Part shown: positions 1-51,368 of the stretch, in pieces | How the letters are laid out: each line of letters opens with the position of its first letter | Position numbering within the stretch: position 1 is the stretch's first letter | Source of the DNA: Candidatus Woesebacteria bacterium | GTDB taxonomy: Bacteria; Patescibacteriota; Microgenomatia; Woykebacterales; 2-01-FULL-43-14 | NCBI GenBank assembly: GCA_020060105.1 | Contig: JAGVAV010000025.1 | Span: forward strand, 1 to 51,368 | Reading direction: 5' to 3' | DNA length: 51,368 nt | Translations under genes and position numbers: made by a program | The notes under the pieces: model-generated | The model's database searches: none | The model's input: the letters and a program-made list of their open reading frames with translations, nothing else | What the model was told of the DNA's origin: nothing

Positions 1-98
1 GGTACAATAATGTTAGACCGCACCAATCACTTAAATACCAGTCACCTTATCAGTGTTACTTAAAAGGAGGATTGTCTCAAAAGTACTGATCCAGGACA
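1..98 (+). mobile_element. 3' end of IS481/IS3-like insertion sequence (transposase C-terminus plus right terminal repeat), cut by window start
   Basis: 3..89 reads YNNVRPHQSLKYQSPYQCYLKGGLSQKY*, the YNxxRPHxSL..P motif of rve/DDE transposases. Element ends ...TGATCCAGGACA at 98. 2..98 is the exact reverse complement of 51272..51368. Confidence 0.85.
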
Positions 99-103
99 AC
101 TCT

Positions 104-132
104 TTGACATTTTCGTGGCTAAATGATAACAT
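104..132 (+). promoter_or_regulatory. sigma70 promoter TTGACA-17-TAACAT (extended TG)
   Basis: TTGACA 104-109, TG 124-125, TAACAT 127-132, upstream of ORF 203. Confidence 0.65.
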
Positions 133-202
133 TGCTTGTAGTTAACCAACCGCCTTAATTAGCGGAAGGTTTAATTGATAATAGAAAGGAAGAGTCAGGA
201 GA

Positions 203-568
203 GTGAGTAGTAACAACGGCAAGAGTCAACCATTCATTTACGCTCGCCCCTTTAATTTTAACGCGATAGACCCTAATGGGAATGTTACTTCTTGCCAAAG
301 AATGATTCTCGAGGTCACAGTTGATAACCCAATTAGCGAGTCTCCTGAAGAAGTGTGCCTGGAAGGACCAGTTAATGGTAATGCGGCAGGGGTTTACAGG
401 GAAGTCGGCCCCCGCGGAACTGAAATTCTCAAGATTGTGGGTGAGTGCCCGGATTTCGAATACGCCCACATTCGCCAAAAACATCTTACAGTAACCTTAA
501 AGAATCCAGACATTGAAAGCATCAGACATCTTAAGCAAGCTCTCTGTAAAGCGCTTAAAGAGGCTTGA
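203..568 (+). CDS. hypothetical protein
   Basis: 121 aa ORF, GTG start after AGGAG, with own promoter and downstream terminator. Confidence 0.7.
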   Translation: MSSNNGKSQPFIYARPFNFNAIDPNGNVTSCQRMILEVTVDNPISESPEEVCLEGPVNGNAAGVYREVGPRGTEILKIVGECPDFEYAHIRQKHLTVTLKNPDIESIRHLKQALCKALKEA

Positions 569-584
569 AAACAATGGTGAAATC

Positions 585-618
585 AGGTCTTCGAAAATAC
601 TCGAAGACCTCCCTTTTT
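585..618 (+). terminator. intrinsic terminator
   Basis: AGGTCTTCGA-AAATAC-TCGAAGACCT then CCCTTTTT. Confidence 0.6.
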
Positions 619-719
619 ATCCTCCCAAATTTATCCTCTTGACAAGCCACAAAATGTTTTGTACCTTTGTTGGTAAACCCTTCTCGAAAGTTACCTAATC
701 GTTATTTGGAGGCATTTAC

Positions 720-1280
720 ATGAAAGCGACAGAACAGTTAACCGAAGAGCATCAAGCGGTAGTCTTAACCCTAAACATTTTAGAAATCATTATCGCGAGA
801 CTTTCCAACGGAAAAAAAGTTGATCCAAACCATTTAGAGCAAATTATCGATTTTTTCCAAGGTTTCGTTGATCGGTGCCACCACACAAAGGAAGAAAAAC
901 TTCTTTTTCCAAAAATGCAAGAATACGGTCTAGCGAAAGAGGGTGGGCCGATTAGCGTAATGCTGTTAGAACACGAAAGAGGCCGAGACTTAGTGAAAAA
1001 TCTAAAAAGGGCCGTTGATGATTATCGAAACCATAAGCGGGGAGCGGCCAAGGAAATTGTTTCCCAAGCCCAAAAGTATGTCCAACTACTAAATGATCAC
1101 ATCCAAAAAGAGGATAATATCTTATTTCCTATGGCAGACATAGTTATTCCCCAACTAGAACGGGAAAGACTTTGGAAAGGTTTTGAAGAAGTTGAAAACA
1201 AAGAGGTTGGGAAGGGCAAACACGAAGCCTATCATCAGATCCTTGATCAACTCAAGAGCTACTATCTAAAACCGGCTTAG
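720..1280 (+). CDS. hemerythrin HHE domain protein
   Basis: Repeated EH...HHxKEE..LFP and EH...HIxKED..LFP motifs; GGAGG RBS. Confidence 0.9.
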   Translation: MKATEQLTEEHQAVVLTLNILEIIIARLSNGKKVDPNHLEQIIDFFQGFVDRCHHTKEEKLLFPKMQEYGLAKEGGPISVMLLEHERGRDLVKNLKRAVDDYRNHKRGAAKEIVSQAQKYVQLLNDHIQKEDNILFPMADIVIPQLERERLWKGFEEVENKEVGKGKHEAYHQILDQLKSYYLKPA

Positions 1281-1335
1281 AAACCTGGAGTCGAAATTAA
1301 ACTTCCAGCGGAAAAAAGTAAGAATGGAGGGAGAG

Positions 1336-1917
1336 ATGAAACAGCGATGGTGGTATCGCTATTTTCTTTGGTATCTTCTTAAATGTTCTTGGCTGAATAG
1401 ACTCCTAGAAAACAGAAGGGCGCTATACTGGCTCGAAACGAAACAACGAGTCGTCACCTTCATCCTTAACGGTGGCTTACTTTTTCTGGCCGGATGGGTG
1501 ATAATGTTTATTTTCGTGGAATGGGTAAGGCTGGATAAAAATCTCGCTTTTCCAATTCAGCTCATCTTGATTGTTCAAGCCAGCTTCTTTGTCCATTACC
1601 ACAGCACCTGGGAAGATCGAAAGGAAAAGCCTTCCAAAAAGCAGCGGGGAAAGGGTTGGGGGCTAAGCTCAACCATGTTGCGCCAGTGGGCTCTTTTTAA
1701 CGCCGTGAAATTAGTAATGGTAGCGGTCAGTCAGGTAATATTTGTCGGGCTTACTTTGTTCTTTCATTATCTAGTTGTCACGGCCATTTGCGAAGCTCTT
1801 TTCGCCGTCTTTGGTTACCTAACCAACGACTGGATCATTTTCCGCCCAAACCCTCTCTCGGAGAGCCAGACGAGAATAAATCGTCTGCTAAAGCCAAAAA
1901 ATGGGCGATTAAGTTAA
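1336..1917 (+). CDS. GtrA-like membrane protein
   Basis: Four predicted TM helices, HSTW and DWIIF GtrA-like motifs; ATG at 1336 after GGAGG. Confidence 0.6.
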   Translation: MKQRWWYRYFLWYLLKCSWLNRLLENRRALYWLETKQRVVTFILNGGLLFLAGWVIMFIFVEWVRLDKNLAFPIQLILIVQASFFVHYHSTWEDRKEKPSKKQRGKGWGLSSTMLRQWALFNAVKLVMVAVSQVIFVGLTLFFHYLVVTAICEALFAVFGYLTNDWIIFRPNPLSESQTRINRLLKPKNGRLS

Positions 1918-2022
1918 CTGAACTGATCGCCCATTTTTCTTTTTCTGACTTATTTGATATAATCCAGCCCATAACCCAGTTCTTGTTTAGAAACGGCGAA
2001 AAAGCCAAGGGGGAGCGATCTA

Positions 2023-2418
2023 ATGAAAAAAGGGGTTCGCAACTTTCGATTGCTTCTACTGTGTTGTTTTCTGATCTTCGGAACAGTTTTTCTCTCCGCC
2101 TGCCTTAAAGTTGATAACCCGTTCCTGCCGTATAAAGAAAGGTCCTTTAAAGTCTGGCCTCAGACAACGTCTCACTACGATCTGGAGCTTAAAGAAGGCA
2201 ATTACTTTGAAGGTGTGGTGATTGTCCGAGGTAAAAACGATGATCTTCGCTTTTATCTTAAGGACCCGACTGGCCAAGTTATTGAAGAAGTTGAGGTAAA
2301 GCGAGAGTACCGCTTTAAAGGTACCGCCAAAAGAAGTGGCTTCTACACCTTTTACTTTGATAACCACCGCTCGTTGGTTACTTCGAAAGAGGTTCTTCTC
2401 CGCTATGGAGTTCGTTAA
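2023..2418 (+). CDS. lipoprotein with GOLD/emp24-like beta-sandwich
   Basis: Lipobox LSAC; DLRFYLKDPTG...SGFYTFYFDN pattern typical of GOLD domains. Confidence 0.65.
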   Translation: MKKGVRNFRLLLLCCFLIFGTVFLSACLKVDNPFLPYKERSFKVWPQTTSHYDLELKEGNYFEGVVIVRGKNDDLRFYLKDPTGQVIEEVEVKREYRFKGTAKRSGFYTFYFDNHRSLVTSKEVLLRYGVR

Positions 2419-2516
2419 TCTCCAAAGGCGTTTGTAATCACAAACGCCTTTAATTTTCTAAAAAAGAAAAAGTCTGGCCTATTACAGCCAGAACTTTTGT
2501 CTCTCGCCTTGTTTTA

Positions 2517-3095
2517 CTAGTTTCGACGGCAAACAACACTTCCGACGTGCCGCTGAAACATCCTTAGACACATCAGGGTTGGTAAACTCGGGGGATGATA
2601 AATACGGGCTCCCAATATTCCTTCTTCACCAACCCAACTAAAAATAATAAAAGCGAAAGGTATCTTACTATCCCGCGCTTCCTCGACTAGCCTAATAATA
2701 CGTTCTTCTCCTAACGGTTCTGAAAGGTTTCTCCAGAAAGCCATTAGATTTCCCTGACTTTGGACAATTTCAGGATCTAGTTCATAAGCTAGTATTTTCG
2801 ACCTAATCTCGCCCGAGCTCAGCGCTCTCCTTTTCGAAGACAACACTGAAAAGACTTGATATCTCGTTTGCCCTAGACAACCAGCTGGTTGTAAAGCCGC
2901 GATGTTAATAAGATCTGCAAATGGACTGTCCCAGTCACCCGGGAATCCCTCGAGAGGGTAGCAAGCACAACGATCAGGAAACCACTGCTCGATAAACTCA
3001 ATAAATTGACTTAATTGTCCTTGGGTTCCGTTGAAATCATCGTTCGAAGCGGCCACTTTATCTCCTCCTAATTTTTTCCAACCGCATTTTATCAT
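2517..3095 (-). CDS. hypothetical protein
   Basis: 192 aa ORF; real start may be the GTG after GGAGG at about 3056. Confidence 0.6.
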   Translation of the reverse strand: MIKCGWKKLGGDKVAASNDDFNGTQGQLSQFIEFIEQWFPDRCACYPLEGFPGDWDSPFADLINIAALQPAGCLGQTRYQVFSVLSSKRRALSSGEIRSKILAYELDPEIVQSQGNLMAFWRNLSEPLGEERIIRLVEEARDSKIPFAFIIFSWVGEEGILGARIYHPPSLPTLMCLRMFQRHVGSVVCRRN

Positions 3096-3199
3096 AAATA
3101 AGACTTCACTTCAATTTTAACCAAAGTTGCAAACTTATGGATCTGGGGTGTATAGTTCACCAGATTAAGAAGCTTAATCAACAAATAAGGAGAGGAGAA

Positions 3200-3559
3200 A
3201 TGATCAAAAAAATCCTAGGCATACTCGCCCTTTTAGTCATCGTTCTACTGATACCCTTCACCATAACTGTGTTATACGAAGTGGCTGATCGGCTGGACCG
3301 GATGGGAATTCGAACCCAGGTTAGGGGGGTATGGTCTTGTTTTAAACAAAGAATCTAGGCTTGTCCTGCGGGAAGAGGGGAAAGTTCCCGAGAGAAACAA
3401 GATGACCTGGATTGTCAGCTGACTGAGGCAATCAATAGCGGTCAGTACAACATTTTGCAGATCGAAACCTTTTACCACGAAACGTACATGGTTAAAGCGG
3501 AAGTTTACTATTTTGCCAACGAACCAACCCCCGATATTCTGGCAGGACCGGTGGTTTAA
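3200..3559 (+). pseudogene. membrane-anchored hypothetical protein interrupted by in-frame TAG at 3356-3358
   Basis: ATG 3200 with strong RBS and TM helix. The same frame stays open from 3359 to TAA 3557-3559, then a terminator hairpin at 3544-3570. Confidence 0.55.
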
Positions 3560-3628
3560 ACCCCGGTCCTTTCTCATTCAGGTGGCTAATTTGGGTCATC
3601 TGTGGTATAATTTTCAAGCAAAACACCC

Positions 3629-3695
3629 GGGCCAGTAGCTTAACCCATATTTAATCGGGGTCAATTGGCAGATCCATCGGCTGACGAACTTTTAA
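3629..3695 (+). pseudogene. relic tRNA-Lys 5' half with 21-nt D-arm insertion
   Basis: GGGCCAGTAGCT[TAACCCATATTTAATCGGGGT]CAATTGGCAGA matches the first 23 nt of the intact tRNA-Lys once the insert is removed; a CTTTTAA loop-like word follows. Confidence 0.8.
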
Positions 3696-3738
3696 ACAAT
3701 TTATCTTCCAGTCGTGAGATTATTTATCGAGTGTGTGA

Positions 3739-3814
3739 GGGCCAGTAGCTCAATTGGCAGAGCAGTTGCCTCTTAAGCAATCGGTTGGAGGTTCGAGTCC
3801 TCCCTGGCTCACCA
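3739..3814 (+). tRNA. tRNA-Lys(CTT)
   Basis: Full cloverleaf, anticodon arm GTTGC-CTCTTAA-GCAAT, TTCGA loop, encoded CCA. Confidence 0.97.
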
Positions 3815-3836
3815 AAATAAGTTTACCAATCAATCG

Positions 3837-3865
3837 TTGACAAAAGTACGAGAAAGTAGTATAAA
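3837..3865 (+). promoter_or_regulatory. sigma70 promoter facing the DUF3800 gene end
   Basis: TTGACA 3837-3842, 17 bp, TATAAA 3860-3865; no plus-strand ORF follows. Confidence 0.55.
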
Positions 3866-3871
3866 ATGTAT

Positions 3872-3918
3872 GTAAGGCGCGGTCACTCGAATTTGTTTGA
3901 TCGCGTTTTGCGTTTATT
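3872..3918 (+). ncRNA. candidate DUF3800-associated small hairpin RNA
   Basis: GTAAGGCGCGGTCA pairs with TGATCGCGTTTTGC over 14 bp including 4 G-U pairs, which are valid only on the + strand; 12-nt loop; starts about 6 nt after a -10 box. Confidence 0.5.
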
Positions 3919-4708
3919 AGGTTACCTCTTTTATTTTTCTCCCCGAAGGAATAACTAAATAACTATTTTTCTTTATCGTCGCAAAAAGGGTTTTTAAATG
4001 ATACTCCTGGATTTTTAACCTATTCCCAGGGTCTCCGATTAAGCTTCTGTATGTGACATAAGAGCAGATATCAGCTATTTCTAACCCACCGTTTACAACT
4101 TTTTTAGTAGAAATTGTTAAAGTATGTATTCTTTCCCTAACTTCGACAGCTAAAGGGTTGACAATATTGCCAGGAAGCGGGTTTTTCTTCGATAAATCAA
4201 AGTACTTCACAAAAGTGCCGTCCTGGTGCTGTCTGGACTCAATGACGATTTCACCAGAGGCTTTCTCTGAAACTAGGAATTTGGCGAAATCCTTTATTGC
4301 TTCTAAGGAGCATAGCTCATAAGATAGATCAATATTAACACTTGGGTTCTTATTTTTCTTCCTAGGAACATAGCTCAATTTAGTTCTTAATTTATTTTTG
4401 TCAACAAAGTAAATACCTGTTTTATAAGGAATATTTAACAAAATACTATTTAGCTCATTTATGAAGTAGCTGATTCGGCTGCGTGGCTTCACTAATTTTC
4501 TATAATTTTGATATGGTCTTTCAAATAAATCAGTTGTATGGATTAGTTTGAAATCGTCGCCTAAAAACCGTTTCTTTAAGAGTCTCAAGTAACCTTCAAT
4601 TATTATAAAATCTTCTTGTTTAATAATCACTGTTGCAAGAACAAACTTACTACCTAAATAATTGAGGCAACTTTCTCCGGATTCGTCAATAAATAAGTAA
4701 TATTTTAT
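3917..4708 (-). CDS. DUF3800 family protein (RNase H-like fold), AT-rich
   Basis: N-terminal YLFIDESG and C-terminal GLEIADICSY motifs. Probable start is ATA at 4708; the computed TTG start at 4819 lies upstream of a consensus promoter. Confidence 0.8.
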   Translation of the reverse strand: MKYYLFIDESGESCLNYLGSKFVLATVIIKQEDFIIIEGYLRLLKKRFLGDDFKLIHTTDLFERPYQNYRKLVKPRSRISYFINELNSILLNIPYKTGIYFVDKNKLRTKLSYVPRKKNKNPSVNIDLSYELCSLEAIKDFAKFLVSEKASGEIVIESRQHQDGTFVKYFDLSKKNPLPGNIVNPLAVEVRERIHTLTISTKKVVNGGLEIADICSYVTYRSLIGDPGNRLKIQEYHLKTLFATIKKNSYLVIPSGRKIKEVT

Positions 4709-4723
4709 GTTTTTTCTACAGAT

Positions 4724-4752
4724 ATTATAATCTAGTAGTTGTTTGATGTCCA
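4724..4752 (-). promoter_or_regulatory. sigma70 promoter TGGACA-17-TATAAT for DUF3800 gene
   Basis: Minus strand -35 at 4752-4747, -10 at 4729-4724. Confidence 0.6.
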
Positions 4753-4901
4753 ATTTATTACGAGACGATTTACAGAAATAGTGAGTTAGACGGTGGGGTA
4801 AATTGTTGGTAGGACTCAATAAAACCTAGCGAGGTGTCCCAATTCCAAATCAACTGGTTCACCAGAAATGGAAATTACCCTTCTCTGTCAACGGATTTTT
4901 G

Positions 4902-4947
4902 AAAAAAAATAAAAAACCTTCGGGTGGATTAATTCCCCGAAGGTTTT
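4902..4947 (-). terminator. intrinsic terminator of SPFH gene
   Basis: AAAACCTTCGGG/CCCGAAGGTTTT stem followed by a long U-rich run on the minus strand. Confidence 0.7.
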
Positions 4948-4961
4948 GCATTTGGAAGAGG

Positions 4962-6083
4962 TTATCTTCCTGGCGTTGGAACGTTAAAGAACGGAATAGG
5001 TGATCCCGCGCCAACGTAAGTAGGAACTTCTCCAGTCCAACGTTGGGTCTTTTGATATTCCAGGTAAGCGTCAGGCGACTTGGCAAGAGCCGCTTGGACT
5101 GCCTGGATTCCCTCTGCTTCCGCAAGATACTTGGCCCTGATCTGGTAGGCATCAGCGTCAGCGACCATTTTTTTAGCCTCAGCTTCTCCCGAAGCCTCCG
5201 CGATTCGCTTCTCCTTTTCCGCTTCCGCAGCTCTCTTTACGACGATGTAGCCGGTGTTTGCCCTGATCTCTTCCGCTTCTTGTTCTTTACTTCTCGTTTG
5301 AATCAGTACTCCCGCCTGCTCTTTTTCGAATTCCCGTTGAGCGACTTCATTAAGCATGTTTTCAATGATTTCATCAAATCCGTAGTCAACGATGGCGAGC
5401 TGGAGCACGAATACTAGAGGCTCCTTGTCTTCATTCACAAGTTGACGCTGAAGTGCCGCTTCTACTTCATTTTCCATCTCCGCGCGCTGGTTCCCAACGA
5501 AGTTGTAAGGACGAGCGCCTTGAGTTCCTTTAAGAGTACTTACCCAGACTCTCTCCACCCAATTATCGAGATAATCCGGTCCGTAGCGGAAATGGAGTTC
5601 GACGATGCGGTCGGGATTCGGATAAGCCCAACCGCGGGCCCAAAAGTATACGACCGGCCGGCCAGGACTGTTTGAATCAGCCTGAACCCCCGTATCCTTA
5701 AGGGATTGTTGCTTAGCTTTGTCAGGCTTTGATCCGATTTCAATCGTCTGCCGGCGAAGGTCATACTGCGTAACCTTGGTTACAAAGGGTGCTAAAATCG
5801 GTTGGAAAGGCCAGGCATGGAATCCGGGGCCGATCTTGGAGTATTGCCCGGTGAAGGTGTTCTCCACAACAGCAATGTGATTGGCCGGAACTTGCGTAGT
5901 TCCCGAGAGCAGTATCAGTAGCACGATTGAAATGATGCTTACGACAGCAGTTAGGGAGAAGGTAAATAGAGACCAGAAGTCGCGACTGTTGTTATAAGGT
6001 GGCGTCCGGAATCGGTTGTAGAAAAAAATACCTATCGAGCCAAAGAGAGTAACGAAAGCTGCGAATGTGATCAGAGTGAGCAC
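4962..6083 (-). CDS. SPFH/band 7 (prohibitin-like) membrane protein
   Basis: Two N-terminal TMs, VPANHIAVV...PGFH, AE-rich coiled coil, WTGEVPTY tail. Confidence 0.85.
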   Translation of the reverse strand: MLTLITFAAFVTLFGSIGIFFYNRFRTPPYNNSRDFWSLFTFSLTAVVSIISIVLLILLSGTTQVPANHIAVVENTFTGQYSKIGPGFHAWPFQPILAPFVTKVTQYDLRRQTIEIGSKPDKAKQQSLKDTGVQADSNSPGRPVVYFWARGWAYPNPDRIVELHFRYGPDYLDNWVERVWVSTLKGTQGARPYNFVGNQRAEMENEVEAALQRQLVNEDKEPLVFVLQLAIVDYGFDEIIENMLNEVAQREFEKEQAGVLIQTRSKEQEAEEIRANTGYIVVKRAAEAEKEKRIAEASGEAEAKKMVADADAYQIRAKYLAEAEGIQAVQAALAKSPDAYLEYQKTQRWTGEVPTYVGAGSPIPFFNVPTPGR

Positions 6084-6292
6084 TGTTAAGTCCTCCCATT
6101 CTTTTTTTCTACTTTAGCCTGACTGTTATTGTCAACGTGCCGTTGAATTATTCCTCCTTCCCCTTTTATCTCAGGCTGCAGCTTAACAGAGATAAAAAAT
6201 TATCTCCATAAAGCTACAGCCATAATTTTACTATTTCTTATGTTAGTTAAGAATAGAATGGTAATGTTTTTTCTGAATTCCCTCAGCGCAGA

Positions 6293-6321
6293 ATTGTAAC
6301 AGAAAAGAGCGAGTATGTCAA
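6293..6321 (-). promoter_or_regulatory. sigma70 promoter TTGACA-17-TACAAT (extended TG) giving an about 200-nt leader to the SPFH gene
   Basis: -35 at 6321-6316, -10 at 6298-6293. Confidence 0.65.
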
Positions 6322-6400
6322 AAAGATTGTACTGGAAGGGTACATCGGTAATGGTTTGGGAATAGATTGAGCATACTCAATTAGGGTAAGGTATGCAAGT

Positions 6401-6662
6401 TGTCCTGGATCAGTACTTTTGAGGCAATCCTCCTTTTAAGTAACACTGATAAGGGGACTGGTACTTAAGTGATTGGTGCGGTCTAACATTATTGTACTAG
6501 TTAAGCCAAGTAGTTAATTTTTCTTGAAATTCTTCTGGATAAAGCAAGTAGTCATAAGATTACGATATACAGTAGTAGAATATTTTGGTCTAGAGTAAAC
6601 AATCTTGTTAAAATCGGGCGGCAATTTAACTTAATTGTCTCAAATGTGTTTGATCTTTTTCA
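6401..6662 (-). mobile_element. internally deleted, decayed copy of the IS481-like element (MITE-like)
   Basis: 6401-6497 has 3 mismatches to the terminal copies. Minus strand encodes PEEFQEKLTTWLN*YNNVRPHQSLKYQSPY. Imperfect second terminal repeat TGAAAAAGATCAAACACATTTGAGACA starts at 6662. Confidence 0.8.
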
Positions 6663-6763
6663 TGGGAAGTTTATGATTTTTTTATTTTAACACACGGAGT
6701 CAAAGTAACAATAAAGAGGCGTGATTTTTTACTTTAATAAATTGGACGGTAGGGTAAATAAAT

Positions 6764-6792
6764 AGCCCCGATAGCAAGAGCTGATCGGGGCT
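6764..6792 (-). terminator. terminator after purM
   Basis: AGCCCCGAT...ATCGGGGCT stem, AU-rich tail on minus strand. Confidence 0.55.
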
Positions 6793-6802
6793 GTGAGTTT
6801 CG

Positions 6803-7927
6803 TTAGTCTCCTGGAGGAGGAAGTGTTACTCCTTCCGGTTCAAAGATGACTTTTCTCTCGCCTTCTTCCACTCGACCTAACTCTATTAGGTCGTACCCGA
6901 CCCGTTGGCCGACTTCGATTGTTCTTGCCACTTCACTTTTGGGGATAAAGATGTAGTATCCGATTCCCCAGTTGAAAGTTGTGAGGCAATCTTTCAGTGA
7001 TACACCCAATTCTCTCAAGTGCTGGAAAAGAAAAGGGACTTCTTTTACCCAAGTATGAACCCGGTACTGGTAAGGCCTTTCATCGAAAGCGATTTTGCTC
7101 ACCCCAGAACCAGTACCTGGCAACAGAGCGTGAATGTCGACTTCTTCTTCCAGTAAAGCCTCGACTAAGGCAACATAAGAACGGGTGGCGATAAGTGCTT
7201 CCTCACCGAGCATTTTACCGTTTGGTAACCTGGTCATGAATTGGTCCGGAAGAGTAAGAGCTCTTTTGATGACCAGTGAAATTCCGTTAGCATGGATACC
7301 ACTAGACGGAGCACCGATGATGATATCTCCGGCTATCAAGCGCCGTCCAGTAATTAATCGGCTACTTGGGTTAATAATGCCGGTAACGCAGCCACTAAGC
7401 GATGGGGCGCTTTTCACTGGTTCAGCTGCTTTGATTAGGTAGCGTAAGGATGGTGACTCACCTGCTGGTAAAGCAACTCCGATTAGCTGGCAGACCTTGA
7501 AGAAGCTTTCTGCAAGATCTTCAGCCCGCTGTTTATCTAGGAACCACTCGCTATCTCCGGCGGCTACTTCGTCGGTATAAATCACTGGCAAGGCGCCTTG
7601 GGCGATTACGTCGTTTGCCGCCATTAACACCGTATCCCATCCAATGTCTTCATAAAAAGTGCGTCCCATTCCCGAGTTTTGGTACATCCATTCGGCAATC
7701 CAGTTTTTGTTGCCAAGACCCTCCTGAGTGTTGACGAACATTGGCTGTATGCTACCAAGGTAGTAGTAGACGGCTCCATGGGCGTGTATTGAGTCGGTGT
7801 TGACGAAAACCTGTCGACGATTTGGAAACGAGAGTGTTCTCTTACCGACTGCAATCATTGCCCTTTTGAAAGGCTCAATTTGGCTATAATCCACACCCGC
7901 TTGAGCGTATTCGCCCTGAGTAGTCAA
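6803..7927 (-). CDS. purM: phosphoribosylformylglycinamidine cyclo-ligase (AIR synthetase), divergent
   Basis: YAQAGVD, ANDVIAQGALP, GE, SSGIHANG and TFNWGIG motifs. Confidence 0.85.
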   Translation of the reverse strand: MTTQGEYAQAGVDYSQIEPFKRAMIAVGKRTLSFPNRRQVFVNTDSIHAHGAVYYYLGSIQPMFVNTQEGLGNKNWIAEWMYQNSGMGRTFYEDIGWDTVLMAANDVIAQGALPVIYTDEVAAGDSEWFLDKQRAEDLAESFFKVCQLIGVALPAGESPSLRYLIKAAEPVKSAPSLSGCVTGIINPSSRLITGRRLIAGDIIIGAPSSGIHANGISLVIKRALTLPDQFMTRLPNGKMLGEEALIATRSYVALVEALLEEEVDIHALLPGTGSGVSKIAFDERPYQYRVHTWVKEVPFLFQHLRELGVSLKDCLTTFNWGIGYYIFIPKSEVARTIEVGQRVGYDLIELGRVEEGERKVIFEPEGVTLPPPGD

Positions 7928-8090
7928 TCTCCAATCCTCCTATTTATTTTTTGAGTGCGTGACCCATTAAAGTAAATTATAACTGACAAGCTTAAGAAAA
8001 TGCAAAAAACTGCATTTCGCTAATGGTATGCACCTCTTTAACACCCGGTGTTTAAATGAGTGCTTGAATGAAAATAGACAGAACATAAAG

Positions 8091-8125
8091 AAAAGAGGCC
8101 GTTTCCTTTTTTAGGGCGTGCCTCT
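8091..8125 (-). repeat. 35-bp terminator-like element, copy 1
   Basis: AAAAGAGGCCGTTTCCTTTTTTAGGGCGTGCCTCT; same as the 10119-10154 copy except one T. Confidence 0.85.
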
Positions 8126-8142
8126 AGCAATCTTTCTCAACT

Positions 8143-8436
8143 TTAACTAAACCACCGGCCCGTTTCCTTAAAGATTGCGTCGTTTAGTTCTTTGGTTAGC
8201 TGTTCATTTAGTTTCTTTGGGTTATTGCGGCTATAAACTTCGGCGATATGGGTTGGGGAGACAACTGTGACTATACGCCCGATTTCCCCTTCTTTGGTCT
8301 TACAATCGAAATGCTTACCGTCATACCATGCGATCGAGAATCCAACAATGTCACGTAAGTCTATTTCCGTCCCATATTTCTCGCAAAACTTGGCAAGGAT
8401 CTTAACTGCTGTTGCTACTTTATTTGCAGAAGCCAT
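8143..8436 (-). CDS. hypothetical protein
   Basis: 97 aa; AAGGAGGAG RBS; upstream TTGACA-17-TAGAAT promoter. Confidence 0.75.
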   Translation of the reverse strand: MASANKVATAVKILAKFCEKYGTEIDLRDIVGFSIAWYDGKHFDCKTKEGEIGRIVTVVSPTHIAEVYSRNNPKKLNEQLTKELNDAIFKETGRWFS

Positions 8437-8620
8437 TAATCTCCTCCTTCTTAGATTTGGAGAATTCTATCAAGTACATCGTTAACTGTCAACTTGATGT
8501 AAGCAACCAAGATTCCTTAAGAAGTTTGAGCGTGTTTAATCCCGGGTCAAACACCCCTGGGGTGTCTAGCTATTGGCACCGCCAAGTTGTACAAGGCATA
8601 CAATTTAAAACTGTCTGTTA

Positions 8621-9442
8621 CTATCTATCTTGTTTATGGATTATCGTTTGCAACTGTTGATGAAGTTGAGGAGAACTAATGCAACAGGTAAAATTTTGAT
8701 CAACTTTTTTAAGGGGATCAGAATAATCTATGGGTTTACCGAAAAAATCTGTGTAAATTCCTCCAGCCTCTTCAATGATTACTTGTAGTCCGGCATTATC
8801 CCAGATTCTGCTCGTTTGGTTAAGGTAAGCTCCATACTTACCTTTAGCGACCATAATGATATCGAAAACGCTATTACTAGACCTAAGGTTTCTTATCTCA
8901 AGAATTATATCTGCTAATTTAGAACATTCTTTATAAGTCATAGAGGGATTTTCTTGATGCCCGTCGATGCCGTAAGCAACTAACGTTTTTAATAAGTTTT
9001 TCTCCTCAGTAACTTTTAACTTTTGGTTGCTGCAAAAGGCTCCATTTCCATTGCTCGCGACAATAATTTCTTTGAAAAAAGGTAAGGAGGCTCCCCCGAC
9101 AATTGGGGTGTCGTTTTTTATTAATCCAATAATAATGCCATAAGTTGGAACCCCATTTGCAAAATTACTGGTTCCGTCAATCGGGTCAACCACCCATGTA
9201 TAGCTTGACTTATTATCAATTATTCCTGCCTCTTCGTCGATGATGTTATGATCTGGAAATTTTTTTTTGATTTTACCAACAATGAGTCTTCCGATTTCCT
9301 GATCAGTTTTAGTTAGCACTTGATTATTATCGCCTAGTTTGATGGTAACATCAGACACGAGCCCAAAGTTAGCCGTAGCAGTTTCGGAGGCTGCCGCTAG
9401 TGTTTCAGTGATAAAATTTTTAAATACATTTAAAGCACTCAT
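8621..9442 (-). CDS. inositol monophosphatase family protein
   Basis: DEE, WVVDPIDGTSNF, WDNAG...EEAGG motifs. Confidence 0.93.
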   Translation of the reverse strand: MSALNVFKNFITETLAAASETATANFGLVSDVTIKLGDNNQVLTKTDQEIGRLIVGKIKKKFPDHNIIDEEAGIIDNKSSYTWVVDPIDGTSNFANGVPTYGIIIGLIKNDTPIVGGASLPFFKEIIVASNGNGAFCSNQKLKVTEEKNLLKTLVAYGIDGHQENPSMTYKECSKLADIILEIRNLRSSNSVFDIIMVAKGKYGAYLNQTSRIWDNAGLQVIIEEAGGIYTDFFGKPIDYSDPLKKVDQNFTCCISSPQLHQQLQTIIHKQDR

Positions 9443-9697
9443 CTAGAGACAATTATAATATAATTTCTGTTGCTGATTCAAATGCTCAATTAAGGTGTTC
9501 CAATTCCTAGTCAGCTAGAAAGCTACCTAGAGATTCTGAGAAGTAGGATCCTCCGTATCACCAGGAATGAAATAATTGGTTACAAAAATTCTAACTTCCG
9601 TTGCATACTTTTTTGATAGGTCTCTAACAAGGAGCTTGGGGGGGGTATTAAAAGAAAACCGCCAAGGCATTACTGCAATGGCGGTAAAGGTGGAATC

Positions 9698-10015
9698 TTA
9701 GGCCTTTCCAAAAGATTCATACTTGACAACTATCGGAAAGCCATTTGGGTTGCCGATCGGGTAGATAAGCCTTTCTTTTTCTGGGTCTTCCCGAGGATCA
9801 AAGTACGGCCATACTTTCTCAGCCTCTCCAATCCTTTGCGCGGTCGATCGATGTCCTTCCCAGCCATCTTTTTCAGGAAATCCCGAAACCACCGTTCGGA
9901 GGCTGTCCGCGGACGCCTCCTCCTCAGTATCCGCCCTAGTAAAACCTACCTTCAGGATAACGTCTTTGCCACGAAAGGCCGTGTAGGAAAAAGCGTATAG
10001 GGATTTCCCATGCAT
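9698..10015 (-). CDS. hypothetical protein
   Basis: 105 aa; AGGAGGAG RBS; TTGACA-17-TATAGT promoter; downstream hairpin. Confidence 0.7.
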   Translation of the reverse strand: MHGKSLYAFSYTAFRGKDVILKVGFTRADTEEEASADSLRTVVSGFPEKDGWEGHRSTAQRIGEAEKVWPYFDPREDPEKERLIYPIGNPNGFPIVVKYESFGKA

Positions 10016-10118
10016 TATGATCTCCTCCTATTTTGATGAGAGGAACTATAGCAAAATAAAAGTGATATGTCAACCATAAAACTGGTTGAAAATATAATCA
10101 ATATCGGTCAAGTAAGAA

Positions 10119-10154
10119 AAAAGAGGCCGTTTCCTTTTTTTAGGGCGTGCCTCT
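10119..10154 (-). repeat. 35/36-bp terminator-like element, copy 2
   Basis: Near-identical to 8091-8125. Confidence 0.85.
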
Positions 10155-10174
10155 TCAAACTTGCGAGGGTCCTG

Positions 10175-10840
10175 TCAATCCGGGCAGGGGTGATAATTGG
10201 GCGAGCTTGGAATGCTGGAGGTGAAAATCCAAACATCATCAAGAATCGCGTAAAGGGACAGGACGATGATAAGTGTTAGGCCGATCATGTTTATGATCTC
10301 CTCATACCGAAGAATCCATTGGCCTAGGATTCCCTCTAAGAAGGCCAGTGCCATTCTTCCCCCGTCTAACAGTGGAACCGGAAGAAGGTTAATAACCCCG
10401 ACTATAATGCTGAGAAAGACCACTATTCCCAAAACCCCAGAGATCCCTCCGAATCTGAGGGATTCTTCACTTATTCTAGCAAAGGCACCCCAAGAGGTTT
10501 CGTTGCAGCCTTGGTCAAGGTTGATAGAATTAGGCAAAGAGGCAAAGAATAAGTAAAGAAATACCCCTCCGCCAATGTTTACCAAAGGACCTGAAAAAGC
10601 CACAAGGGCTTTTTTCCACCATTGACAGTTGTCCAGATCCGCTATTACTGTTCCGCCAATCAAAAGAATCGGGCCAAAAGCCAAAATTAGACCCTTTATC
10701 CTTGTCCGATAAATTATCGGAAAGCCTACAAATAAGCTTTTAACCCTCAGTCCAAGGGCAAATCCGGTAAAAGCGTGAGCCAATTCATGAACGAAAATAA
10801 TGGTGAAAACAGCCAGGAAAAGGATAATCCATCCGACCAT
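10175..10840 (-). CDS. site-2 protease (peptidase M50)
   Basis: HELAH zinc motif, SGPLVN, NLLPVPLLDGGR. Confidence 0.92.
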   Translation of the reverse strand: MVGWIILFLAVFTIIFVHELAHAFTGFALGLRVKSLFVGFPIIYRTRIKGLILAFGPILLIGGTVIADLDNCQWWKKALVAFSGPLVNIGGGVFLYLFFASLPNSINLDQGCNETSWGAFARISEESLRFGGISGVLGIVVFLSIIVGVINLLPVPLLDGGRMALAFLEGILGQWILRYEEIINMIGLTLIIVLSLYAILDDVWIFTSSIPSSPNYHPCPD

Positions 10841-10943
10841 CTTAAGCTCTCTCCTTCGGCTTTGATCTCTAACGTTTATTCGCTAGTCGTTTATTTTATC
10901 AGTCGCCTGATTTTAAGTCAACTAACCTAACAAAACTTGTTTA

Positions 10944-11600
10944 TCATTCCTTTTTGCGCCTGGCTCTCGAAAACAGGTAAAAAACGGCGGCTAACAGAAG
11001 GGTAGCCAAAAAAATTAGCACGATATTGTTGAGACTAGCGGCAACCGCTCCTGTTGCCGCAAACAAAAAAGCCTCCGGTAAAGATCCAAGCGAAGCGGCT
11101 ACTAAGGACCTTTTAAGAGGTATCGAAGAAAAACCCGCCGTCACGGCCATTGTCTCCGAAAGTATTGGAAGAGGTCTCGTAAGAACTATGGCCAATACTC
11201 CCCATTTTTCCAGTAGTGAGTTTGCCTTAGCCATTTCTTTTTCCGAAATAAACCTTTTAGCATAAGGAAGGGCTTTCGTTCCCAGATAGTACCCAAAAAA
11301 GAAGGCACTTGTCCGGCCAACTAATGAGAGTAATGTCCCTAAGAAGATCCCAAAAAGCGCTCCATTAGCTACCATGATAAAGCTGGAGGGAACTGGCAAA
11401 AGCACATCTAAAATCAAGATGATAATCCCACCGAGGGCGGTAATGATTCCTGGCGCGTTTAGGAAAGGACTGGGATCAGACAAAACCGGTATTTTCAGTC
11501 CTTCCACAATGAGGTAAAGAACAAGAAAAACAGATGAAATTAAGGTAATGGCTAACCAGTATCGTTTTGTGGCCATTTTTACTCTTTGTTTAACTTTCAC
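10944..11600 (-). CDS. DedA/VTT (SNARE-associated) membrane protein
   Basis: LPVPSS..GALFG, RPLPILSE motifs, multiple TMs. Confidence 0.85.
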   Translation of the reverse strand: MKVKQRVKMATKRYWLAITLISSVFLVLYLIVEGLKIPVLSDPSPFLNAPGIITALGGIIILILDVLLPVPSSFIMVANGALFGIFLGTLLSLVGRTSAFFFGYYLGTKALPYAKRFISEKEMAKANSLLEKWGVLAIVLTRPLPILSETMAVTAGFSSIPLKRSLVAASLGSLPEAFLFAATGAVAASLNNIVLIFLATLLLAAVFYLFSRARRKKE

Positions 11601-11788
11601 TTATCGTTAAGCAGCCTAATCCACAGGCATTAATCTTCTAAGGAAGTGTAACTATAAACAATTTCAAAATCACTAAGCGTCTTTAGGCTTGCTTTTTTAT
11701 TGTTTCAAATAAACCTCTGTCTGTGTCTTTACAATAACAGCTGCCTGATCTAACATAGCAGCCATATCAGGGTAAGGAGGTGAAAATT

Positions 11789-11995
11789 ATGACAACTTGG
11801 TTCTTATCTTCCTTCGATATTGTCATGCTCATTATCTTGATCATTGGCGGAATAAACTGGGGTCTCGTGGGCCTGTTTAAGTTTGATCTTGTCGCGGCAA
11901 TCTTTGGCGAAATGTCCGCTCTGACGAGAATTATTTACGTCTTAGTTGGCGTGTCCGCCCTTTACCTGGCCCTAAAGTTGCTGGGGTTATTGTAA
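11789..11995 (+). CDS. DUF378 small membrane protein
   Basis: IIGGINWGLVGLFKFDLV...RIIYVLVGVSALY; AAGGAGGTGA RBS. Confidence 0.9.
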   Translation: MTTWFLSSFDIVMLIILIIGGINWGLVGLFKFDLVAAIFGEMSALTRIIYVLVGVSALYLALKLLGLL

Positions 11996-12052
11996 CGCGA
12001 AACGGAATACGCAAATCAAAAGGAGAAAGGGCTGCTACCAAATTGAAACAAC

Positions 12053-13651
12053 TCATTTCCTAACTTGCCTAATCTCCGTCCGGTGCCCGTCGCTTTTAAA
12101 CTCTTCCACCAGAGAAGAGTTTTCATAAGCTTTTATCACCACTTCCAGGTTTGACCTAAAAGCGTCATCGCGCGATTGACTTGAAGAAAGAATATAATCC
12201 ACGTTTCGCCAATCGTTTTTAAGAGCTTTATCGTTAATAATGTATTCTTGAGATTTCCAGTAATCAAAGGCTTTCTCAAAGCTAGCGTTACTAATTGGAG
12301 TCTTACTCTGCAAATCTACAAAGGCGTAAGTGTCAGTAATGATAACGGAATTTTCGGGAACATTTTTCTTCAGCCACTCTATCGCTTTTACTTGGGTAAT
12401 GGTTTGATTTTGACGGTAAATAAAACTTTTGTCTTTATAAACATGACTTACTGCTAAAGCAACTACCACCCCAAAAAGGAAGGAAAAAGGCGGGTAGAAA
12501 GCAATTTTGCCCAGAGGGCTCTTTTTTAGCAGCTTCAGAACCGCGTAAACATTTACGGCGATAAGAACAGACAGAAGAGGAATAAGCGGAATAACGTAAA
12601 AGTCAAAAACTAACCCGCCCCTCATCAAATAAACCCAGTAAGAAACTGTTAGTAAGAAAAGGTACCGAATATTTTTGTTTCTCAGAGATAAAACACCGCT
12701 GGTAAAAGTGGCCGCCACCCCCAAAACAACGATCAACGGATCTTTGCCAAACCAGTTCATCGCCAAATTCCATTGGAAATCGCTCTCAGGTTCCCAAAAA
12801 TTACCTTTTCCTGGCCGGGATAGTTGCCAAATTATCGCCCCAATAAGGCTAACGTATTTATTCCCACCATACACCCCTTCCGGGAAAAACTCTCCTCTTG
12901 CCGCCGCGTAAATTATGTAAGGAGAAATAATTAAGACCACTAACAGGACCCATTTAAAAACAGCCCACCTTGTTTTGATCTTATCAGCTTGACTTTTAAT
13001 AAGGTAAATAAATGTCGGGAAAAAAAGAATGGCTGATTCTTTGGTCAACAACCCAGCCCCAAATAAAGCTGCACTGACAAATAAATATTTAGATTCCTTT
13101 ATTTGGCTAATCAATAAGTAAAAAGAGGCAAGAACCCAAGGCAACATCAGATTGTCTAAGAGCACCCGTCTTTGATAATAAATTCCTAGAGGGGTGAGGG
13201 AAAAGATAACCGAAGCGGTTAAACCAGCCCAGAAACTTTTTGTGACTCTTTTGGTAATCAAGTAAATAAGGATTGTCGAAACCAGATGAACAATAAACAT
13301 TAAAACCCGACCGGAATTAATGGAGGAGCCGAAAGTAAAAAAGCCGCCCGATAATAAAGTCCAAAGGGAAATGATCAACCAACCCAGAGGAGCATGATCA
13401 TACCAGTAGTTGTACGGAGCCAACTTTCCTTGAGTCAGAACCGACCATGCCTGGGAAATGTAAGCGCCCTCGTCATTATCATAGTAGGGGAATTGAAACA
13501 TGTTATAAGCGTGAGAAAATGCAGCAATAGACAAAACCCCTAAAATCAGCACTAACTCTGTTTTGTTTATTTTTGCAAAGTTTTTGAAGATTTTTCGGAA
13601 AGCGTTTTTAAGGGAAAAGATATTGTTAGATAACTGCTTTACTCTACTCAT
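12053..13651 (-). CDS. GT-C glycosyltransferase (ArnT/PMT-like, family 39/83)
   Basis: DEGAY, YDHAPLGW, LLDN, TKE motifs with many TMs; likely start ATG 13651. Confidence 0.85.
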   Translation of the reverse strand: MSRVKQLSNNIFSLKNAFRKIFKNFAKINKTELVLILGVLSIAAFSHAYNMFQFPYYDNDEGAYISQAWSVLTQGKLAPYNYWYDHAPLGWLIISLWTLLSGGFFTFGSSINSGRVLMFIVHLVSTILIYLITKRVTKSFWAGLTASVIFSLTPLGIYYQRRVLLDNLMLPWVLASFYLLISQIKESKYLFVSAALFGAGLLTKESAILFFPTFIYLIKSQADKIKTRWAVFKWVLLVVLIISPYIIYAAARGEFFPEGVYGGNKYVSLIGAIIWQLSRPGKGNFWEPESDFQWNLAMNWFGKDPLIVVLGVAATFTSGVLSLRNKNIRYLFLLTVSYWVYLMRGGLVFDFYVIPLIPLLSVLIAVNVYAVLKLLKKSPLGKIAFYPPFSFLFGVVVALAVSHVYKDKSFIYRQNQTITQVKAIEWLKKNVPENSVIITDTYAFVDLQSKTPISNASFEKAFDYWKSQEYIINDKALKNDWRNVDYILSSSQSRDDAFRSNLEVVIKAYENSSLVEEFKSDGHRTEIRQVRK

Positions 13652-13792
13652 ATTAATAATAATTTGCAAAATAAGATTTATTAAATATAATTTCTTAATT
13701 TTACTAACACAAGTAAGAGGCATCGAAAAAACAGACAGACAAATAACTTTCTTTTTGTTGATCGCCATAGCTTCCTATGTTAGCTTTACTCC

Positions 13793-15064
13793 ATGAGTGT
13801 CTCGTTCTCAACTCAGCCAACTAGTATAAAGACGAAAATCAGCCGAGTTTTATTTCCCATATTTTTTCTTTTCGCAACCGCGACGGCCATCGCCAGTTTT
13901 TTTATTACTTTTAACTTTACTGACCAAATCAACTGGACAGCTCCCGCCGCTCTTTCTCCTAAAATTTATACGGATAAATTAGAGGAAGATTGGACAACTT
14001 GGTCTTGGGGAAGCGAGATAAACTTTACGAACATTACCCGTTCTTATTCTGGAAATAGCTCCATCAGCTTTAAAATCACCTCTCCTTCGGGAGGTTTATA
14101 TCTGCACTCTGCTAAAGGCCTTGATACTTCAGAATTCAAAAGCTTAAAATTTGCAGCCTTAGCCGGCAAGGAAAATCAACGCTTTCGTGTTGCCCTTTAT
14201 GATAAAAACAACGATCCGCTCCAAAGTCCGGTTTTTCTGACTAGTTATGGCGGCAATCCTATAGCCAGCGCCTGGAAAATATATCAAATTCCTCTTAAAG
14301 ACTTAAACGCCCAAGAAAAATTAGTGAGGGGGATCTTAATTCAGGACGCTGAAGGGCCTAAAGAATCTCTCCTTTACGTGGACGATATAGAGTTAACCAA
14401 GGACGAAGTTGCCCAACCATCAAAAACGTCCGTTAGTTCGGATAAATTTCTCACGCTTGATCCTAAATCAAGTCTGCCTTCCGAAGAAGAATGCCTAAAG
14501 AGAGTTCGACGTTCTGAGTGGGAAATCCGACCAGAGAATAAAGAAGCGAATCAAAATATCCCCTCCAATCTTAACCTTCCTGACTGGAATGGAGTTGACG
14601 AGAGAGCAAACAGTCAAATCAAATCCCGAATTAGCGGCAACTTTACCGGAACCACTGACGAAATCCTGCAATGGGGAGCCTGTAAATGGGGATTTGACGA
14701 AGACACGGTCAGAGCGGTGGCCGTTATTGAAAGTTGGTGGCGGCAAGCCGACGTGGGAGATAAGGGGAAGACTTTTGGTATCATGCAGGTCAAAAGCGAC
14801 AGCCACATAGGAACCTTTCCTTTTTCCAGAGACAGCACCGCCTTTAACGTTGATTTCGCTTTAGCCTGGCGGAGAGCTTGTTACGAAGGCTATATTGGCT
14901 CTTTAGGCGAAGACCCCGCCTATCGAGAAGGAGACGAGTGGGGCTGCATTGGAGCTTGGTTTTCGGGCGCCTGGCGTGACGAGGGGGCCGAGGTATATAT
15001 CAGCCGAACCAAAGATTTTTACGATAACAAGAAGTGGTTACAACCAGATTTTGAGTACTACTAA
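13793..15064 (+). CDS. membrane-anchored protein: carbohydrate-binding beta-sandwich plus lytic transglycosylase-like domain
   Basis: N-terminal TM; WTTWSW..GGLYLH CBM-like region; AVAVIESWW...FGIMQV SLT-type motifs. Confidence 0.7.
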   Translation: MSVSFSTQPTSIKTKISRVLFPIFFLFATATAIASFFITFNFTDQINWTAPAALSPKIYTDKLEEDWTTWSWGSEINFTNITRSYSGNSSISFKITSPSGGLYLHSAKGLDTSEFKSLKFAALAGKENQRFRVALYDKNNDPLQSPVFLTSYGGNPIASAWKIYQIPLKDLNAQEKLVRGILIQDAEGPKESLLYVDDIELTKDEVAQPSKTSVSSDKFLTLDPKSSLPSEEECLKRVRRSEWEIRPENKEANQNIPSNLNLPDWNGVDERANSQIKSRISGNFTGTTDEILQWGACKWGFDEDTVRAVAVIESWWRQADVGDKGKTFGIMQVKSDSHIGTFPFSRDSTAFNVDFALAWRRACYEGYIGSLGEDPAYREGDEWGCIGAWFSGAWRDEGAEVYISRTKDFYDNKKWLQPDFEYY

Positions 15065-15075
15065 TCTAAACAGTT

Positions 15076-16164
15076 ATGGAAAAAAATATTGAGAGCCTAA
15101 CAATATTTTTTCCGGCTTATAACGAAGAAAAAAATATTGCCAGCACCATTTTAAACGCCGATGCCGTCGCCAGAAAAATTGCTTCCGATTACGAAATTCT
15201 GGTCGTCAACGACGGCAGCCAAGACAATACCCAAAAAATCGTTAGTCAGTTTCAAAGTCAGCTTCTTAATTTAAAACTCTTCAATCACCCTAAAAATTTA
15301 GGTTATGGAGCGGCATTAACGACCGGATTTAGCCAAGCTTCCAAAAAATGGGTTATATTTACCGACTCGGACGGGCAGTTCGACCTAAGCGAAATAGTCA
15401 AGCTTTTGCCATTGACCGATTCACACAAAGTCGTCGTTGGTTATCGGTTAAATAGAAAGGATTCTTTTATTCGGTGCTTAAACGCCAAGGGGTGGAATCT
15501 TTTAAACAGATTGTTATTTGGCCTTAAGGTAAAAGACATCGACTGCGCCTTTAAACTAATCGAAAATTCCGTCGCCAAAGAGGTCCTCCCAGAAATTTTA
15601 TCCAAAGGAGCGATGTTTTCGGCCGAGCTTTTAATCAGGCTACAGTCAAAAGGTTACTGCATCGCGGAAGTGGGCATCCAGCATTTCCCAAGACAGGGAG
15701 GATCAGCCACCGGGGCAAAGCCGGAAGTAATCATCCGAGCGTTTAAAGAAATGGCCACCGTGTATCGAGGCGATTTGGGAACTGGGTGGATCAAACAAGT
15801 TATTAAATTTATGCTGGTTGGTGTAGCAAACACTTTTTTAGATATCTCGCTATATTTTCTTTTGTCCCGTTATGTTCCTTTTCTTGCAGAGCGAAAGGTT
15901 TGGGCGAAAGGTCTCTCTTACGGACTGGGAGTCATTAACAGCTTTATTTGGAATAGAGCCTGGACCTTTAAATCGCAAAAAAACTTTGGGGCCCTGATTC
16001 CGTTCGCCTTAATCAGCTTTGCTTCATTAGCCATTAACACTAGCGTAATGTATTTGTTTCTGGCGATTCTAAACTTTGAGGAATCCTTTGCCTTGATTGT
16101 AACTACTCTGATCACTTTTATTTGGAATTTCCTAGCCAGTAAAAAACTTGTTTTCCGAAGTTAA
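15076..16164 (+). CDS. GT2 polyprenol-phosphate glycosyltransferase fused to GtrA flippase
   Basis: PAYNEE, VNDGS, NLGYG, DSDGQF; C-terminal GtrA (KFMLVG...NRAWTF). Confidence 0.92.
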   Translation: MEKNIESLTIFFPAYNEEKNIASTILNADAVARKIASDYEILVVNDGSQDNTQKIVSQFQSQLLNLKLFNHPKNLGYGAALTTGFSQASKKWVIFTDSDGQFDLSEIVKLLPLTDSHKVVVGYRLNRKDSFIRCLNAKGWNLLNRLLFGLKVKDIDCAFKLIENSVAKEVLPEILSKGAMFSAELLIRLQSKGYCIAEVGIQHFPRQGGSATGAKPEVIIRAFKEMATVYRGDLGTGWIKQVIKFMLVGVANTFLDISLYFLLSRYVPFLAERKVWAKGLSYGLGVINSFIWNRAWTFKSQKNFGALIPFALISFASLAINTSVMYLFLAILNFEESFALIVTTLITFIWNFLASKKLVFRS

Positions 16165-16187
16165 AAGTTTATGTTTTTAACCCCGCT

Positions 16188-17906
16188 TCAATCGCGAACC
16201 CCGAAATTGATTTTTTGGGGATCCCAAGAAGTAATTTGCGAATTAAAGGAAGGGATTTGAGAAAGATCGTAGTTTTTTTCCCGAGCTAACTGTTCAATGT
16301 GGTCTTCTTTTATTTTGTAAAGTCTTTCTTTCTTGTTCTCCAAAACCAGGGTGTAATAATGATTGAAAGTATCGGAATTTGCCCACTTTTCGGCGATCGG
16401 TTTTGTCAATTTAACTTGGTCACTCGGATTTTCCATAATTACCCACCGGGAAAACAACCAGGGCCGGTCAAGAACCTGTTGATAAAAACGGTAATTTCCT
16501 TCATAAATGTAAGCACTCAAGGGAAGATTCGCCTCGGCTAAAATCGGGTCGTTATTGGCGCGGGATAATAAAATTTTTCCAAAGTCATAGTTTTGCTCAA
16601 GATAACGAGCCACTTCAAAGTGGTCTTGCGTAGGAACGTTGATGTTTAATTTGATTACTTCAAACTTTTCTAAAAAAACCACCGAGTAAAATTGGTGTAA
16701 ATTAAGAGCGCCTAAAGTTACAGTGAAAAAAATTACCGGAATTAAACTAAGGAAATTTACAATATTTATCACCTTTTTATTCTTAAGGTCGCCAAACTTT
16801 TGAAGAGCAAGCCCAATTAAAGCTGTTGGGGCCATCACGACAAAGCCAATCCAGGATAAAGTATGACGGTCGTTGTGAAAAAAACCAAACGGCGGAAGTT
16901 CGGGGACAAACATCGACACAGAGCCGGTAAAATTGGCTAACCAAACAAAAAGAAAAGGGCTAAAAAGGATTGCTAAAGTACTTAAAGTCAAAAACTTATT
17001 TTTGGAGACAAACATAAGGAATAAAAAGCTAATTAAGGAGGTAATAACTAAGGGCTTGCCGAGCATATAAAACGAGGCGTAGAGGAGATACTCTAAGGTT
17101 TTGAACAGATTATGTTTTGTCGGGTAAATCTCTTCCGCCGACCCCTTCAACCACCAGCCTCCGCTGGCAAAAATAGTCGGACTGCCGCCAAAGATCCAAC
17201 TATAAATGAGAATAAAAGACAGGCCAACAGCGGCCAATAAGCCAAACAGAATTAACGAAGCTTCCACTTCCGAGTAGCTTTTACGTTGTTTAACAAAGTG
17301 GATTAAGATAATCAAACCGACCAAAGGGATTAGAATAAGGCCTTCAAAACGAGAAAGACTTGCTAAGGTGATAAAAATTCCGCTCAGGAGCAAAGAGCTT
17401 AGTTTTTCTCGCTGTAACCATAAAGCCATAAAGTAGGCAACCCCGAAAAGATTGGCCATAAAAAGAACTTCCATCATCGGCGTTACCCCGTAGTATAAAA
17501 CGTAAGGATTCAGGAGAAAGAGAAGGGCGCTAAGAAATCCACTTAACTTACTTTTAGTTAGGATAAGACACGTTCGGTAGAGAAAAACTGCTCCAAGGAT
17601 TAGGAAAGGTAAGAGAGTAAAGAAACCCGCCAGGCCAGACTTATATAAAGAGTCAAAAAGAACAAAAGGAGACATTAAAATATGAAGTAGGGGAGGCCAA
17701 AACCCAAGTTGGCTGATTCCGGGAGTAAGACTGTCAAAAAGTTGTTTGGAAAAGTTCAAGTGAGCATTTTGGTCAGTTAGCGCTTTCATCAATCCCAGTT
17801 GGCTGACTCGCCAAACCATAAAACCGGTTAAAGAAATCGTCAAAGCCGAGATTCCCAGTTCGATCTTAGAAATTTTGGTTAACCGCCTTCTTAGGTCTAA
17901 CAGCAT
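16188..17906 (-). CDS. GT-C glycosyltransferase (family 39-like)
   Basis: Multi-TM; DQNAH, QLGFWPPLLH, TPMME, RFEG. Confidence 0.75.
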   Translation of the reverse strand: MLLDLRRRLTKISKIELGISALTISLTGFMVWRVSQLGLMKALTDQNAHLNFSKQLFDSLTPGISQLGFWPPLLHILMSPFVLFDSLYKSGLAGFFTLLPFLILGAVFLYRTCLILTKSKLSGFLSALLFLLNPYVLYYGVTPMMEVLFMANLFGVAYFMALWLQREKLSSLLLSGIFITLASLSRFEGLILIPLVGLIILIHFVKQRKSYSEVEASLILFGLLAAVGLSFILIYSWIFGGSPTIFASGGWWLKGSAEEIYPTKHNLFKTLEYLLYASFYMLGKPLVITSLISFLFLMFVSKNKFLTLSTLAILFSPFLFVWLANFTGSVSMFVPELPPFGFFHNDRHTLSWIGFVVMAPTALIGLALQKFGDLKNKKVINIVNFLSLIPVIFFTVTLGALNLHQFYSVVFLEKFEVIKLNINVPTQDHFEVARYLEQNYDFGKILLSRANNDPILAEANLPLSAYIYEGNYRFYQQVLDRPWLFSRWVIMENPSDQVKLTKPIAEKWANSDTFNHYYTLVLENKKERLYKIKEDHIEQLAREKNYDLSQIPSFNSQITSWDPQKINFGVRD

Positions 17907-19464
17907 AATCTTCCTTTAGTTTGATTAGCGATTCCTTAGTGGTTACCAGACCTTCATGAGTTGTCTTTTCCCACTGAAACGGTCTAAAAACGACCTGAAA
18001 CAACGCTCTAAAAGTTGCGAAAGCCAAAAGCAGCCAGTAGAAAGGGGAAAGGAGGCAGTATTTGACTAAGGCAAATCTTCCCCTTTTGAAAACACCAATA
18101 AGATTTAGATAAACGAAAATAAAGTTTCCAACCACAAAAGTAAAAACGGAAAGGTATAAAATTGGTCCGGGGAAAAAGTCTTGAATCAAATTCGATTGAG
18201 TGGTCACCCAACCAATTAAAAGAAACCAATAAAAAACGTTTAGGACATTAATCAGGACAGTTCCAGGAACGGTCAAACAAAAAGCCAAGAAATTAATCCA
18301 ACCGCCCAATTCTTTCTTTAAATGAAGGGGGTATCGAAGATGGACTAAACTAGTCTGAATAAAGCCCTTCATCCACCGAGAACGTTGTCTGATCCAAGCC
18401 GTAAAATGGCTCGCCGCTTCTTCCTTGCTAACTGAGTCAATAACGTCAACCTTGTAACCGAAGCGGTGTAAACGTATTCCGATATCGCAATCTTCTGTCA
18501 CGTTGTAGGGATCCCAAGCCCCAATTTTTTCCAAGACCGATCTCCGAAAATGGGTGCTGTGTCCCGAAAGAGGAATGGGAAAGTTAAGCTTTTGTAAACC
18601 GGGGAGAAAGAGGTCGTAGTAAAAAGAAAATTCGGCGTTAAAGAGACGAGTCAAAATGTTTTGTTCGCTGTTGTAGTGATCAAGACGGGGTTGGAGACAA
18701 CCAATTTTGGGGTATCTCCTAAAGGCCAAATACGCTTTCTTAAGCTGGTCGGGATCCGGGATAATCTCCGCGTCATAAACCACCAAAAACTCTCCTCTAG
18801 CCTGAAGAAAGGCAACGTTTAAAGCCTTCGGCTTGGTTTTCGGACTAACGTTTGGCAAAATCAACGCCTTAAAATGTTTCGGCGGATTGGCTTTGATAAA
18901 AGCGTTAATCGTTTCTATATCGTCTTCTTCCAAAGTGATAATAATGTCTAATTTATCTACCGGATAATCTATAGCGGCTAAGGCTTCAATAGTTTGAGGC
19001 ATTACTTCACTTTCCCTAAGAAGCGGAATTAAAATCGTATAGACAGGGAGATCTTTATCCTCAAGACTGGAAATTTCTTTTCGCCTAAAATAAATTGGCT
19101 GGCGGGAAAAGGAAAAAGAAACCGCAACTAATTTAAAGACCATAAAAACAAGATAAAAAGTGGCAAGGAGTCCAGAAACCGCAATTAAGACTGGTAAGCT
19201 TAAAACTTCTTTTGAAAAAAACAATAAACCCAAGATTAAAAGAGTTGAAAAGATTATCAGAGAGATAGTTTCTTTGGAAAGGGTCCTTTTTGCACTAAGA
19301 TCTCTGCTGATAAAAAGATAATCTCGACTGTTATCAAAATTAACTTTTTCTAAGCCCACTCTCCCTGGATAATCTAAAAAGTGGAAAGTTTTTTTAACGG
19401 CAAGTTTAAGATATCGCTTAATGATTTTTGACCCCATGAGATATCCTCTTAAGATTTTTTTCAT
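17866..19464 (-). CDS. processive GT2 (cellulose-synthase-like) glycosyltransferase
   Basis: KPKALN, YDAE, TEDCD, QRSRWMKG motifs plus TMs; alternative start 19437. Confidence 0.92.
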   Translation of the reverse strand: MKKILRGYLMGSKIIKRYLKLAVKKTFHFLDYPGRVGLEKVNFDNSRDYLFISRDLSAKRTLSKETISLIIFSTLLILGLLFFSKEVLSLPVLIAVSGLLATFYLVFMVFKLVAVSFSFSRQPIYFRRKEISSLEDKDLPVYTILIPLLRESEVMPQTIEALAAIDYPVDKLDIIITLEEDDIETINAFIKANPPKHFKALILPNVSPKTKPKALNVAFLQARGEFLVVYDAEIIPDPDQLKKAYLAFRRYPKIGCLQPRLDHYNSEQNILTRLFNAEFSFYYDLFLPGLQKLNFPIPLSGHSTHFRRSVLEKIGAWDPYNVTEDCDIGIRLHRFGYKVDVIDSVSKEEAASHFTAWIRQRSRWMKGFIQTSLVHLRYPLHLKKELGGWINFLAFCLTVPGTVLINVLNVFYWFLLIGWVTTQSNLIQDFFPGPILYLSVFTFVVGNFIFVYLNLIGVFKRGRFALVKYCLLSPFYWLLLAFATFRALFQVVFRPFQWEKTTHEGLVTTKESLIKLKEDYAVRPKKAVNQNF

Positions 19465-19661
19465 TACCTGAAAAAGATCGCCAGCTTAAGCAAAAAGACT
19501 TAGTGAGAAAAAAATTTTGTCCGTTTTTGAGAGGTTTGTTATAAAAACTATTTTTGTCATACTGATATTATTTCTTCAACAATCGAGCGAAAAGAAGGAA
19601 CTTTACTCTAGGGAGAATTATTATCATTGACAGCCTATACAGTTTATGCTAGTCTGAATTT

Positions 19662-20729
19662 GTGTTGAGGGCAAACTTAACCGGTCTTTTATCTAAAATT
19701 AAGTCCTGTAGGAACCATAATTTTATCTCCCTGCCAATTTTATCTTTAATAATTTTAGTCGCAGGTCTATTTGTTTTGAGCAAGCAGGAAAAAGAGGGGG
19801 CGAACCTCAAGCCGAAATCGGCCAACTTAAATTCCGTTTCCATAGAACCTAGCCGGAAAATTGAGTCAAAAAAATTTACAGACTCGTCAGGGTCGGCTGA
19901 ACCAGTAACTGCTCCTTCCATTATTGCTTCGATATCGGCTTTAGTCATCCCAAATTCTGAAAATAATTCCCTCCTAAAGGAAGAGCCTTCAAAATCTACT
20001 GTTAAAGGGGTTGAAAAGTCACCCGAATCCCAACCTGCTCCCACAGCCGAAAACAAGTTAGAAAATTCACCTCCAGCGCCTCCTTCCAAATCAGGCTCGG
20101 AAAGGTTTGTCACATTAGCTCCGGGATCTTCGCTTCCAGGAGAGGAAGAATGCGCTGGTAAAGTGACGCGTTCTAATTGGGAACCGAGGCCAGAAAATAA
20201 GGCTCCCAACTATACTTTGGTTAGCGGCTTCACTCTCCAACCTTGGACCGGAGTGGATGAAAGAGCTAATACTCAAATAAAACCGAGAGTCACCGGTAAT
20301 TTCACCGGAACCACTGATGAAATCCTGCAGTGGGGAGCCTGTAAATGGGGGTTTGACGAAGACACGGTCAGAGCGGTGGCGGTGATTGAAAGTTGGTGGC
20401 GGCAGTCAACTGTCGGAGACAATGGTGAAAGCTTTGGCCTGATGCAAGTAAGAAATGTTAACCAAAACGGGACCTACCCCTATTCCCAAAACAGTACCGC
20501 CTTCAATGTTGACTACGCCTTGGCTTCTAGAAGAGCCTGCTACGAAGGCTATCTTAGTTGGTTGAATGATGTTTTGCCCGCTGGTGCCTCCCGATATCTT
20601 GCTGGCGACGAATGGGGCTGTATCGGTGTTTGGTTCTCCGGACGCTGGTATGATCAGGCGGCGATTGAATATATCAATCGAACCAAAGGATACTTTAACA
20701 ATAAAGAGTGGCTTAAACCCAATTTTTAG
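19662..20729 (+). CDS. membrane-anchored lytic transglycosylase-like protein, paralog of 13793
   Basis: TM, Pro/Ser-rich linker, TTDEILQWGACKWGFDEDTVRAVAVIESWWRQ..FGLMQV. Confidence 0.72.
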   Translation: MLRANLTGLLSKIKSCRNHNFISLPILSLIILVAGLFVLSKQEKEGANLKPKSANLNSVSIEPSRKIESKKFTDSSGSAEPVTAPSIIASISALVIPNSENNSLLKEEPSKSTVKGVEKSPESQPAPTAENKLENSPPAPPSKSGSERFVTLAPGSSLPGEEECAGKVTRSNWEPRPENKAPNYTLVSGFTLQPWTGVDERANTQIKPRVTGNFTGTTDEILQWGACKWGFDEDTVRAVAVIESWWRQSTVGDNGESFGLMQVRNVNQNGTYPYSQNSTAFNVDYALASRRACYEGYLSWLNDVLPAGASRYLAGDEWGCIGVWFSGRWYDQAAIEYINRTKGYFNNKEWLKPNF

Positions 20730-22003
20730 TTATCTTTGGATCTAAAGTCAGTCAAAGTAAATTCTTCAAGCTCCCGGACTCCGCCAAAAGCCACCCGATC
20801 CTTCACTGTCTCGCCCGCTTCTAGCATTAGCGCTGGGGTAATGGTGAAATCTCCCCATCTTTCGTTAATTTTATCCAATGCTCTAACCAAACTTAGTTTC
20901 TTATCAGCATCTTCAAAAAGTTCCAGTTGAACAGAACCGACCGCCACGAGATTGAAACAAGACACGGCGAGCTCTCTGACCGATTTAGAGTAAGGGCTTC
21001 TCAGGAAAATCTTATACATTTGCTTGTAAATGTCACGAGAATCGAAAAGAGGTTGAGACAAAGTCATTCCCTGATGCCAAAAAGAGTAGTCGCTGTAAAG
21101 GATTGAAACATGAACTCCTCTGGCCATGTAACCGGCTTTTCTCATCCGGAAAGAAGTCTTCTCAATCAGCTTTTGTAAGATAGGGGAAAGCTCTTCGGAA
21201 GTAGTAAGCCCTTTTCCTAGAGCTACCGAATTACCGAAACTTTTTCGGGAAAATTCCACATCATCAACTTCCCAACCTCTTAGCCTAAGATACCAGTAGT
21301 AACCAACAATTGAGCGGAAGGCCCCGACATTGGTTCTCACTCCCGCCTGATAAAAATCTAAAACGGTGTGGATACCAAAGCTGTTAAGACGAGAAATATT
21401 ATTACTTTTAATTCCGCAAAGGTCTGCCAGTTTCAGCTTTCGGTAAACTTCCAAAAAGTTAGCCTGATTTATTTCGTCTAACCCATCGGGTTTACGCAAA
21501 CCAGCGGCAGTTTTGGCCAAAAAACGATTTGGGGCAATACCAATAGAAACTCTGAGCCATTCTCCTACTTCTTCTTTGACTCTTTTCTTAATCTCTTCGG
21601 CAACAACAGTCATCCCCTTTCGAAAAGCAGGGCAGCCTTCTAAATTAAGGGTGAATTCGTCAATGGACTTGGGAGTAACATCGTTGGTGTAGGTTTTCAG
21701 AAGATTTCGAAACCTCAGATGAACAGTACGGTATTTCCAGGGGTCGGGAGTCAAAACAACCAGCTTCGGATAAAGCAGCCTTCCTTCTTTGACCCTCATA
21801 CCTGTTTTAATTCCGTATTCTTTGGCCTCAACGGAAGGAGCGATAATACAGCCGCCAGGACTAGTATAAGCGGCAACGGCGATCGGTTTTCCTCTTAACA
21901 AAGGATTAGCCTGCTGTTCAATAGAAGCGAAACAAGAGTTTAGGTCAATATGCATAATGGTTGAAGGCTTAGGGTTAAAAGAAAACTCAATCTGGTAATC
22001 CAT
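20726..22003 (-). CDS. dinB: Y-family DNA polymerase (DinB/UmuC-like)
   Basis: HIDLNSCFASIEQ, SIDE, SIGIAPNRFLAK, KPDG; LDKINERWG tail. Confidence 0.9.
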   Translation of the reverse strand: MDYQIEFSFNPKPSTIMHIDLNSCFASIEQQANPLLRGKPIAVAAYTSPGGCIIAPSVEAKEYGIKTGMRVKEGRLLYPKLVVLTPDPWKYRTVHLRFRNLLKTYTNDVTPKSIDEFTLNLEGCPAFRKGMTVVAEEIKKRVKEEVGEWLRVSIGIAPNRFLAKTAAGLRKPDGLDEINQANFLEVYRKLKLADLCGIKSNNISRLNSFGIHTVLDFYQAGVRTNVGAFRSIVGYYWYLRLRGWEVDDVEFSRKSFGNSVALGKGLTTSEELSPILQKLIEKTSFRMRKAGYMARGVHVSILYSDYSFWHQGMTLSQPLFDSRDIYKQMYKIFLRSPYSKSVRELAVSCFNLVAVGSVQLELFEDADKKLSLVRALDKINERWGDFTITPALMLEAGETVKDRVAFGGVRELEEFTLTDFRSKDN

Positions 22004-22247
22004 CGGAAATTTCCTCAACTAACCAAGAAAGATTATCGGTGTTTAAGACAAGCCTAAAAAAGAGGCTCTCGCTGGAAACGGAAAAGACGTGGTAAAGAGT
22101 TCGCCCATCTCGGTAAGTGTGGTGAAGGCCGATTTTGGTGATCTTATGAACTTTTCCTTCCCAAAGAAGATGCTTCGGAAAGGACTTCCTTCTTTTGTGA
22201 TCAAAAATTAAATTGACAGAAGCAGGAGCGCTGACTTTTTGGATCAT
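21987..22247 (-). CDS. small conserved-looking protein overlapping the dinB start
   Basis: 86 aa with W..K.H.I..IG...HVFSV...FRL...W pattern; stop overlaps dinB 5' end. Confidence 0.75.
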   Translation of the reverse strand: MIQKVSAPASVNLIFDHKRRKSFPKHLLWEGKVHKITKIGLHHTYRDGRTLYHVFSVSSESLFFRLVLNTDNLSWLVEEISDGLPD

Positions 22248-22389
22248 AGGGATAGGCCAAACAATAACCGAAAGATACCTTTATTGTAAACACAATTAAA
22301 TAATCAGTCAATCCCTCGATAATGCTTCAAATCTAGTTAATTGACAGATCCTACTTCTCTTGATTAAAATCTAAAGTGGAGGTGTTTGG

Positions 22390-23070
22390 TTGATTAAGCT
22401 AAATTCCGTCACTAAAACGTACAAGCTTGGAGATGAAACAATTTACGCTCTGGACAACGTTAATCTTGAAATTGAAAAAGGCGAATTCATCGCCATTATC
22501 GGCCCTTCGGGAAGCGGTAAATCAACCTTGGCCAATATTATCGGAGGTTTAGACACTCCCTCTTCGGGCGAAGTGCTTGTCGATGGCCAAAGTTTAGCCA
22601 AAGCCAAAGACAAAGATCTCTCAAGGTACCGAAATAAAAAGGTCGGCTTCATTTTTCAGTCTTTCAATCTTCAGCCAAACTATACCGCCCTTGAAAACGT
22701 GGAAGTTCCTCTGATGTTTGCTAAAGTATCGGAAGGTAAACGGAAAGCTAAAGCGCTGGAGTGTCTAAAACTAGTCGGTTTGGGCGATCGGACAAACCAT
22801 AAACCAAGCCAACTTTCCGGGGGACAACGCCAGCGGGTAAGCATCGCTCGCGCCTTAACCAATGACCCAGAGATCATCATCGCTGATGAACCAACGGGAA
22901 ATCTAGACTCCAAAAAGGGGGCAGAAATAGTCTCTCTACTAAAGTCCCTCAATAAAGAAAAAGCTCTTACTTTGATAATAATTACCCACAACGCTAGCGT
23001 TGCCGCAGAGGCGGATAAAATCCTTTCTATTCAGGATGGCCGAGTTCAGGAAACGAGAAAGGGGAGTTGA
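22390..23070 (+). CDS. ABC transporter ATP-binding protein (LolD/MacB-like)
   Basis: GPSGSGKST, LSGGQRQR, DEPTGNLD. Confidence 0.95.
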   Translation: MIKLNSVTKTYKLGDETIYALDNVNLEIEKGEFIAIIGPSGSGKSTLANIIGGLDTPSSGEVLVDGQSLAKAKDKDLSRYRNKKVGFIFQSFNLQPNYTALENVEVPLMFAKVSEGKRKAKALECLKLVGLGDRTNHKPSQLSGGQRQRVSIARALTNDPEIIIADEPTGNLDSKKGAEIVSLLKSLNKEKALTLIIITHNASVAAEADKILSIQDGRVQETRKGS

Positions 23071-24518
23071 TGAGGTTTATCGATTACATAAAAGCCGCCT
23101 TCAAAAATCTTCGCCGACAAAAGCTGCGTTCTTTTCTCACCATTATCGCCGTGGTCGTTGGAGCAACCTCAGTGGTAAGCCTGCTGGCTTTAGTTTTCGG
23201 CGCCTCTCAAGTATTTGTAAAACAACTTGAATCAATCGGGGCTTTTAATCAAGTTATTGTAACGGCCAGTAAAGTAGACTTTGAAAGTGGGGGGCCATTT
23301 GGAGGCCCGAGTGAAAGTAGCGAAGAAACGGAGAAGAAATTAGATGATAAGACCGTAAAGCAAATTAAAGAGATTTCTCACGTAGTGGCCGTCAGTCCAT
23401 CGGTTGATGTCTGGTCGATCGAATCAGTTCGGTTAAAGGGTAGTGACAAAAAATATAGACTACGTTTGGTGGCGCACGAACCAAACAAAGCAAGCGAGAA
23501 AACGCTGTTGGCGGGAAGAAATCTATCTGCTAACGACACCACTGGCGTCACTCTCATCTCTACCTATCACTTAAAAAGCTTTGGTTACGAAGAAAACCCT
23601 GAGGGAATTATTGGTCAGAAAGTGATTTTTACGACAAATAAAGGCTATAGCGGCGAGGGAGCAGAGATTCCCGGCCCGCAAGCCTCGAAGGAAGAATGGG
23701 ATAAAATGCAAGAGCGCACCGCGGACTTGGAAGCAGAAGTTGTCGGGGTGACTTCTTCTGGTCCGAGTATGATTGAGGGGGACTTTTATATTCCTCTCGC
23801 TTGGGCTAAGGGAATAATGAGCCACCGTTGGTGGGAAGAAGACGAAGAAGCAAGAAAGAAATTAGAAGCAGAACATGAAAAGCTAAAGGAACAGGGACAA
23901 GAGTTTGATTACGGCAGTCAAAATGTTCCGATGAAAATAAAAGTCGAAAGTGAACTGGATAGGCGGGGTTATAATACACTGGTCGCTAAAGTAGCAGACT
24001 CTGGTAAGACCAAAACCGTTAAAGAGGGGGTCGAAAAACTGGGGTTCGGGGCGATCACCGCCCAGGATATTCTCGATCAGGTAATGCGAATTTTTACTAT
24101 CGTGGGAACAATACTTGGAGCGATCGGGGCAATATCACTCGGAGTGGCCGCCATTGGCATTATTAACACGATGATTATGGCCACTTATGAACGAACCCGA
24201 GAAATCGGGGTGATGAGAGCCTGCGGCGCCACAAAGGGCACCGTCTTAATGCTTTTTACTTTCGAATCGGCCTTGCTGGGATTTTTTGGCGGAATATTTG
24301 GTATCTTCTTAGGATATCTTCTATCTTTCGTGGCTAATTACTTTGGCGCTTCTTTGCTGGAAAGCCAGGGAATAGCGGTTACAAACATCACAGCCATTCC
24401 TTGGTGGCTGTCGTTAAGCGTAGTTGGATTTACCACCTTACTTGGTTTTCTATCCGGTCTTTACCCCGCCTTTAAAGCTTCCCGTCTCAACCCAGTTGAA
24501 GCCTTAAGATACGAGTAG
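23070..24518 (+). CDS. ABC transporter permease (MacB/FtsX-like)
   Basis: LRSFLT, ERTREIG, YPAFKASRLNPVEALRYE; TGATG coupling. Confidence 0.93.
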   Translation: MRFIDYIKAAFKNLRRQKLRSFLTIIAVVVGATSVVSLLALVFGASQVFVKQLESIGAFNQVIVTASKVDFESGGPFGGPSESSEETEKKLDDKTVKQIKEISHVVAVSPSVDVWSIESVRLKGSDKKYRLRLVAHEPNKASEKTLLAGRNLSANDTTGVTLISTYHLKSFGYEENPEGIIGQKVIFTTNKGYSGEGAEIPGPQASKEEWDKMQERTADLEAEVVGVTSSGPSMIEGDFYIPLAWAKGIMSHRWWEEDEEARKKLEAEHEKLKEQGQEFDYGSQNVPMKIKVESELDRRGYNTLVAKVADSGKTKTVKEGVEKLGFGAITAQDILDQVMRIFTIVGTILGAIGAISLGVAAIGIINTMIMATYERTREIGVMRACGATKGTVLMLFTFESALLGFFGGIFGIFLGYLLSFVANYFGASLLESQGIAVTNITAIPWWLSLSVVGFTTLLGFLSGLYPAFKASRLNPVEALRYE

Positions 24519-24530
24519 ACTAAACACCAA

Positions 24531-24567
24531 AAAGAAAAAAGGCAGGTATCGGTCGGAATACCTGCCT
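24531..24567. terminator. terminator between convergent genes
   Basis: AGGCAGGTAT...ATACCTGCCT stem with A run on the left. Confidence 0.6.
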
Positions 24568-24584
24568 AAAGCGATTGGGCAGCT

Positions 24585-24968
24585 TTAACAAGATGGTTTG
24601 TCTTGTTGTCCCCTCTTTAAAAATCGAGGCAACTGCCCTTGCGCTCTTTTCATAACTGACTGAAAAGCAATCATTAGCAAATAACCTACCAACGACAGAA
24701 AGCAAAATAAGGCAATTAACCCCACCCTGGCTGCCTTATCCCACAAATTTACCAAGACCAACTTTTCCAGACCCATAAAATCAATACTTACCAAAAAGGC
24801 AGCAGTGAAAAGAGCTATTGAAAGAAGGGTCAGGATAGTCGATCCGAAAAAAGCTAGCCAGAGAAACACGGTCAGGAAGGAACCTTCTGGCGCACCTGGA
24901 TCATCTCCTAAAAGCAAACATATTACGGCGCCGAAGGCCAAGGCCAGCCCAACTTCCGTCAGTCCCAT
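24585..24968 (-). CDS. hypothetical membrane protein
   Basis: 127 aa, 3 TMs, RBS and TTGACA..TAAAAT promoter. Confidence 0.65.
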   Translation of the reverse strand: MGLTEVGLALAFGAVICLLLGDDPGAPEGSFLTVFLWLAFFGSTILTLLSIALFTAAFLVSIDFMGLEKLVLVNLWDKAARVGLIALFCFLSLVGYLLMIAFQSVMKRAQGQLPRFLKRGQQDKPSC

Positions 24969-25066
24969 TAATCTCTCCCTTCTATTCTCCTTTTACCTGA
25001 TCCTCATTTTAAGCTTCTACCAGGCGTATGTCAAGTTTACTTCTATTCCAACATTTATTTAAATAA

Positions 25067-25099
25067 CCTGCCAACCGAAGCTTTATCGTAGGGTGGCGG
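25067..25099. repeat. REP-like hairpin
   Basis: CCTGCCAACCGAAGCTTTATCGTAGGGTGGCGG; reverse complement resembles the 26719 repeat unit. Confidence 0.5.
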
Positions 25100-25147
25100 T
25101 GTGTATTTGAAAAAATCCGAGCGGCAAATTCTTTTTCCTACACCTTA

Positions 25148-25927
25148 TCAAACTTCTTGTTCTTTCGACATATTTTTGCTAAAGCCATTAGTCGTTAGGT
25201 TAGATAAAACATTAAAAGGCGTTTTTAAACTTCTATTTGAAATGGAAACTCCGTCGTATCCATTTTTTACTGCCACTTGAATACTTTCTACATATTCTTT
25301 ATCTGAATAATTTGATCTGTCTCCAAGTATGATAGGAATTGGGCAAAGTTTTTTTACAATAGAAAAATCTGTACATTTTTCTGGCAATCTAGTTTCAACA
25401 ATATCCACCCCAATTTCGTAGCCAACTCTGGCTGCATATAAAATCTCTTCTAACGAAACCTTTTCATAAAGTTTTCCCTGTTTATTTACATCAACCACGT
25501 ACATCATTGCATAAACAAGCAAGTTATATTTATCTGCCTCGCTACATACTTTCCCTAACATTTCTAGCATTTCTAATTCATGAGAGTTGCCTAGATATAT
25601 TGTTAATGATACGCCGACAGCACCTAAATCCACGGCATCTTTAACTTGAGATATTTGAGATTTGCCTGCAGTAGTGTGTAGAGATGTTGAGCCAGTTATA
25701 TGCAGAAAAAATGATTTTTTTGCTTCTACAAGTTTTTTACCATATGTTTTCACTAAACCTTTATGCATTAAAGGACTACCGAAACTATGTGTTGCAACAT
25801 TATTAATCAAGCTCTCTGTATTTAAAATAAAATCTTGAGGTTGTTTATAAAAACCAAAATCGAGAGGAAGGAAGATATATTTATTAAGTTTGGAGTGAGC
25901 CAATCTATTTAATAATTGTTGTTTCAT
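25148..25927 (-). CDS. divergent DhnA-type class I aldolase-like protein, AT-rich
   Basis: PLDFG, HKG, DAVDLGAVGVS, AARVGYEIGVDIVET; the usual Schiff-base Lys (DIVKT) appears as Glu. Confidence 0.75.
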   Translation of the reverse strand: MKQQLLNRLAHSKLNKYIFLPLDFGFYKQPQDFILNTESLINNVATHSFGSPLMHKGLVKTYGKKLVEAKKSFFLHITGSTSLHTTAGKSQISQVKDAVDLGAVGVSLTIYLGNSHELEMLEMLGKVCSEADKYNLLVYAMMYVVDVNKQGKLYEKVSLEEILYAARVGYEIGVDIVETRLPEKCTDFSIVKKLCPIPIILGDRSNYSDKEYVESIQVAVKNGYDGVSISNRSLKTPFNVLSNLTTNGFSKNMSKEQEV

Positions 25928-25941
25928 AATTCTCTATAGTT

Positions 25942-26139
25942 TTACTTCAATAAATCCTCAACCGAAACGCCTAATGCTTTGGCAATTTTTGACATAACTT
26001 GGACGCTCGGTTTTTTAACAAAATCTCCCTCGATTTTAGCAAAAGTGGTGTGCTTCACGCCCGATTTTCTCGCTAAATCGTCTTGCGTTAGGCCAAGCTT
26101 GTTTCGATATTTTTTGATGTTCTCGCCAATAGTTGCCAT
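25942..26139 (-). CDS. XRE-family HTH regulator
   Basis: IGENIKKYR..LTQDDLA..KIE..PSV..KIAKALGVSVEDLL. Confidence 0.93.
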   Translation of the reverse strand: MATIGENIKKYRNKLGLTQDDLARKSGVKHTTFAKIEGDFVKKPSVQVMSKIAKALGVSVEDLLK

Positions 26140-26141
26140 AA

Positions 26142-26197
26142 TTTCAAAACTTTGATGTCATTTAATCATGGATTATGCTTTCAAATTTATGATATCA
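26142..26197. promoter_or_regulatory. paired operator-like boxes upstream of the XRE gene
   Basis: TTTCAAAACTTTGATGTCA and TTTCAAATTTATGATATCA (15/19 identical), each with a TCAAA-N2-T(T/A)TGA dyad. Confidence 0.45.
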
Positions 26198-26331
26198 AAA
26201 AATTTCAATTCCGTAGAAAAGCCCGCCTCTGACGTTCCGCTTCGCGGAACAAAGACAAAAAATTCAATTTTGCGCCTAAAATCGGCTGGCGAGCCCTCGC
26301 AGAGGGCGAGCCAAACCTTTCTTTTTCCAAC

Positions 26332-26421
26332 TGGCGGAAGGGGAGGGATTCGAACCCCCGAGCCGCTTGCGCGACTGACGGTTTTCAAGACCGTTGCCAT
26401 CATCCGCTCGGCCACCCTTCC
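26332..26421 (-). tRNA. tRNA-Ser(TGA)
   Basis: Cloverleaf with long variable arm, ACGGT-CTTGAAA-ACCGT, GCCA end. Confidence 0.96.
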
Positions 26422-26644
26422 AATAATTAAATTCCAAATTCAAACCCAATTTAATCGGGTTTAAAGCAATAATAACCAAACAAAGCTTAGATTTAAAACG
26501 GATCGATTAAAGATTAAGGAATTTTTCTTCTTTTCTTTAATCATTAATCGTTCCGCCAACCGAAATCTGGCTCTACCGGACGAAAGGTGTCCCCCTTCAC
26601 ATAAAGTTTTGGGGACATCCCACATAGCCTTCGGCGACGTGGGA

Positions 26645-26721
26645 TGGCGCCCCTGGAGGGATTCGAACCCCCGACCTTGACGTTAGAACCGTCCTGCTCT
26701 GATCCACTGAGCTACAGGGGC
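26645..26721 (-). tRNA. tRNA-Arg(TCT)
   Basis: Cloverleaf, A20, GACG-GTTCTAA-CGTC, GCCA end. Confidence 0.9.
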
Positions 26722-26818
26722 CCAACTTCGCTAAAGCTACGATGGGCAGGCCCAACTTCGCTTAAGATACGATGGACAGGCCCAACTTCGCTCGTCAACC
26801 CACGAGCTTCGATGGACA
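26719..26818. repeat. three tandem REP-like hairpin units (30, 30, 40 bp)
   Basis: GGCCCAACTTCGCT...CGATGG(G/A)CA at 26719, 26749 and 26779. Confidence 0.85.
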
Positions 26819-26888
26819 TGAAGTCGCTACCGATCAATTTTATCAAAGATGGGCTTTAATTTCAAACTTAACTGGCTAAAAATGGGGT

Positions 26889-29207
26889 TTAGTTCTTAAC
26901 CGGAACTTGAGATAGGGCAATTTTAAGCACTTCATCCATTGATTCCACAAAAACAAATTTAATATCCTTTTTTGTTTTTTCAGGAATCTCTTCAAGGTCT
27001 TTCTCGTTTTTCTTTGGTAAGAGTAAAGTCGTCAGGCCAGCCCGATGGGCGGCAAGGACCTTTTCTTTCACCCCGCCAATCTCTAAAACCTTCCCGCGTA
27101 AGGTTATCTCTCCGGTCATTCCCACTTCCCGGCGGATGGGAACTTTGGCAATCGCCGAAATTAGCGCGGTCGCCATGGTAATCCCGGCTGAGGGGCCGTC
27201 TTTGGGAATCGCCCCCGAAGGAACGTGAACATGAATGTCTCTTTCGCTATAGAAATTTTCCGGAACTTGCCAATCCGCCACCTTAGAACGAGCGTAGGAA
27301 AGAGCGGCCGTCGCTGATTCTTTCATCACGTCACCTAAGTGCCCAGTCAAGATCAGATTTCCTTTCCCCGGCATCAAAGTCGCCTCTACCGACAAAACTT
27401 CTCCGCCGCTTTCCGTCCAGGCCAAACCAGCCGCCACGCCCGCCTCGTCTTTCTTTTCAATCGCCCACGCCTCAAATTTCGCCGGGCCAAGATATTTCTT
27501 CAAGTCAGCCTTGCCAATTTCTGACGCTCGTTCCTTACCTTCGGCAATTTCTTTGGCCACCTTCCGGCAAATCGCGGCTACTTCTCTCTCTAAGTTTCGA
27601 ACCCCCGCTTCTCGAGTGTAATGGGTAATAATCGCTTTTAGGACCTCTTGACTGATCTTAATCTGCTTTTCCTTCAAGCCGTGCGCCTCAATTTGTTTTG
27701 GCAACAAATAATCTTTGGCGATATATAGTTTCTCTTCCTCAGTGTAGCCAGGGAAAGAAATTACTTCCATTCGATCCCGCAAGGGGGCCGGAATAGTGTC
27801 AAGCATATTCGCGGTGGTAATGAACATCACGTCCGACAAATCGAAAGGAACCTCTAAGTAATGGTCGGAAAAAGCGTTATTCTGTTCCGGATCCAGCGCT
27901 TCGAGCAGAGCGGATGAAGGATCGCCTCGAAAATCAATCCCGACCTTATCGATTTCATCAAGCATAAAAACCGGATTTTTCGTTCCCGCGTTTTTGATTC
28001 CTTGAATAATTCTTCCTGGTAAGGCCCCAACGTAGGTTCGCCGGTGGCCCCGAATCTCCGCTTCGTCACGAATTCCGCCTAAAGACATCCGAACAAAACT
28101 TCGCCCTAAGGCTTTGGCGATAGATTTCCCAAGAGAGGTTTTACCCACTCCCGGCGGTCCGGCAAAACAAATGATCTGACCTCGGCTTTTACCGGCTAAT
28201 TTTTGGACCGCCAAATACTCCAAGATTCTCTCTTTCACTTTGTTCAACCCGTAATGATCATTATTTAAAATCTTCTCTGCCCCCTTGATATTAATCTCCG
28301 AATTTGAACTCTTTGACCAAGGTAGGGCAACAAGCCAGTCAAGATATGACCGAATATAGGAAACTTCCGGGCTAAAGGGAGGCATTCTTTTGAGTCGACT
28401 TAATTCTTTATAAGCCCTTTCTTCCACATCTTTAGGCATCTTGGCCGACTTAATCAGTTTTTCCAAATCGCTAAATTCTTCTCTTTCTTCCTTAATGCCT
28501 AGCTCTTTTTCGATGGTCTTGAGTTGCTCTCTTAAGAAAGCCTCTTTGGCCATTTTTCCAATTTCTTCCGAAGTTTTTTCCTGAATTTGGCGCGCCGCCT
28601 GAAGGATAGAAATTTCCCGAGCTAAAAACTCACTAATTCTGTTTAGCCTGGTTCGAAAATCTAAAGCTTCGAGAAGTTGTTGTTTTTCGGCCGTCTTAAG
28701 ATCGAGGTTAAAGGTAATCACGTCAATTGTTCTCGTCGGATCAGTCAAATCAAAAATCGCCGGAGCGGTTTCCACCGTCACCGCTTTTCCTAAAGCAATA
28801 CATTGCTTAAACTGCTCTACCACCGTTCGAAGCAGGGTATCGGTCTCCGGATCTGGAATGTAGGTTTCCGATATTTCTTCCACCTCCGCTTTGAAAAAGG
28901 GTTCTTCCTTGACGAACTTAAGAATCTGAGCTCTTTTTTCTCCCGAGACTAAAATATTGATCACGTCATCCGGCAAGCGGTGAACCTGAGTCACACTCGC
29001 GATGGTCCCCACGAGATATAAATCCTCCGGAGAAGGGGTGTCAATGCTTTCAACCGTCTGGGTCACTAAAAGCACCTTTCGATCTTTCACTAAGGCGTCC
29101 TCTAAAGCCTTCACCGATTTGCTTCGCTTGATGGAAATCGGCACAACCGCGTTAGGAAAGATCACTAATTCTCTGATCGGAATCAAGGGAATCTGAAATT
29201 TAGCCAT
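26889..29207 (-). CDS. lon: ATP-dependent protease La
   Basis: LON N domain, GPPGVGKTS, HRRTYVGALPG, PKDGPSAG, IGGVKEK; likely start ATG 29207. Confidence 0.98.
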   Translation of the reverse strand: MAKFQIPLIPIRELVIFPNAVVPISIKRSKSVKALEDALVKDRKVLLVTQTVESIDTPSPEDLYLVGTIASVTQVHRLPDDVINILVSGEKRAQILKFVKEEPFFKAEVEEISETYIPDPETDTLLRTVVEQFKQCIALGKAVTVETAPAIFDLTDPTRTIDVITFNLDLKTAEKQQLLEALDFRTRLNRISEFLAREISILQAARQIQEKTSEEIGKMAKEAFLREQLKTIEKELGIKEEREEFSDLEKLIKSAKMPKDVEERAYKELSRLKRMPPFSPEVSYIRSYLDWLVALPWSKSSNSEINIKGAEKILNNDHYGLNKVKERILEYLAVQKLAGKSRGQIICFAGPPGVGKTSLGKSIAKALGRSFVRMSLGGIRDEAEIRGHRRTYVGALPGRIIQGIKNAGTKNPVFMLDEIDKVGIDFRGDPSSALLEALDPEQNNAFSDHYLEVPFDLSDVMFITTANMLDTIPAPLRDRMEVISFPGYTEEEKLYIAKDYLLPKQIEAHGLKEKQIKISQEVLKAIITHYTREAGVRNLEREVAAICRKVAKEIAEGKERASEIGKADLKKYLGPAKFEAWAIEKKDEAGVAAGLAWTESGGEVLSVEATLMPGKGNLILTGHLGDVMKESATAALSYARSKVADWQVPENFYSERDIHVHVPSGAIPKDGPSAGITMATALISAIAKVPIRREVGMTGEITLRGKVLEIGGVKEKVLAAHRAGLTTLLLPKKNEKDLEEIPEKTKKDIKFVFVESMDEVLKIALSQVPVKN

Positions 29208-29303
29208 AAATCCTTTCTTAGACTTTAGTTTAGTCAGATACATTATCCTACATTTTTCTGTCTCAAACCAGTCCTTAAAAACAATTTTAATTACACACTT
29301 ATT

Positions 29304-29330
29304 TTAGCACACAATTCAATAGAGTGCCAA
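29304..29330. promoter_or_regulatory. CIRCE (HrcA operator) overlapping the lon promoter
   Basis: TTAGCACAC-N9-GAGTGCCAA versus consensus TTAGCACTC-N9-GAGTGCTAA (2 mismatches). Confidence 0.85.
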
Positions 29331-29387
29331 CAACTAATTTACAAATTGCTAATTATCCTCGGGTGTGGTAAAATTTGCCTAAGTTTT

Positions 29388-29463
29388 GCGGGAGTAACTC
29401 AGCTGGTAGAGTACTTGCCTTCCAAGCAAGTTGTCGCGGGTTCGAGCCCCGTCTCCCGCTCCA
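29388..29463 (+). tRNA. tRNA-Gly(TCC)
   Basis: Cloverleaf, CTTGC-CTTCCAA-GCAAG, TCCA end. Confidence 0.97.
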
Positions 29464-29466
29464 GGA

Positions 29467-29490
29467 GTCTAACTCCTTTTGGAGTTAGAC
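29467..29490. repeat. perfect 10-bp hairpin after tRNA-Gly
   Basis: GTCTAACTCC-TTTT-GGAGTTAGAC. Confidence 0.7.
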
Positions 29491-29517
29491 GACGAAGGGA
29501 AGTCTGGCTTCCAACTT

Positions 29518-30615
29518 TTACCTAACTATATTTTTAAAAACCTGAAATGCCGGTTTTTCCTTGTGATTAGTTGATTTCCCTTCCAATAACCCAGTGTAAC
29601 TAAACTTATCGTCGGGTACGTCTGTATCATAAAACTGAAAATAAAAAACTTTTTGAACATATGGATATTTTGCTAACTCTTCGTAAGCTTTCCTTAATCT
29701 GTCTGACTGCTCATCTTTTGTCAGACAAAAAGGGTCATTTTCATCCAAACAGGTACTAAAACCTACTTCTGTGACCCAAATAGGTTTATCATCACCATTT
29801 TCCAGCATAATTTGGCGTAAGTTTTCAAGCCTGTCAAAATTGCCGTACAGATGGACGGAAAGTACGTCAAAATATCCTTTGGCTCCACTTTGGTACATCT
29901 GTTTCAGAAAATCTTCTGGTGAAATATTGGTCTCGGTATACTTTCTGCCGCACAGGTGAGTCGCGTCGATCTCTACACTGCCTGTAGGCTGATCTCCCAA
30001 CGCTCCTCCGATAACCAAAGCATCCGGATTTACCTTTTTAACTGCCTTATGAGCGGCTTTTAACAATTGTGAGTACTTCAGCGGATCGGGCACAGGTGGA
30101 TTAAAAGCATAAAGGTTAGGCTCATTCCAGATCTCCCAGCTGGTGATGTTTTTATATCGGCTGGCCATCTCTTCAGTATATTTCCCAAAGTTCTCCGGAT
30201 CCTTTGGTAAATACCACCAGTGGTTCGGCTCCCCACACTTCCAATCGTCCTTTGATTTTCCGTTCGCCCAAGGAGGTGAAGAATTCAAGATACCTAAAAC
30301 GTTAAAACCTGCCTTTTCGACCACCTCTTCTACATAAAAGTCCGGAAAAGAGTAACTCAGGGTTAAGCCACCGCCATCACTTTTGCCCGTATCAATATCA
30401 GCCCAACTAAAATCAGTCCTTATCCAGTTAACTCCAGCTTCCCTCGCTTTTTTTAAAACTTTTTGGAAGTCTTCGTCTCCTCTAAGTAAACGGGCATTTA
30501 TACCTTTATAGTTGCTTTGGACAGCCGGAATAGGCTCTTGCGTTTTCCCGAAAAAAAATGTCAGTAAAAAGAAGCTAACTACTATAACCCCGATAATAGT
30601 CAGACTAACTTTCAT
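29518..30615 (-). CDS. secreted clan GH-A glycoside hydrolase (GH5/GH39-like)
   Basis: N-terminal TM; WEIWNEPN acid/base and PIWVTEVG nucleophile motifs; likely start ATG 30615. Confidence 0.88.
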   Translation of the reverse strand: MKVSLTIIGVIVVSFFLLTFFFGKTQEPIPAVQSNYKGINARLLRGDEDFQKVLKKAREAGVNWIRTDFSWADIDTGKSDGGGLTLSYSFPDFYVEEVVEKAGFNVLGILNSSPPWANGKSKDDWKCGEPNHWWYLPKDPENFGKYTEEMASRYKNITSWEIWNEPNLYAFNPPVPDPLKYSQLLKAAHKAVKKVNPDALVIGGALGDQPTGSVEIDATHLCGRKYTETNISPEDFLKQMYQSGAKGYFDVLSVHLYGNFDRLENLRQIMLENGDDKPIWVTEVGFSTCLDENDPFCLTKDEQSDRLRKAYEELAKYPYVQKVFYFQFYDTDVPDDKFSYTGLLEGKSTNHKEKPAFQVFKNIVR

Positions 30616-30800
30616 TTTTTTAATTTTGATCAAACCACTAAGTCTTTTCACTGGTCTGAGTATACAGTTTTCAAGGGAATCCAGCAAGGCCAAGCAAAGA
30701 CCTGATTAGTCAGCTTTTTATTTCCCTTACCTTTTCTTGCTGGGTCTCCAATAGTTTGCTAAAATTATTGAAACTTGATCAAAAAGAAAGACACAATTTT

Positions 30801-31319
30801 ATGGAGTTAATAAGAGAAATTAGCGAAAAGGACATTAACCCGTCTTATATTCAAAGAAATAACATTCGGTATAAGCTACGAAAGGCCGCCAGGGCCGTTT
30901 TGCTAAATCAAGGAAAAATTGCCTTACTTTGGGTAACTAACGAAAACTATCACAAACTCCCGGGCGGTGGGGTAGAGGAGAACGAAAATATCAAAGATAC
31001 CCTTCATAGAGAGCTGGGGGAAGAAGCCGGATGCGAAATCGATATTGTGCGTCAGCTGGGGTTAACCATCGAATATCGAGACCAAATAAACCAGTTACAA
31101 ATTTCTTATGTCTATCTTACAAAGGTGTTTGGTGAACCTAATCAACCAGTCTTTACTAAAGATGAGAAAGAAGCTGGTTTTACATTGAAGTGGGTAGCTC
31201 TAAATGAAGTTGAAAGTTTGATGAGCAAGGATAACCCAACCGGTTATGTAGACAAGTTTATTAGCTTCCGGGACAAGGAAATACTAAGATTTTATCAAAA
31301 ATCTTTTGGCAAAGCCTAA
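30801..31319 (+). CDS. NUDIX hydrolase
   Basis: LPGGGVEENE...LHRELGEEAG Nudix box. Confidence 0.9.
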   Translation: MELIREISEKDINPSYIQRNNIRYKLRKAARAVLLNQGKIALLWVTNENYHKLPGGGVEENENIKDTLHRELGEEAGCEIDIVRQLGLTIEYRDQINQLQISYVYLTKVFGEPNQPVFTKDEKEAGFTLKWVALNEVESLMSKDNPTGYVDKFISFRDKEILRFYQKSFGKA

Positions 31320-31385
31320 GATTTAAAGAAAAACTTAGTTTTAACACCATAAATATTAGAAGTATTTTCTAAGTAAGCTTTTGTA

Positions 31386-32036
31386 ATGGATAAAGGACAA
31401 CAAAGAACTAAAGTTGCATACGAAGATCCCGAAATCGTGGAAGGCTACATTCAGAGAAATTCCCTTCAGCCTAAACAAGCTAGTCTTCTTTTCGAATTTG
31501 CCAAAACTATTAAGGGGCGAAGAGTGCTAGACCTGGGGTGTGGACCGGGCCACGATTCCTACTTATTTGCAGATTTAGGATTTGAAGTAACAGGATTTGA
31601 CTATTCCAGTGAAATGATTCGACGAGCAAAAAGTTTTCGGCAAGCCGAAGTCCAACCCTTCTTTATCACCGGGGACATGCGATACTTAAGGAACTATTTT
31701 ACTGAAAACAAATTCGATGCAATTTGGGCCTCCGCCTCCTTGTTACACATTAGAAAGGAAGACATTTCCCAAGTACTGGCCACTATGTCCCAAATCGCCA
31801 AAAGCAACTGCCGAATTTACATTAGTTTAAAGGAAGGGTCTGGAACTCGGCTAGTGAAAGAGGATAAACTTGGAAAACCCATGCAAAGAGAATTTACATT
31901 TTGGACAAAAGAAAGCTTTTTAAAGGAGGTTTCTCCTTACCAGTGGGTTTTGGATAATTTCATGTCCCAAGAAGGCTCTCTATTTATAGGTAAGCCTACT
32001 AAGTGGCTGATCTTTTTCTTTACCCTAAACAATTAA
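31386..32036 (+). CDS. class I SAM-dependent methyltransferase
   Basis: VLDLGCGPG, FDAIWASASLLH. Confidence 0.92.
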   Translation: MDKGQQRTKVAYEDPEIVEGYIQRNSLQPKQASLLFEFAKTIKGRRVLDLGCGPGHDSYLFADLGFEVTGFDYSSEMIRRAKSFRQAEVQPFFITGDMRYLRNYFTENKFDAIWASASLLHIRKEDISQVLATMSQIAKSNCRIYISLKEGSGTRLVKEDKLGKPMQREFTFWTKESFLKEVSPYQWVLDNFMSQEGSLFIGKPTKWLIFFFTLNN

Positions 32037-32037
32037 A

Positions 32038-32592
32038 ATGACAAAAGAATTATTAAGCGAACAAATCCAAAAGATAGTCTCCCGAAAGATATGCGAACAA
32101 GAGGTCGCCGGAAGATTCATGCAAAGACTAGAGGAAGGGAAGCCGACAAGAGACGAAAACCCAGAAACTCATTTTTGCGTCTATTTCGCCGCCTTTAGCC
32201 CCACCCATCAAGAATTCTTTATCGGCCATCACAAAAAGTCAGGCCTGTGGCTCTTTAATGGAGGGCACATGGATAAAGGCGAAACTCCTCAAGAAACCCT
32301 TGAAAGGGAAATCGGTGAAGAGTGGGGGCTGGAAATGAAAGCTGAAAAAATTGGCAACCCGTCTCTGCTTACCGTCACCCCAATAGCCCACAAACCCATC
32401 CAGCAGTCATGCAAAGAACATTACGACATCTGGTATTTCGTTCCCGTGGTTAAGGATAATTTTTACCCGGATCAAGAGAAATTAGAAAAAGAATTTTTCG
32501 AAACAAGGTGGTTAAACCCAGATCAAGCAAAGCAATTGATAATTGATCCCAACACTCTTTACGCCTTAAAGATGCTGGAGAAACATTTTTAG
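32038..32592 (+). CDS. NUDIX hydrolase
   Basis: HHKKSGLWLFNGGHMDKGET...REIGEEWG. Confidence 0.9.
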   Translation: MTKELLSEQIQKIVSRKICEQEVAGRFMQRLEEGKPTRDENPETHFCVYFAAFSPTHQEFFIGHHKKSGLWLFNGGHMDKGETPQETLEREIGEEWGLEMKAEKIGNPSLLTVTPIAHKPIQQSCKEHYDIWYFVPVVKDNFYPDQEKLEKEFFETRWLNPDQAKQLIIDPNTLYALKMLEKHF

Positions 32593-32608
32593 TTTCGTTC
32601 TTTTCATT

Positions 32609-32857
32609 TGGGTCCTCAGTTCTTACTACCAGGTAGATAAAAAGAGTATCTCAAAGATGATTAGTGCGTTAATCAACGTTGATTCAATCAAATGCAATAA
32701 AACTCTCCTAGATAAGTCCCTTTCAACTTGGCAAAGACACAACGTCTCGTTTATTGACGCTTATCTTGCGGCTATAGCTGAATTAGAAAACTTAACTCTT
32801 TATTCTTATGATCAAAAGTTCGATCAGATAAAAACTGCGGTTCGGAAGGAACCCTAA
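32609..32857 (+). pseudogene. 5'-truncated PIN (VapC-like) domain
   Basis: WVLSSYY...SFIDAYLAA...YSYDQKF is the C-terminal half of a PIN domain; N-terminal D(T/A)N motif missing. Confidence 0.65.
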
Positions 32858-32877
32858 AAATCATTCAACAAGAAAAA

Positions 32878-33522
32878 ATGAACAAAAATTCAAAGAAAAT
32901 AATAAATAATAAAAACATTGAGTTCATCACCGAGAATCTCATTGATCTTCAACGGGCTTACGCGGGAGTTTCCAGATTAATCATCACGGAAGAAAGGTAT
33001 CATAAACTGATAAAATCAGGCTTAATCAAAGAGTACGACGATGGGCTCGAATCAATCAGAGAACCCCTCATTGAGCATGTCGGACACTTGCCCATTATCG
33101 CTTCCTACCTTCATCCCCTTATCGAGCATAGCAGTGAAGTGGACCTCGGAAGAGCCTTGATCATGCTCTCGGTCCACGACATTGGGGAAACTAAAGTCGG
33201 CGACGTTTTGACTTTTAGCAAGATTGCTGCCCAGGTGGATTTAGAAACCGAAGTGGCAAGATCCCTGTTAACGGATCCTTTATACGAGTATTTTGAAGAG
33301 ATGGAAAGAGAAGAAACTCTTGATGCCAAGTTTGCCAAGGCCGTGGATTCACTTGCCCCTCTCCTGCATGAAGTCACTCTATTCGAAACCACGTCTGGAA
33401 AACATAAACACCATCACCTTGATGCCACTATGATCATTAATAATAAAAAGTCTCATTTGGAATGGGACAATGTTTTGATTGAAATCTTTGAGCATTTGAT
33501 TGAAAAGTATAAACGGTGGTAA
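32878..33522 (+). CDS. HD domain protein (YfbR/HD_3-like)
   Basis: EH, VHDIGETKVGD, AKFAKAVD. Confidence 0.85.
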   Translation: MNKNSKKIINNKNIEFITENLIDLQRAYAGVSRLIITEERYHKLIKSGLIKEYDDGLESIREPLIEHVGHLPIIASYLHPLIEHSSEVDLGRALIMLSVHDIGETKVGDVLTFSKIAAQVDLETEVARSLLTDPLYEYFEEMEREETLDAKFAKAVDSLAPLLHEVTLFETTSGKHKHHHLDATMIINNKKSHLEWDNVLIEIFEHLIEKYKRW

Positions 33523-33565
33523 ATTCAGGTAAAATTTGGTAAAATATAGCCGCTTAATTCTGCAG

Positions 33566-33642
33566 GCGCCCGTAGCTCAGCGGATTAGAGTGTATGGCTT
33601 CGGACCATAAGGTCGGGGGTTCGAATCCCTCCGGGCGCGCCA
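33566..33642 (+). tRNA. tRNA-Arg(TCG)
   Basis: Cloverleaf, TATGG-CTTCGGA-CCATA, GCCA end. Confidence 0.95.
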
Positions 33643-33708
33643 TCGGTGTTTCAAAAAAGAAAACCGCCCAACTAGTAGCTGAGCGGTTTGTTGACGTCCG
33701 GGCGGCTG

Positions 33709-34020
33709 TTAAACGTTTCGTTCACCCTCCGGGAAGAAACGACGTACTTGATCGAGACCGATATCGCCAGCTTTGGCCTCCCTTAAAAGCGTATCGAAAA
33801 AGTCGCCGACATCCTCACCAAACCTCATTGGATCAAAGTTGTCTCTTTCTTCCCTTCGGGCTTGGTGGTTTGCTGGTACGATGCCCCAATCCTTGGGCAT
33901 TTCGTCGCCAATGTCCAGCCCGGGACAATCCGGCTTCTCGATGAAAAAGTACTGGCCGCTTATCTCGCGCACCAGCCCGCCCCCTTGCGTCGCGTAAACC
34001 GGATATTCGTAATTTCTCAT
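33709..34020 (-). CDS. hypothetical protein
   Basis: ATG 34020 after GGAGGGGAG; TTGACT-17-TATAAT promoter; terminator at about 33661-33690. Confidence 0.7.
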   Translation of the reverse strand: MRNYEYPVYATQGGGLVREISGQYFFIEKPDCPGLDIGDEMPKDWGIVPANHQARREERDNFDPMRFGEDVGDFFDTLLREAKAGDIGLDQVRRFFPEGERNV

Positions 34021-34238
34021 GATCTCCCCTCCACTTGATCTAGTTATCACGCTGTTCAGATTATAGCACGCTATAGGCTGAAAGTCAAACCCAAACTGTC
34101 GACCGCCTCAAACATTAGTCAGTTAAGTACCAGGCTCCCAGTCTTGATTTTTTCTTCAATTTATTGTAACTTACATCTGTTCGTCAAGCGTCAGCTTGAC
34201 TAAATCTGTCCTTAAATCGGGAAAGGAGATAACTGATC

Positions 34239-34652
34239 ATGGATCCGCACGAACCAAAGAAGCTCAAGGATCTCCTGAAACAGGACCTTAAGGGCTGGCA
34301 AATCAGATACGCTTATCTTCTTGAGATCAATCACGGGTTAATGGGGTGCTTTCCCGCTCTGATCGCGGAAACTGGGGAAGAAGTGATCGTCTTGGAAAGA
34401 CCTTTTCTAGAATCGGTTTGGAAAAGATTGGAAGCCCGGCCGGCCAAGGTCACCAGTCTTTTGGTAGTCGTTCATCCGGAAAGCGGCGTGGCCTTTAATC
34501 TGGACAGTTATGAAGGAGAACAAACTGGCCCATTGCGGATCATCCCTAAAGCGGAAATCGAAAGGCTTTGCCGGTTAGACAATCCCTTCCGTTGGAAACC
34601 CGGTACAATCGGAGGATCGAGATACGCCCATCCGCCCGACTTTAATCCCTAG
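34239..34652 (+). CDS. hypothetical protein
   Basis: 137 aa, AAGGAG RBS, terminator downstream. Confidence 0.7.
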   Translation: MDPHEPKKLKDLLKQDLKGWQIRYAYLLEINHGLMGCFPALIAETGEEVIVLERPFLESVWKRLEARPAKVTSLLVVVHPESGVAFNLDSYEGEQTGPLRIIPKAEIERLCRLDNPFRWKPGTIGGSRYAHPPDFNP

Positions 34653-34681
34653 AAACCACCAGGCTTAATCTGTCCATAACC

Positions 34682-34720
34682 GGGCCTAAGCAAAATCCAA
34701 CTGCTTAGGCCCCTTTTCTT
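34682..34720 (+). terminator. intrinsic terminator
   Basis: GGGCCTAAGCA...TGCTTAGGCCC then CTTTTCTT. Confidence 0.7.
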
Positions 34721-34788
34721 GAAAAATGAGCCTAAATAAGATATGATAAAGGCATCAACTCGCTTTACTTGGGTTTGAGGGAAAACAT

Positions 34789-34845
34789 GAAGGCCGTAGC
34801 TTAACTCTTACTTAATTAAAGTTAGTGGTAGAGCACAGAGTTATG
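34789..34845 (+). pseudogene. relic tRNA-His-like 5' half with 21-nt D-arm insertion
   Basis: GAAGGCCGTAGCT[TAACTCTTACTTAATTAAAGT]TAGTGGTAGAGCACAGAGTTATG. Without the insert it is a canonical tRNA 5' half ending TT-ATG, one change from TT-GTG. Confidence 0.7.
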
Positions 34846-34852
34846 CAGAAAT

Positions 34853-34881
34853 TTGTACTTTTACATCAGTTATGTTAGAAT
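34853..34881 (+). promoter_or_regulatory. promoter of HNH gene, TTGTAC-17-TAGAAT (extended TG)
   Basis: -35 34853-34858, -10 34876-34881, ATG at 34894 (near-leaderless). Confidence 0.6.
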
Positions 34882-34893
34882 AAAGTTACAGTC

Positions 34894-35388
34894 ATGCCAT
34901 ATATTGCCTGTACTATTTGTTCGAAAGAATTTTATATTAAACCAAGCCACCAAAGAAAAGGTTGGGGAAAGTACTGCTCAGTAAGTTGTCGGTCCAAATC
35001 CCAGTTTAAAGGTCGTTTGGTAAGTTGTTTCATTTGTGGAAAAAAGGTCTATCGTTCACCCAAGGCCTTAGCTCACTCAAAAAGCAACAAATATTTCTGT
35101 ACTAAATCCTGTCAAACCTTGTGGAGAAATCAGGAGTATGTTAACGAAAAAAATTACAACTGGAAAAACGGCGAGCATGCCTACCGGAACATATTAAAAA
35201 GAGCTGGTAAGAACCCCATATGCTTCATCTGCAAAATCACTGACGAAAGGGTCTTGGTTGCTCATCACAAAAATCACGTAAGAACTGATAATCAAGCGTC
35301 AAACTTAGTTTGGTTATGTCGGAACTGTCATTATTTAGTTCACCAGGATAAACAGCTAGATAAAATAGTCATGGAGGCGTTGGTGTAA
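34894..35388 (+). CDS. HNH endonuclease with two N-terminal Zn fingers (homing-endonuclease-like)
   Basis: 2x CxxC...CxxxC, NYNWKNG, then CFIC...AHH...DN...NLVWLCRNCH...H; stop codon lies within tRNA-His. Confidence 0.9.
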   Translation: MPYIACTICSKEFYIKPSHQRKGWGKYCSVSCRSKSQFKGRLVSCFICGKKVYRSPKALAHSKSNKYFCTKSCQTLWRNQEYVNEKNYNWKNGEHAYRNILKRAGKNPICFICKITDERVLVAHHKNHVRTDNQASNLVWLCRNCHYLVHQDKQLDKIVMEALV

Positions 35389-35447
35389 TGGTAGCACAAT
35401 AGGTTGTGGTCCTGTTAGCGGGGGTTCGATTCCCCTACGTCTCCCCA
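35373..35447 (+). tRNA. tRNA-His(GTG)
   Basis: G-1:C73, GAGGCGT/ACGTCTC acceptor, ATAGG-TTGTGGT-CCTGT, CCA. Confidence 0.95.
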
Positions 35448-35468
35448 TATTAGTTAAAGTCGCTGCCT

Positions 35469-36707
35469 ATGAAAAAAGTCTTTTTTACCAAGGTTCTTAG
35501 TCTCTTTAGTTTTCGAAATGTCACTTTCCTCGTGATCTTAATCCTTTTCTCCGTTTCCAGCTACTACCTTTGGAATAATAAAGTCCAACTTGAATCTCAG
35601 GTAAACTCTTTAAACTCCAGCTATCAGCAACTCCAGAAAAACTACCAACAATCCCTGGATCAAGACCAAATCTACCAACTGGAAAAAATCAAACTTGAGG
35701 AGTCCAAACGCCAAGTTGAAGAGGAGTATGAAAAATTAAAATCTGACGCCAGCAAAGAAAAACTGGCCAAAATCGAAGAGATCTTCCAGCTCTACCAAAG
35801 TGCTATTTCCAAGATTGACCGAAACAATAAAGTCAAGGTTGATAATACTGAGGTCACTGGGCAACTCAATGATTGGGGACAAAAGTTTCTCAAGCAGGAC
35901 TTTGGCTCCCTGAAAGAGACTATTACCCAGGCTAACACTAATCTAGACAAAAAGTATCAGGAGTACTTGGCTTCCCTCCCGCCTCCGGAACCGCCAAAAC
36001 CAGCCCCCGCTCCAGCCGCCGGCTACAGCTACCAATCTGTCTCGACAAGCCGAGGAAATTATAACGTTCATCTGATCAAGATGTCTCTTTCAGAGGTTAG
36101 AGTCAAAACCATCACCGCTAACGAAAGCGATTGCACGAATAACTGCCCGGCCAAACCTCTGGCTGATTACGTCAAGGAAAACGGGGCTTACGCCGGAATC
36201 AACGGGACATATTTTTGTCCGCCGGACTACTCCGCTTGCAGCGGAAAAACCAATTCCTATGATTTCACCATCTTTAATTCCAACTTGGGAAAGTGGATTA
36301 ACGCCCATAATCTAAACTGGAACAGCCCGGGGTTGGCGACCTTTAACGGTAGCGAAGCGCATTTTTACGCCAAAACAACCGATTACACCGGAAACACCGT
36401 CACCGCGGCAATTTCCAACTACTTTGGCCTCCTTTCGAACAATAATGTCGTGGTTAGCGAATCTGTTTTGACTTCCGCCCAAAAAGTCAAGGGGACCCGC
36501 GGGGCCCTCGGCACTGACGGAACTAATGTTTATCTTGCCACCATCTCCAATGCCACGGTCATCGATGCCGCTTACGTCATGCAGGCGCTGGGAGCAAAAG
36601 ACGCCCTAAACCTGGATGGGGGAGGCTCATCGGCGATGTATATTGGCGGTTCCTACAAAGTCGGTCCCGGCCGACTTCTTCCCAACGCCATTGTTTTAGT
36701 TAAGTAA
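35469..36707 (+). CDS. membrane-anchored coiled-coil protein with phosphodiester glycosidase (NAGPA-like) domain
   Basis: TM, coiled coil, Pro linker, AGINGTYF and ALNLDGGGSS motifs. Confidence 0.88.
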   Translation: MKKVFFTKVLSLFSFRNVTFLVILILFSVSSYYLWNNKVQLESQVNSLNSSYQQLQKNYQQSLDQDQIYQLEKIKLEESKRQVEEEYEKLKSDASKEKLAKIEEIFQLYQSAISKIDRNNKVKVDNTEVTGQLNDWGQKFLKQDFGSLKETITQANTNLDKKYQEYLASLPPPEPPKPAPAPAAGYSYQSVSTSRGNYNVHLIKMSLSEVRVKTITANESDCTNNCPAKPLADYVKENGAYAGINGTYFCPPDYSACSGKTNSYDFTIFNSNLGKWINAHNLNWNSPGLATFNGSEAHFYAKTTDYTGNTVTAAISNYFGLLSNNNVVVSESVLTSAQKVKGTRGALGTDGTNVYLATISNATVIDAAYVMQALGAKDALNLDGGGSSAMYIGGSYKVGPGRLLPNAIVLVK

Positions 36708-36748
36708 GTCTTGCTAACCAGGCAAGGAAAATAGTAAAATTAGACTTG

Positions 36749-37986
36749 ATGTATTACACTACCTCGCCCAGATTTAACCTCGTCAGCGTTATCAAAACAT
36801 TTTTAATTGTCACGACTCTCGTGGGCATCCCTATTTTCATCACCCATCTTTACAACAAGAGCATCGAGCTGGAACACGCTACCAAAAATATTTCCAAAAG
36901 CTATGAGCAACTTGAATACGATTACATGGCTATCCTGGAAACAGAGCACCTAAAAAGTTTAGAAAACATCAAATTAGCCGAAACTAAACAAAGGTTAGAA
37001 GAAGATTACCAAAACTTAAAATCTCAGGTTAGTTCCGGCAATCAAGAGAAAATCGACTCCGTCCACAAACTCTACAAAGAAGTGCTGGAAAAATTAGAAA
37101 GAAACAATAAAGTCAAAATTGACACTAAAGCCGTGAGCGATCAAGTTACCGACTGGGGCGTCAAATTCTTAAACCAAGATTACGATAACCTTCAGCAATC
37201 ACTTGCCCTAGCCAAAGAAAATCTCGATAAAAAACACCAAGAATACTTAGACTCCCTGCCAAAACCCAAACCCAAGTCCGAGCCCATCCCTGCCCCAGGC
37301 TATAATTATCAAACCGTCAGTAACAGCCGGGGACACTTTGGCGTTCATCTAGTGAAGATGCCTTTAAGTGAGGTAGCCATTAGAACCACCGCCGCCAACG
37401 AAAACGACTGCGCAAACGATTGCCCAGCCAAACCTCTGGCTGATTACGTCAAGGAAAACGGGGCTTACGCCGGAATCAACGGGACATATTTTTGTCCGCC
37501 GGACTATTCTTCCTGCAACGGCAAAACTAATTCCTACGATTTTGCTTTTTTCAACTCCAATAAAGGAAATGGTTAAATACCCAAGCTCTGCCTTGGCAAA
37601 GCGTCGGAATGGCCACCTTTCACGGCCAAGACGTTCGCTTCTACGCCAAAGGATCCGACTACAAAGGGGATAAGGTCACCGCCGCTATCTCCAACTACAT
37701 GAGCCTACTAAGCAATGGCGAAGTTCTGATTGGGGAAGAAAGCCTAACTTCCGCCCAAAAAGTCAAAGCGGTCCGAGGGGCTATCGGTACAGACGGAACC
37801 CATATCTATTTAGCGATTATTTCCGGAGCCTCCGTCCTTGACACCGCTTACGTGATGCAAACCCTTGGGGCTAAAGAGGCCCTTAACCTTGACGGCGGTG
37901 GTTCGGCAGCTCTCTACGTCAACGGCTCATACCGGGTTGGCCCCGGCCGAGTGCTTCCTAACGCGATCGTTTTAGTCAAAATCTAG
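36749..37986 (+). pseudogene. NAGPA-like paralog split by a 1-bp deletion at about 37567-37569
   Basis: Restoring one A gives FNSNKGKWLNTQALPW, aligning with FNSNLGKWINAHNLNW of the upstream paralog and joining ORFs 36746 and 37609. Confidence 0.85.
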
Positions 37987-38073
37987 ACACCTGGTTTCAT
38001 CACTCTTCTCCCGCATTATCCGATCAATAACGCCTCTGATCCACCTGCCCCTTTTCGGTCTCAAAATACTCCT

Positions 38074-38200
38074 TGTCGTTGCGAGGATTCGGCAAAGCTA
38101 CGTACCGAAATGGTACTGTAGCAAAGCCGGAGACGAAGCAATCTCAAGCGGTTTGCGATTGCCGCGCTCTCCGCCAGTTGGTGGGTCGCTCGCAATGACA
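38074..38200. repeat. branched palindromic element (GTCATTGCGAG...CTCGCAATGAC type)
   Basis: TGTCGTTGCGAG...GAAGCAATC...GATTGC...CTCGCAATGACA with nested hairpins. Confidence 0.7.
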
Positions 38201-38311
38201 GAAGCTGCATTAGTTTCAAATTCAGTAAGTGCAAGTGAGTCAGCTAAACGCCTAATTTTTCAATGTTTTACTAGACAAGTTAGCTTTTGTTTGAGATAAT
38301 CAACACAAGCC

Positions 38312-40741
38312 ATGCCAAGATTGGTCTTAGTTGCTGTTATTGTTATTTCTTTGATTACTCTTGCTGCCGCAATCTACTTTGGGGCCTTTAATCCTTCCTA
38401 TCTTTCTCAAGCTTCCGCTCAAACTAACCCTCAAACTTACTATGTATCACCCACCGGATCCGATACCAACTCCGGTACCTCAGAAACCTCACCTCTTGCC
38501 ACCTTTAATAAAGTCTGGACAGTTATTAAGCCCGGGGACACTTTGATCTTGCTTGACGGGGTTTACTATCAGCAATTCAGGCCAACAGTAGCAGGAACTG
38601 CCCAAGCCCCGATTACCATTAAAGCTAAAAATGACGGTAAAGCCACTATTGACGCTGAGTTTAAATATAACGCTTTTGTTTTCCCAACTGATCACACCTT
38701 TCCCAGCCCTGATGCTTACTATGTTATTGAAGGGATAAATGCCCGAAATGGTATGTACGCCACCTTTGAGATTCAAAAAAGCCATGTTACCCTAAGACGA
38801 ATTCATGCATATAACACAGCGGAAGACTGGGATGTCGTTCAGGCCGGAGGAACCGGGTTTGAAGCTCAGCATCCTATCCATGTTAGTAGAGGCTCAAACA
38901 TCCTCATAGAAGATTGTATTACCTCAGGATCAGGGAGTAAGATGCTTAAGGTTATTCGAGCGCAAAATGTAACCGTCAGAAGATGCATTACGGACTGGCG
39001 CTGGATGGAAGCCCACACGGATCATAACCTTTGGCCCTGGAGCGGAGGATTAAATGTTTACCACACTTACCAGGATACCTTTGAAAACATTATCTCAGTC
39101 AGAAATATCGCTTCTCAGTATGGAATAAACTTTCATGGGGTGGAAAGAGATGATCACCCGGATCCAGTTGATGGAAATAAGTATCTTGGTTCTGTTATCA
39201 TTGGCACCGGTTATACTCCGGATGGGCAGTTATATGATTGGGGTCCTATCCGGCCTCAACCAAATACCGCCAATCAGTTGGATAACACTTTTGATTTTAC
39301 AGGTTGGGGAGGGATGCGTCCAGGATTTGCTATTGGTGACGGGATTAAAGACACTCTTTGGCAGGACATCTTAGTTTACGGTAATGCCGGGTTAGCTTTT
39401 GACCGATCCGACAGAACTACTATTTCTACTAATAACCGGATCGTTAACGCTACCTTTGTCAACAACGGTTTGGCGGCAAACACTTATAACGGCGGAGTAG
39501 GCAGTGAAGTGGATTTTCGGGATTGGGGAGCGGATATGAGCATTACTGGTTCCTTTATTGAAGGAGACTCCAATCACACCGGTCCGGGAGCCGATATCCG
39601 GTATAAATACGTTGACGGGGTCAAAACTAATGAAAGTTTATGGCCTTGGCCATTGGAGCAAAGAGTCAGAGATGAGCTGGGTTATTCCGTAACCAACATG
39701 GTAGCAGAGGTCACGGAGGATTTATATAACAAAGGCCACCTGTCGTATAAAGTTGATCGGGTGGCGGATATCCCAAGGCCGGTTTTGGGCACTGATAAAA
39801 CTTATTTGCCTTTTGTCAAAACCACCATTGGAAGCTCTTCTGTTCAGACTTTAACCGTCAGAAATTCCGGAGACGGGGATTTAATCGTCAGTAACATTAA
39901 AATTACCAATGATTTTAAACCTGAGGCTTTTTCTCTGGCCACCACCGGCACTTGTCCCACTGCTTATCCTTTCACCATTTCGGCCAACTCCTCATGCACT
40001 ATCGATGTTTTATTCTCTCCTTCAAGTTTGATTTTTTATCCCGGCAGGATTAAGATCTTTCCCGGAAACTTAGGAGCAGTAGGGCATCCTCATATTGTTT
40101 CTGTCTTAGGGGTAGGCCATCCCACAACTTCCACAGTTACCTTGCCGGGAAGGGTAGAGGCAGAATATTACACTAATGGTTATGACACTACTGCCAATGT
40201 TATCAGAACCAACTTACCCGGTTTTGATCAAGGGGTTGATGTCCGGGCCACCATAGATTCTGGTAATTACGGCCTTAAAGTAGGCATTACCAGCACCGGG
40301 GAATGGCTGGAATATCCGGTTTCAGTGTCCCAGTCCGGTCCCTACATAATAGTTGCCAGGACTTCTTCCACCGATACCACCCGCAGCAAACAGTTTAAAG
40401 TTTTACTTGACGGCCAGGTTATTGCCACCTTTAACCCTCCTTACACTGGAGGCTGGAATACCTTTACCGATACAACTTTAAATAATATCAGCCTTCCCAG
40501 CGGCAGTCACACCTTAAGGATCTCTTTTGACAGCGGCTACTTTGATCTTAATTATCTTGACTTTCTCTCGGAGACTCCTCCCTCGGCTGATTTAAATAAC
40601 GATAATTTAGTAAACAGCACTGACGCGGCGATTCTTTTTAACAATTGGTTTAATCCCGCGACTTCCTCGGCTGATATTTATTCAGATACTAAAGTTAATG
40701 GCCTAGATTTTAGTTACCTGAAAAGAGACTGGAAACCATGA
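38312..40741 (+). CDS. secreted beta-helix (pectin-lyase-like) protein with Ig-like domain, CBM6/35-like module and C-terminal dockerin-like domain
   Basis: Signal ASA-Q; YYVSPTGSDTNSG; beta-helix repeats; RVEAEYY..GEWLEY..TGGWNTF; DLNNDNLVN...D and DIYSDTKVN...D EF-hand pair. Confidence 0.85.
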   Translation: MPRLVLVAVIVISLITLAAAIYFGAFNPSYLSQASAQTNPQTYYVSPTGSDTNSGTSETSPLATFNKVWTVIKPGDTLILLDGVYYQQFRPTVAGTAQAPITIKAKNDGKATIDAEFKYNAFVFPTDHTFPSPDAYYVIEGINARNGMYATFEIQKSHVTLRRIHAYNTAEDWDVVQAGGTGFEAQHPIHVSRGSNILIEDCITSGSGSKMLKVIRAQNVTVRRCITDWRWMEAHTDHNLWPWSGGLNVYHTYQDTFENIISVRNIASQYGINFHGVERDDHPDPVDGNKYLGSVIIGTGYTPDGQLYDWGPIRPQPNTANQLDNTFDFTGWGGMRPGFAIGDGIKDTLWQDILVYGNAGLAFDRSDRTTISTNNRIVNATFVNNGLAANTYNGGVGSEVDFRDWGADMSITGSFIEGDSNHTGPGADIRYKYVDGVKTNESLWPWPLEQRVRDELGYSVTNMVAEVTEDLYNKGHLSYKVDRVADIPRPVLGTDKTYLPFVKTTIGSSSVQTLTVRNSGDGDLIVSNIKITNDFKPEAFSLATTGTCPTAYPFTISANSSCTIDVLFSPSSLIFYPGRIKIFPGNLGAVGHPHIVSVLGVGHPTTSTVTLPGRVEAEYYTNGYDTTANVIRTNLPGFDQGVDVRATIDSGNYGLKVGITSTGEWLEYPVSVSQSGPYIIVARTSSTDTTRSKQFKVLLDGQVIATFNPPYTGGWNTFTDTTLNNISLPSGSHTLRISFDSGYFDLNYLDFLSETPPSADLNNDNLVNSTDAAILFNNWFNPATSSADIYSDTKVNGLDFSYLKRDWKP

Positions 40742-42303
40742 AAGTAAAAGAAAGAAAGTTAATCTTTCTAATTAAATCATTTAACCTAAAGAAAATCTTT
40801 GTGTTGATAGTGGTATTAACCATAACCTTAACGATAACTTACGTTTTAAGATCAAAAAGTAACACCTCTCTTGAAGTTTCCCCTCCCGTTTTAGCTCAGA
40901 CCTCTCCTAATGATTGGCCCCAAGTCCAAAAAGATCCTCAACACACTGGATTCTCTTCTGAAACTTTAGGGACTAATTTCCAAGTAGCCTGGACTTATCC
41001 TTTCCAACCAGACAGAGTTCATCCTCAAGTCCAAGCGATAATTTACAGAGGTAAAGTATTTATTGGAACTGAAGGAGCAAATGGACAAAAACCAAGACTA
41101 ATTGCCATCAGTGCCGGTTCAGGAACAGGAGCAGGACAAAAGGTTTGGGAATATGAAGCAGGAGGACCAATCTTAAATTCTGCGGCAGCAGATAACGGCA
41201 TGGTTTACTTTGCCTCCTTAGATGGGGCTGTTTATGCCATAGACTCTGATACAGGTACTCAGGTTTGGAAGAACCAACTCATGCAATTCTTGGGTTTTTC
41301 CTCAGCTCCGATTTTGGCGGAAAATAAGATATTTATTGGGGGGCAGGATGGTAGGTTTTATGCTTTGGATACTAACAATGGAAATACTCTCTGGTCTTAT
41401 GACACCGGCTCTCCGATTTTAATGACTGCTGCTTATAATCAAAATAAAGTTTATTTTGGAGCTCAGAATATGTATGTTTATGCCCTTGACACTGCAAGTG
41501 GATCACTTGTTTGGAAAAGCCAAAAGATATTAGGTGGTTCATTTAAGGAATATTGGCCAGTTATTCACCAAGGAAATGTTATTATTCGGCCGATGTCCAG
41601 AACCTGGATGCCGGGAGTTGAACCGGGCTCGCCCTTCCAATGGGGGTTAAACAGCTCAAACTGGGATTGGCTATCCCAGTGGGGATCAACAATTTCAGCC
41701 GGAAATGCAAGCCAAGTGCCAGATATAATGAGTGCCCAAGACACAGTAATAAGTAACTATCAAGCTAATCCGAATAACTACACTAAGAGTTTATACATCT
41801 TAGATGAGAGTACTGGAGGGGAAGCTATGGTTGTACCTCATTCTTCAGATCAAACGATGGATGGTCAAACTACTCCCCCTTGTGTAGATCGGGATGGAAA
41901 CCTGGTTATGCCCTTAATGTTTATTGCTAGCGGTTGGGGAAGATTAAGCTTAACTCAACAAAGATTTATTGACATTTTATATGATGGAACTGACTATCGA
42001 GGTCAGCCTGTTTCCAGTACTACAGTTTCTAATCAAGTGGCCGGATTTGGCAACGGAGATGAAAATATGCAGGTTAGTTGTACTGCAAATATGGTCCTCG
42101 GTTTCCATATTCAGGAAGAGAATGCAAATTACACAGGATACTTTAACTTGGACACCAGACGTTGGACTCGGGTAAGTGCTGGTCATCTAAACAAAGAGAT
42201 GAGTCACAATACTCAGGGTGGGGGAGGCAACCCGCCCTCTGTTTCAAACGGGATGGTATACCATGTTAGCTGGCACAATTTAATTGCTAGAAAGACAAAC
42301 TAA
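40738..42303 (+). CDS. secreted PQQ-type beta-propeller repeat protein
   Basis: WPQVQKDPQHTG; repeated VYA(I/L)D..TG...W blades. Confidence 0.88.
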   Translation: MKVKERKLIFLIKSFNLKKIFVLIVVLTITLTITYVLRSKSNTSLEVSPPVLAQTSPNDWPQVQKDPQHTGFSSETLGTNFQVAWTYPFQPDRVHPQVQAIIYRGKVFIGTEGANGQKPRLIAISAGSGTGAGQKVWEYEAGGPILNSAAADNGMVYFASLDGAVYAIDSDTGTQVWKNQLMQFLGFSSAPILAENKIFIGGQDGRFYALDTNNGNTLWSYDTGSPILMTAAYNQNKVYFGAQNMYVYALDTASGSLVWKSQKILGGSFKEYWPVIHQGNVIIRPMSRTWMPGVEPGSPFQWGLNSSNWDWLSQWGSTISAGNASQVPDIMSAQDTVISNYQANPNNYTKSLYILDESTGGEAMVVPHSSDQTMDGQTTPPCVDRDGNLVMPLMFIASGWGRLSLTQQRFIDILYDGTDYRGQPVSSTTVSNQVAGFGNGDENMQVSCTANMVLGFHIQEENANYTGYFNLDTRRWTRVSAGHLNKEMSHNTQGGGGNPPSVSNGMVYHVSWHNLIARKTN

Positions 42304-42304
42304 A

Positions 42305-45058
42305 ATGAAAGATGAAATTAAGATCCAAAAATCAAGAATTAGAAAAGGTTATTTTATTACACTATTTCTGATTCCTTTGTTCATTGTTTTCTACTCGCTA
42401 TTAACTTCTCCGGTTCAAGCTCAAGTAGTTGATACTACAATTTGGCAAGAAAAAGCTACTGGTTTAAGCACAACAAGTAACACCGACCAAAAAACAGCTG
42501 GATTAATGATCACCGTTAAAGCTTCCAGCGTCCCGACTCTTAATCTACAAGGAGGAGTGTTTGAGTCACTCAACAGGGTGGCTGGCCCGGTGGGAATAGA
42601 ATTAGGAGAGGTAAAAGTCTCTGGTACTACTCCCATCCTGATTTCACAATTAGTCGACTGGGCTCACAATGAAATGACTTTTTCAGAAAACATAAAGCTT
42701 TGGGTAAGTAGAATGTCTCCTGCAGTGCTTATTCAAAGCCAAAACTCAAGCTTAACAATTTTCTCTGGTAATGTGGGAGGAGTGGTGGTAAGTCCCAGTC
42801 AATGGCCGCCTTATCCTCTGGAAATTAACAACCGTACGCCATCTCCATCTTACCCGAAGTGGGTAGCTTATTCCTCAGGTGGTAATATTCAGGTGAGACA
42901 GCTATCTTCTGCAAATATTGTTTTACCTGCTCTTGATAACAATTGGCTATTATTTTGGTATGGCAGTAATTCACATTTTGCTGAAACCAAAGTGCCTATT
43001 TCTTTCTCTGATGGAGGATTATCCAGTGTTATTCCTCACAGTGATGCTTACTTGGCTGATGCCCCCATGTTGTTAAAATTTGAAAACAATCCTACTTCTA
43101 TTATCCAGTCTCCAGAAGGAGGAATAGATTTAACCTTTAGTACTAACAGTGGCTATACTTCCATACTTCCTTTATATGGCAGAGAACACTTAAGAGCCTC
43201 AGATACAGAAGGGTGGGGAAGTAGTGGGACACTACCACAAGAAGTTATTCAAAAGATTAACTTTTGGACAGACAGACTTTGTTCTTATCCTACCCAAGTT
43301 TCAGAAACTTACTCTTATGATCCAAATACTGATACTTCCACCATTACCGAAAATATTACCTTCCTGCCTGTGTGTTCCTCTGGTTCAACAGGCACACCTT
43401 TTTCTATACTGCCTCCGATGATGGCTTTAACTATGACAACTCCTGATCAGCAGGGTAATACCAATCCCTTAAATATCCAAATCAGTGGTGGAACACCAAT
43501 AAATGCCAATTATCCGACAGAATTTGGACCTCTCCTTGGTTTGGATAATGCTAATAGCTATTCTTGGTCAATTGCTGGTCTAAAGAAATACTCCGATAGT
43601 AAACGTACTTTAACTAACTTAGGCTCTATCCCCAGTGAAGTTCTTCAAAAGCTATCTTCGGAAGTAGATAAGATAGTGCAGGCAGGACACTACCAACCAT
43701 GGATGTTTGTTGACCGATTACCTCATTCGCCGATAATCGGTGACGTTTACTTTTCAAACCCCGGAGATATTCTTTACCATTTAACCGAGGTGGTAGAAGT
43801 TTTACAGGAACCACTAAAGACTAATTTGATTAATTATCTAAAAAGTGAGCGAAATGTTTACCCTCCTGAAACAGTGTTTAACCTTCCTGTTGACGGTACG
43901 TTGCGTGATCATTTTGCTTTTAGGGGCACAGATCCGTCTAATGTACCCAATACTAACTGGTATCAAAGGTGGCAAAACGATCGCAAGCAATTGTTTTATA
44001 AAAAAGTTCCTCTTTATAATTTGTATGCCTTATCGAGATACTACCAAGTTACGGGTGAGAACATTCCACCCTCGTTAATTGATCAGGCTTATATGATTTT
44101 AAACCAAAATATGGTTGAACAGGACTGGGCCTCATTCACGTGGTTTAAAGGCTTTGGAGAAAAAAGAGTTGCTGTTTGGAATGCTAATCTGCATCTATCA
44201 GGATTAATCGGTTATGTTCAGTTAGCTAAGGCTTTGGCTGATATTCCGGCTGAAAATCTAGGAAGAAGTTTACTGGCAAAGGCCTTAGTCTCACGTATAT
44301 CTATGGCTAAATATCCTCGGTATCTTTACTCTTCCGGATTAACAGTTTTACCTCCTGATCCCGCTTGGCAACCTAAGTACGCATCTAATAACTGGATCGC
44401 TTGGGGATATATTTATGATTATAACTGGACAAACTCCTATGATGATCATCTACAAGTCACTTTACAGGATCAGTTTGGCACCTACCTTTACGACAGCACC
44501 GGTTACATGGGACCAGGCGGATGGGTTTCATCTGATTGGGGTGCTGAAGGAAATAAACTAGCTGCTTATTCAGATCTAGTCCCAGAAGCTTTTCGAGTTC
44601 TAACTGATTATATTAAAACTGATTTTGAGATTTATCTTAAAAACTTTACTGTATATTCTCCTCAATGGTACGTAGCTTTTGCTGAAGCAATTATAGGTGC
44701 AGAACACAACCTAAGCTACCCCACTGATTCCTTCCAGATATTCATGGCTAAAGCTTTTCTGGAGAGAGATAATGCTCAGAATCTCCACAGTTATACATCT
44801 ATTCCTTGGTTAGAGAGTGGTGATTTCTTTTACATGCATAAATTGGCGGAAACGATTAAGGCTTATCAGGGTTGGAGTTGGGAAGATGAGTTAAAGTCTC
44901 CTTCAGATATTAGTGGTGATGGCTCAGTTAGTCTTGAAGACGCCCTCGAATTATTTAATAACTGGTTTAGTTTAAGAAATTCTAACGCCGATATTTTTAA
45001 AGATAATCGGGTTAACGGAATTGATTTTAGTTACCTCAAAAGAGACTGGAAACCATGA
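42305..45058 (+). CDS. large secreted protein of unknown function with C-terminal dockerin-like domain
   Basis: Signal VQA-Q; aromatic-rich helical region; DISGDGSVS...DIFKDNRVNGIDFSYLKRDWKP; likely start ATG 42305. Confidence 0.8.
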   Translation: MKDEIKIQKSRIRKGYFITLFLIPLFIVFYSLLTSPVQAQVVDTTIWQEKATGLSTTSNTDQKTAGLMITVKASSVPTLNLQGGVFESLNRVAGPVGIELGEVKVSGTTPILISQLVDWAHNEMTFSENIKLWVSRMSPAVLIQSQNSSLTIFSGNVGGVVVSPSQWPPYPLEINNRTPSPSYPKWVAYSSGGNIQVRQLSSANIVLPALDNNWLLFWYGSNSHFAETKVPISFSDGGLSSVIPHSDAYLADAPMLLKFENNPTSIIQSPEGGIDLTFSTNSGYTSILPLYGREHLRASDTEGWGSSGTLPQEVIQKINFWTDRLCSYPTQVSETYSYDPNTDTSTITENITFLPVCSSGSTGTPFSILPPMMALTMTTPDQQGNTNPLNIQISGGTPINANYPTEFGPLLGLDNANSYSWSIAGLKKYSDSKRTLTNLGSIPSEVLQKLSSEVDKIVQAGHYQPWMFVDRLPHSPIIGDVYFSNPGDILYHLTEVVEVLQEPLKTNLINYLKSERNVYPPETVFNLPVDGTLRDHFAFRGTDPSNVPNTNWYQRWQNDRKQLFYKKVPLYNLYALSRYYQVTGENIPPSLIDQAYMILNQNMVEQDWASFTWFKGFGEKRVAVWNANLHLSGLIGYVQLAKALADIPAENLGRSLLAKALVSRISMAKYPRYLYSSGLTVLPPDPAWQPKYASNNWIAWGYIYDYNWTNSYDDHLQVTLQDQFGTYLYDSTGYMGPGGWVSSDWGAEGNKLAAYSDLVPEAFRVLTDYIKTDFEIYLKNFTVYSPQWYVAFAEAIIGAEHNLSYPTDSFQIFMAKAFLERDNAQNLHSYTSIPWLESGDFFYMHKLAETIKAYQGWSWEDELKSPSDISGDGSVSLEDALELFNNWFSLRNSNADIFKDNRVNGIDFSYLKRDWKP

Positions 45059-48000
45059 AAGTGGAAAGTGAAAAGTTAAAATCCGATAAAATCGGATTAA
45101 AAGTTAAAAATGATCGGTTTAACTTACAGTTATTAAAAGTCATCGCTTTCTTTCTTTTTATTGTTAGTCTTTCTTACCTTGTCTTTAATTTCAATGATCA
45201 AAATCTTAATCTTTCTTCTGAAACTCAAGCTCAAACTCCTGTATCAGGCGCTCCTTATCCTCAATCTTCAGTAATTACAGGGATAACATGGGATAATTCT
45301 ACCAATGTTATTCGTTTAGCCTCCGGATCTGATAACTGGCCAATAACTTGGGCTGATGATGATAGTCTTTATACAGCTTATGGAGATGGTTGGGGGTTTG
45401 ATCCAAAATTGCCAACAAAATTAAGTTTAGGATTTGCCAAAGTATCAGGTTTCCCCCCGAGTACATCTGGAACAAATATCCGTTCAGTAGACGAGCAAAT
45501 TGGTGATGGAGCATCAGGGAAAAAGGCCAGCGGTATGTTAATGATTAACAGAATCTTATATATGTGGGTTAGAAACGCCGATAACAACGGCAATCAATGC
45601 CAGCTTGCCTGGTCAACAGATTATGGAATTAATTGGACTTGGAGTAATTGGAAGTTTGCTGAGTTTGGTTATTGTACTTTTATCAACTTTGGAAAAAACT
45701 ACTCAAATTCTCGTGATAACTACGTTTACTCCGTTACTCCAGATCAACCCAGTGCTTATCGAAACGCAAATAATTTAGCTGCTGATAGGTTTATTTTAAT
45801 GAGAGTGCCAGTAAATGAAATAACTAATAGGAATGCTTATGAATTCTTTACCGGAGTTGACAATAATGGTAACCCTCTGTGGAGTTTAGATATTTTAAAG
45901 AGAGCTAGTGTTTTTAACAATCCAGGTCGGGCTTATCGTTCTGGAATAAGCTACAACGCTGCTTTAGGAAGGTACTTATGGTGGCAGGTTATACCTGATT
46001 CTGGAAGTGATCTAAGAGTAAGCGGAGGTTTTGGTGTTTATGATGCTCCAGAGCCATGGGGGCCCTGGACTACAGTATACTATACAGAAAAATGGGATGT
46101 TGGCCCGGGAGAAACAGGAAGTTTTCCGACTAAATGGATGAGTTCTGATGGGAAAACATTGTATTTGGTATTTTCTGGTGATGATAATTTTTCAGTTAGA
46201 AAAGCAACTTTGTCCACTACAGGCAGCGCCGTTGCTTTATATAATTCCCACTATTTTACCTATAACAACACTCCTGTCATGCTTTTAGGGGACAGCGGTA
46301 CTCAATCAGTGATGCAAAATGGCAATATTGACTATCAAGACTGGATCAATGAGTTTGAAAGCAAAGGTATTAAGTCAGCTATGGTTTGGGCTTGGGTGGC
46401 TCCTAGGCAAAAAGTAGACGGCTCTGTTGTGGAATCAAGATATGGTTATGTCGTGCCAGAGGTAATGCCCTGGCAAAGAACAGGGACGTCAACAGCCACT
46501 GACGGTAAACCGACATACAGTCTTTTACAGCTTGATGATAACTACTTTAACCGTCTAATAGGCCTTTGTTCTTATATGCAATCTAAGGGTATGGTTTTGC
46601 TGATAACCGTTTGGGACGGGGGAGCCAAGTGGGCTAATGGTTATCATCCTTTCTGGGAGCCAAACGGCGGGCCAATTCCTTCGAGTATCTCCGGCACCGG
46701 GACAACTTTTCGAGATGCTTTTTACACGTTTGATGAATACACCAACAGCATCCTAAATGAAATTTACTCTGACACTTGGAGCTGGCAGAAAAAGAATAAA
46801 TATTTTCAGGAAAAGTTCGCCGACCGGTTGATTTCTGAAATTAACGGCAGTTGCGATAACGTCGTTTACGAAATGACCAATGAAGGAGCTCAAGTAGCAG
46901 GCTATGATGATTTCTGGCTTAGTTTCTTCAAGCAAAGAACCAACGCTCTCTTATCTGTTAATGTTGGCTATACAGTAACCAATAGCAATACCAACTCTAA
47001 TGTGGATTTCCGCAACTGGCACACGCCCACCTTTGATCCAGCCATAATTAATAGCAGCTGGAAGAATTACTTTAGTCAAACTCCTCTCAAACCGGCAATT
47101 AACTCTGAATCGGTTCCGGAATTTAGAGCAGGAACCAGCCCTTCTGCTGACGATACTAGAAAATTATTGTGGGCTACAGCTGTAGCCGGAGGCGGGGCTT
47201 TTATTCAAGACGATACGGTCTTTACTGACTACGACCCCAATGTTGCAGACTTTGATGGCCGGGAAATGAGAAACTATATGAGTTACATCAACAAATTTTT
47301 CAACGAGGGCACCGCTTCCGTCAAAGGCGCAAAACCGAAGTTTTGGGAGATGACGCCTAGTAACAGCCTAGTTACTTCCGGGACAGCTTACGCTCTGGCA
47401 AAAAGCGGAGCAGAATATATCAGCTACTTGCCTTCAGGAGGATCGACTACTTTAGATCTTTCAGGGGTAACGGGTAACTTTAACGTTGAATGGTATAATC
47501 CAAGAAGTGGTACTTATTCTTCTGCTGGAACTACCATGGGAGGGGCCTCCAAAACCTTTACCTCCCCTGACACTAGCGATTGGGTCTTATACCTAACCTC
47601 AACCCCCACCATAGCTCCGGTAACCATTTCCGGTGACCGGTTTTATTCAGGAGGCAGTCCGTACTTTCCGTCAACTAACTTTTTATCCAATGGCGCTACA
47701 TATAAAGCGACCCATGTCTACTTTTCCGATCAGCTTACAGATACTCAAAGGGCGGAAATGTTAACGGCTTTGAAAAATGAAGGGTATAATTCCATTTTTC
47801 TTTACACGATTAATCAAGGAGATTACGGCAGTAGAGTCGTTACCCCTTATGCCAGTGGAATAATCAGCGAGGGAGGAGCCTTTGATGAAACTAAAATCCA
47901 AAATTGGAAAACTCAGATGCAGGATATGATTTCTCAAGGATTAAGACCGATTTTGTGGCTTTTCCCTGACGATTCCTCAACTATCCACAACACTTCCACC

Positions 48001-48708
48001 ACCGAGTTGAAACGATATATTCAAAAAATGGTTTCTTCTTTTGATGACTTACCCGTTATGTGGGTTTTGGCTTTAGAGGTTGACGAATACTGGACCAAAA
48101 CTAAAAGCGATGATTTAGGCTCATATCTAAAATCCATTGCTCAAAATCCGGTCGGTCTGCATCAGCTTTCCGGCAAAACTGATTATATGACTTCAGACTG
48201 GGTGGACTTTGGCGCCTACCAGTACGGCTTTGGTAAATCCTGGGACACTATTTACAACGATACCTTAACCAAAAAGAGCAGTCTTGGGAACAAACCTTTC
48301 TTGGCCGCCGAGTATGATGTGGACGGGGGGACGCTGGCCCAGCAAAGAGGCTTGGCCGCCGCCTTTGCCAACGCCGCCGGAGCCGGAAACGGAGCCCCGC
48401 CTACTTTAGATGAGTTTATGGCTACTTTGCCAGATAACCTGACTCCCAGCCGAAATGGAAGCATCTTAACTCTTGAAGGAAACGGCGTCATCGCCACCGC
48501 GGATATGAATACTTTAGAATTTAGTAAAACTGATTTACTCCCAACATCTCCTTCCGATCTTGATGGGGACCGCTTAGTTAGCGCTACTGACGCGGCGATT
48601 CTTTTTAACAATTGGTTTACTCCTTCCACTCTTTCGGCTGACATTAATCAAGACAGTAAAGTTAACGGATCAGATTTTAGTTACCTTAAAAGAGATTGGA
48701 AACCATGA
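45055..48708 (+). CDS. secreted multidomain glycoside-hydrolase-like protein (DUF4185-like propeller, GH-A-like barrels, beta-sandwich, dockerin-like domain)
   Basis: GSDNWPITWADD..YGDG, APEPWGPW; YEMTNE and LEVDE/AAEY barrel motifs; VEWYNPRSG beta domain; terminal dockerin-like repeat. Confidence 0.82.
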   Translation: MKVESEKLKSDKIGLKVKNDRFNLQLLKVIAFFLFIVSLSYLVFNFNDQNLNLSSETQAQTPVSGAPYPQSSVITGITWDNSTNVIRLASGSDNWPITWADDDSLYTAYGDGWGFDPKLPTKLSLGFAKVSGFPPSTSGTNIRSVDEQIGDGASGKKASGMLMINRILYMWVRNADNNGNQCQLAWSTDYGINWTWSNWKFAEFGYCTFINFGKNYSNSRDNYVYSVTPDQPSAYRNANNLAADRFILMRVPVNEITNRNAYEFFTGVDNNGNPLWSLDILKRASVFNNPGRAYRSGISYNAALGRYLWWQVIPDSGSDLRVSGGFGVYDAPEPWGPWTTVYYTEKWDVGPGETGSFPTKWMSSDGKTLYLVFSGDDNFSVRKATLSTTGSAVALYNSHYFTYNNTPVMLLGDSGTQSVMQNGNIDYQDWINEFESKGIKSAMVWAWVAPRQKVDGSVVESRYGYVVPEVMPWQRTGTSTATDGKPTYSLLQLDDNYFNRLIGLCSYMQSKGMVLLITVWDGGAKWANGYHPFWEPNGGPIPSSISGTGTTFRDAFYTFDEYTNSILNEIYSDTWSWQKKNKYFQEKFADRLISEINGSCDNVVYEMTNEGAQVAGYDDFWLSFFKQRTNALLSVNVGYTVTNSNTNSNVDFRNWHTPTFDPAIINSSWKNYFSQTPLKPAINSESVPEFRAGTSPSADDTRKLLWATAVAGGGAFIQDDTVFTDYDPNVADFDGREMRNYMSYINKFFNEGTASVKGAKPKFWEMTPSNSLVTSGTAYALAKSGAEYISYLPSGGSTTLDLSGVTGNFNVEWYNPRSGTYSSAGTTMGGASKTFTSPDTSDWVLYLTSTPTIAPVTISGDRFYSGGSPYFPSTNFLSNGATYKATHVYFSDQLTDTQRAEMLTALKNEGYNSIFLYTINQGDYGSRVVTPYASGIISEGGAFDETKIQNWKTQMQDMISQGLRPILWLFPDDSSTIHNTSTTELKRYIQKMVSSFDDLPVMWVLALEVDEYWTKTKSDDLGSYLKSIAQNPVGLHQLSGKTDYMTSDWVDFGAYQYGFGKSWDTIYNDTLTKKSSLGNKPFLAAEYDVDGGTLAQQRGLAAAFANAAGAGNGAPPTLDEFMATLPDNLTPSRNGSILTLEGNGVIATADMNTLEFSKTDLLPTSPSDLDGDRLVSATDAAILFNNWFTPSTLSADINQDSKVNGSDFSYLKRDWKP

Positions 48709-48792
48709 GAAAATTTAGAATGCCTTCAGATACTGATTGGCTAGACCCCGATTTGAAGTTATTTAACGCCAGAGGTTAGAAAAGTTAGAAAA

Positions 48793-49356
48793 CTAAGAAG
48801 CGGATTTTTGGCTAATGTCGGAAAGCAGAACTCCTTCCACAATCAAACCTTTAGGGTGAAGATCCGCCTCTAGTTCTTCCCGAATTTTTTGTTCGACAAA
48901 GTGACGATTGGCGCTGATATCTTTATGAAGAAACTGAGAAATGGCCGATCTGATCCGACTTCTGGAAACCGGCCGAACAATCTTGGAAACAAAATCTTCG
49001 CCAATGTTTTCCCATAGACTCACCACGCTTTCCCGATTAACTCGAACCAAGAGGGTGCCTTGAACTGTCAAAGGAATATTATCATAAGAAACCGCGGTAA
49101 TTGGCTCATCGCCTAAAATTTCCTTATTATGGTTAACGTCAAAGCCTTCCCGGATGGTGTATTCCAGTGTTTGAGCGTTGAAGAGCTTAGCCGTCTGCCA
49201 GAAAGGAATCTTAAAGTGCAATCCCGGTCCCCAGGTTTTTTTCAAAACCCCGCGACCCCAATCATAAACACAGGCTACATGCCCCGGGGGCACGGAAACA
49301 AAAAATCCTCCACCAATTTCATCGACTAAAAAAGAAACAAACAACTTGTCAAACAT
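48793..49356 (-). CDS. short SPFH/band 7 domain protein
   Basis: VPPGHV...PGLHFKIPF, IVRPVSRSRIR, GLIVEGVLLSDI. Confidence 0.85.
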   Translation of the reverse strand: MFDKLFVSFLVDEIGGGFFVSVPPGHVACVYDWGRGVLKKTWGPGLHFKIPFWQTAKLFNAQTLEYTIREGFDVNHNKEILGDEPITAVSYDNIPLTVQGTLLVRVNRESVVSLWENIGEDFVSKIVRPVSRSRIRSAISQFLHKDISANRHFVEQKIREELEADLHPKGLIVEGVLLSDISQKSAS

Positions 49357-49368
49357 AACACCTCAAAA

Positions 49369-50085
49369 TCAAGCAAACCTTGGCTTAGCCGCCCTTCGGC
49401 CAGCCCCAATGACCATTCTTAAAGCCATGCTAAAAAGAACTGAGACAAATAAGAACAAGGCCTTAGCGCTAGGTAGTACTGTTAAGAGTATAAAGGTAAA
49501 CAGAGCAAAAAGCAAGGGAAACCATCTCTCGGAAATCGTCTTTCGGGGAAAATCTTTTTTCACCTCATATTCCCAAAGCAGTTCAATAAAAAACAACCCG
49601 GCGGCCATTGCGCTTAAGAATATATCAGAATGAGAAAGATCGATCCCGAAAAACAAGGGGTTTATCTGACTAGGGTGGGGGACAAAATCGTAAAGCAAGC
49701 CAAAACCTTCTGGTTTAATCCCTTCCTGTAGCACTTGATAAAGCACTACTAAAAAAACAAACTGGGCTAAAACAGCGTAAATTTCGGCGTGAGTGTCGAT
49801 GTCCCTTCCTCGAAGCAACTCGGTAATCCGGCGGCGACGTTCTGAAGGGTTATATTGATACTCCTCTTCAATTTTTTGAACTTGAGGAGTTAGAGACTCT
49901 AAAATCTCATCCGTTCGGAAACCGCGCAAAGAAAAATACAAAAAAGCGATTCGAATAATAATCGCTAAGCCGATAATCGCCCAACCCAAACTCGGACCAG
50001 GCGTATAATTATAGGTGAAAATCACCAGGTTATAAATTGGTTTATATAATATTTCCGTCCAGAAAAATTCTAACGGTCCAAACAT
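49369..50085 (-). CDS. YidC/Oxa1-family membrane insertase-like protein
   Basis: LGWAIIGLAIIIR, cytoplasmic hairpin, FFGIDLS, LPSA..LF. Confidence 0.8.
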   Translation of the reverse strand: MFGPLEFFWTEILYKPIYNLVIFTYNYTPGPSLGWAIIGLAIIIRIAFLYFSLRGFRTDEILESLTPQVQKIEEEYQYNPSERRRRITELLRGRDIDTHAEIYAVLAQFVFLVVLYQVLQEGIKPEGFGLLYDFVPHPSQINPLFFGIDLSHSDIFLSAMAAGLFFIELLWEYEVKKDFPRKTISERWFPLLFALFTFILLTVLPSAKALFLFVSVLFSMALRMVIGAGRRAAKPRFA

Positions 50086-50227
50086 TTTTCCTTAAACCCT
50101 AAGCGATATGGTAACAGATCCTCAAGCAAGATTCAAGAACGTCTTAAAGATTGTCCTCTTGTCTTGACTTTTTTCAGAAACCACGATAAACTCTCTGGCA
50201 AAACAAAAAAGGAAGGGAGATAGTCAT

Positions 50228-50581
50228 ATGAGATCCAGCGCTTACTTCTCGTTTTTTGTCGCAATTGTAATCCTTCTGATCACCCAATTCAAGCTAAAGG
50301 AGGAGGATCAAGTCCTCGGCCTGCTTTTCGGCCTTGGATTCGTTGCATTAGGGGCTGTACTTTTAATAAAGAAACCCCAAATTGAAACGGAAGGCGAATT
50401 CGTGCTTGTTATCCAACCCGAAGTCGACCGGTCTATCTTAGCGGAAATTTTAAGAACTGCCGCTAAAAAGGTCGAAGACGGCAACAGAGTTATTCAGCTG
50501 AAGTTTCCCAGAGAAATGAAGGTGACTAATGGAAAGGTAGGATCTATAAATTTTATCAGGATCTATATCAGCCAGCCCTAG
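50228..50581 (+). CDS. hypothetical membrane protein
   Basis: 117 aa, 2 TMs, RBS, TTGACT-17-TAAACT promoter. Confidence 0.7.
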   Translation: MRSSAYFSFFVAIVILLITQFKLKEEDQVLGLLFGLGFVALGAVLLIKKPQIETEGEFVLVIQPEVDRSILAEILRTAAKKVEDGNRVIQLKFPREMKVTNGKVGSINFIRIYISQP

Positions 50582-50615
50582 ACTCCAACAGGTCGATGAT
50601 AAAGAAGTGAACCCT

Positions 50616-50649
50616 AACCCGTTGCAGAATTTCGCGCAACGGGTTTTTT
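50616..50649 (+). terminator. intrinsic terminator
   Basis: AACCCGTTGC...GCAACGGGTT then TTTT. Confidence 0.7.
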
Positions 50650-50675
50650 ATTAGAAAAATGGACATTAGTCAGTA

Positions 50676-51230
50676 TCAGGGGAGCTTTTTGACTTCCTCT
50701 AATAAAGCTTCGTATTCTTCAATCAGGGGATGATCCCAGGAATCCTTAAACATCTTCAAACTTTCTTCTTCAAACCAAATCTTTTTCTCTCTGTCTTGAT
50801 GAAAAACGTTCCACGTAGATTTTTTGAGTTCGTAATAGTCAGAAAGAATGCTCTCTAGATTGTGAATTTTATCGGCGATCGAGACCGCTTTCGCTTCAAC
50901 AGAACCTGCTTGAACGGACTCTAGATAACGTTTCCTCTCTTCATCCCAGGATAAACGTTTGTCATAAGTTACAGTTTTAACAATGTTAAAAACCTTCTCG
51001 CCCAACTCCCGTTTTAACTTTGAAGGAGGATATTCCGTGTCTTCCAGCACGTCGTGAGTCAAAGCAGCCGCTAAGACTTCATCTGAAAAACCATGCTTTG
51101 CCAGCTTCAAAGCCACCGCCATGGGGTGAATGAAAAAAGGTAGCTTACTCACCCGGCGCACCTGTCCCTGATGGGCCCTCACGGCGACCCGTATCGCTTT
51201 TTCAACCAAGCTAACTTCCGTCGTCCTCAT
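50676..51230 (-). CDS. HD domain protein, small alarmone hydrolase (RelA/SpoT HD, Mesh1-like)
   Basis: AHQGQVR..PFFIHP, AALTHDVLEDT, ADKIHNL. Confidence 0.88.
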   Translation of the reverse strand: MRTTEVSLVEKAIRVAVRAHQGQVRRVSKLPFFIHPMAVALKLAKHGFSDEVLAAALTHDVLEDTEYPPSKLKRELGEKVFNIVKTVTYDKRLSWDEERKRYLESVQAGSVEAKAVSIADKIHNLESILSDYYELKKSTWNVFHQDREKKIWFEEESLKMFKDSWDHPLIEEYEALLEEVKKLP

Positions 51231-51237
51231 GACTTAA

Positions 51238-51266
51238 ATTTTAGCCTCTTAAGGCTAAAGAGTCAA
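51238..51266 (-). promoter_or_regulatory. promoter TTGACT-17-TAAAAT; leaderless transcript likely
   Basis: -35 51266-51261, -10 51243-51238, ATG 7 nt downstream. Confidence 0.65.
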
Positions 51267-51271
51267 GGTTA

Positions 51272-51368
51272 TGTCCTGGATCAGTACTTTTGAGACAATC
51301 CTCCTTTTAAGTAACACTGATAAGGTGACTGGTATTTAAGTGATTGGTGCGGTCTAACATTATTGTAC
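51272..51368 (-). mobile_element. 3' end of IS481/IS3-like element, inverted copy cut by window end
   Basis: Exact reverse complement of 2..98; transposase stop at 51283-51281. Confidence 0.85.

Follow-up and report, generated by a model that had tools for sequence, protein, structure and literature searches.

An IS481-like insertion sequence at a fixed distance upstream of host promoters in a Patescibacteria genome

Introduction

Why does the right end of an insertion sequence lie directly in front of a promoter at the very start of this contig? In bases 91–132 the tip of an IS481-like element is followed, five nucleotides further on, by a promoter of the housekeeping type. Such an arrangement could reflect the choice of promoters by the transposase, the survival of random insertions in harmless places, or a promoter that belongs to the element itself.

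Promoter-directed transposition in bacteria has so far been described for Mutator-like elements. Guerillot et al. 2014 (PMC3942029) reported that the Mutator-like TnGBS, ISLre2 and ISKra4 elements insert in one orientation, 15–17 bp upstream of sigma-A promoters. In the sections of that article at hand this specificity is called unique to the families treated there, the asymmetry between the inverted repeats is taken to set the orientation, direct guidance by a protein is proposed but not proven, and the name IS481 does not occur. The corresponding sections of PMC10045372 never mention promoters for IS481, and those of a recent preprint (bioRxiv 10.1101/2025.07.22.666184) note that IS481 elements lie close to flanking genes, with nothing further on targeting. 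A preliminary description of the locus knew of no promoter targeting by IS481- or IS3-type enzymes, and we found no such report in the literature searched, a search with subscription journals and ISfinder outside its range. The element analyzed here belongs to another superfamily than the Mutator-like elements, one that includes the retroviral integrases.

Both contig termini lie inside copies of one element

The window, i.e. the whole stretch of 51,368 nucleotides that was analyzed, is one complete contig (C10) of a 1.09-Mb genome assembled in 40 contigs (G000). Both termini fall inside copies of the same element, referred to as IS-A, which are inverted relative to each other (98 nt at the start and 97 nt at the end). 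The following features were mapped:

1–98, plus strand: terminal 98 nt of IS-A copy 1, cut off by the contig start
3–89, plus strand: 3' end of the transposase gene in copy 1, codons from base 3 with the stop TGA at 87–89 (translated by hand)
99–103, plus strand: target-site duplication ACTCT of copy 1; its twin is found where contig C21 starts, beside the IS left end
104–132, plus strand: host sigma-70-type promoter TTGACA-17-TAACAT (consensus scan, logo register)
6293–6321, minus strand: promoter-like site TTGACA-17-TACAAT, 80 nt past the right end of the relic and facing an SPFH-domain gene (4962–6083)
6401–6662, minus strand: internally deleted, MITE-like relic of IS-A, 262 bp
51238–51266, minus strand: host promoter TTGACT-17-TAAAAT, upstream of an HD-domain gene (50676–51230)
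51267–51271, minus strand: target-site duplication TAACC of copy 3; its twin is found where contig C37 starts, beside the IS left end
51272–51368, minus strand: last 97 nt (right end) of IS-A copy 3; the contig ends inside the element

The right inverted repeat of copy 1 terminates with ...GATCCAGGACA. Bases 3–86 translate by hand to YNNVRPHQSLKYQSPYQCYLKGGLSQKY, which is identical to the C-terminus of the protein P0001. Since this peptide is both a typical end of an rve-type transposase and the C-terminus of P0001, the terminal repeat is the right end of an insertion sequence. Positions 1–98 are also 100% identical to 12 other contig ends.

In copy 1 the element (...CCAGGACA) stops at position 98 and is followed by ACTCT (99–103) and the promoter boxes TTGACA-17-TAACAT (104–132). 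The predicted transcription start is located at approximately position 139, and the promoter faces a gene at 203–568 that encodes 121 amino acids without a Pfam family. The layout recurs on the minus strand in copy 3, where the IS ends at 51272 and is followed by TAACC (51271–51267) and TTGACT-17-TAAAAT (51266–51238). The consensus scanner lists both promoters, each with 10/12 matches. The ATG of the HD-domain gene (51230–51228) begins 8 nt past the -10 box, a position that suggests a leaderless transcript.

According to the preliminary description the right end abuts a -35 box in three copies. This is exactly true for copies 1 and 3 but not for the third, decayed copy, which does carry the sequence quoted for it (2 nt, then TTGCAT-17-TATGCT at 6398–6370) and yet gives no support to the pattern. 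Its offset is 2 instead of 5, TTGCAT agrees with TTGACA at only 3/6 positions, the site is not listed by the scanner, and no target duplication is present (flanks TCCCA and ACTTG). With a far better promoter 80 nt further on, we rejected this copy as a third example. The relic is composed of element positions 1–108, 10 nt, and positions 927–1070. A second MITE-like relic of 162 bp, in the related genome G002 (L020, contig C26), has a clean 5-bp duplication, ACTAA. Neither of the two MITE-like copies is located at an in-register promoter; either they outlived their promoters or mobilization in trans is less precise.

Structure and classification of the element

IS-A is an IS481-like element of about 1.07 kb with a single 325-residue DDE/rve transposase and imperfect TG...CA inverted repeats. 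The left end reads TGAAAAAGATCA... and the right end ...TGATCCAGGACA, with the internal motif TTTGAGACAAT common to both. Because contigs break within the element, its interior is absent from the G000 assembly, and the transposase is deduced from P0001, for which the window permits a check of the C-terminal 28 residues only. The sole full-length DNA copy that we saw (L016, genome G002) comprises 1,070 bp; owing to its frameshifted reading frame and its lack of a duplication, it was rejected as a model of the active element.

The family assignment of the preliminary description was borne out. A Pfam search with the G002 copy returned rve, rve_3, HTH_32 and HTH_28, and the best NCBIfam family is IS481, with 164–184 bits for IS-A, 184–202 bits for a second element (IS-B) and 195 bits for a third (IS-C; both described below), all three below the curated IS481 cut-off of 224 bits (NF033577). 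IS3 ranks second at 76–101 bits for IS-A and 76–120 bits across the three elements. IS3 transposases are defined by two overlapping frames with a -1 frameshift and at least 160 bits against NF033516; the proteins found here are encoded in single frames, and P0001 has its 325 residues in one frame without a programmed frameshift, as is the case for IS481. IS-A shares with canonical IS481 (NF033577) the single frame, the combination of a helix-turn-helix with a DDE/rve domain, the TG...CA tips and a length of about 1.1 kb. IS481 duplications of 2–15 bp, mostly 6 bp, are given in the part of PMC10045372 at hand, whereas the IS-A duplication is 5 bp long (12/13 copies).

The predicted structure of the transposase (pLDDT 76) combines an RNase H fold with two helical DNA-binding domains, and the nearest solved folds are those of retroviral integrases and of the IS21 transposase IstA. 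No Mutator-type family appeared among the Pfam or NCBIfam matches. The protein stops shortly after the catalytic domain, and no extra domain was found besides the RNase H fold and the customary pair of helix-turn-helix domains; thus nothing in the protein points to a docking module.

Junctions in the genome

The genome holds 13 full IS-A right ends in addition to the relic. Beyond each of the 13 tips come 5 nt and then a -35-like and a -10-like hexamer separated by 17 nt. The -35-like hexamers are TTGACA in eight cases, TTGACT and TTGCAA in one case each and weak in three (TTG in 10/13), and the -10-like hexamers conform to TAnnnT in 12 cases, the remaining one being CAAAAT. Twelve of the 13 right ends satisfy the composite promoter criterion. 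The right end, which carries the 3' end of the transposase gene, is always on the promoter side, so that only one orientation is observed.

There are also 13 left ends, 12 at contig ends and one in the relic. Identical 5-bp duplications match 12/13 right ends to 12/13 left ends, which identifies the insertions as ordinary transposition events. With the -10 box at -12 to -7, the duplication spans about -40 to -36. Twelve target sites could be reconstructed in this way, and their left flanks (-41 and upstream) show no compositional signal. For the window itself, the matching duplications give the contig order C21 -> IS -> C10 -> IS -> C37.

Many insertion sequences carry outward -35 boxes, so the TTG hexamer or the whole promoter might be a part of IS-A, for instance an outward-facing IS promoter. 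We regard this as virtually out of the question. A 5-bp duplication lies between the tip and the hexamer, with its twin at the left end in 12/13 copies, and the spacers are unrelated between sites. Furthermore, TTGACT-17-TAAAAT also stands before the G002 ortholog of the HD-domain gene (61% identity), with the ATG 8 nt later and without any IS. The boxes are therefore older than the insertion. The attribution of the -35 and -10 boxes to the target DNA thus holds, also in the comparison with the IS-free ortholog. In abutted IS ends no convincing -35/-10 pair was recognized by eye.

Nature of the targeted promoters

The promoters, assigned here by consensus, include those of the genes for 16S rRNA, RNase Y and seryl-tRNA synthetase as well as those of a family-4 glycosyltransferase, a MerR regulator and the HD-domain protein of the window. 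In the first case (L010, end of contig C24) IS-A is located 5 bp upstream of TTGACA-17-TATATT, and the 16S rRNA gene (1208 bits with Rfam) starts about 207 nt beyond the IS tip. Copies in front of the genes for 16S rRNA, RNase Y and seryl-tRNA synthetase show that the element is tolerated ahead of essential genes.

The host encodes one housekeeping and one ECF sigma factor, and the region 4 recognition helix of the former is identical to that of Bacillus subtilis SigA. In 43/80 junctions of IS-A and IS-B an ATG begins at flank positions 39–45 (peak at 41–43), i.e. 5–11 nt past the -10 box at the predicted transcription start. This distribution suggests that leaderless transcripts are common in these Patescibacteria.

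Relatives and pooled junctions

A scan of the whole class with the right-end pattern of IS-A found it in only 3/401 genomes (13 times in G000, once in G002 and six times in G039) and, being confined to these, gave no new junctions. The element of G039, which is from another family of the same class, shows the promoter pattern at 6/6 contig-end junctions. Nine close relatives of IS-A were found in named genomes; the right end is on the contig in seven of these, and the pattern is present in 7/7. A 5-bp duplication is visible in three close relatives (L039, L040 and, with one mismatch, L045). The records with the closest relatives are titled Patescibacteria, Levybacteria, Daviesbacteria and Pacebacteria. 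Metagenome contigs scanned with the conserved right-end pattern contributed 49 loci. One orientation at a fixed distance, as proposed at the outset, is therefore seen in 13/13 right ends of G000, 6/6 of G039 and 7/7 relatives.

Pooling gave 76 junctions, 67 of which are unique by the first 20 nt of the flank (the flank of L038 equals that of L016 and was counted once). After four junctions with flanks shorter than 40 nt and the relic had been left out, 62 remained; the metagenome loci among them may include related strains, flank duplicates having been removed. TTG is found at offset 5 in 47/62 junctions versus 2.07% of 2.18 million positions in G000 (binomial P = 4e-66). The composite promoter criterion is satisfied by 52/62 junctions (background 1.10% in G000), and a -10 box is in register in 56/62 (background 5.7%). 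The binomial P-values of the three measures range from 1e-62 to 1e-91, to be read with the proviso that selection in a compact genome raises the promoter share among surviving insertions. Promoter-directed transposition by an integrase-type enzyme is real and highly significant.

Selection could in principle account for the whole pattern if insertion were random and promoter adjacency reflected survivorship in harmless intergenic places, and the genome is indeed compact, with about 86% in long open reading frames according to a crude call. We consider this very improbable. In the offset scan of the 62 junctions TTG occurs 47 times at offset 5 and not once at offsets 2–4 or 6–9. A single offset in combination with a single orientation is beyond the reach of random insertion followed by survival, and the site is thus chosen by the element. 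More distant IS481-type elements (see below) show no such offset.

In the sequence logo the duplication carries no information. It is followed by TTGACA, TG at -15/-14, TAtAAT and an A at +1, the expected start, and the information is strongest in the three bases nearest to the cut. For IS-A and IS-B combined, TTG is at offset 5 in 64/80 junctions. Both observations would agree with a transposase that reads the -35 hexamer itself (TTGnnn) and cuts 5 bp upstream, purifying selection having removed the genic insertions. The enzyme possesses two helix-turn-helix domains that could do so, and 444/648 TTGACA hexamers in G000 are inside coding sequence, where insertions would be lost. Nevertheless we judge direct reading of the hexamer to be unlikely, because several results speak against it. 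Of the 16 junctions without TTG, 14 keep a -10 box in register (P = 5e-16) behind hexamers such as GAGATT, TGGAGT or TTTTTT, and 7/16 have the TG at -15/-14 of extended -10 promoters; the choice of site is independent of the -35 sequence. Targets with TTGACA in G000 have a -10 box in 8/8 cases, compared to 98/204 (48%) of the intergenic TTGACA sites (P = 0.003). Finally, the internal motif of the inverted repeats, which is presumably bound by the enzyme, drifts among relatives (TTGAGACAA, ATGAAACAA, ATGGCACAA) while the target stays constant. A single domain that reads both TTGACA and the repeat motif TTGAGACAA was considered as well and rejected, since L042 and L046 have ATGAAACAA and ATGGCACAA and are still located at promoters.

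Two loci, L122 from a metagenome and L215 from genome G046, have no recognizable -35/-10 pair past otherwise normal right ends. They are either rare off-target insertions or involve another type of promoter.

Two further elements and distant relatives

IS-B is a second IS481-like element, found in G002 at contig ends (L201–L213), with the right tip ...GGTCCTGCACA. Its transposase is close to P0122 (340 residues), which is 28% identical to P0001. Each of the 13 right ends in G002 has TTG at offset 5. Among five relatives (L215, L216, L217, L218, L220) the pattern is present in four, and two have a 5-bp duplication; the IS-B type pattern was found in G013, in G035 (two copies) and in G027 (37% identity) and is absent in G046 (L215). 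Together, IS-B and its relatives show the pattern in 17/18 junctions. A maximum-likelihood tree calculated from 35 transposases places a branch with a support of 100/100 between IS-A and IS-B (22 rows) and 13 IS481-like enzymes of other phyla, although their status as a clade depends on the root of the tree and long branches meet at the separating branch. The habit is conserved over a deep clade that takes in IS-A and IS-B.

IS-C is a third IS481-like element, located in G000, with four left ends (ends of contigs C6, C11 and C17, start of C16), five right ends (ends of C3, C4 and C18, starts of C24 and C28) and four pairs of 5-bp duplications. In this case it is the left tip that lies 16–17 nt upstream of TTGAC[AT]-17-TATAAT, reading away from the element, in 4/4 left ends; at the right ends in G000 nothing was observed at a fixed offset. 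A relative in G008 (L235) has the same layout with a distance of 17 nt and the duplication AATGT, which brings the total to 5/5. The transposase of the G008 copy has 293 residues, scores 195 bits for IS481 and is about 25% identical to all other groups. A search for more copies of IS-C at the DNA level in 31 genomes and at the protein level in 61 genomes returned only G008 and a fragment in G009.

The register of IS-A and IS-B is therefore -40/-36 and that of IS-C about -51/-47, i.e. 11–12 bp or approximately one helical turn farther upstream, with opposite polarity of the element. Two registers and two polarities argue against a hexamer that is read beside the cut, IS-C being too distant from the same boxes for that, as well as against selection on read-through transcription.

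The spacing by one helical turn bears on another alternative, in which the enzyme recognizes the shape of promoter-upstream DNA (curvature, A-tracts, bendability) instead of a protein or a hexamer. Integrase-type enzymes favor bent target DNA, as is established for retroviral intasomes. Offsets of 5 and 16–17 nt would fit one face of a bent helix, and the duplication has no sequence preference. However, the left flanks of the 12 reconstructed sites (-41 and upstream) lack a compositional signal, and shape alone would hardly yield single-base precision and strict orientation in 64/80 sites. Recognition of DNA shape therefore seems quite improbable to us.

Distant IS481-type elements served as a control, which is only moderate in strength since many of their hosts are GC-rich. 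TTG at offset 5 was observed in none of 14 copies of three such elements, whose ends were set from repeated copies. Fourteen further loci were tried, ten of which had an inverted-repeat pair and nine of these distinct flanks (four loci were left out); the nine distinct single copies likewise lacked TTG at offset 5, and neither set had a promoter at a fixed offset. The duplications of the distant elements are 6–7 bp long where visible.

Proposed mechanism

We interpret bases 91–132 as the junction between the right end of an IS481-like element and a host promoter of the housekeeping sigma factor, the promoter being the target of the element, likely by way of the RNA polymerase holoenzyme. We assign this reading a probability of roughly 0.6. 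Guidance by the holoenzyme is favored because 14/16 junctions without TTG retain the -10 box in register, because every TTGACA target in G000 has a -10 box while only about half of the intergenic TTGACA sites do, because the target stays constant among relatives that differ in the internal repeat motif, and because two registers and two polarities occur.

The reaction would proceed as follows. A complex of the transposase with the DNA ends of the element would capture a promoter on which the bound RNA polymerase holoenzyme serves as a mark. The mark could be sigma region 4 on the -35 box or the neighboring C-terminal domain of the alpha subunit; within the stretch from -40 to -36, sigma region 4 makes contact with class II activators and with the proximal C-terminal domain of alpha. 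The complex might be positioned either by protein contact or by a distortion of the DNA caused by the polymerase, and the orientation would follow from the difference between the two inverted-repeat tips. The two strand transfers take place 5 bp apart, directly upstream of the -35 box, which yields the duplication at about -40 to -36 and leaves the core promoter and the gene downstream intact. A complex prediction with the alignments of the transposase and of sigma region 4 gave a score of 0.02 (mark 0.32), which speaks neither for nor against a contact. Guidance by RNA polymerase or sigma would provide the element with a safe harbor, a harmless landing place in a compact genome of 1.09 Mb.

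In its most general form, holoenzyme guidance would describe a deep IS481-type clade centered on the Patescibacteria that is tethered to promoter-bound holoenzyme, with sigma region 4 or the alpha C-terminal domain as the point of contact. Insertion would then be precise to the base, on one face of the upstream DNA and in at least two registers, in a manner similar to Ty3 and evolved independently of TnGBS. For this extended proposal we see about even odds.

Comparison with known systems

Elements of the TnGBS, ISLre2 and ISKra4 type belong to the Mutator-like transposase superfamily, whereas IS-A is rve/IS481-like. They insert 15–17 bp from the -35 box, compared to 5 bp for IS-A and IS-B, which are likewise oriented. 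The distance of 16–17 nt found for IS-C matches that of TnGBS, but the enzyme is IS481-like.

The closest formal parallel to IS-A is ISAjo2. As described by Harmer, Pong and Hall 2023 (PMC10132070), elements of the ISAjo2 type in the IS1202 family have an RNase H (DDE) transposase and TGT...ACA ends and reside in Acinetobacter hosts. They duplicate 5 bp of the target and insert in one orientation only, at a distance of exactly 5 bp from the site bound by a host DNA-binding protein, with which the authors suggest direct contact. The target there is the XerC side of dif/pdif sites, as opposed to the promoters targeted by IS-A. IS-A lies outside the ISAjo2 type as defined there and resembles it in duplicating 5 bp, in keeping a distance of 5 bp and in its single orientation.

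Among eukaryotic elements, the yeast retroelement Ty3 is tethered through initiation factors of RNA polymerase III. Its integrase inserts with base precision beside transcription start sites (PMC6673722). The Ty3 integrase is of the same fold class as the IS-A transposase, but Ty3 is a eukaryotic retroelement that acts on genes of RNA polymerase III, and outside the catalytic fold the two are not related in sequence. If the proposed guidance is correct, IS-A would represent a bacterial counterpart of the targeting of polymerase III genes by Ty3.

In comparison with the known Mutator-like case, the geometry is different and tighter, the precision extends to a single base, and three deep lineages are involved. 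The system makes it testable how a minimal, 325-residue enzyme of the integrase type could be aimed by the transcription machinery, and it illustrates how mobile elements are able to spread within very small genomes without disrupting genes. A compact integration system that seeks promoters with a single protein could also have practical value.

Additional observations

Each insertion of these elements is a natural promoter marker in Patescibacteria. Two IS-A relatives of the Patescibacteria type (L041 and L042), in records titled uncultured Gammaproteobacteria, lie beside AT-rich promoters; their presence in bins with this label could be due to mis-binning or to transfer. The left flank of L040 (...CAGGACA AGAAA) resembles the right tip of the IS together with the same 5-bp duplication and may be the trace of a tandem or an earlier insertion. 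Finally, the 12 pairs of IS-A ends and the four pairs of IS-C ends could be used to scaffold the G000 assembly.

Follow-up and report, generated by a model that had tools for sequence, protein, structure and literature searches.

The window analysed here, a 51,368-nt stretch of a Candidatus Woesebacteria genome (contig JAGVAV010000025.1), contains intact genes for tRNA-Lys(CUU) and tRNA-His(GUG), each of which is preceded by a displaced 5′ piece of a tRNA that is split by a short insert (Table 1). The two inserts are 21-nt strings at 3641–3661 and 34802–34822, both on the + strand, and counting over the aligned 21-mers gave 14 common bases. A scan of the window with the 26-nt pattern TAGCTTAACNNNTANTTAATNNNNGT returned these two sites only, with a chance expectation of 0.10; two matches were attained in one of 100 shuffled sequences. 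Neither site was called a tRNA by ARAGORN or Rfam. Thus, coordinates, pattern scan and tRNA callers all agree with the first-pass annotation, which had placed two similar 21-nt inserts in the D-arm of tRNA copies that are not intact.

Table 1. Features of the window around the two split tRNA copies and at two related palindromes.
Feature	Position	Strand	Basis or remark
Candidate extended −10-like promoter element TGGTATAAT	3603..3611	+	17 nt 5′ of the displaced tRNA copy
Displaced 5′ copy of tRNA-Lys(CUU), positions 1–14, with T for C at 13	3629..3642	+	12/12 identity to intact tRNA start
Degenerate 19-nt hairpin module	3643..3661	+	Aligns with C15, G021 and G014 copies; 3641–3661 adds 2 preceding bases
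CA and remaining D-loop, tRNA-Lys(CUU) positions 13–23, end of displaced copy	3662..3672	+	11/11 identity to intact tRNA
66-nt spacer, place of the GIY-YIG ORF in relatives	3673..3738	+	tblastn
Intact tRNA-Lys(CUU)	3739..3814	+	ARAGORN; Rfam 69.9 bits
Palindrome family member AAACCCAATTTAATCGGGTTT	26442..26462	.	Between tRNA-Arg(UCU) and tRNA-Ser(UGA)
Promoter-like site TTGAAA-17 nt-TATGAT, 5′ of second displaced copy	34719..34747	+	10/12 matches, consensus match only
Displaced tRNA 5′ part, acceptor strand to D-loop TA	34789..34803	+	D-arm type TAGCTYA...GAGC
Most degenerate 19-nt hairpin copy	34804..34822	+	Aligned; TA on both flanks; 34802–34822 adds 2 preceding bases
Rest of second displaced copy: D-loop, D-stem, anticodon-arm-like stretch, end TTATGCA	34823..34848	+	
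HNH endonuclease-like ORF, 164 aa, stop TAA within the tRNA-His D-loop	34894..35388	+	ORF list, translation
Intact tRNA-His(GUG), unusual D-arm type	35374..35447	+	ARAGORN, Rfam
Related palindrome AAATCCGATAAAATCGGATTA	45079..45099	.	Gene boundary

At site 1, the first 12 bases of the displaced copy and the 11 bases that follow the insert match the intact tRNA-Lys(CUU) at all 23 positions, and site 1 is therefore a genuine 21-nt insertion within a truncated duplicate. Similarity between the two tRNA sequences is absent upstream of +1. The motif ahead of the displaced copy, TGGTAWAAT, precedes many tRNA genes of this genome; the two-hexamer promoter scan did not flag it here. In the 66-nt spacer tblastn found no GIY-YIG match, and by comparison with relatives the Lys(CUU) copy of the window has lost its GIY-YIG ORF. 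We rejected a tRNA intron, either group I or of the archaeal bulge-helix-bulge type, as the identity of the inserts, as the split copies are truncated and only the downstream intact genes are called by ARAGORN and Rfam.

A third and better-kept copy was found in the same genome on contig C15 (10208–10228), within a 5′ duplicate of tRNA-Lys(UUU). Here the hairpin-split copy is followed by a GIY-YIG gene and then by tRNA-Lys(UUU); the 19-nt hairpin lies ∼50 nt upstream of the ORF, and the 3′ flank of the ORF is tRNA sequence with no repeat. PF01541 covers residues 1–71 of the 85-aa product (E 9.9e-15), i.e., this is a single-domain GIY-YIG protein. Its best NCBIfam match is the GIY-YIG part of group I intron endonucleases, which at 28.5 bits falls under the cut-off of 56, and sequence matches in the PDB are weak (E 0.025 or worse). 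We conclude that the C15 tRNA-Lys(UUU) locus is the intact cassette member of this genome. All three copies of the genome occupy the same place in the D-loop, and the native tRNA upstream region stands 5′ of the displaced copy, not of the intact tRNA.

The copies from relatives allow a better parse of the inserts, namely a 19-nt hairpin after D-loop position 14 plus a repeated dinucleotide that is either CA or TA. Relative to those genomes, C13 is changed to T in all three copies described here. With model R1, site 1 scored 56.2 bits and site 2 55.5 bits. Judged by this alignment, the inserts of the window are decayed copies of the 19-nt hairpin ACCCCGATTWAATCGGGGT together with CA or TA. Both are degenerate and without a GIY-YIG ORF, and their reading therefore rests on homology to the C15 copy and to the foreign copies. 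Over five aligned copies the 7-bp stem is paired at 88.6%. Only two of its pairs are changed on both sides, a number equalled in 38 of 500 shuffles. Folded as DNA, the C15 copy alone does better than shuffled sequence (z −3.38), with z values of −1.09 and −0.58 at sites 1 and 2, respectively.

The genomes used for comparison include two from the family of this genome and none from its genus. Relic tRNA pieces were sought by blastn-short on the tRNA-masked genome, as matches of tRNA 12-mers were swamped by chance. Homologues of the C15 ORF were present in 89 of 101 genomes of the class, a tally that takes in one unpublished genome (G086). At 22 of the 30 best homologue loci the ORF adjoins a same-strand tRNA or runs into its 5′ end. 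All but two of these 22 carry a piece of that tRNA upstream of the ORF, beginning at position 1–2 in 14 cases, and most such pieces bear GC-rich hairpins. The two closest homologues (61 and 58% identity) share the hairpin of the C15 locus and its place in the D-loop, and more distant ones (35–41% identity) have different hairpins at different places.

We also ran a pattern scan on one genome from each of 185,579 species, which yielded 24 loci, 21 of them tRNA 5′ fragments. A GIY-YIG ORF that is 55–65% identical to the C15 ORF accompanies 17 of the 21 fragments, and 14 of these 17 loci have an intact tRNA downstream of the nuclease ORF or ORFs (four Lys-UUU, four Lys-CUU, four Arg-UCU and two Arg-UCG). 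The scan pattern required the hairpin, meaning that the invariance of the stem among these loci is imposed by the pattern and is not evidence of constraint, and the same demand underlies the finding of the hairpin upstream of 17 of 17 members of this clade; it was also present at two homologues found by protein sequence. The displaced copy, after removal of the 19 + 2 nt, was compared with its tRNA from +1 at the 18 scan loci with a tRNA farther downstream, and it showed at most 3 mismatches in 25 nt at 12 of them, with no similarity before +1. From hairpin to tRNA the distance in relatives is ∼258–304 nt when the ORF is present and 27–98 nt when it is not. A tree of the GIY-YIG proteins, built without 27 loci (L056–L082), had good support for 2 of 14 inner branches and is too poor to show whether the cassette switches between tRNA types.

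Taken together, the order of the cassette is the tRNA promoter, the hairpin-split displaced 5′ copy, a GIY-YIG ORF of ∼85 aa and the complete tRNA. The displaced copy spans nt 1 to ∼25 of the tRNA, individual copies ending anywhere from position 23 to ∼38. In these Microgenomates-type CPR genomes the stop codon of the ORF falls in the D-loop of the intact tRNA, and a working tRNA is kept because its 5′ part is regenerated downstream of the ORF. These results bear out the proposal that non-functional 5′ copies of tRNAs repeatedly carry a specific module in their D-arm, as the C15 copy and the relatives show, and that it marks tRNA-linked nuclease cassettes, as seen at C15 and at 17 of the 21 tRNA-fragment loci of the scan. 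The occurrence of further instances in related genomes had been named as the test; besides the 21 fragments, strong full-length model matches were found in three other genomes of a set of 149. The exact search string suggested for finding them, by contrast, matched in 0 of 100 genomes of relatives, because these keep GCTCA, not GCTTA, before the hairpin.

The second site is followed by a different ORF. This HNH-like ORF scores 16.2 bits against Pfam HNH_3, which is under the cut-off of 24.8. Its homologues (47–65% identity) occur in four other genomes and lie directly upstream of a tRNA-His gene in all four, as called by ARAGORN in three and read by eye in the fourth. The displaced half at site 2 is unlike the tRNA-His immediately downstream. 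With the hairpin removed it matches the tRNA-His 5′ halves that precede the HNH homologues in genomes G026 (28/34) and G082 (27/34), and the TAGCTYA...GAGC type of D-arm is found in these halves too. The tRNA-His of the window in turn is identical at 31 of 35 positions, over its first 36 nt, to the tRNA-His that follows the HNH homologue in G026. These matches suggest that the tRNA-His(GUG) gene is probably carried by the HNH cassette itself, and site 2 appears to be a hairpin in a displaced tRNA-His-like half, 5′ of an HNH cassette with seemingly its own tRNA-His. One DNA sequencing run, which contained a 0.05 share of the sampled words, gave no joints or alleles; apart from a single 230-nt contig identical to a stretch of the HNH gene, it yielded nothing but tRNA-conserved pieces. 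No RNA run was found.

Among published systems, the nearest is that of the Ssn nucleases and their SRM/NTS repeat (Chenal et al., Nat Commun 2025; PMC11893778). According to its main text, Ssn proteins are single-domain GIY-YIG nucleases of ∼94 aa (CDD family cd10448) whose genes are flanked by the repeat, a hairpin-forming inverted repeat of 20–50 nt that is present in hundreds of copies in Neisseria. The proteins bind the repeat as ssDNA only and cut ssDNA only, site-specifically and near the repeat, where the three bases before the palindrome control cutting and a C after it controls binding (PMC11893778). As far as that account goes, the cassettes described here are alike in having a single-domain GIY-YIG protein of similar size (∼85–94 aa), a short GC-rich hairpin repeat that lies beside the gene, here on its upstream side, and is dispersed in the genome, oriented flanks with bases before the palindrome and a C after it, and an IS-like gene-plus-repeat unit. 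They differ in the setting of the repeat, which is embedded in the duplicated 5′ end of a tRNA, in an ORF that extends into the intact tRNA, and in a copy number of tens, not hundreds. The published SRM search pattern gave three matches in our genome versus 1–5 in five shuffles, and none at the three sites. The word “tRNA” is absent from the main text of that report, and in our literature search no published description of a tRNA-resident hairpin/GIY-YIG form was found.

We consider it reasonably probable that the hairpin-split tRNA 5′ copy is the upstream arm of a selfish GIY-YIG cassette, with the hairpin as the recognition module of the nuclease. By analogy with Ssn and SRM/NTS, the small nuclease would read the hairpin as its cognate module, in the form of a DNA hairpin in ssDNA, and the oriented flanks (TCA before, C after) may parallel the positions relevant for cutting and binding in the Ssn system. 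The hairpin in the D-loop would also interrupt the 25-nt direct repeat, which should make it harder for the cassette to be lost through the repeat or for the displaced copy to be used again. As the D-loop of the regenerated tRNA is unsplit, the hairpin alone cannot make the locus immune to an enzyme that cuts the D-loop.

The hairpin core is not confined to tRNA fragments. It was found in 36 of 101 related genomes at up to 30 sites each (0–2 per genome for a reversed-pattern control), both between genes and within apparent coding DNA and rRNA genes; in six genomes it lies inside 16S or 23S rRNA genes. Our genome has five exact cores and ∼20–25 looser copies, and relative G021 has up to 30 exact cores. 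The module, for which the first-pass annotation proposed D-arm targeting, recurs in D-arms but is not exclusive to them. A direct repeat of at least 2 nt flanks the maximal palindrome at 19 of 61 distinct sites, compared with ∼6% expected, and the repeated sequences vary (TG/CA, AA, GAA, CTGA, TTC, TTTG). Tandem pairs of hairpins occur at two loci, L129 and L138, with CA or TA after each hairpin. Upstream of tRNA-Ser genes we considered the palindrome as a sigma-70 promoter or operator and dropped the idea, as no fit to the −35/−10 spacing was found by eye.

Such dispersal, also into rRNA genes, the excess of varied flanking repeats and the tandem hairpins would all be in line with an autonomous REP- or MITE-like mini-element of ∼19 nt that makes target duplications of 2–4 nt at TCA|A-type sites by means of a host enzyme or some other enzyme, its link with GIY-YIG genes being incidental. 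Dead tRNA copies would then be neutral landing places that match well, and the tRNA-His-like halves of G026 and G082, the counterparts of site 2, are indeed without the hairpin. We nevertheless regard this explanation as unlikely. The GIY-YIG ORFs adjoining 17 of the 21 D-loop instances of the scan belong to one clade, and both the type of hairpin and its position follow the relatedness of the ORF. Many of the flanking repeats are the same TCA..CA, which may be an oriented motif and not a target duplication: 7 of 14 sites that were fetched regardless of their flanks read TCA-hairpin-CA, all seven from one genome, and sites inside one genome are not independent. No linked transposase was found either. 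Co-occurrence with TnpA/RAYT had been put forward as a point to check; none of the four Y1-transposase-like ORFs (PF01797) of this genome is flanked by the palindrome, the 1.2 kb around each match being free of CCGATT-type palindromes. REPs bear a conserved GTAG head, which was not seen at the non-tRNA palindrome copies listed. Like the elements of REP/RAYT (Y1) and the ends of IS200/IS605, which a small nuclease or transposase recognises as DNA hairpins (PMC11893778), the hairpins described here are short dispersed palindromes; the absence of the palindrome beside the Y1-type ORFs of this genome sets them apart from REP/RAYT.

The hairpin might instead act at the RNA level, either as a stable stem that sits in the 5′ leader of a nuclease–tRNA transcript and tunes expression of the nuclease, or by blocking mis-pairing of the displaced piece with the real tRNA or its processing as a tRNA. 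With promoter-like elements on one side and the ORF on the other, the displaced copy should be transcribed, and RNase P RNA is present, so that a tRNA could be excised from a long precursor. Other GIY-YIG cassettes have unrelated GC-rich hairpins in loops of the displaced tRNA (D-loop, anticodon arm), which suggests that structure matters there more than sequence. We find this role improbable, however. Many copies lie without any such leader, e.g., in rRNA genes and in apparent coding DNA, the displaced acceptor strand can still pair despite the hairpin in the D-loop, and the published Ssn proteins, as described, do not bind RNA (PMC11893778). Nor is the hairpin an intrinsic terminator: no T-run follows the stem, and the sole terminator-like call concerns the other strand, where it covers the acceptor part.

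A tyrosine-recombinase core site of the Xer/dif type, with the 11-6-11 geometry read from the inserts by the first-pass annotation, is scarcely credible. The sequences can be divided in this way and the genome encodes two proteins of the Phage_integrase family, but the arms show complementarity at no more than 5 and 4 of their 11 positions, respectively, and both PF00589 genes lie on other contigs (C36 and C13), none in the window. Moreover, relatives conserve a 7-bp stem closed by a variable loop of 5 nt rather than a pair of arms around a 6-nt spacer.

A doubtful extension of the recognition-module reading is that the GIY-YIG nuclease and the hairpin, as a pair, mobilise themselves and enter tRNA genes via ssDNA. 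The enzyme would read the hairpin and cut the D-arm of the tRNA, the cassette would be copied in, and the first ∼25 bases of the tRNA would be regenerated, starting exactly at +1. The boundary at +1 is observed wherever the displaced copy matches the downstream tRNA, which is the case at roughly two-thirds of the compared loci. Such a boundary could arise if the mature tRNA served as template (RNA-templated repair) or if the target duplication were exceptionally long.

SegB of phage T4 is a multi-domain protein whose gene is located between tRNA genes, and we know of no duplicated tRNA 5′ end or hairpin module described for it. It resembles the present case as a GIY-YIG nuclease gene lodged among tRNA genes, being a free-standing homing endonuclease in a tRNA gene cluster with preferential inheritance (PMC2330249). 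Its cuts are described as leaving 2-nt 3′ ends (PMC2330249), which would fit the 2-nt repeat. A match in layout is provided by fungal mitochondrial mORFs (mobile endonuclease ORFs), which come with a replacement for one end of the gene (Allomyces atp6; Glomus atp6, atp9, cox2 and nad3; PMC3630166). As reported there, an endonuclease ORF sits in an essential gene and brings a spare gene end, the native end being left as a dead fragment. The same gene-end-replacement layout, with one displaced and one functional end, is present here with GIY-YIG at C15 and with HNH in the window. The HNH–tRNA-His unit fits mORFs best because its functional copy differs from the displaced one. In the GIY-YIG cassettes, unlike in mORFs, the spare and displaced ends are near-identical (a local duplication) and not foreign; further differences are that the host gene is a tRNA, that the 5′ end is replaced and that there is an additional hairpin module.

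Integrative elements that target tRNA genes are kilobases long, encode an integrase, cross over in the 3′ half and restore the gene with the tRNA copy they carry. They share with our cassettes a direct repeat of part of the tRNA and one functional plus one displaced copy, but here 25 nt of the 5′ end are duplicated around ∼300 bp and there is no adjacent integrase. From the same bacterial group, insertion sequences in CPR rRNA genes have been described (J Bacteriol 2024; PMC11270868), another invasion of structural RNA genes. Stem-loops carry them at their tops or bases; non-intron GIY-YIG proteins are encoded by some, and many are short and uncharacterised. That study is on rRNA genes only, and the words “tRNA”, “hairpin” and “palindrome” are absent from its main text (PMC11270868).

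The two features of the window are decayed remnants and serve mainly as pointers to the cassette system. The system accounts for the many tRNA-half “relics” and small hairpin inserts that complicate the annotation of tRNA and rRNA genes in CPR genomes, and the cassette appears to be very common in these bacteria, given that the ORF family occurs in most genomes of the class and that most of its best loci are linked to tRNAs. For the newly described Ssn-type ssDNA nucleases, the D-loop hairpin is a candidate natural substrate and the tRNA gene a candidate genomic niche; if the pair were self-mobilising, this would be a new biological role for such nucleases and a new, intron-free mode of life for a selfish gene within an essential RNA gene. 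As tRNA genes are among the most conserved targets of any genome, a nuclease cassette that rebuilds the front end of the tRNA would constitute a third route into them, beside self-splicing introns and integrase-borne islands.

The two 21-mers described in the first-pass annotation were located on the + strand at 3641-3661 (site 1) and 34802-34822 (site 2), and a manual count gave 14 of 21 identical bases, as had been reported. A 26-nt pattern made of TAGCT and the shared insert bases has exactly two matches in the window, where 0.10 are expected by chance, and two matches were reached in 1 of 100 shuffles. The paired inserts are thus genuine and not a product of chance. The claim that the insertions lie in tRNAs that are not intact is seen most cleanly at site 1, where the first 23 bases of the intact tRNA-Lys(CUU) are interrupted after base 12 by 21 extra ones. 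ARAGORN and Rfam called only intact genes in the window and neither insert site. The annotation had also proposed that both inserts fold as hairpins, but as DNA they fold no better than shuffled sequences (z -1.09 and -0.58), and the 11-6-11 geometry that would make them recombinase-type (Xer) sites is contradicted by arms that are complementary at only 5/11 and 4/11 positions. Just upstream of site 1, a 73-aa ORF (3137-3358) stops at TAG in a frame that is open on to the TAA at 3557-3559. This region gave no Pfam match; it could represent one disrupted gene or a pair of short ORFs.

The features discussed here are collected in the table.

Location of tRNA copies, nucleases and related features (contigs are those of the own genome, G000; L-numbers are loci fetched from relatives or from the species-wide scan)
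Feature	Location	Strand	Basis or remark
Displaced tRNA-Lys(CUU) copy with insert, GGGCCAGTAGCTTAACCCATATTTAATCGGGGTCAATTGGCAGA	window 3629-3672	+	sequence comparison
Intact tRNA-Lys(CUU)	window 3739-3814	+	ARAGORN, Rfam
Tandem 30-nt units (2.5), directly upstream of tRNA-Arg(UCU)	window 26719-26792		
HNH-motif ORF, 164 aa	window 34894-35388		Pfam 16.2 bits, below cut-off; stop in tRNA-His D-loop
tRNA-His behind HNH gene, unusual D-arm TGGTGTAATGGTAGCAC	window 35374-35447		D-arm shared with the tRNA-His behind the G026 HNH homologue (L115)
Third insert copy, in 5′ duplicate of tRNA-Lys(UUU), identical place	C15:10208-10228		motif scan
tRNA-Ile(UAU) positions 1-35, 61 nt upstream of intact gene	C13:29880-29914	-	100% identity
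tRNA-Leu positions 1-16, 67-nt double hairpin, positions 17-23, 48 nt, intact tRNA-Leu(UAG)	C19:12663-12800		
Twin of the C19 copy, partly deleted, before tRNA-Leu(CAG)	C14:about 3200-3301		
Degenerate tRNA-Val piece	C14		
Similar tandem array, 4.3 units, before tRNA-Glu	C38:9930-10058		
Y1 transposase family ORFs, about 196-224 aa	C21:24484-24783, C5:35317-35544, C22:1477-1698, C1:18432-18602		PF01797
Core CCGATTWAATCGG in 16S or 23S rRNA gene matches	L008, L009, L016, L021, L024, L029		six different genomes
MAG loci titled 'uncultured Gammaproteobacteria'	L120-L123, L126, L132, L135, L137, L139, L142		

The own genome (1.09 Mb, 40 contigs, 48 tRNA genes), in which the window is contig C10, holds a third copy, on contig C15, which folds well as DNA (z -3.38 versus shuffles). 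This 5′ duplicate is separated from the intact tRNA-Lys(UUU) by an ORF of 85 aa, which encodes a GIY-YIG domain (PF01541, E 9.9e-15) and has its stop codon inside the D-loop of the tRNA. Of 101 genomes, 89 have homologues of this ORF, and several homologues in one genome are common (the tally includes the unpublished genome G086). At 22 of the 30 best homologue loci, which were looked at more closely, a tRNA on the same strand (Lys, Glu, Gly, Ala, Asp, Gln, Leu or Tyr) has its 5′ end directly next to the ORF or overlapped by it; in three the tRNA is upstream instead and in five there is none nearby. In twenty of the 22, a piece of the downstream tRNA itself precedes the ORF by no more than about 100 nt, and in 14 of these the piece starts at tRNA position 1-2. 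GC-rich hairpins interrupt or follow most of the pieces and occupy the D-loop or stand in for the anticodon arm. The nearest two homologues, at 61% and 58% identity and each beside tRNA-Lys(UUU), have the layout seen on C15, namely GCTCA, a 19-nt hairpin (ACCCCGA...TCGGGGT type), CA and the remaining D-loop, whereas homologues at 35-41% identity have different hairpins at different positions. Thus, the hairpin type tracks the nuclease lineage. The architecture of the cassette, its recurrence and this link between hairpin and nuclease are direct observations.

A covariance model, which the first-pass annotation had suggested building, was made from five copies. Its stem is 88.6% paired and two pairs change on both sides, a result equalled by 38 of 500 shuffles, so the covariation is modest. 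Searched against 150 genomes, the model gave strong full-length matches only in the own genome (three), G014, G021 and G017; the many 22-nt matches are ordinary tRNA 5′ ends in which the hairpin is skipped. The G017 copy lies inside a displaced tRNA-Arg(UCU) copy without an ORF.

Genomes representing 185,579 species, one for each, were searched with the pattern AGCTYAACYCCGANNNNNTCGGGGTYA, and 24 loci were found. By inspection, 21 are tRNA 5′ fragments, two are unrelated (an Actinomycetota and a Halomonas record) and one is ambiguous. As the stems were fixed by the search pattern, their invariance in this set is not evidence of constraint. In 17 of the 21 fragments a GIY-YIG ORF, whose product shares 55-65% identity with the C15 protein, starts about 35-70 nt past the hairpin; of the others, one retains a 17-aa remnant and three have just a short spacer to a tRNA. 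Fourteen of the 17 have an intact tRNA behind the nuclease ORF(s) (Lys-UUU 4, Lys-CUU 4, Arg-UCU 4, Arg-UCG 2). Of the 18 scan loci with a downstream tRNA, 12 have a displaced copy that, once 19 + 2 nt are removed, fits this tRNA from +1 with at most 3 mismatches in 25 nt; runs of identity extend up to 27 nt, and upstream of +1 the similarity is nil. The records are titled Levy-, Blackburn-, Gottesman-, Roizman-, Woyke- and Woesebacteria and 'Microgenomates'. Eleven bear the title 'uncultured Gammaproteobacteria', with a CPR-type cassette and a hairpin as in the Levy-, Woyke- and Roizmanbacteria records, and are probably mislabelled.

Comparison of filled and empty D-loops shows that the insertion comprises 19 nt and a second copy of the two bases before it. 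The repeated dinucleotide is CA in the relatives and in both Lys copies of the own genome, where the left copy is TA; at site 2 both sides have TA. Direct repeats of at least 2 nt, of varying sequence, surround the maximal palindrome in 19 of 61 distinct core sites, compared to about 6% expected. TCA-hairpin-CA in one orientation is found in 7 of 14 19-nt hairpins fetched regardless of flanks, all seven in G021, and two scan loci have a tandem pair of hairpins with CA or TA after each. The flanks represent a short duplication of the target or else belong to an oriented motif.

Site 2 had been described as a tRNA-His relic. This stands in so far as it resembles the tRNA-His 5′ halves of G082 and G026, but it is unlike the tRNA-His just downstream. 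Homologues of the HNH protein encoded next to it occur in 7 of 101 genomes (own and G086 included), and the four closest (47-65% identity) are all just upstream of a tRNA-His gene, called by ARAGORN in three and read by eye in the fourth, locus L116. In G082 and G026 the HNH ORF is preceded, at a distance of about 50 nt, by a tRNA-His 5′ half that stops within the anticodon loop and lacks any hairpin; site 2 without its hairpin is identical to these halves at 28/34 and 27/34 positions. The window tRNA-His differs in its D-arm from the displaced half and matches the tRNA-His behind the G026 homologue at 31/35 positions. This shared unusual D-arm suggests that the tRNA-His is cassette-borne. The HNH unit would thus bring its own tRNA-His, having displaced the resident 5′ half, much as fungal mitochondrial mORFs bring a replacement gene end (PMC3630166). 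The hairpin at site 2 would then be either a separate insertion or the leftover of an older GIY-YIG cassette.

Loosened searches of the own genome place the insert in a family of palindromes that share the core CCGATTWAATCGG and have outer stems that covary; we read roughly 20-25 copies from the match lists. All but a few of 28 listed copies are outside ORFs of at least 80 aa, and three lie just upstream of tRNA-Ser genes. Hairpins centred on ATTNAAT number 19, versus 2-8 in shuffles. The exact core is present in 36 of the 101 genomes of the class (own included) with at most 30 sites per genome, compared to 0-2 for a reversed-pattern control, and in relatives it occurs within rRNA genes as well as in intergenic and apparently coding DNA. 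The site was within a 16S or 23S match in six of nine loci given to Rfam. These may be short insertions like the many listed as uncharacterised, beside non-intron GIY-YIG insertions, in CPR rRNA genes (PMC11270868), a study whose main text does not mention tRNA, hairpin or palindrome. A cluster of tRNA genes without encoded CCA end (Ser-GGA, Gln-UUG, Tyr-GUA; C29:15029-15298) duplicates anticodons found elsewhere in the genome, has palindrome copies nearby (C29:8414, 13454, 16129), and may be a mobile or phage-derived region.

Truncated 5′ tRNA copies ahead of intact tRNAs are frequent in the own genome. The two tRNA-Leu copies are without an ORF, and each tandem unit upstream of tRNA-Arg(UCU) consists of a leader piece and a degenerate tRNA 5′ start. 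The native upstream region (AT-rich repeats or a TGGTAWAAT element) stands before the displaced copy and not before the intact gene, which indicates that the tRNA gene received the insertion and that its 5′ part was rebuilt downstream. A Phage_integrase-family gene (C13:29062-29562) adjoins the 3′ side of tRNA-Ile(UAU). TRF also reported a repeat array at C32:22786-23256 (period about 61, repeat end ...TTTCTACTTTTGTAGAT), which we take to resemble Cas12a-type CRISPR repeats.

Other readings of the inserts were weighed. A RAYT origin does not fit, as the four Y1 transposase ORFs each have their own hairpins nearby and these are unrelated to the CCGATT palindrome. A tRNA intron and a terminator hairpin were also tested and did not fit. 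The nearest known system is that of the Ssn proteins, which PMC11893778 describes as single-domain GIY-YIG nucleases of about 94 aa; they recognise a hairpin repeat (NTS/SRM) exclusively in single-stranded form and place their cut a few bases upstream. Cutting depends most on the three bases before the palindrome and binding on the C after it, the loop sequence is non-essential, and ssn genes are usually repeat-flanked and IS-like. The present module shares this logic and the oriented flanks (TCA before, C after), but has tens of copies rather than hundreds, and the published SRM pattern gives no match to the D-loop hairpin. Its sole convincing match in the genome is at C14:52425-52453 on the minus strand (TGTCA, a TCCCCGA...TCGGGGA hairpin, TCCAG), close in form to both the Neisseria NTS and the D-loop hairpin. 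The word tRNA is absent from the main text of that paper, and our literature searches yielded no account of a GIY-YIG cassette that resides in a tRNA gene and combines a duplicated 5′ end with a hairpin.

We conclude that the inserts are decayed copies of a hairpin module, which in nuclease cassettes that invade tRNA genes marks the displaced 5′ arm. The nuclease would read the hairpin as single-stranded DNA, nuclease and hairpin would be mobile as a pair, and any reason for the exact start of the 5′ duplication at +1 is likewise inferred.

Follow-up and report, generated by a model that had tools for sequence, protein, structure and literature searches.

We describe here what is likely a compact mobile cassette, without integrase or intron, lodged inside a former resident tRNA-His gene of a Candidatus Woesebacteria bacterium (contig JAGVAV010000025.1). 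As read from the sequence, it would comprise a leader with promoter-like boxes, the gene of a putative free-standing HNH homing endonuclease, and a complete tRNA-His gene. Below, "the window" denotes the whole stretch of DNA that was analysed, 51,368 nucleotides in length. An earlier note on this DNA had proposed a cassette that replaces the tRNA gene it breaks; the architecture on which that proposal was built (linkage to the tRNA, a relic half, no integrase and no intron) is recovered here, and the proposal as a whole is partly supported.

Layout of the locus

The relic, the leader, the nuclease gene and the intact tRNA follow one another on one strand (Table 1). The intact tRNA-His scores 57.7 bits with the Rfam tRNA model (gathering score 29) and is the sole tRNA-His among the 48 tRNAs found in the genome, which is 97.9% complete. 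The nuclease gene runs into it: its final five codons (M-E-A-L-V) and stop cover tRNA-His positions -1 to +15, the first 16 nucleotides of the tRNA being inside the open reading frame (ORF), and the ORF list, ARAGORN and Rfam agree on this overlap as it was first described. A single copy of the HNH family was found in the genome. The HNH gene is the only ORF of at least 60 aa between the relic and the tRNA, and the ORF list contains no recombinase or integrase in that interval.

Table 1. Features of the tRNA-His locus, in positions of the window
Feature	Positions	Strand	Remarks
Sigma-70-like promoter, TTGAAA-17-TATGAT	34719..34747	+	Promoter scan, 10/12 matches; upstream of the relic
Relic tRNA-His, block 1	34789..34805	+	G-1, acceptor 5' strand, D-stem 5' strand, start of D-loop; 14/17 identical to native tRNA-His of G001
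Relic insert, 20 nt	34806..34825	+	AT-rich, nearly palindromic, within the relic D-loop
Relic tRNA-His, block 2	34826..34844	+	Remaining D-arm and anticodon-stem 5' strand, ends in the anticodon loop; 13/19 identical to G001
Cassette leader	34845..34893	+	CAGAA 34846-34850 (remnant of CCACAR(AA)), TTTACA 34860-34865, TAAAGT 34881-34886, then ATG
HNH endonuclease gene, 164 aa	34894..35388	+	Stop TAA 35386-35388 = tRNA D-loop
Intact tRNA-His(GTG)	35373..35447	+	G-1 at 35373, G1 at 35374, C73, encoded CCA to 35447; ARAGORN

The promoter that had been noted ahead of the relic was returned by the scan; since the region yielded three sites against 1.7 expected from shuffles, this box is weak when taken by itself. 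It probably once drove the native tRNA-His gene. A second promoter, proposed upstream of the nuclease gene, was not flagged by the scan in the window, but the TTTACA of the leader aligns with a -35-like box (TTTACA/TTGACA) visible in most of the homologous leaders inspected. The short repeats that had been pointed out are present: CATG(A/G)AGGC starts both the relic and the intact copy, and AGTCATG occurs at 34890 and 35367.

The relic of the resident gene

Taken together, the two relic blocks are identical at 27 of 36 positions to the 5' half of the native tRNA-His of G001, an HNH-less genome of the same family. In 2000 shuffles of the intergenic region this score was never attained (shuffle maximum 23), which upholds the tRNA-His 5' half that the earlier note had described upstream of the HNH gene; Rfam does not call it a tRNA, even at E<=10. 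Several details of the original description needed amending. The insert is 20 nt long rather than 21, and the 'ATG' once taken for a mutated anticodon lies at the site where other loci have CCACAR, the left-end motif of the cassette; judged by this alignment, the relic in the window probably ends near position 33. The relic acceptor strand, described as unable to pair with the present 3' strand, would pair with it at only four of seven positions. Hairpin inserts at the same D-loop position are also seen in relics of other tRNAs and in other genomes.

Such halves recur among the homologs at a fixed distance from the start codon. In 24 of 82 distinct loci a clean 5' half of tRNA-His, which spans model positions 1 to 29-40 and ends at the anticodon loop, lies 46-60 nt before the ATG, and a control search of 285,703 bases of the same loci, on both strands, gave one weak half-like match (7.3 bits). 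The 3' part of a tRNA was found 9-51 nt behind the linked tRNA in three distinct loci: L003 (the same record as L041), L067 and L039. Its acceptor strand is complementary to the upstream relic at 7/7 positions in L067 and 6/7 in L003, and in L067 nucleotides around 35-40 are missing or altered. No such 3' half was found behind the linked tRNA in the window. Because the 3' half is kept in only three distinct loci, a 5' half followed by the cassette would be the usual product.

The HNH protein

The 164-aa protein carries a pair of zinc-ribbon (TRASH-like) modules in its N-terminal part and an HNH domain at its C terminus. It matches phrog_1271, annotated 'HNH endonuclease', over residues 4-154 (E=4e-18), and a profile built from 38 homologs picks up two known HNH domains, that of IscB with E=5e-4 and that of a group II maturase with E=1.7e-3. 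Across these 38 homologs the columns C110, C113, H124, H125, N133, N137, N144, C145, H146 and H150 are invariant, as are the Cys pairs. The curated Pfam gathering scores were not reached (HNH_3, 16.2 bits against a cut-off of 24.8; HNH, 14.5 bits against 21.4; PF01844 gave 18.7 bits in a search of the genome). Since this divergent family falls below the Pfam cut-offs, it is by profile and motif evidence that we place it in the HNH (beta-beta-alpha-metal) superfamily. The structure was predicted with confidence (pLDDT 85.9), but its Foldseek matches to HNH enzymes (McrA 6ghc, VcaM4I 6yex, Gme HNH 4h9d) are weak, with E values of 0.1-0.4.

Linkage and distribution of homologs

A search of the species-genome collection yielded 431 HNH relatives, and the best 80 of these 431 were used for locus analysis. 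In 77 of these best 80 loci the HNH gene is followed at once by a tRNA-His on its own strand (75 by ARAGORN and two more by the tRNA model); the other three comprise a masked locus, a contig end and a true miss. The homologs are therefore tRNA-linked, as had been predicted, in a constant association with one target gene, and no intron RNA family was found in the window. In 25 of the 80 loci the overlap between the HNH gene and the tRNA is exactly 15 nt; five have other overlaps, and in 41 the stop precedes the tRNA by a gap of 2-48 nt, so that fusion of the ORF to the tRNA is not required for the element to persist.

CCACAR is present in 35 of 82 loci, in 30 of these 35 at -47 to -51 from the ATG, and this motif of the leader complements the anticodon loop of tRNA-His. 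A hairpin between the anticodon region of the relic and the leader is modestly more stable within loci than across them (mean -7.25 versus -5.9 kcal/mol; 21 of 5000 permutations reach the same-locus value).

Patchy presence and decayed copies, as known for homing endonuclease genes, are both found. The gene occurs in 3 of 60 relatives and in 19 of 301 genomes of the class (one of the 19 unpublished), and its frame is broken by early stops in L019 and L053. No source of the cassette was found in a phage collection, in which the matches were four distant ones with 27.8-35.6% identity; among them are an HNH record from a halovirus and a 'putative intron-encoded HNH' of crAss-like origin. A look-up of RNA runs for 34650-35500 returned none. 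When the locus was compared with contigs from two DNA runs, only tRNA-sized fragments and one 230-nt piece of the HNH gene were recovered, with neither a junction nor an empty-site allele among them, which is uninformative either way.

Alleles of the relic and of the linked tRNA

The tRNA linked to the HNH gene in the window is identical to the native tRNA-His of G001 at 53 of 78 positions and to the linked tRNA of G026, a genome from a different family, at 65 of 73. The relics of L003 match G072, of the same family, at 31/37 (5') and 30/39 (3') positions. Within a locus the relic and the linked tRNA are on average 72% alike (range 53-84%, 21 loci), which is no closer than linked tRNAs are between genomes. 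By these comparisons the relics match the allele of the host lineage, and the linked tRNAs do not. The earlier note had called for a comparison of alleles with and without the HNH gene, and in G001 the intact native tRNA-His resembles the relic and not the linked tRNA.

The linked tRNAs are also unusual in sequence. The GTTCRA T-loop is absent from 23 of 74 linked tRNA-His, against none of 37 tRNA-His of HNH-less relatives, and the D-stem 5' strand GCTC is present in 17 of 74 against 33 of 37; the 37 native genes come from two neighbourhoods of one class and the linked set is phylum-wide, such that lineage effects may inflate the contrast. Other tRNAs of the same loci lack the motif in 5 of 89 cases, and this within-locus control (84 of 89 canonical) answers the lineage effect only partly.

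Some loci are awkward for the cassette reading, and some comparisons do not discriminate. G002, of the same family and 88% complete, has a cassette-type tRNA-His but neither an HNH gene nor a relic that can be recognised, so the cassette-type allele could be native to part of the family. In L004 (G017) the HNH gene lies 4 nt before a native-looking tRNA-His and no relic is visible, which fits a nuclease gene moving alone. A Mantel test over 21 loci gave r=0.26 for HNH identity against the linked tRNA and r=0.21 against the relic, with no discrimination between the two. When an empty site was sought through the downstream NAGPA-domain gene, its homologs were found in nine relatives, in each without an adjoining tRNA-His, and no empty site could be aligned by this route. 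When the locus was set directly against G001 and G002, the tRNA genes alone aligned, the spacers being too diverged.

Similar loci at other tRNA genes

Linkage of this kind extends to other tRNAs and to a second nuclease fold. Sister HNH groups precede tRNA-Ser and tRNA-Thr, and small GIY-YIG genes, one of them in this genome, overlap tRNA-Lys, Gly, Glu and others. Of 301 genomes of the class, 240 have GIY-YIG homologs, and the loci inspected were the best 30 of more than 700 matches; in the analogous loci the partial copy ahead of the nuclease gene and the tRNA behind it are almost identical across the parts they share. The tRNA-Lys locus at 3629-3814, suggested earlier as a second, decayed example, does look decayed, but the cassette is of the GIY-YIG and not the HNH type; an intact copy of this tRNA-Lys-type GIY-YIG cassette lies on contig C15 of the same genome.

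It is possible, and we put it forward tentatively, that these loci belong to a phylum-wide class of 'tRNA-gene replacement' homing cassettes in Patescibacteria. Such a class would use at least two unrelated nuclease folds (zinc-ribbon HNH and GIY-YIG), each nuclease dedicated to one tRNA and breaking the resident gene at a position that depends on the family, whether in the anticodon loop, behind the D-arm or in the T-loop, and its members would survive by carrying a replacement tRNA into which the ORF extends. If so, an arms race would explain nuclease-linked tRNA changes at near-universal positions (T-loop U55, D-stem), and tRNA genes, besides rRNA genes, would be a major habitat of selfish DNA in the reduced genomes of Patescibacteria.

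Discussion

Based on this analysis we can outline how the cassette may work. The insertion point would be the anticodon loop of the resident tRNA-His, at or just before position 37/38. Insertion would leave the resident 5' half about 50 nt upstream of the ATG, in the window decayed and carrying the 20-nt insert, and the resident 3' half would have been lost in the window while surviving in a few other genomes. The predicted nuclease would recognise and cut tRNA-His genes that are free of the cassette, repair could then copy the cassette in, with the tRNA halves as homology arms, and the carried tRNA allele would escape cutting through its sequence difference, the divergence of linked from native alleles being the one indirect sign of this. 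The 5' end of this tRNA doubles as the final codons and stop of the nuclease gene. Because the cassette holds the sole tRNA-His, the cell could not lose its tRNA part, the nuclease gene being free to decay. In loci whose ORF stops within the tRNA, RNase P cutting of a transcript that spans both genes would strip off the stop codon and might act as a brake on expression; this brake, first put forward in the earlier note, cannot be general, since 41 of 80 loci have their stop 2-48 nt ahead of the tRNA.

The main competing view, which we consider unlikely, is that the nuclease gene alone is mobile: it would land upstream of or within the resident tRNA-His, repair would duplicate the 5' part, and the intact tRNA would be the resident gene or a hybrid of resident and duplicate. 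L004, with its HNH gene directly before a native-type tRNA-His and no relic, is what this view would predict, the near-identity of the GIY-YIG partial copies to their downstream tRNA looks like local duplication, and 3' relics are rare (three distinct loci). A local duplication at the HNH loci is, however, hard to square with relics and linked tRNAs that are no more alike (72%, 53-84%) than the tRNA-His of unrelated genomes, with relics that match the host-family allele and linked tRNAs that match those of other cassettes, and with the matching 3' halves behind the linked tRNA in L003 and L067. A host function for the HNH protein, co-transcribed with tRNA-His and acting for example in tRNA-His processing or repair of the locus, would account for the strict linkage to tRNA-His in 77 of the best 80 loci and for the conservation of the catalytic and zinc-binding columns. 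We regard it as very improbable given a protein limited to 3 of 60 relatives and, within the class, to 19 of 301 genomes, with broken frames in L019 and L053, flanked by relic halves of a disrupted tRNA gene and with sister groups placed before tRNA-Ser and tRNA-Thr.

Two further readings start from the anticodon loop. The nuclease might act on RNA, cutting the anticodon loop of native tRNA-His, with the linked variant tRNA as the antidote of a toxin-antidote pair; the disrupted site, the complementarity of the leader motif to that loop and the sequence variation of the linked tRNAs would all be accommodated. We give this little credence, in that the resident gene is interrupted in DNA, which requires a DNA event, and the related HNH domains of IscB, group II maturase and McrA are DNases. 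The remaining reading takes the insert for an intron, of group I or bulge-helix-bulge type, that is spliced out, or the halves for a split tRNA, so that they would still yield a functional tRNA-His. Insertion near the canonical 37/38 intron position, the leader motif complementary to the anticodon loop and the retention of both halves in L003 and L067 speak for it, yet we judge it scarcely tenable: the insert offers only about 50 nt of non-coding sequence besides the tRNA, the relic in the window is decayed and holds a 20-nt insert, the nucleotides around 35-40 are missing or changed in L067, and the window has no 3' half behind the tRNA. Rfam searches (E<=10 on 34500-35600 and at the gathering score on the whole window) returned tRNAs only and no intron RNA family, and a spliced intron was rejected, in line with the earlier note. 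For a detached 3' half, the 98%-complete genome was searched by pattern for a T-arm followed by an acceptor strand that complements the relic, and no tRNA-like match came up. A group I ribozyme core and two exons that would rebuild the tRNA were likewise not found at the locus. Nor does the locus resemble a tRNA-targeting integrative element, as it has no recombinase and the duplicated part is the 5' half, not the 3' end.

The cassette reading, which we favour, would have several consequences. To our knowledge, homing endonuclease genes in essential genes have been thought to survive only through self-splicing introns or inteins or through an adjoining position; breaking an essential single-copy tRNA gene and supplying a complete new one would be a third solution. 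With the sole tRNA-His tied to the selfish element, the host could not delete the cassette as a whole. Under this reading, tRNA alleles should be replaced horizontally between deeply separated bacterial lineages, and it offers an explanation for odd tRNAs of Patescibacteria such as the 23 of 74 linked tRNA-His without a canonical T-loop. Such cassettes may be common and overlooked in Patescibacteria, given that the GIY-YIG layout is seen on many tRNAs, with homologs in 240 of 301 genomes. ORFs ending inside tRNA genes and 'partial tRNAs' may be their signs in annotation, and their nucleases would form a natural set of small DNA-recognition modules specific for tRNA genes.

Comparison with known systems

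A literature search found no published description of a nuclease gene fused to a replacement tRNA-His, and the closest parallels are with systems that share part of the layout. Integrase-borne islands and prophages in tRNA genes encode a recombinase, carry a partial tRNA copy and duplicate the 3' end of the gene. As in those islands, the element here carries tRNA sequence and a working gene remains; it differs in having no recombinase, in leaving the 5' half, and in its size of about 650 nt for the whole element. In intronless homing of T-even phages (SegF, SegG, MobE), the nuclease gene lies beside a variant of its target that resists cutting, and repair of the double-strand break spreads the gene and co-converts its flanks. 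Those genes lie between genes and leave the target whole, whereas here the resident gene is broken apart and a complete second copy is supplied.

'Fractured genes', in which a homing endonuclease gene lies between the two halves of a host gene (PMC2677866), likewise place a free-standing endonuclease gene between the pieces of a broken gene, but there, as reported, split inteins restore the protein, and here the broken gene would be abandoned and replaced. Group I introns, some of them with homing endonuclease genes, are reported to insert in the anticodon loops of bacterial tRNA genes (PMC3984707), the same place as the proposed insertion; the tRNA is then restored by RNA splicing, in contrast to the present locus, which has no detectable ribozyme and has a second complete gene instead.

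The nearest relative in kind is SegB of phage T4, a free-standing GIY-YIG homing endonuclease in the tRNA gene cluster, whose recognition site is reported to hold the conserved tRNA T-loop motif and which drives the preferred inheritance of its own gene and of neighbouring tRNA genes (PMC2330249). Both are free-standing nuclease genes among tRNA genes that need no intron or integrase. SegB belongs to a phage genome, spreads in co-infection and has a GIY-YIG fold, whereas the nuclease described here is of the HNH type, is encoded in the chromosome of an ultra-small bacterium and belongs to a set in which every nuclease subgroup goes with a single tRNA. The abstract of the SegB report (PMC2330249) mentions neither an ORF that extends into a tRNA nor a broken tRNA half upstream, nor that a cell's sole isoacceptor is replaced; the cassette proposed here would combine all three.

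An HNH gene that ends inside the only tRNA-His gene

Contig C10, which makes up the window, comes from a genome of 1.09 Mb (completeness 97.9%) in which the HNH gene is single-copy and the tRNA-His(GTG) gene behind it is the sole tRNA-His among 48 tRNA genes. Comparing the coordinates of the ORF with those from ARAGORN and Rfam places its last five codons and TAA stop on tRNA-His positions -1 to +15, in agreement with the earlier note, whose upstream promoter is likewise real as a pattern. The note's description of the element as lacking both intron and integrase also holds, as Rfam found no intron RNA and the ORF listing no integrase within it. Downstream of the tRNA lie tandem paralogs with an NAGPA (phosphodiester glycosidase) domain, the second of which seems to be broken.

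Features of the window locus and of related loci in the same genome (contigs C13, C15 and C19) and in G002
Feature	Position	Strand	Remarks
tRNA-Lys(CTT), partial 5' self-copy	3629-3690		110 nt upstream of the gene; 18-nt hairpin insert in D-loop
tRNA-Lys(CTT)	3739-3814		no ORF between the copy and the gene
tRNA-Gly(TCC)	29388
tRNA-Arg(TCG)	33566
Promoter-like TTGAAA-17-TATGAT	34719-34747
Relic, two blocks	34789-34805 and 34826-34844	+	similarity to G001 native tRNA-His 5' half
Relic insert	34806-34825		AT-rich palindrome
CAGAA	34846-34850	+	all that the window retains of CCACAR
HNH ORF	34894-35388	+	164 aa
tRNA-His(GTG)	35374-35447	+	ARAGORN and Rfam; G-1 at 35373; C73; CCA encoded
NAGPA-domain paralogs	35469-36707 and 36746-37576		region 35469-37980
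Third NAGPA-type piece	37537-37980		similar to C-terminal part; in-frame TAA
GIY-YIG ORF	C15:10280-10591 (L153 581-892)		85 aa; PF01541, E=1e-14
tRNA-Ile(TAT)	C13:29743-29950 (L154)		perfect 35-nt repeat of 5' half to anticodon at -96; no ORF between
tRNA-Leu(TAG)	C19:12660-12887 (L155)		own first 16 nt at -138, then palindromic insert of ~64 nt and further D-arm sequence; no ORF between
G002 tRNA-His allele	L115 1501-1772	-	122 nt after tRNA-Arg

Pfam matches of the window protein to HNH and TRASH were all sub-threshold, while PHROG 1271 ('HNH endonuclease') covers residues 4-154 (E=4e-18), and a profile of 38 homologs matched two HNH domains, one from IscB and the other from a group II intron maturase. 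Two N-terminal zinc-ribbon modules (four CxxC-type pairs) and the core H-H...N...N...CxxH are invariant in the homolog alignment. The AlphaFold model is confident (pLDDT 85.9), and Foldseek searches with it matched HNH look-alikes weakly and nothing stronger. A protein database yielded 254 homologs at E<=0.001 out of 256 candidates, with names pointing to Patescibacteria/CPR.

The association with tRNA-His is general among homologs. A species-genome collection contained 431 relatives, and in 75 of the best 80 ARAGORN placed a tRNA-His(GTG) immediately behind the HNH gene on the same strand; tRNA model R1 added two more (L045 and L066), with GTG anticodons and odd T-loops. Among the loci unlinked by both searches, L029 has a masked stretch, the L078 contig stops 4 nt past the match, and L049 has no tRNA detected behind the gene. 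The manner of joining varies: the HNH stop falls inside the tRNA 5' end in 30/80 loci (the exact 15 nt overlap of the window in 25, other overlaps of 9-23 nt in five), but precedes the tRNA by 2-48 nt in 41. The frame stops early in two loci and reads through into the tRNA in another two, and five have no tRNA call by ARAGORN. Where there is overlap, the HNH stop codon is a TAA or TAG belonging to the D-loop of the tRNA, and the C-terminal residues are dictated by tRNA sequence (e.g. M-E-A-L-V or F-L-V-P-V-A). Removal of the stop codon by RNase P is thus possible only in these 30/80 loci.

Relic halves mark an insertion into the anticodon loop

Rfam recognised no tRNA in the window relic. Nevertheless, its two blocks agree at 27/36 positions with the native tRNA-His 5' half of G001, a same-family genome without the HNH gene; none of 2000 shuffles scored above 23. 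This bears out the upstream tRNA half that had been proposed, including an insert in its D-loop, although the insert is 20 rather than 21 nt long. A tRNA-His profile was run on the 400-nt stretch preceding each HNH gene (83 targets). In 25 targets it detected a 5' half, spanning model position 1 to 29-40 and placed 46-60 nt ahead of the ATG; these represent 24/82 distinct loci, L003 and L041 being one record. The remaining matches were whole neighbouring tRNAs. A control search of both strands of the same loci, with annotated tRNAs masked, gave one half-like match (7.3 bits) in 285,703 bases. Most clean relics include the anticodon and end at position 37 or 38, and the shorter ones look eroded. 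More decayed relics, spotted by eye (e.g. L029, L045, L060, L061, L063), are outside the count of 24/82.

In three distinct loci (L003/L041, L067 and L039) a tRNA 3' part is retained 9-51 nt behind the linked tRNA, and its acceptor strand is complementary to the upstream half at 7/7 positions in L067 and 6/7 in L003. The full form is therefore 5' half, leader, HNH gene, new tRNA-His and 3' half, that is, an insertion into the anticodon loop of tRNA-His.

The leader carries its own signature. CCACAR, which is complementary to the anticodon loop of tRNA-His, lies 25-70 nt before the ATG in 35/82 loci (at -47 to -51 in 30 of the 35) and in 0/82 in a control window further upstream. Because it also occurs where no relic remains, the motif is part of the cassette; a hairpin between it and the relic's own anticodon loop is possible.

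Which tRNA-His is native, and what the linked alleles suggest

The window keeps the tRNA order conserved in its relatives, tRNA-Gly(TCC), tRNA-Arg(TCG), tRNA-His. Comparison of alleles with and without the HNH gene pointed to the relic as the native sequence: the window relic resembles the G001 allele, and the two L003 relics are identical to the native allele of G072, from the same family, at 31/37 and 30/39 positions. Although the window and G026 belong to different families, their linked tRNAs are identical at 65/73 positions, and each is just 61-68% similar to the native allele of its own family. Within a locus, the relic and the linked tRNA have a mean similarity of 72% (21 loci), no more than linked tRNAs of different genomes, so neither is a recent duplicate of the other. 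Two genomes stand against this simple picture. G002, of the window's family and 88% complete, has a cassette-type allele with the same three preceding bases and CATG, without an HNH gene or recognisable relic; the explanation is either loss of the nuclease or a native origin of this allele in G002. In G017 the HNH gene precedes a native-type tRNA-His, with no relic.

Many linked tRNAs are unusual. The T-loop lacks GTTCRA in 23/74 HNH-linked tRNA-His genes, as against 0/37 in HNH-less relatives and 5/89 other tRNAs of the same 80 loci, and the D-stem 5' strand is GCTC in 17/74 as against 33/37 in HNH-less relatives. The 23 non-canonical T-loops are mostly GTGCAAA/GTGCAAG-like or GAGC(A/G)TTA-like. 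Those without the near-universal TTC (e.g. TGCAAAT-like, AGCATTA-like) occur in L014, L017, L021, L022, L025, L032, L034, L039, L051, L057, L060, L068, L080, L081, L083, L028, L030, L040, L073, L045 and L066, and two such genes are missed by ARAGORN. Judged from sequence, these alleles would fit selection for evading nucleases that recognise conserved features of tRNAs; lineage effects may instead lie behind them. Separately, the tRNA-Gly(GCC) of L081 has a TGCGAAT-like T-loop, and ARAGORN called a tRNA with a four-base anticodon (cgca) immediately before tRNA-Gln(CTG) in G018 (L122 1421-1498).

The HNH gene has a scattered distribution, with 3/60 relatives and 19/301 evenly drawn genomes of the class (E<=1e-10; one unpublished genome included) carrying it, nine of the 19 being close family members. 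The HNH frame is broken in two of the fetched loci. L024 and L074 carry the C-terminal part of another HNH homolog directly upstream, ~170 nt from the HNH start, placing two HNH genes in tandem before one tRNA-His.

The same layout with other nucleases and tRNAs

On contig C15, the final 21 nt and stop of a GIY-YIG ORF form the start of tRNA-Lys(TTT), and the ATG is preceded, at a distance of 84 nt, by a partial tRNA-Lys copy with a hairpin in its D-loop. Since a comparable partial copy precedes the window's tRNA-Lys(CTT) with no ORF between them, the earlier note was right in kind to call it a decayed second example, but the nuclease type is GIY-YIG, with an intact counterpart on C15; the locus looks like such a cassette minus its nuclease gene. 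Partial self-copies also precede tRNA-Ile(TAT) and tRNA-Leu(TAG) in this genome.

GIY-YIG homologs occur in 240/301 genomes of the class (one unpublished genome included). In 22 of the 30 best loci a tRNA (Lys, Gly, Glu, His, Arg, Val or Tyr) overlaps or lies <=20 nt from the ORF end, with recurring offsets of -21, -15 and -10, and 16 of 23 loci examined have an upstream partial tRNA copy 17-84 nt before the ATG (49-84 nt in 14 of the 16). In the tRNA-Lys type, the copy stops after the D-arm and has a conserved D-loop hairpin. In the tRNA-Gly type (L165, L167, L169, L171, L180), it is identical to the functional gene over positions 1-25, carries a GC-rich CCCGCC-loop-GGCGGG hairpin in place of the anticodon arm, and resumes through the variable loop and T-stem, with the nuclease ATG in the T-loop. 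A similar GC-clamped hairpin module (CCCCGA...TCGGGG type) was seen at the same D-loop site in different genomes and tRNAs (Lys, Arg-TCT, His), before GIY-YIG ORFs (L157, L159, L161, L162, L163) and before HNH (L029); the window relic has its AT-rich palindrome at this site.

Distant HNH relatives (41-69 bits to the profile; L194, L195, L196, L200, L201, L202, L203) lie immediately before tRNA-Ser(TGA) in five loci, tRNA-Ser(ACT) in one and tRNA-Thr(GGT) in one, a pattern suggesting that every HNH subgroup is specific to a single tRNA. The nuclease-tRNA layout is general, beyond HNH and tRNA-His.

Proposed mechanism and relation to known systems

The evidence best supports a free-standing homing-endonuclease cassette carrying a replacement for the gene it destroys. 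The HNH protein would act as a nuclease at the resident tRNA-His gene, the linked allele would resist cutting, and the tRNA halves could be used as homology arms. Searches of the main text of open-access articles turned up no account of a fusion between HNH or GIY-YIG genes and tRNA genes in Patescibacteria. A paper on Patescibacteria gene exchange names a GIY-YIG protein once, and 'tRNA' is absent from its main text; a meeting report mentions CPR rRNA introns with homing endonucleases. Among the literature searched, the closest case is SegB of phage T4, which according to its abstract recognises a T-loop motif and spreads with neighbouring tRNA genes (PMC2330249); the T-loop, where the nuclease ATG lies in the tRNA-Gly type, is the region named there as the SegB recognition motif.
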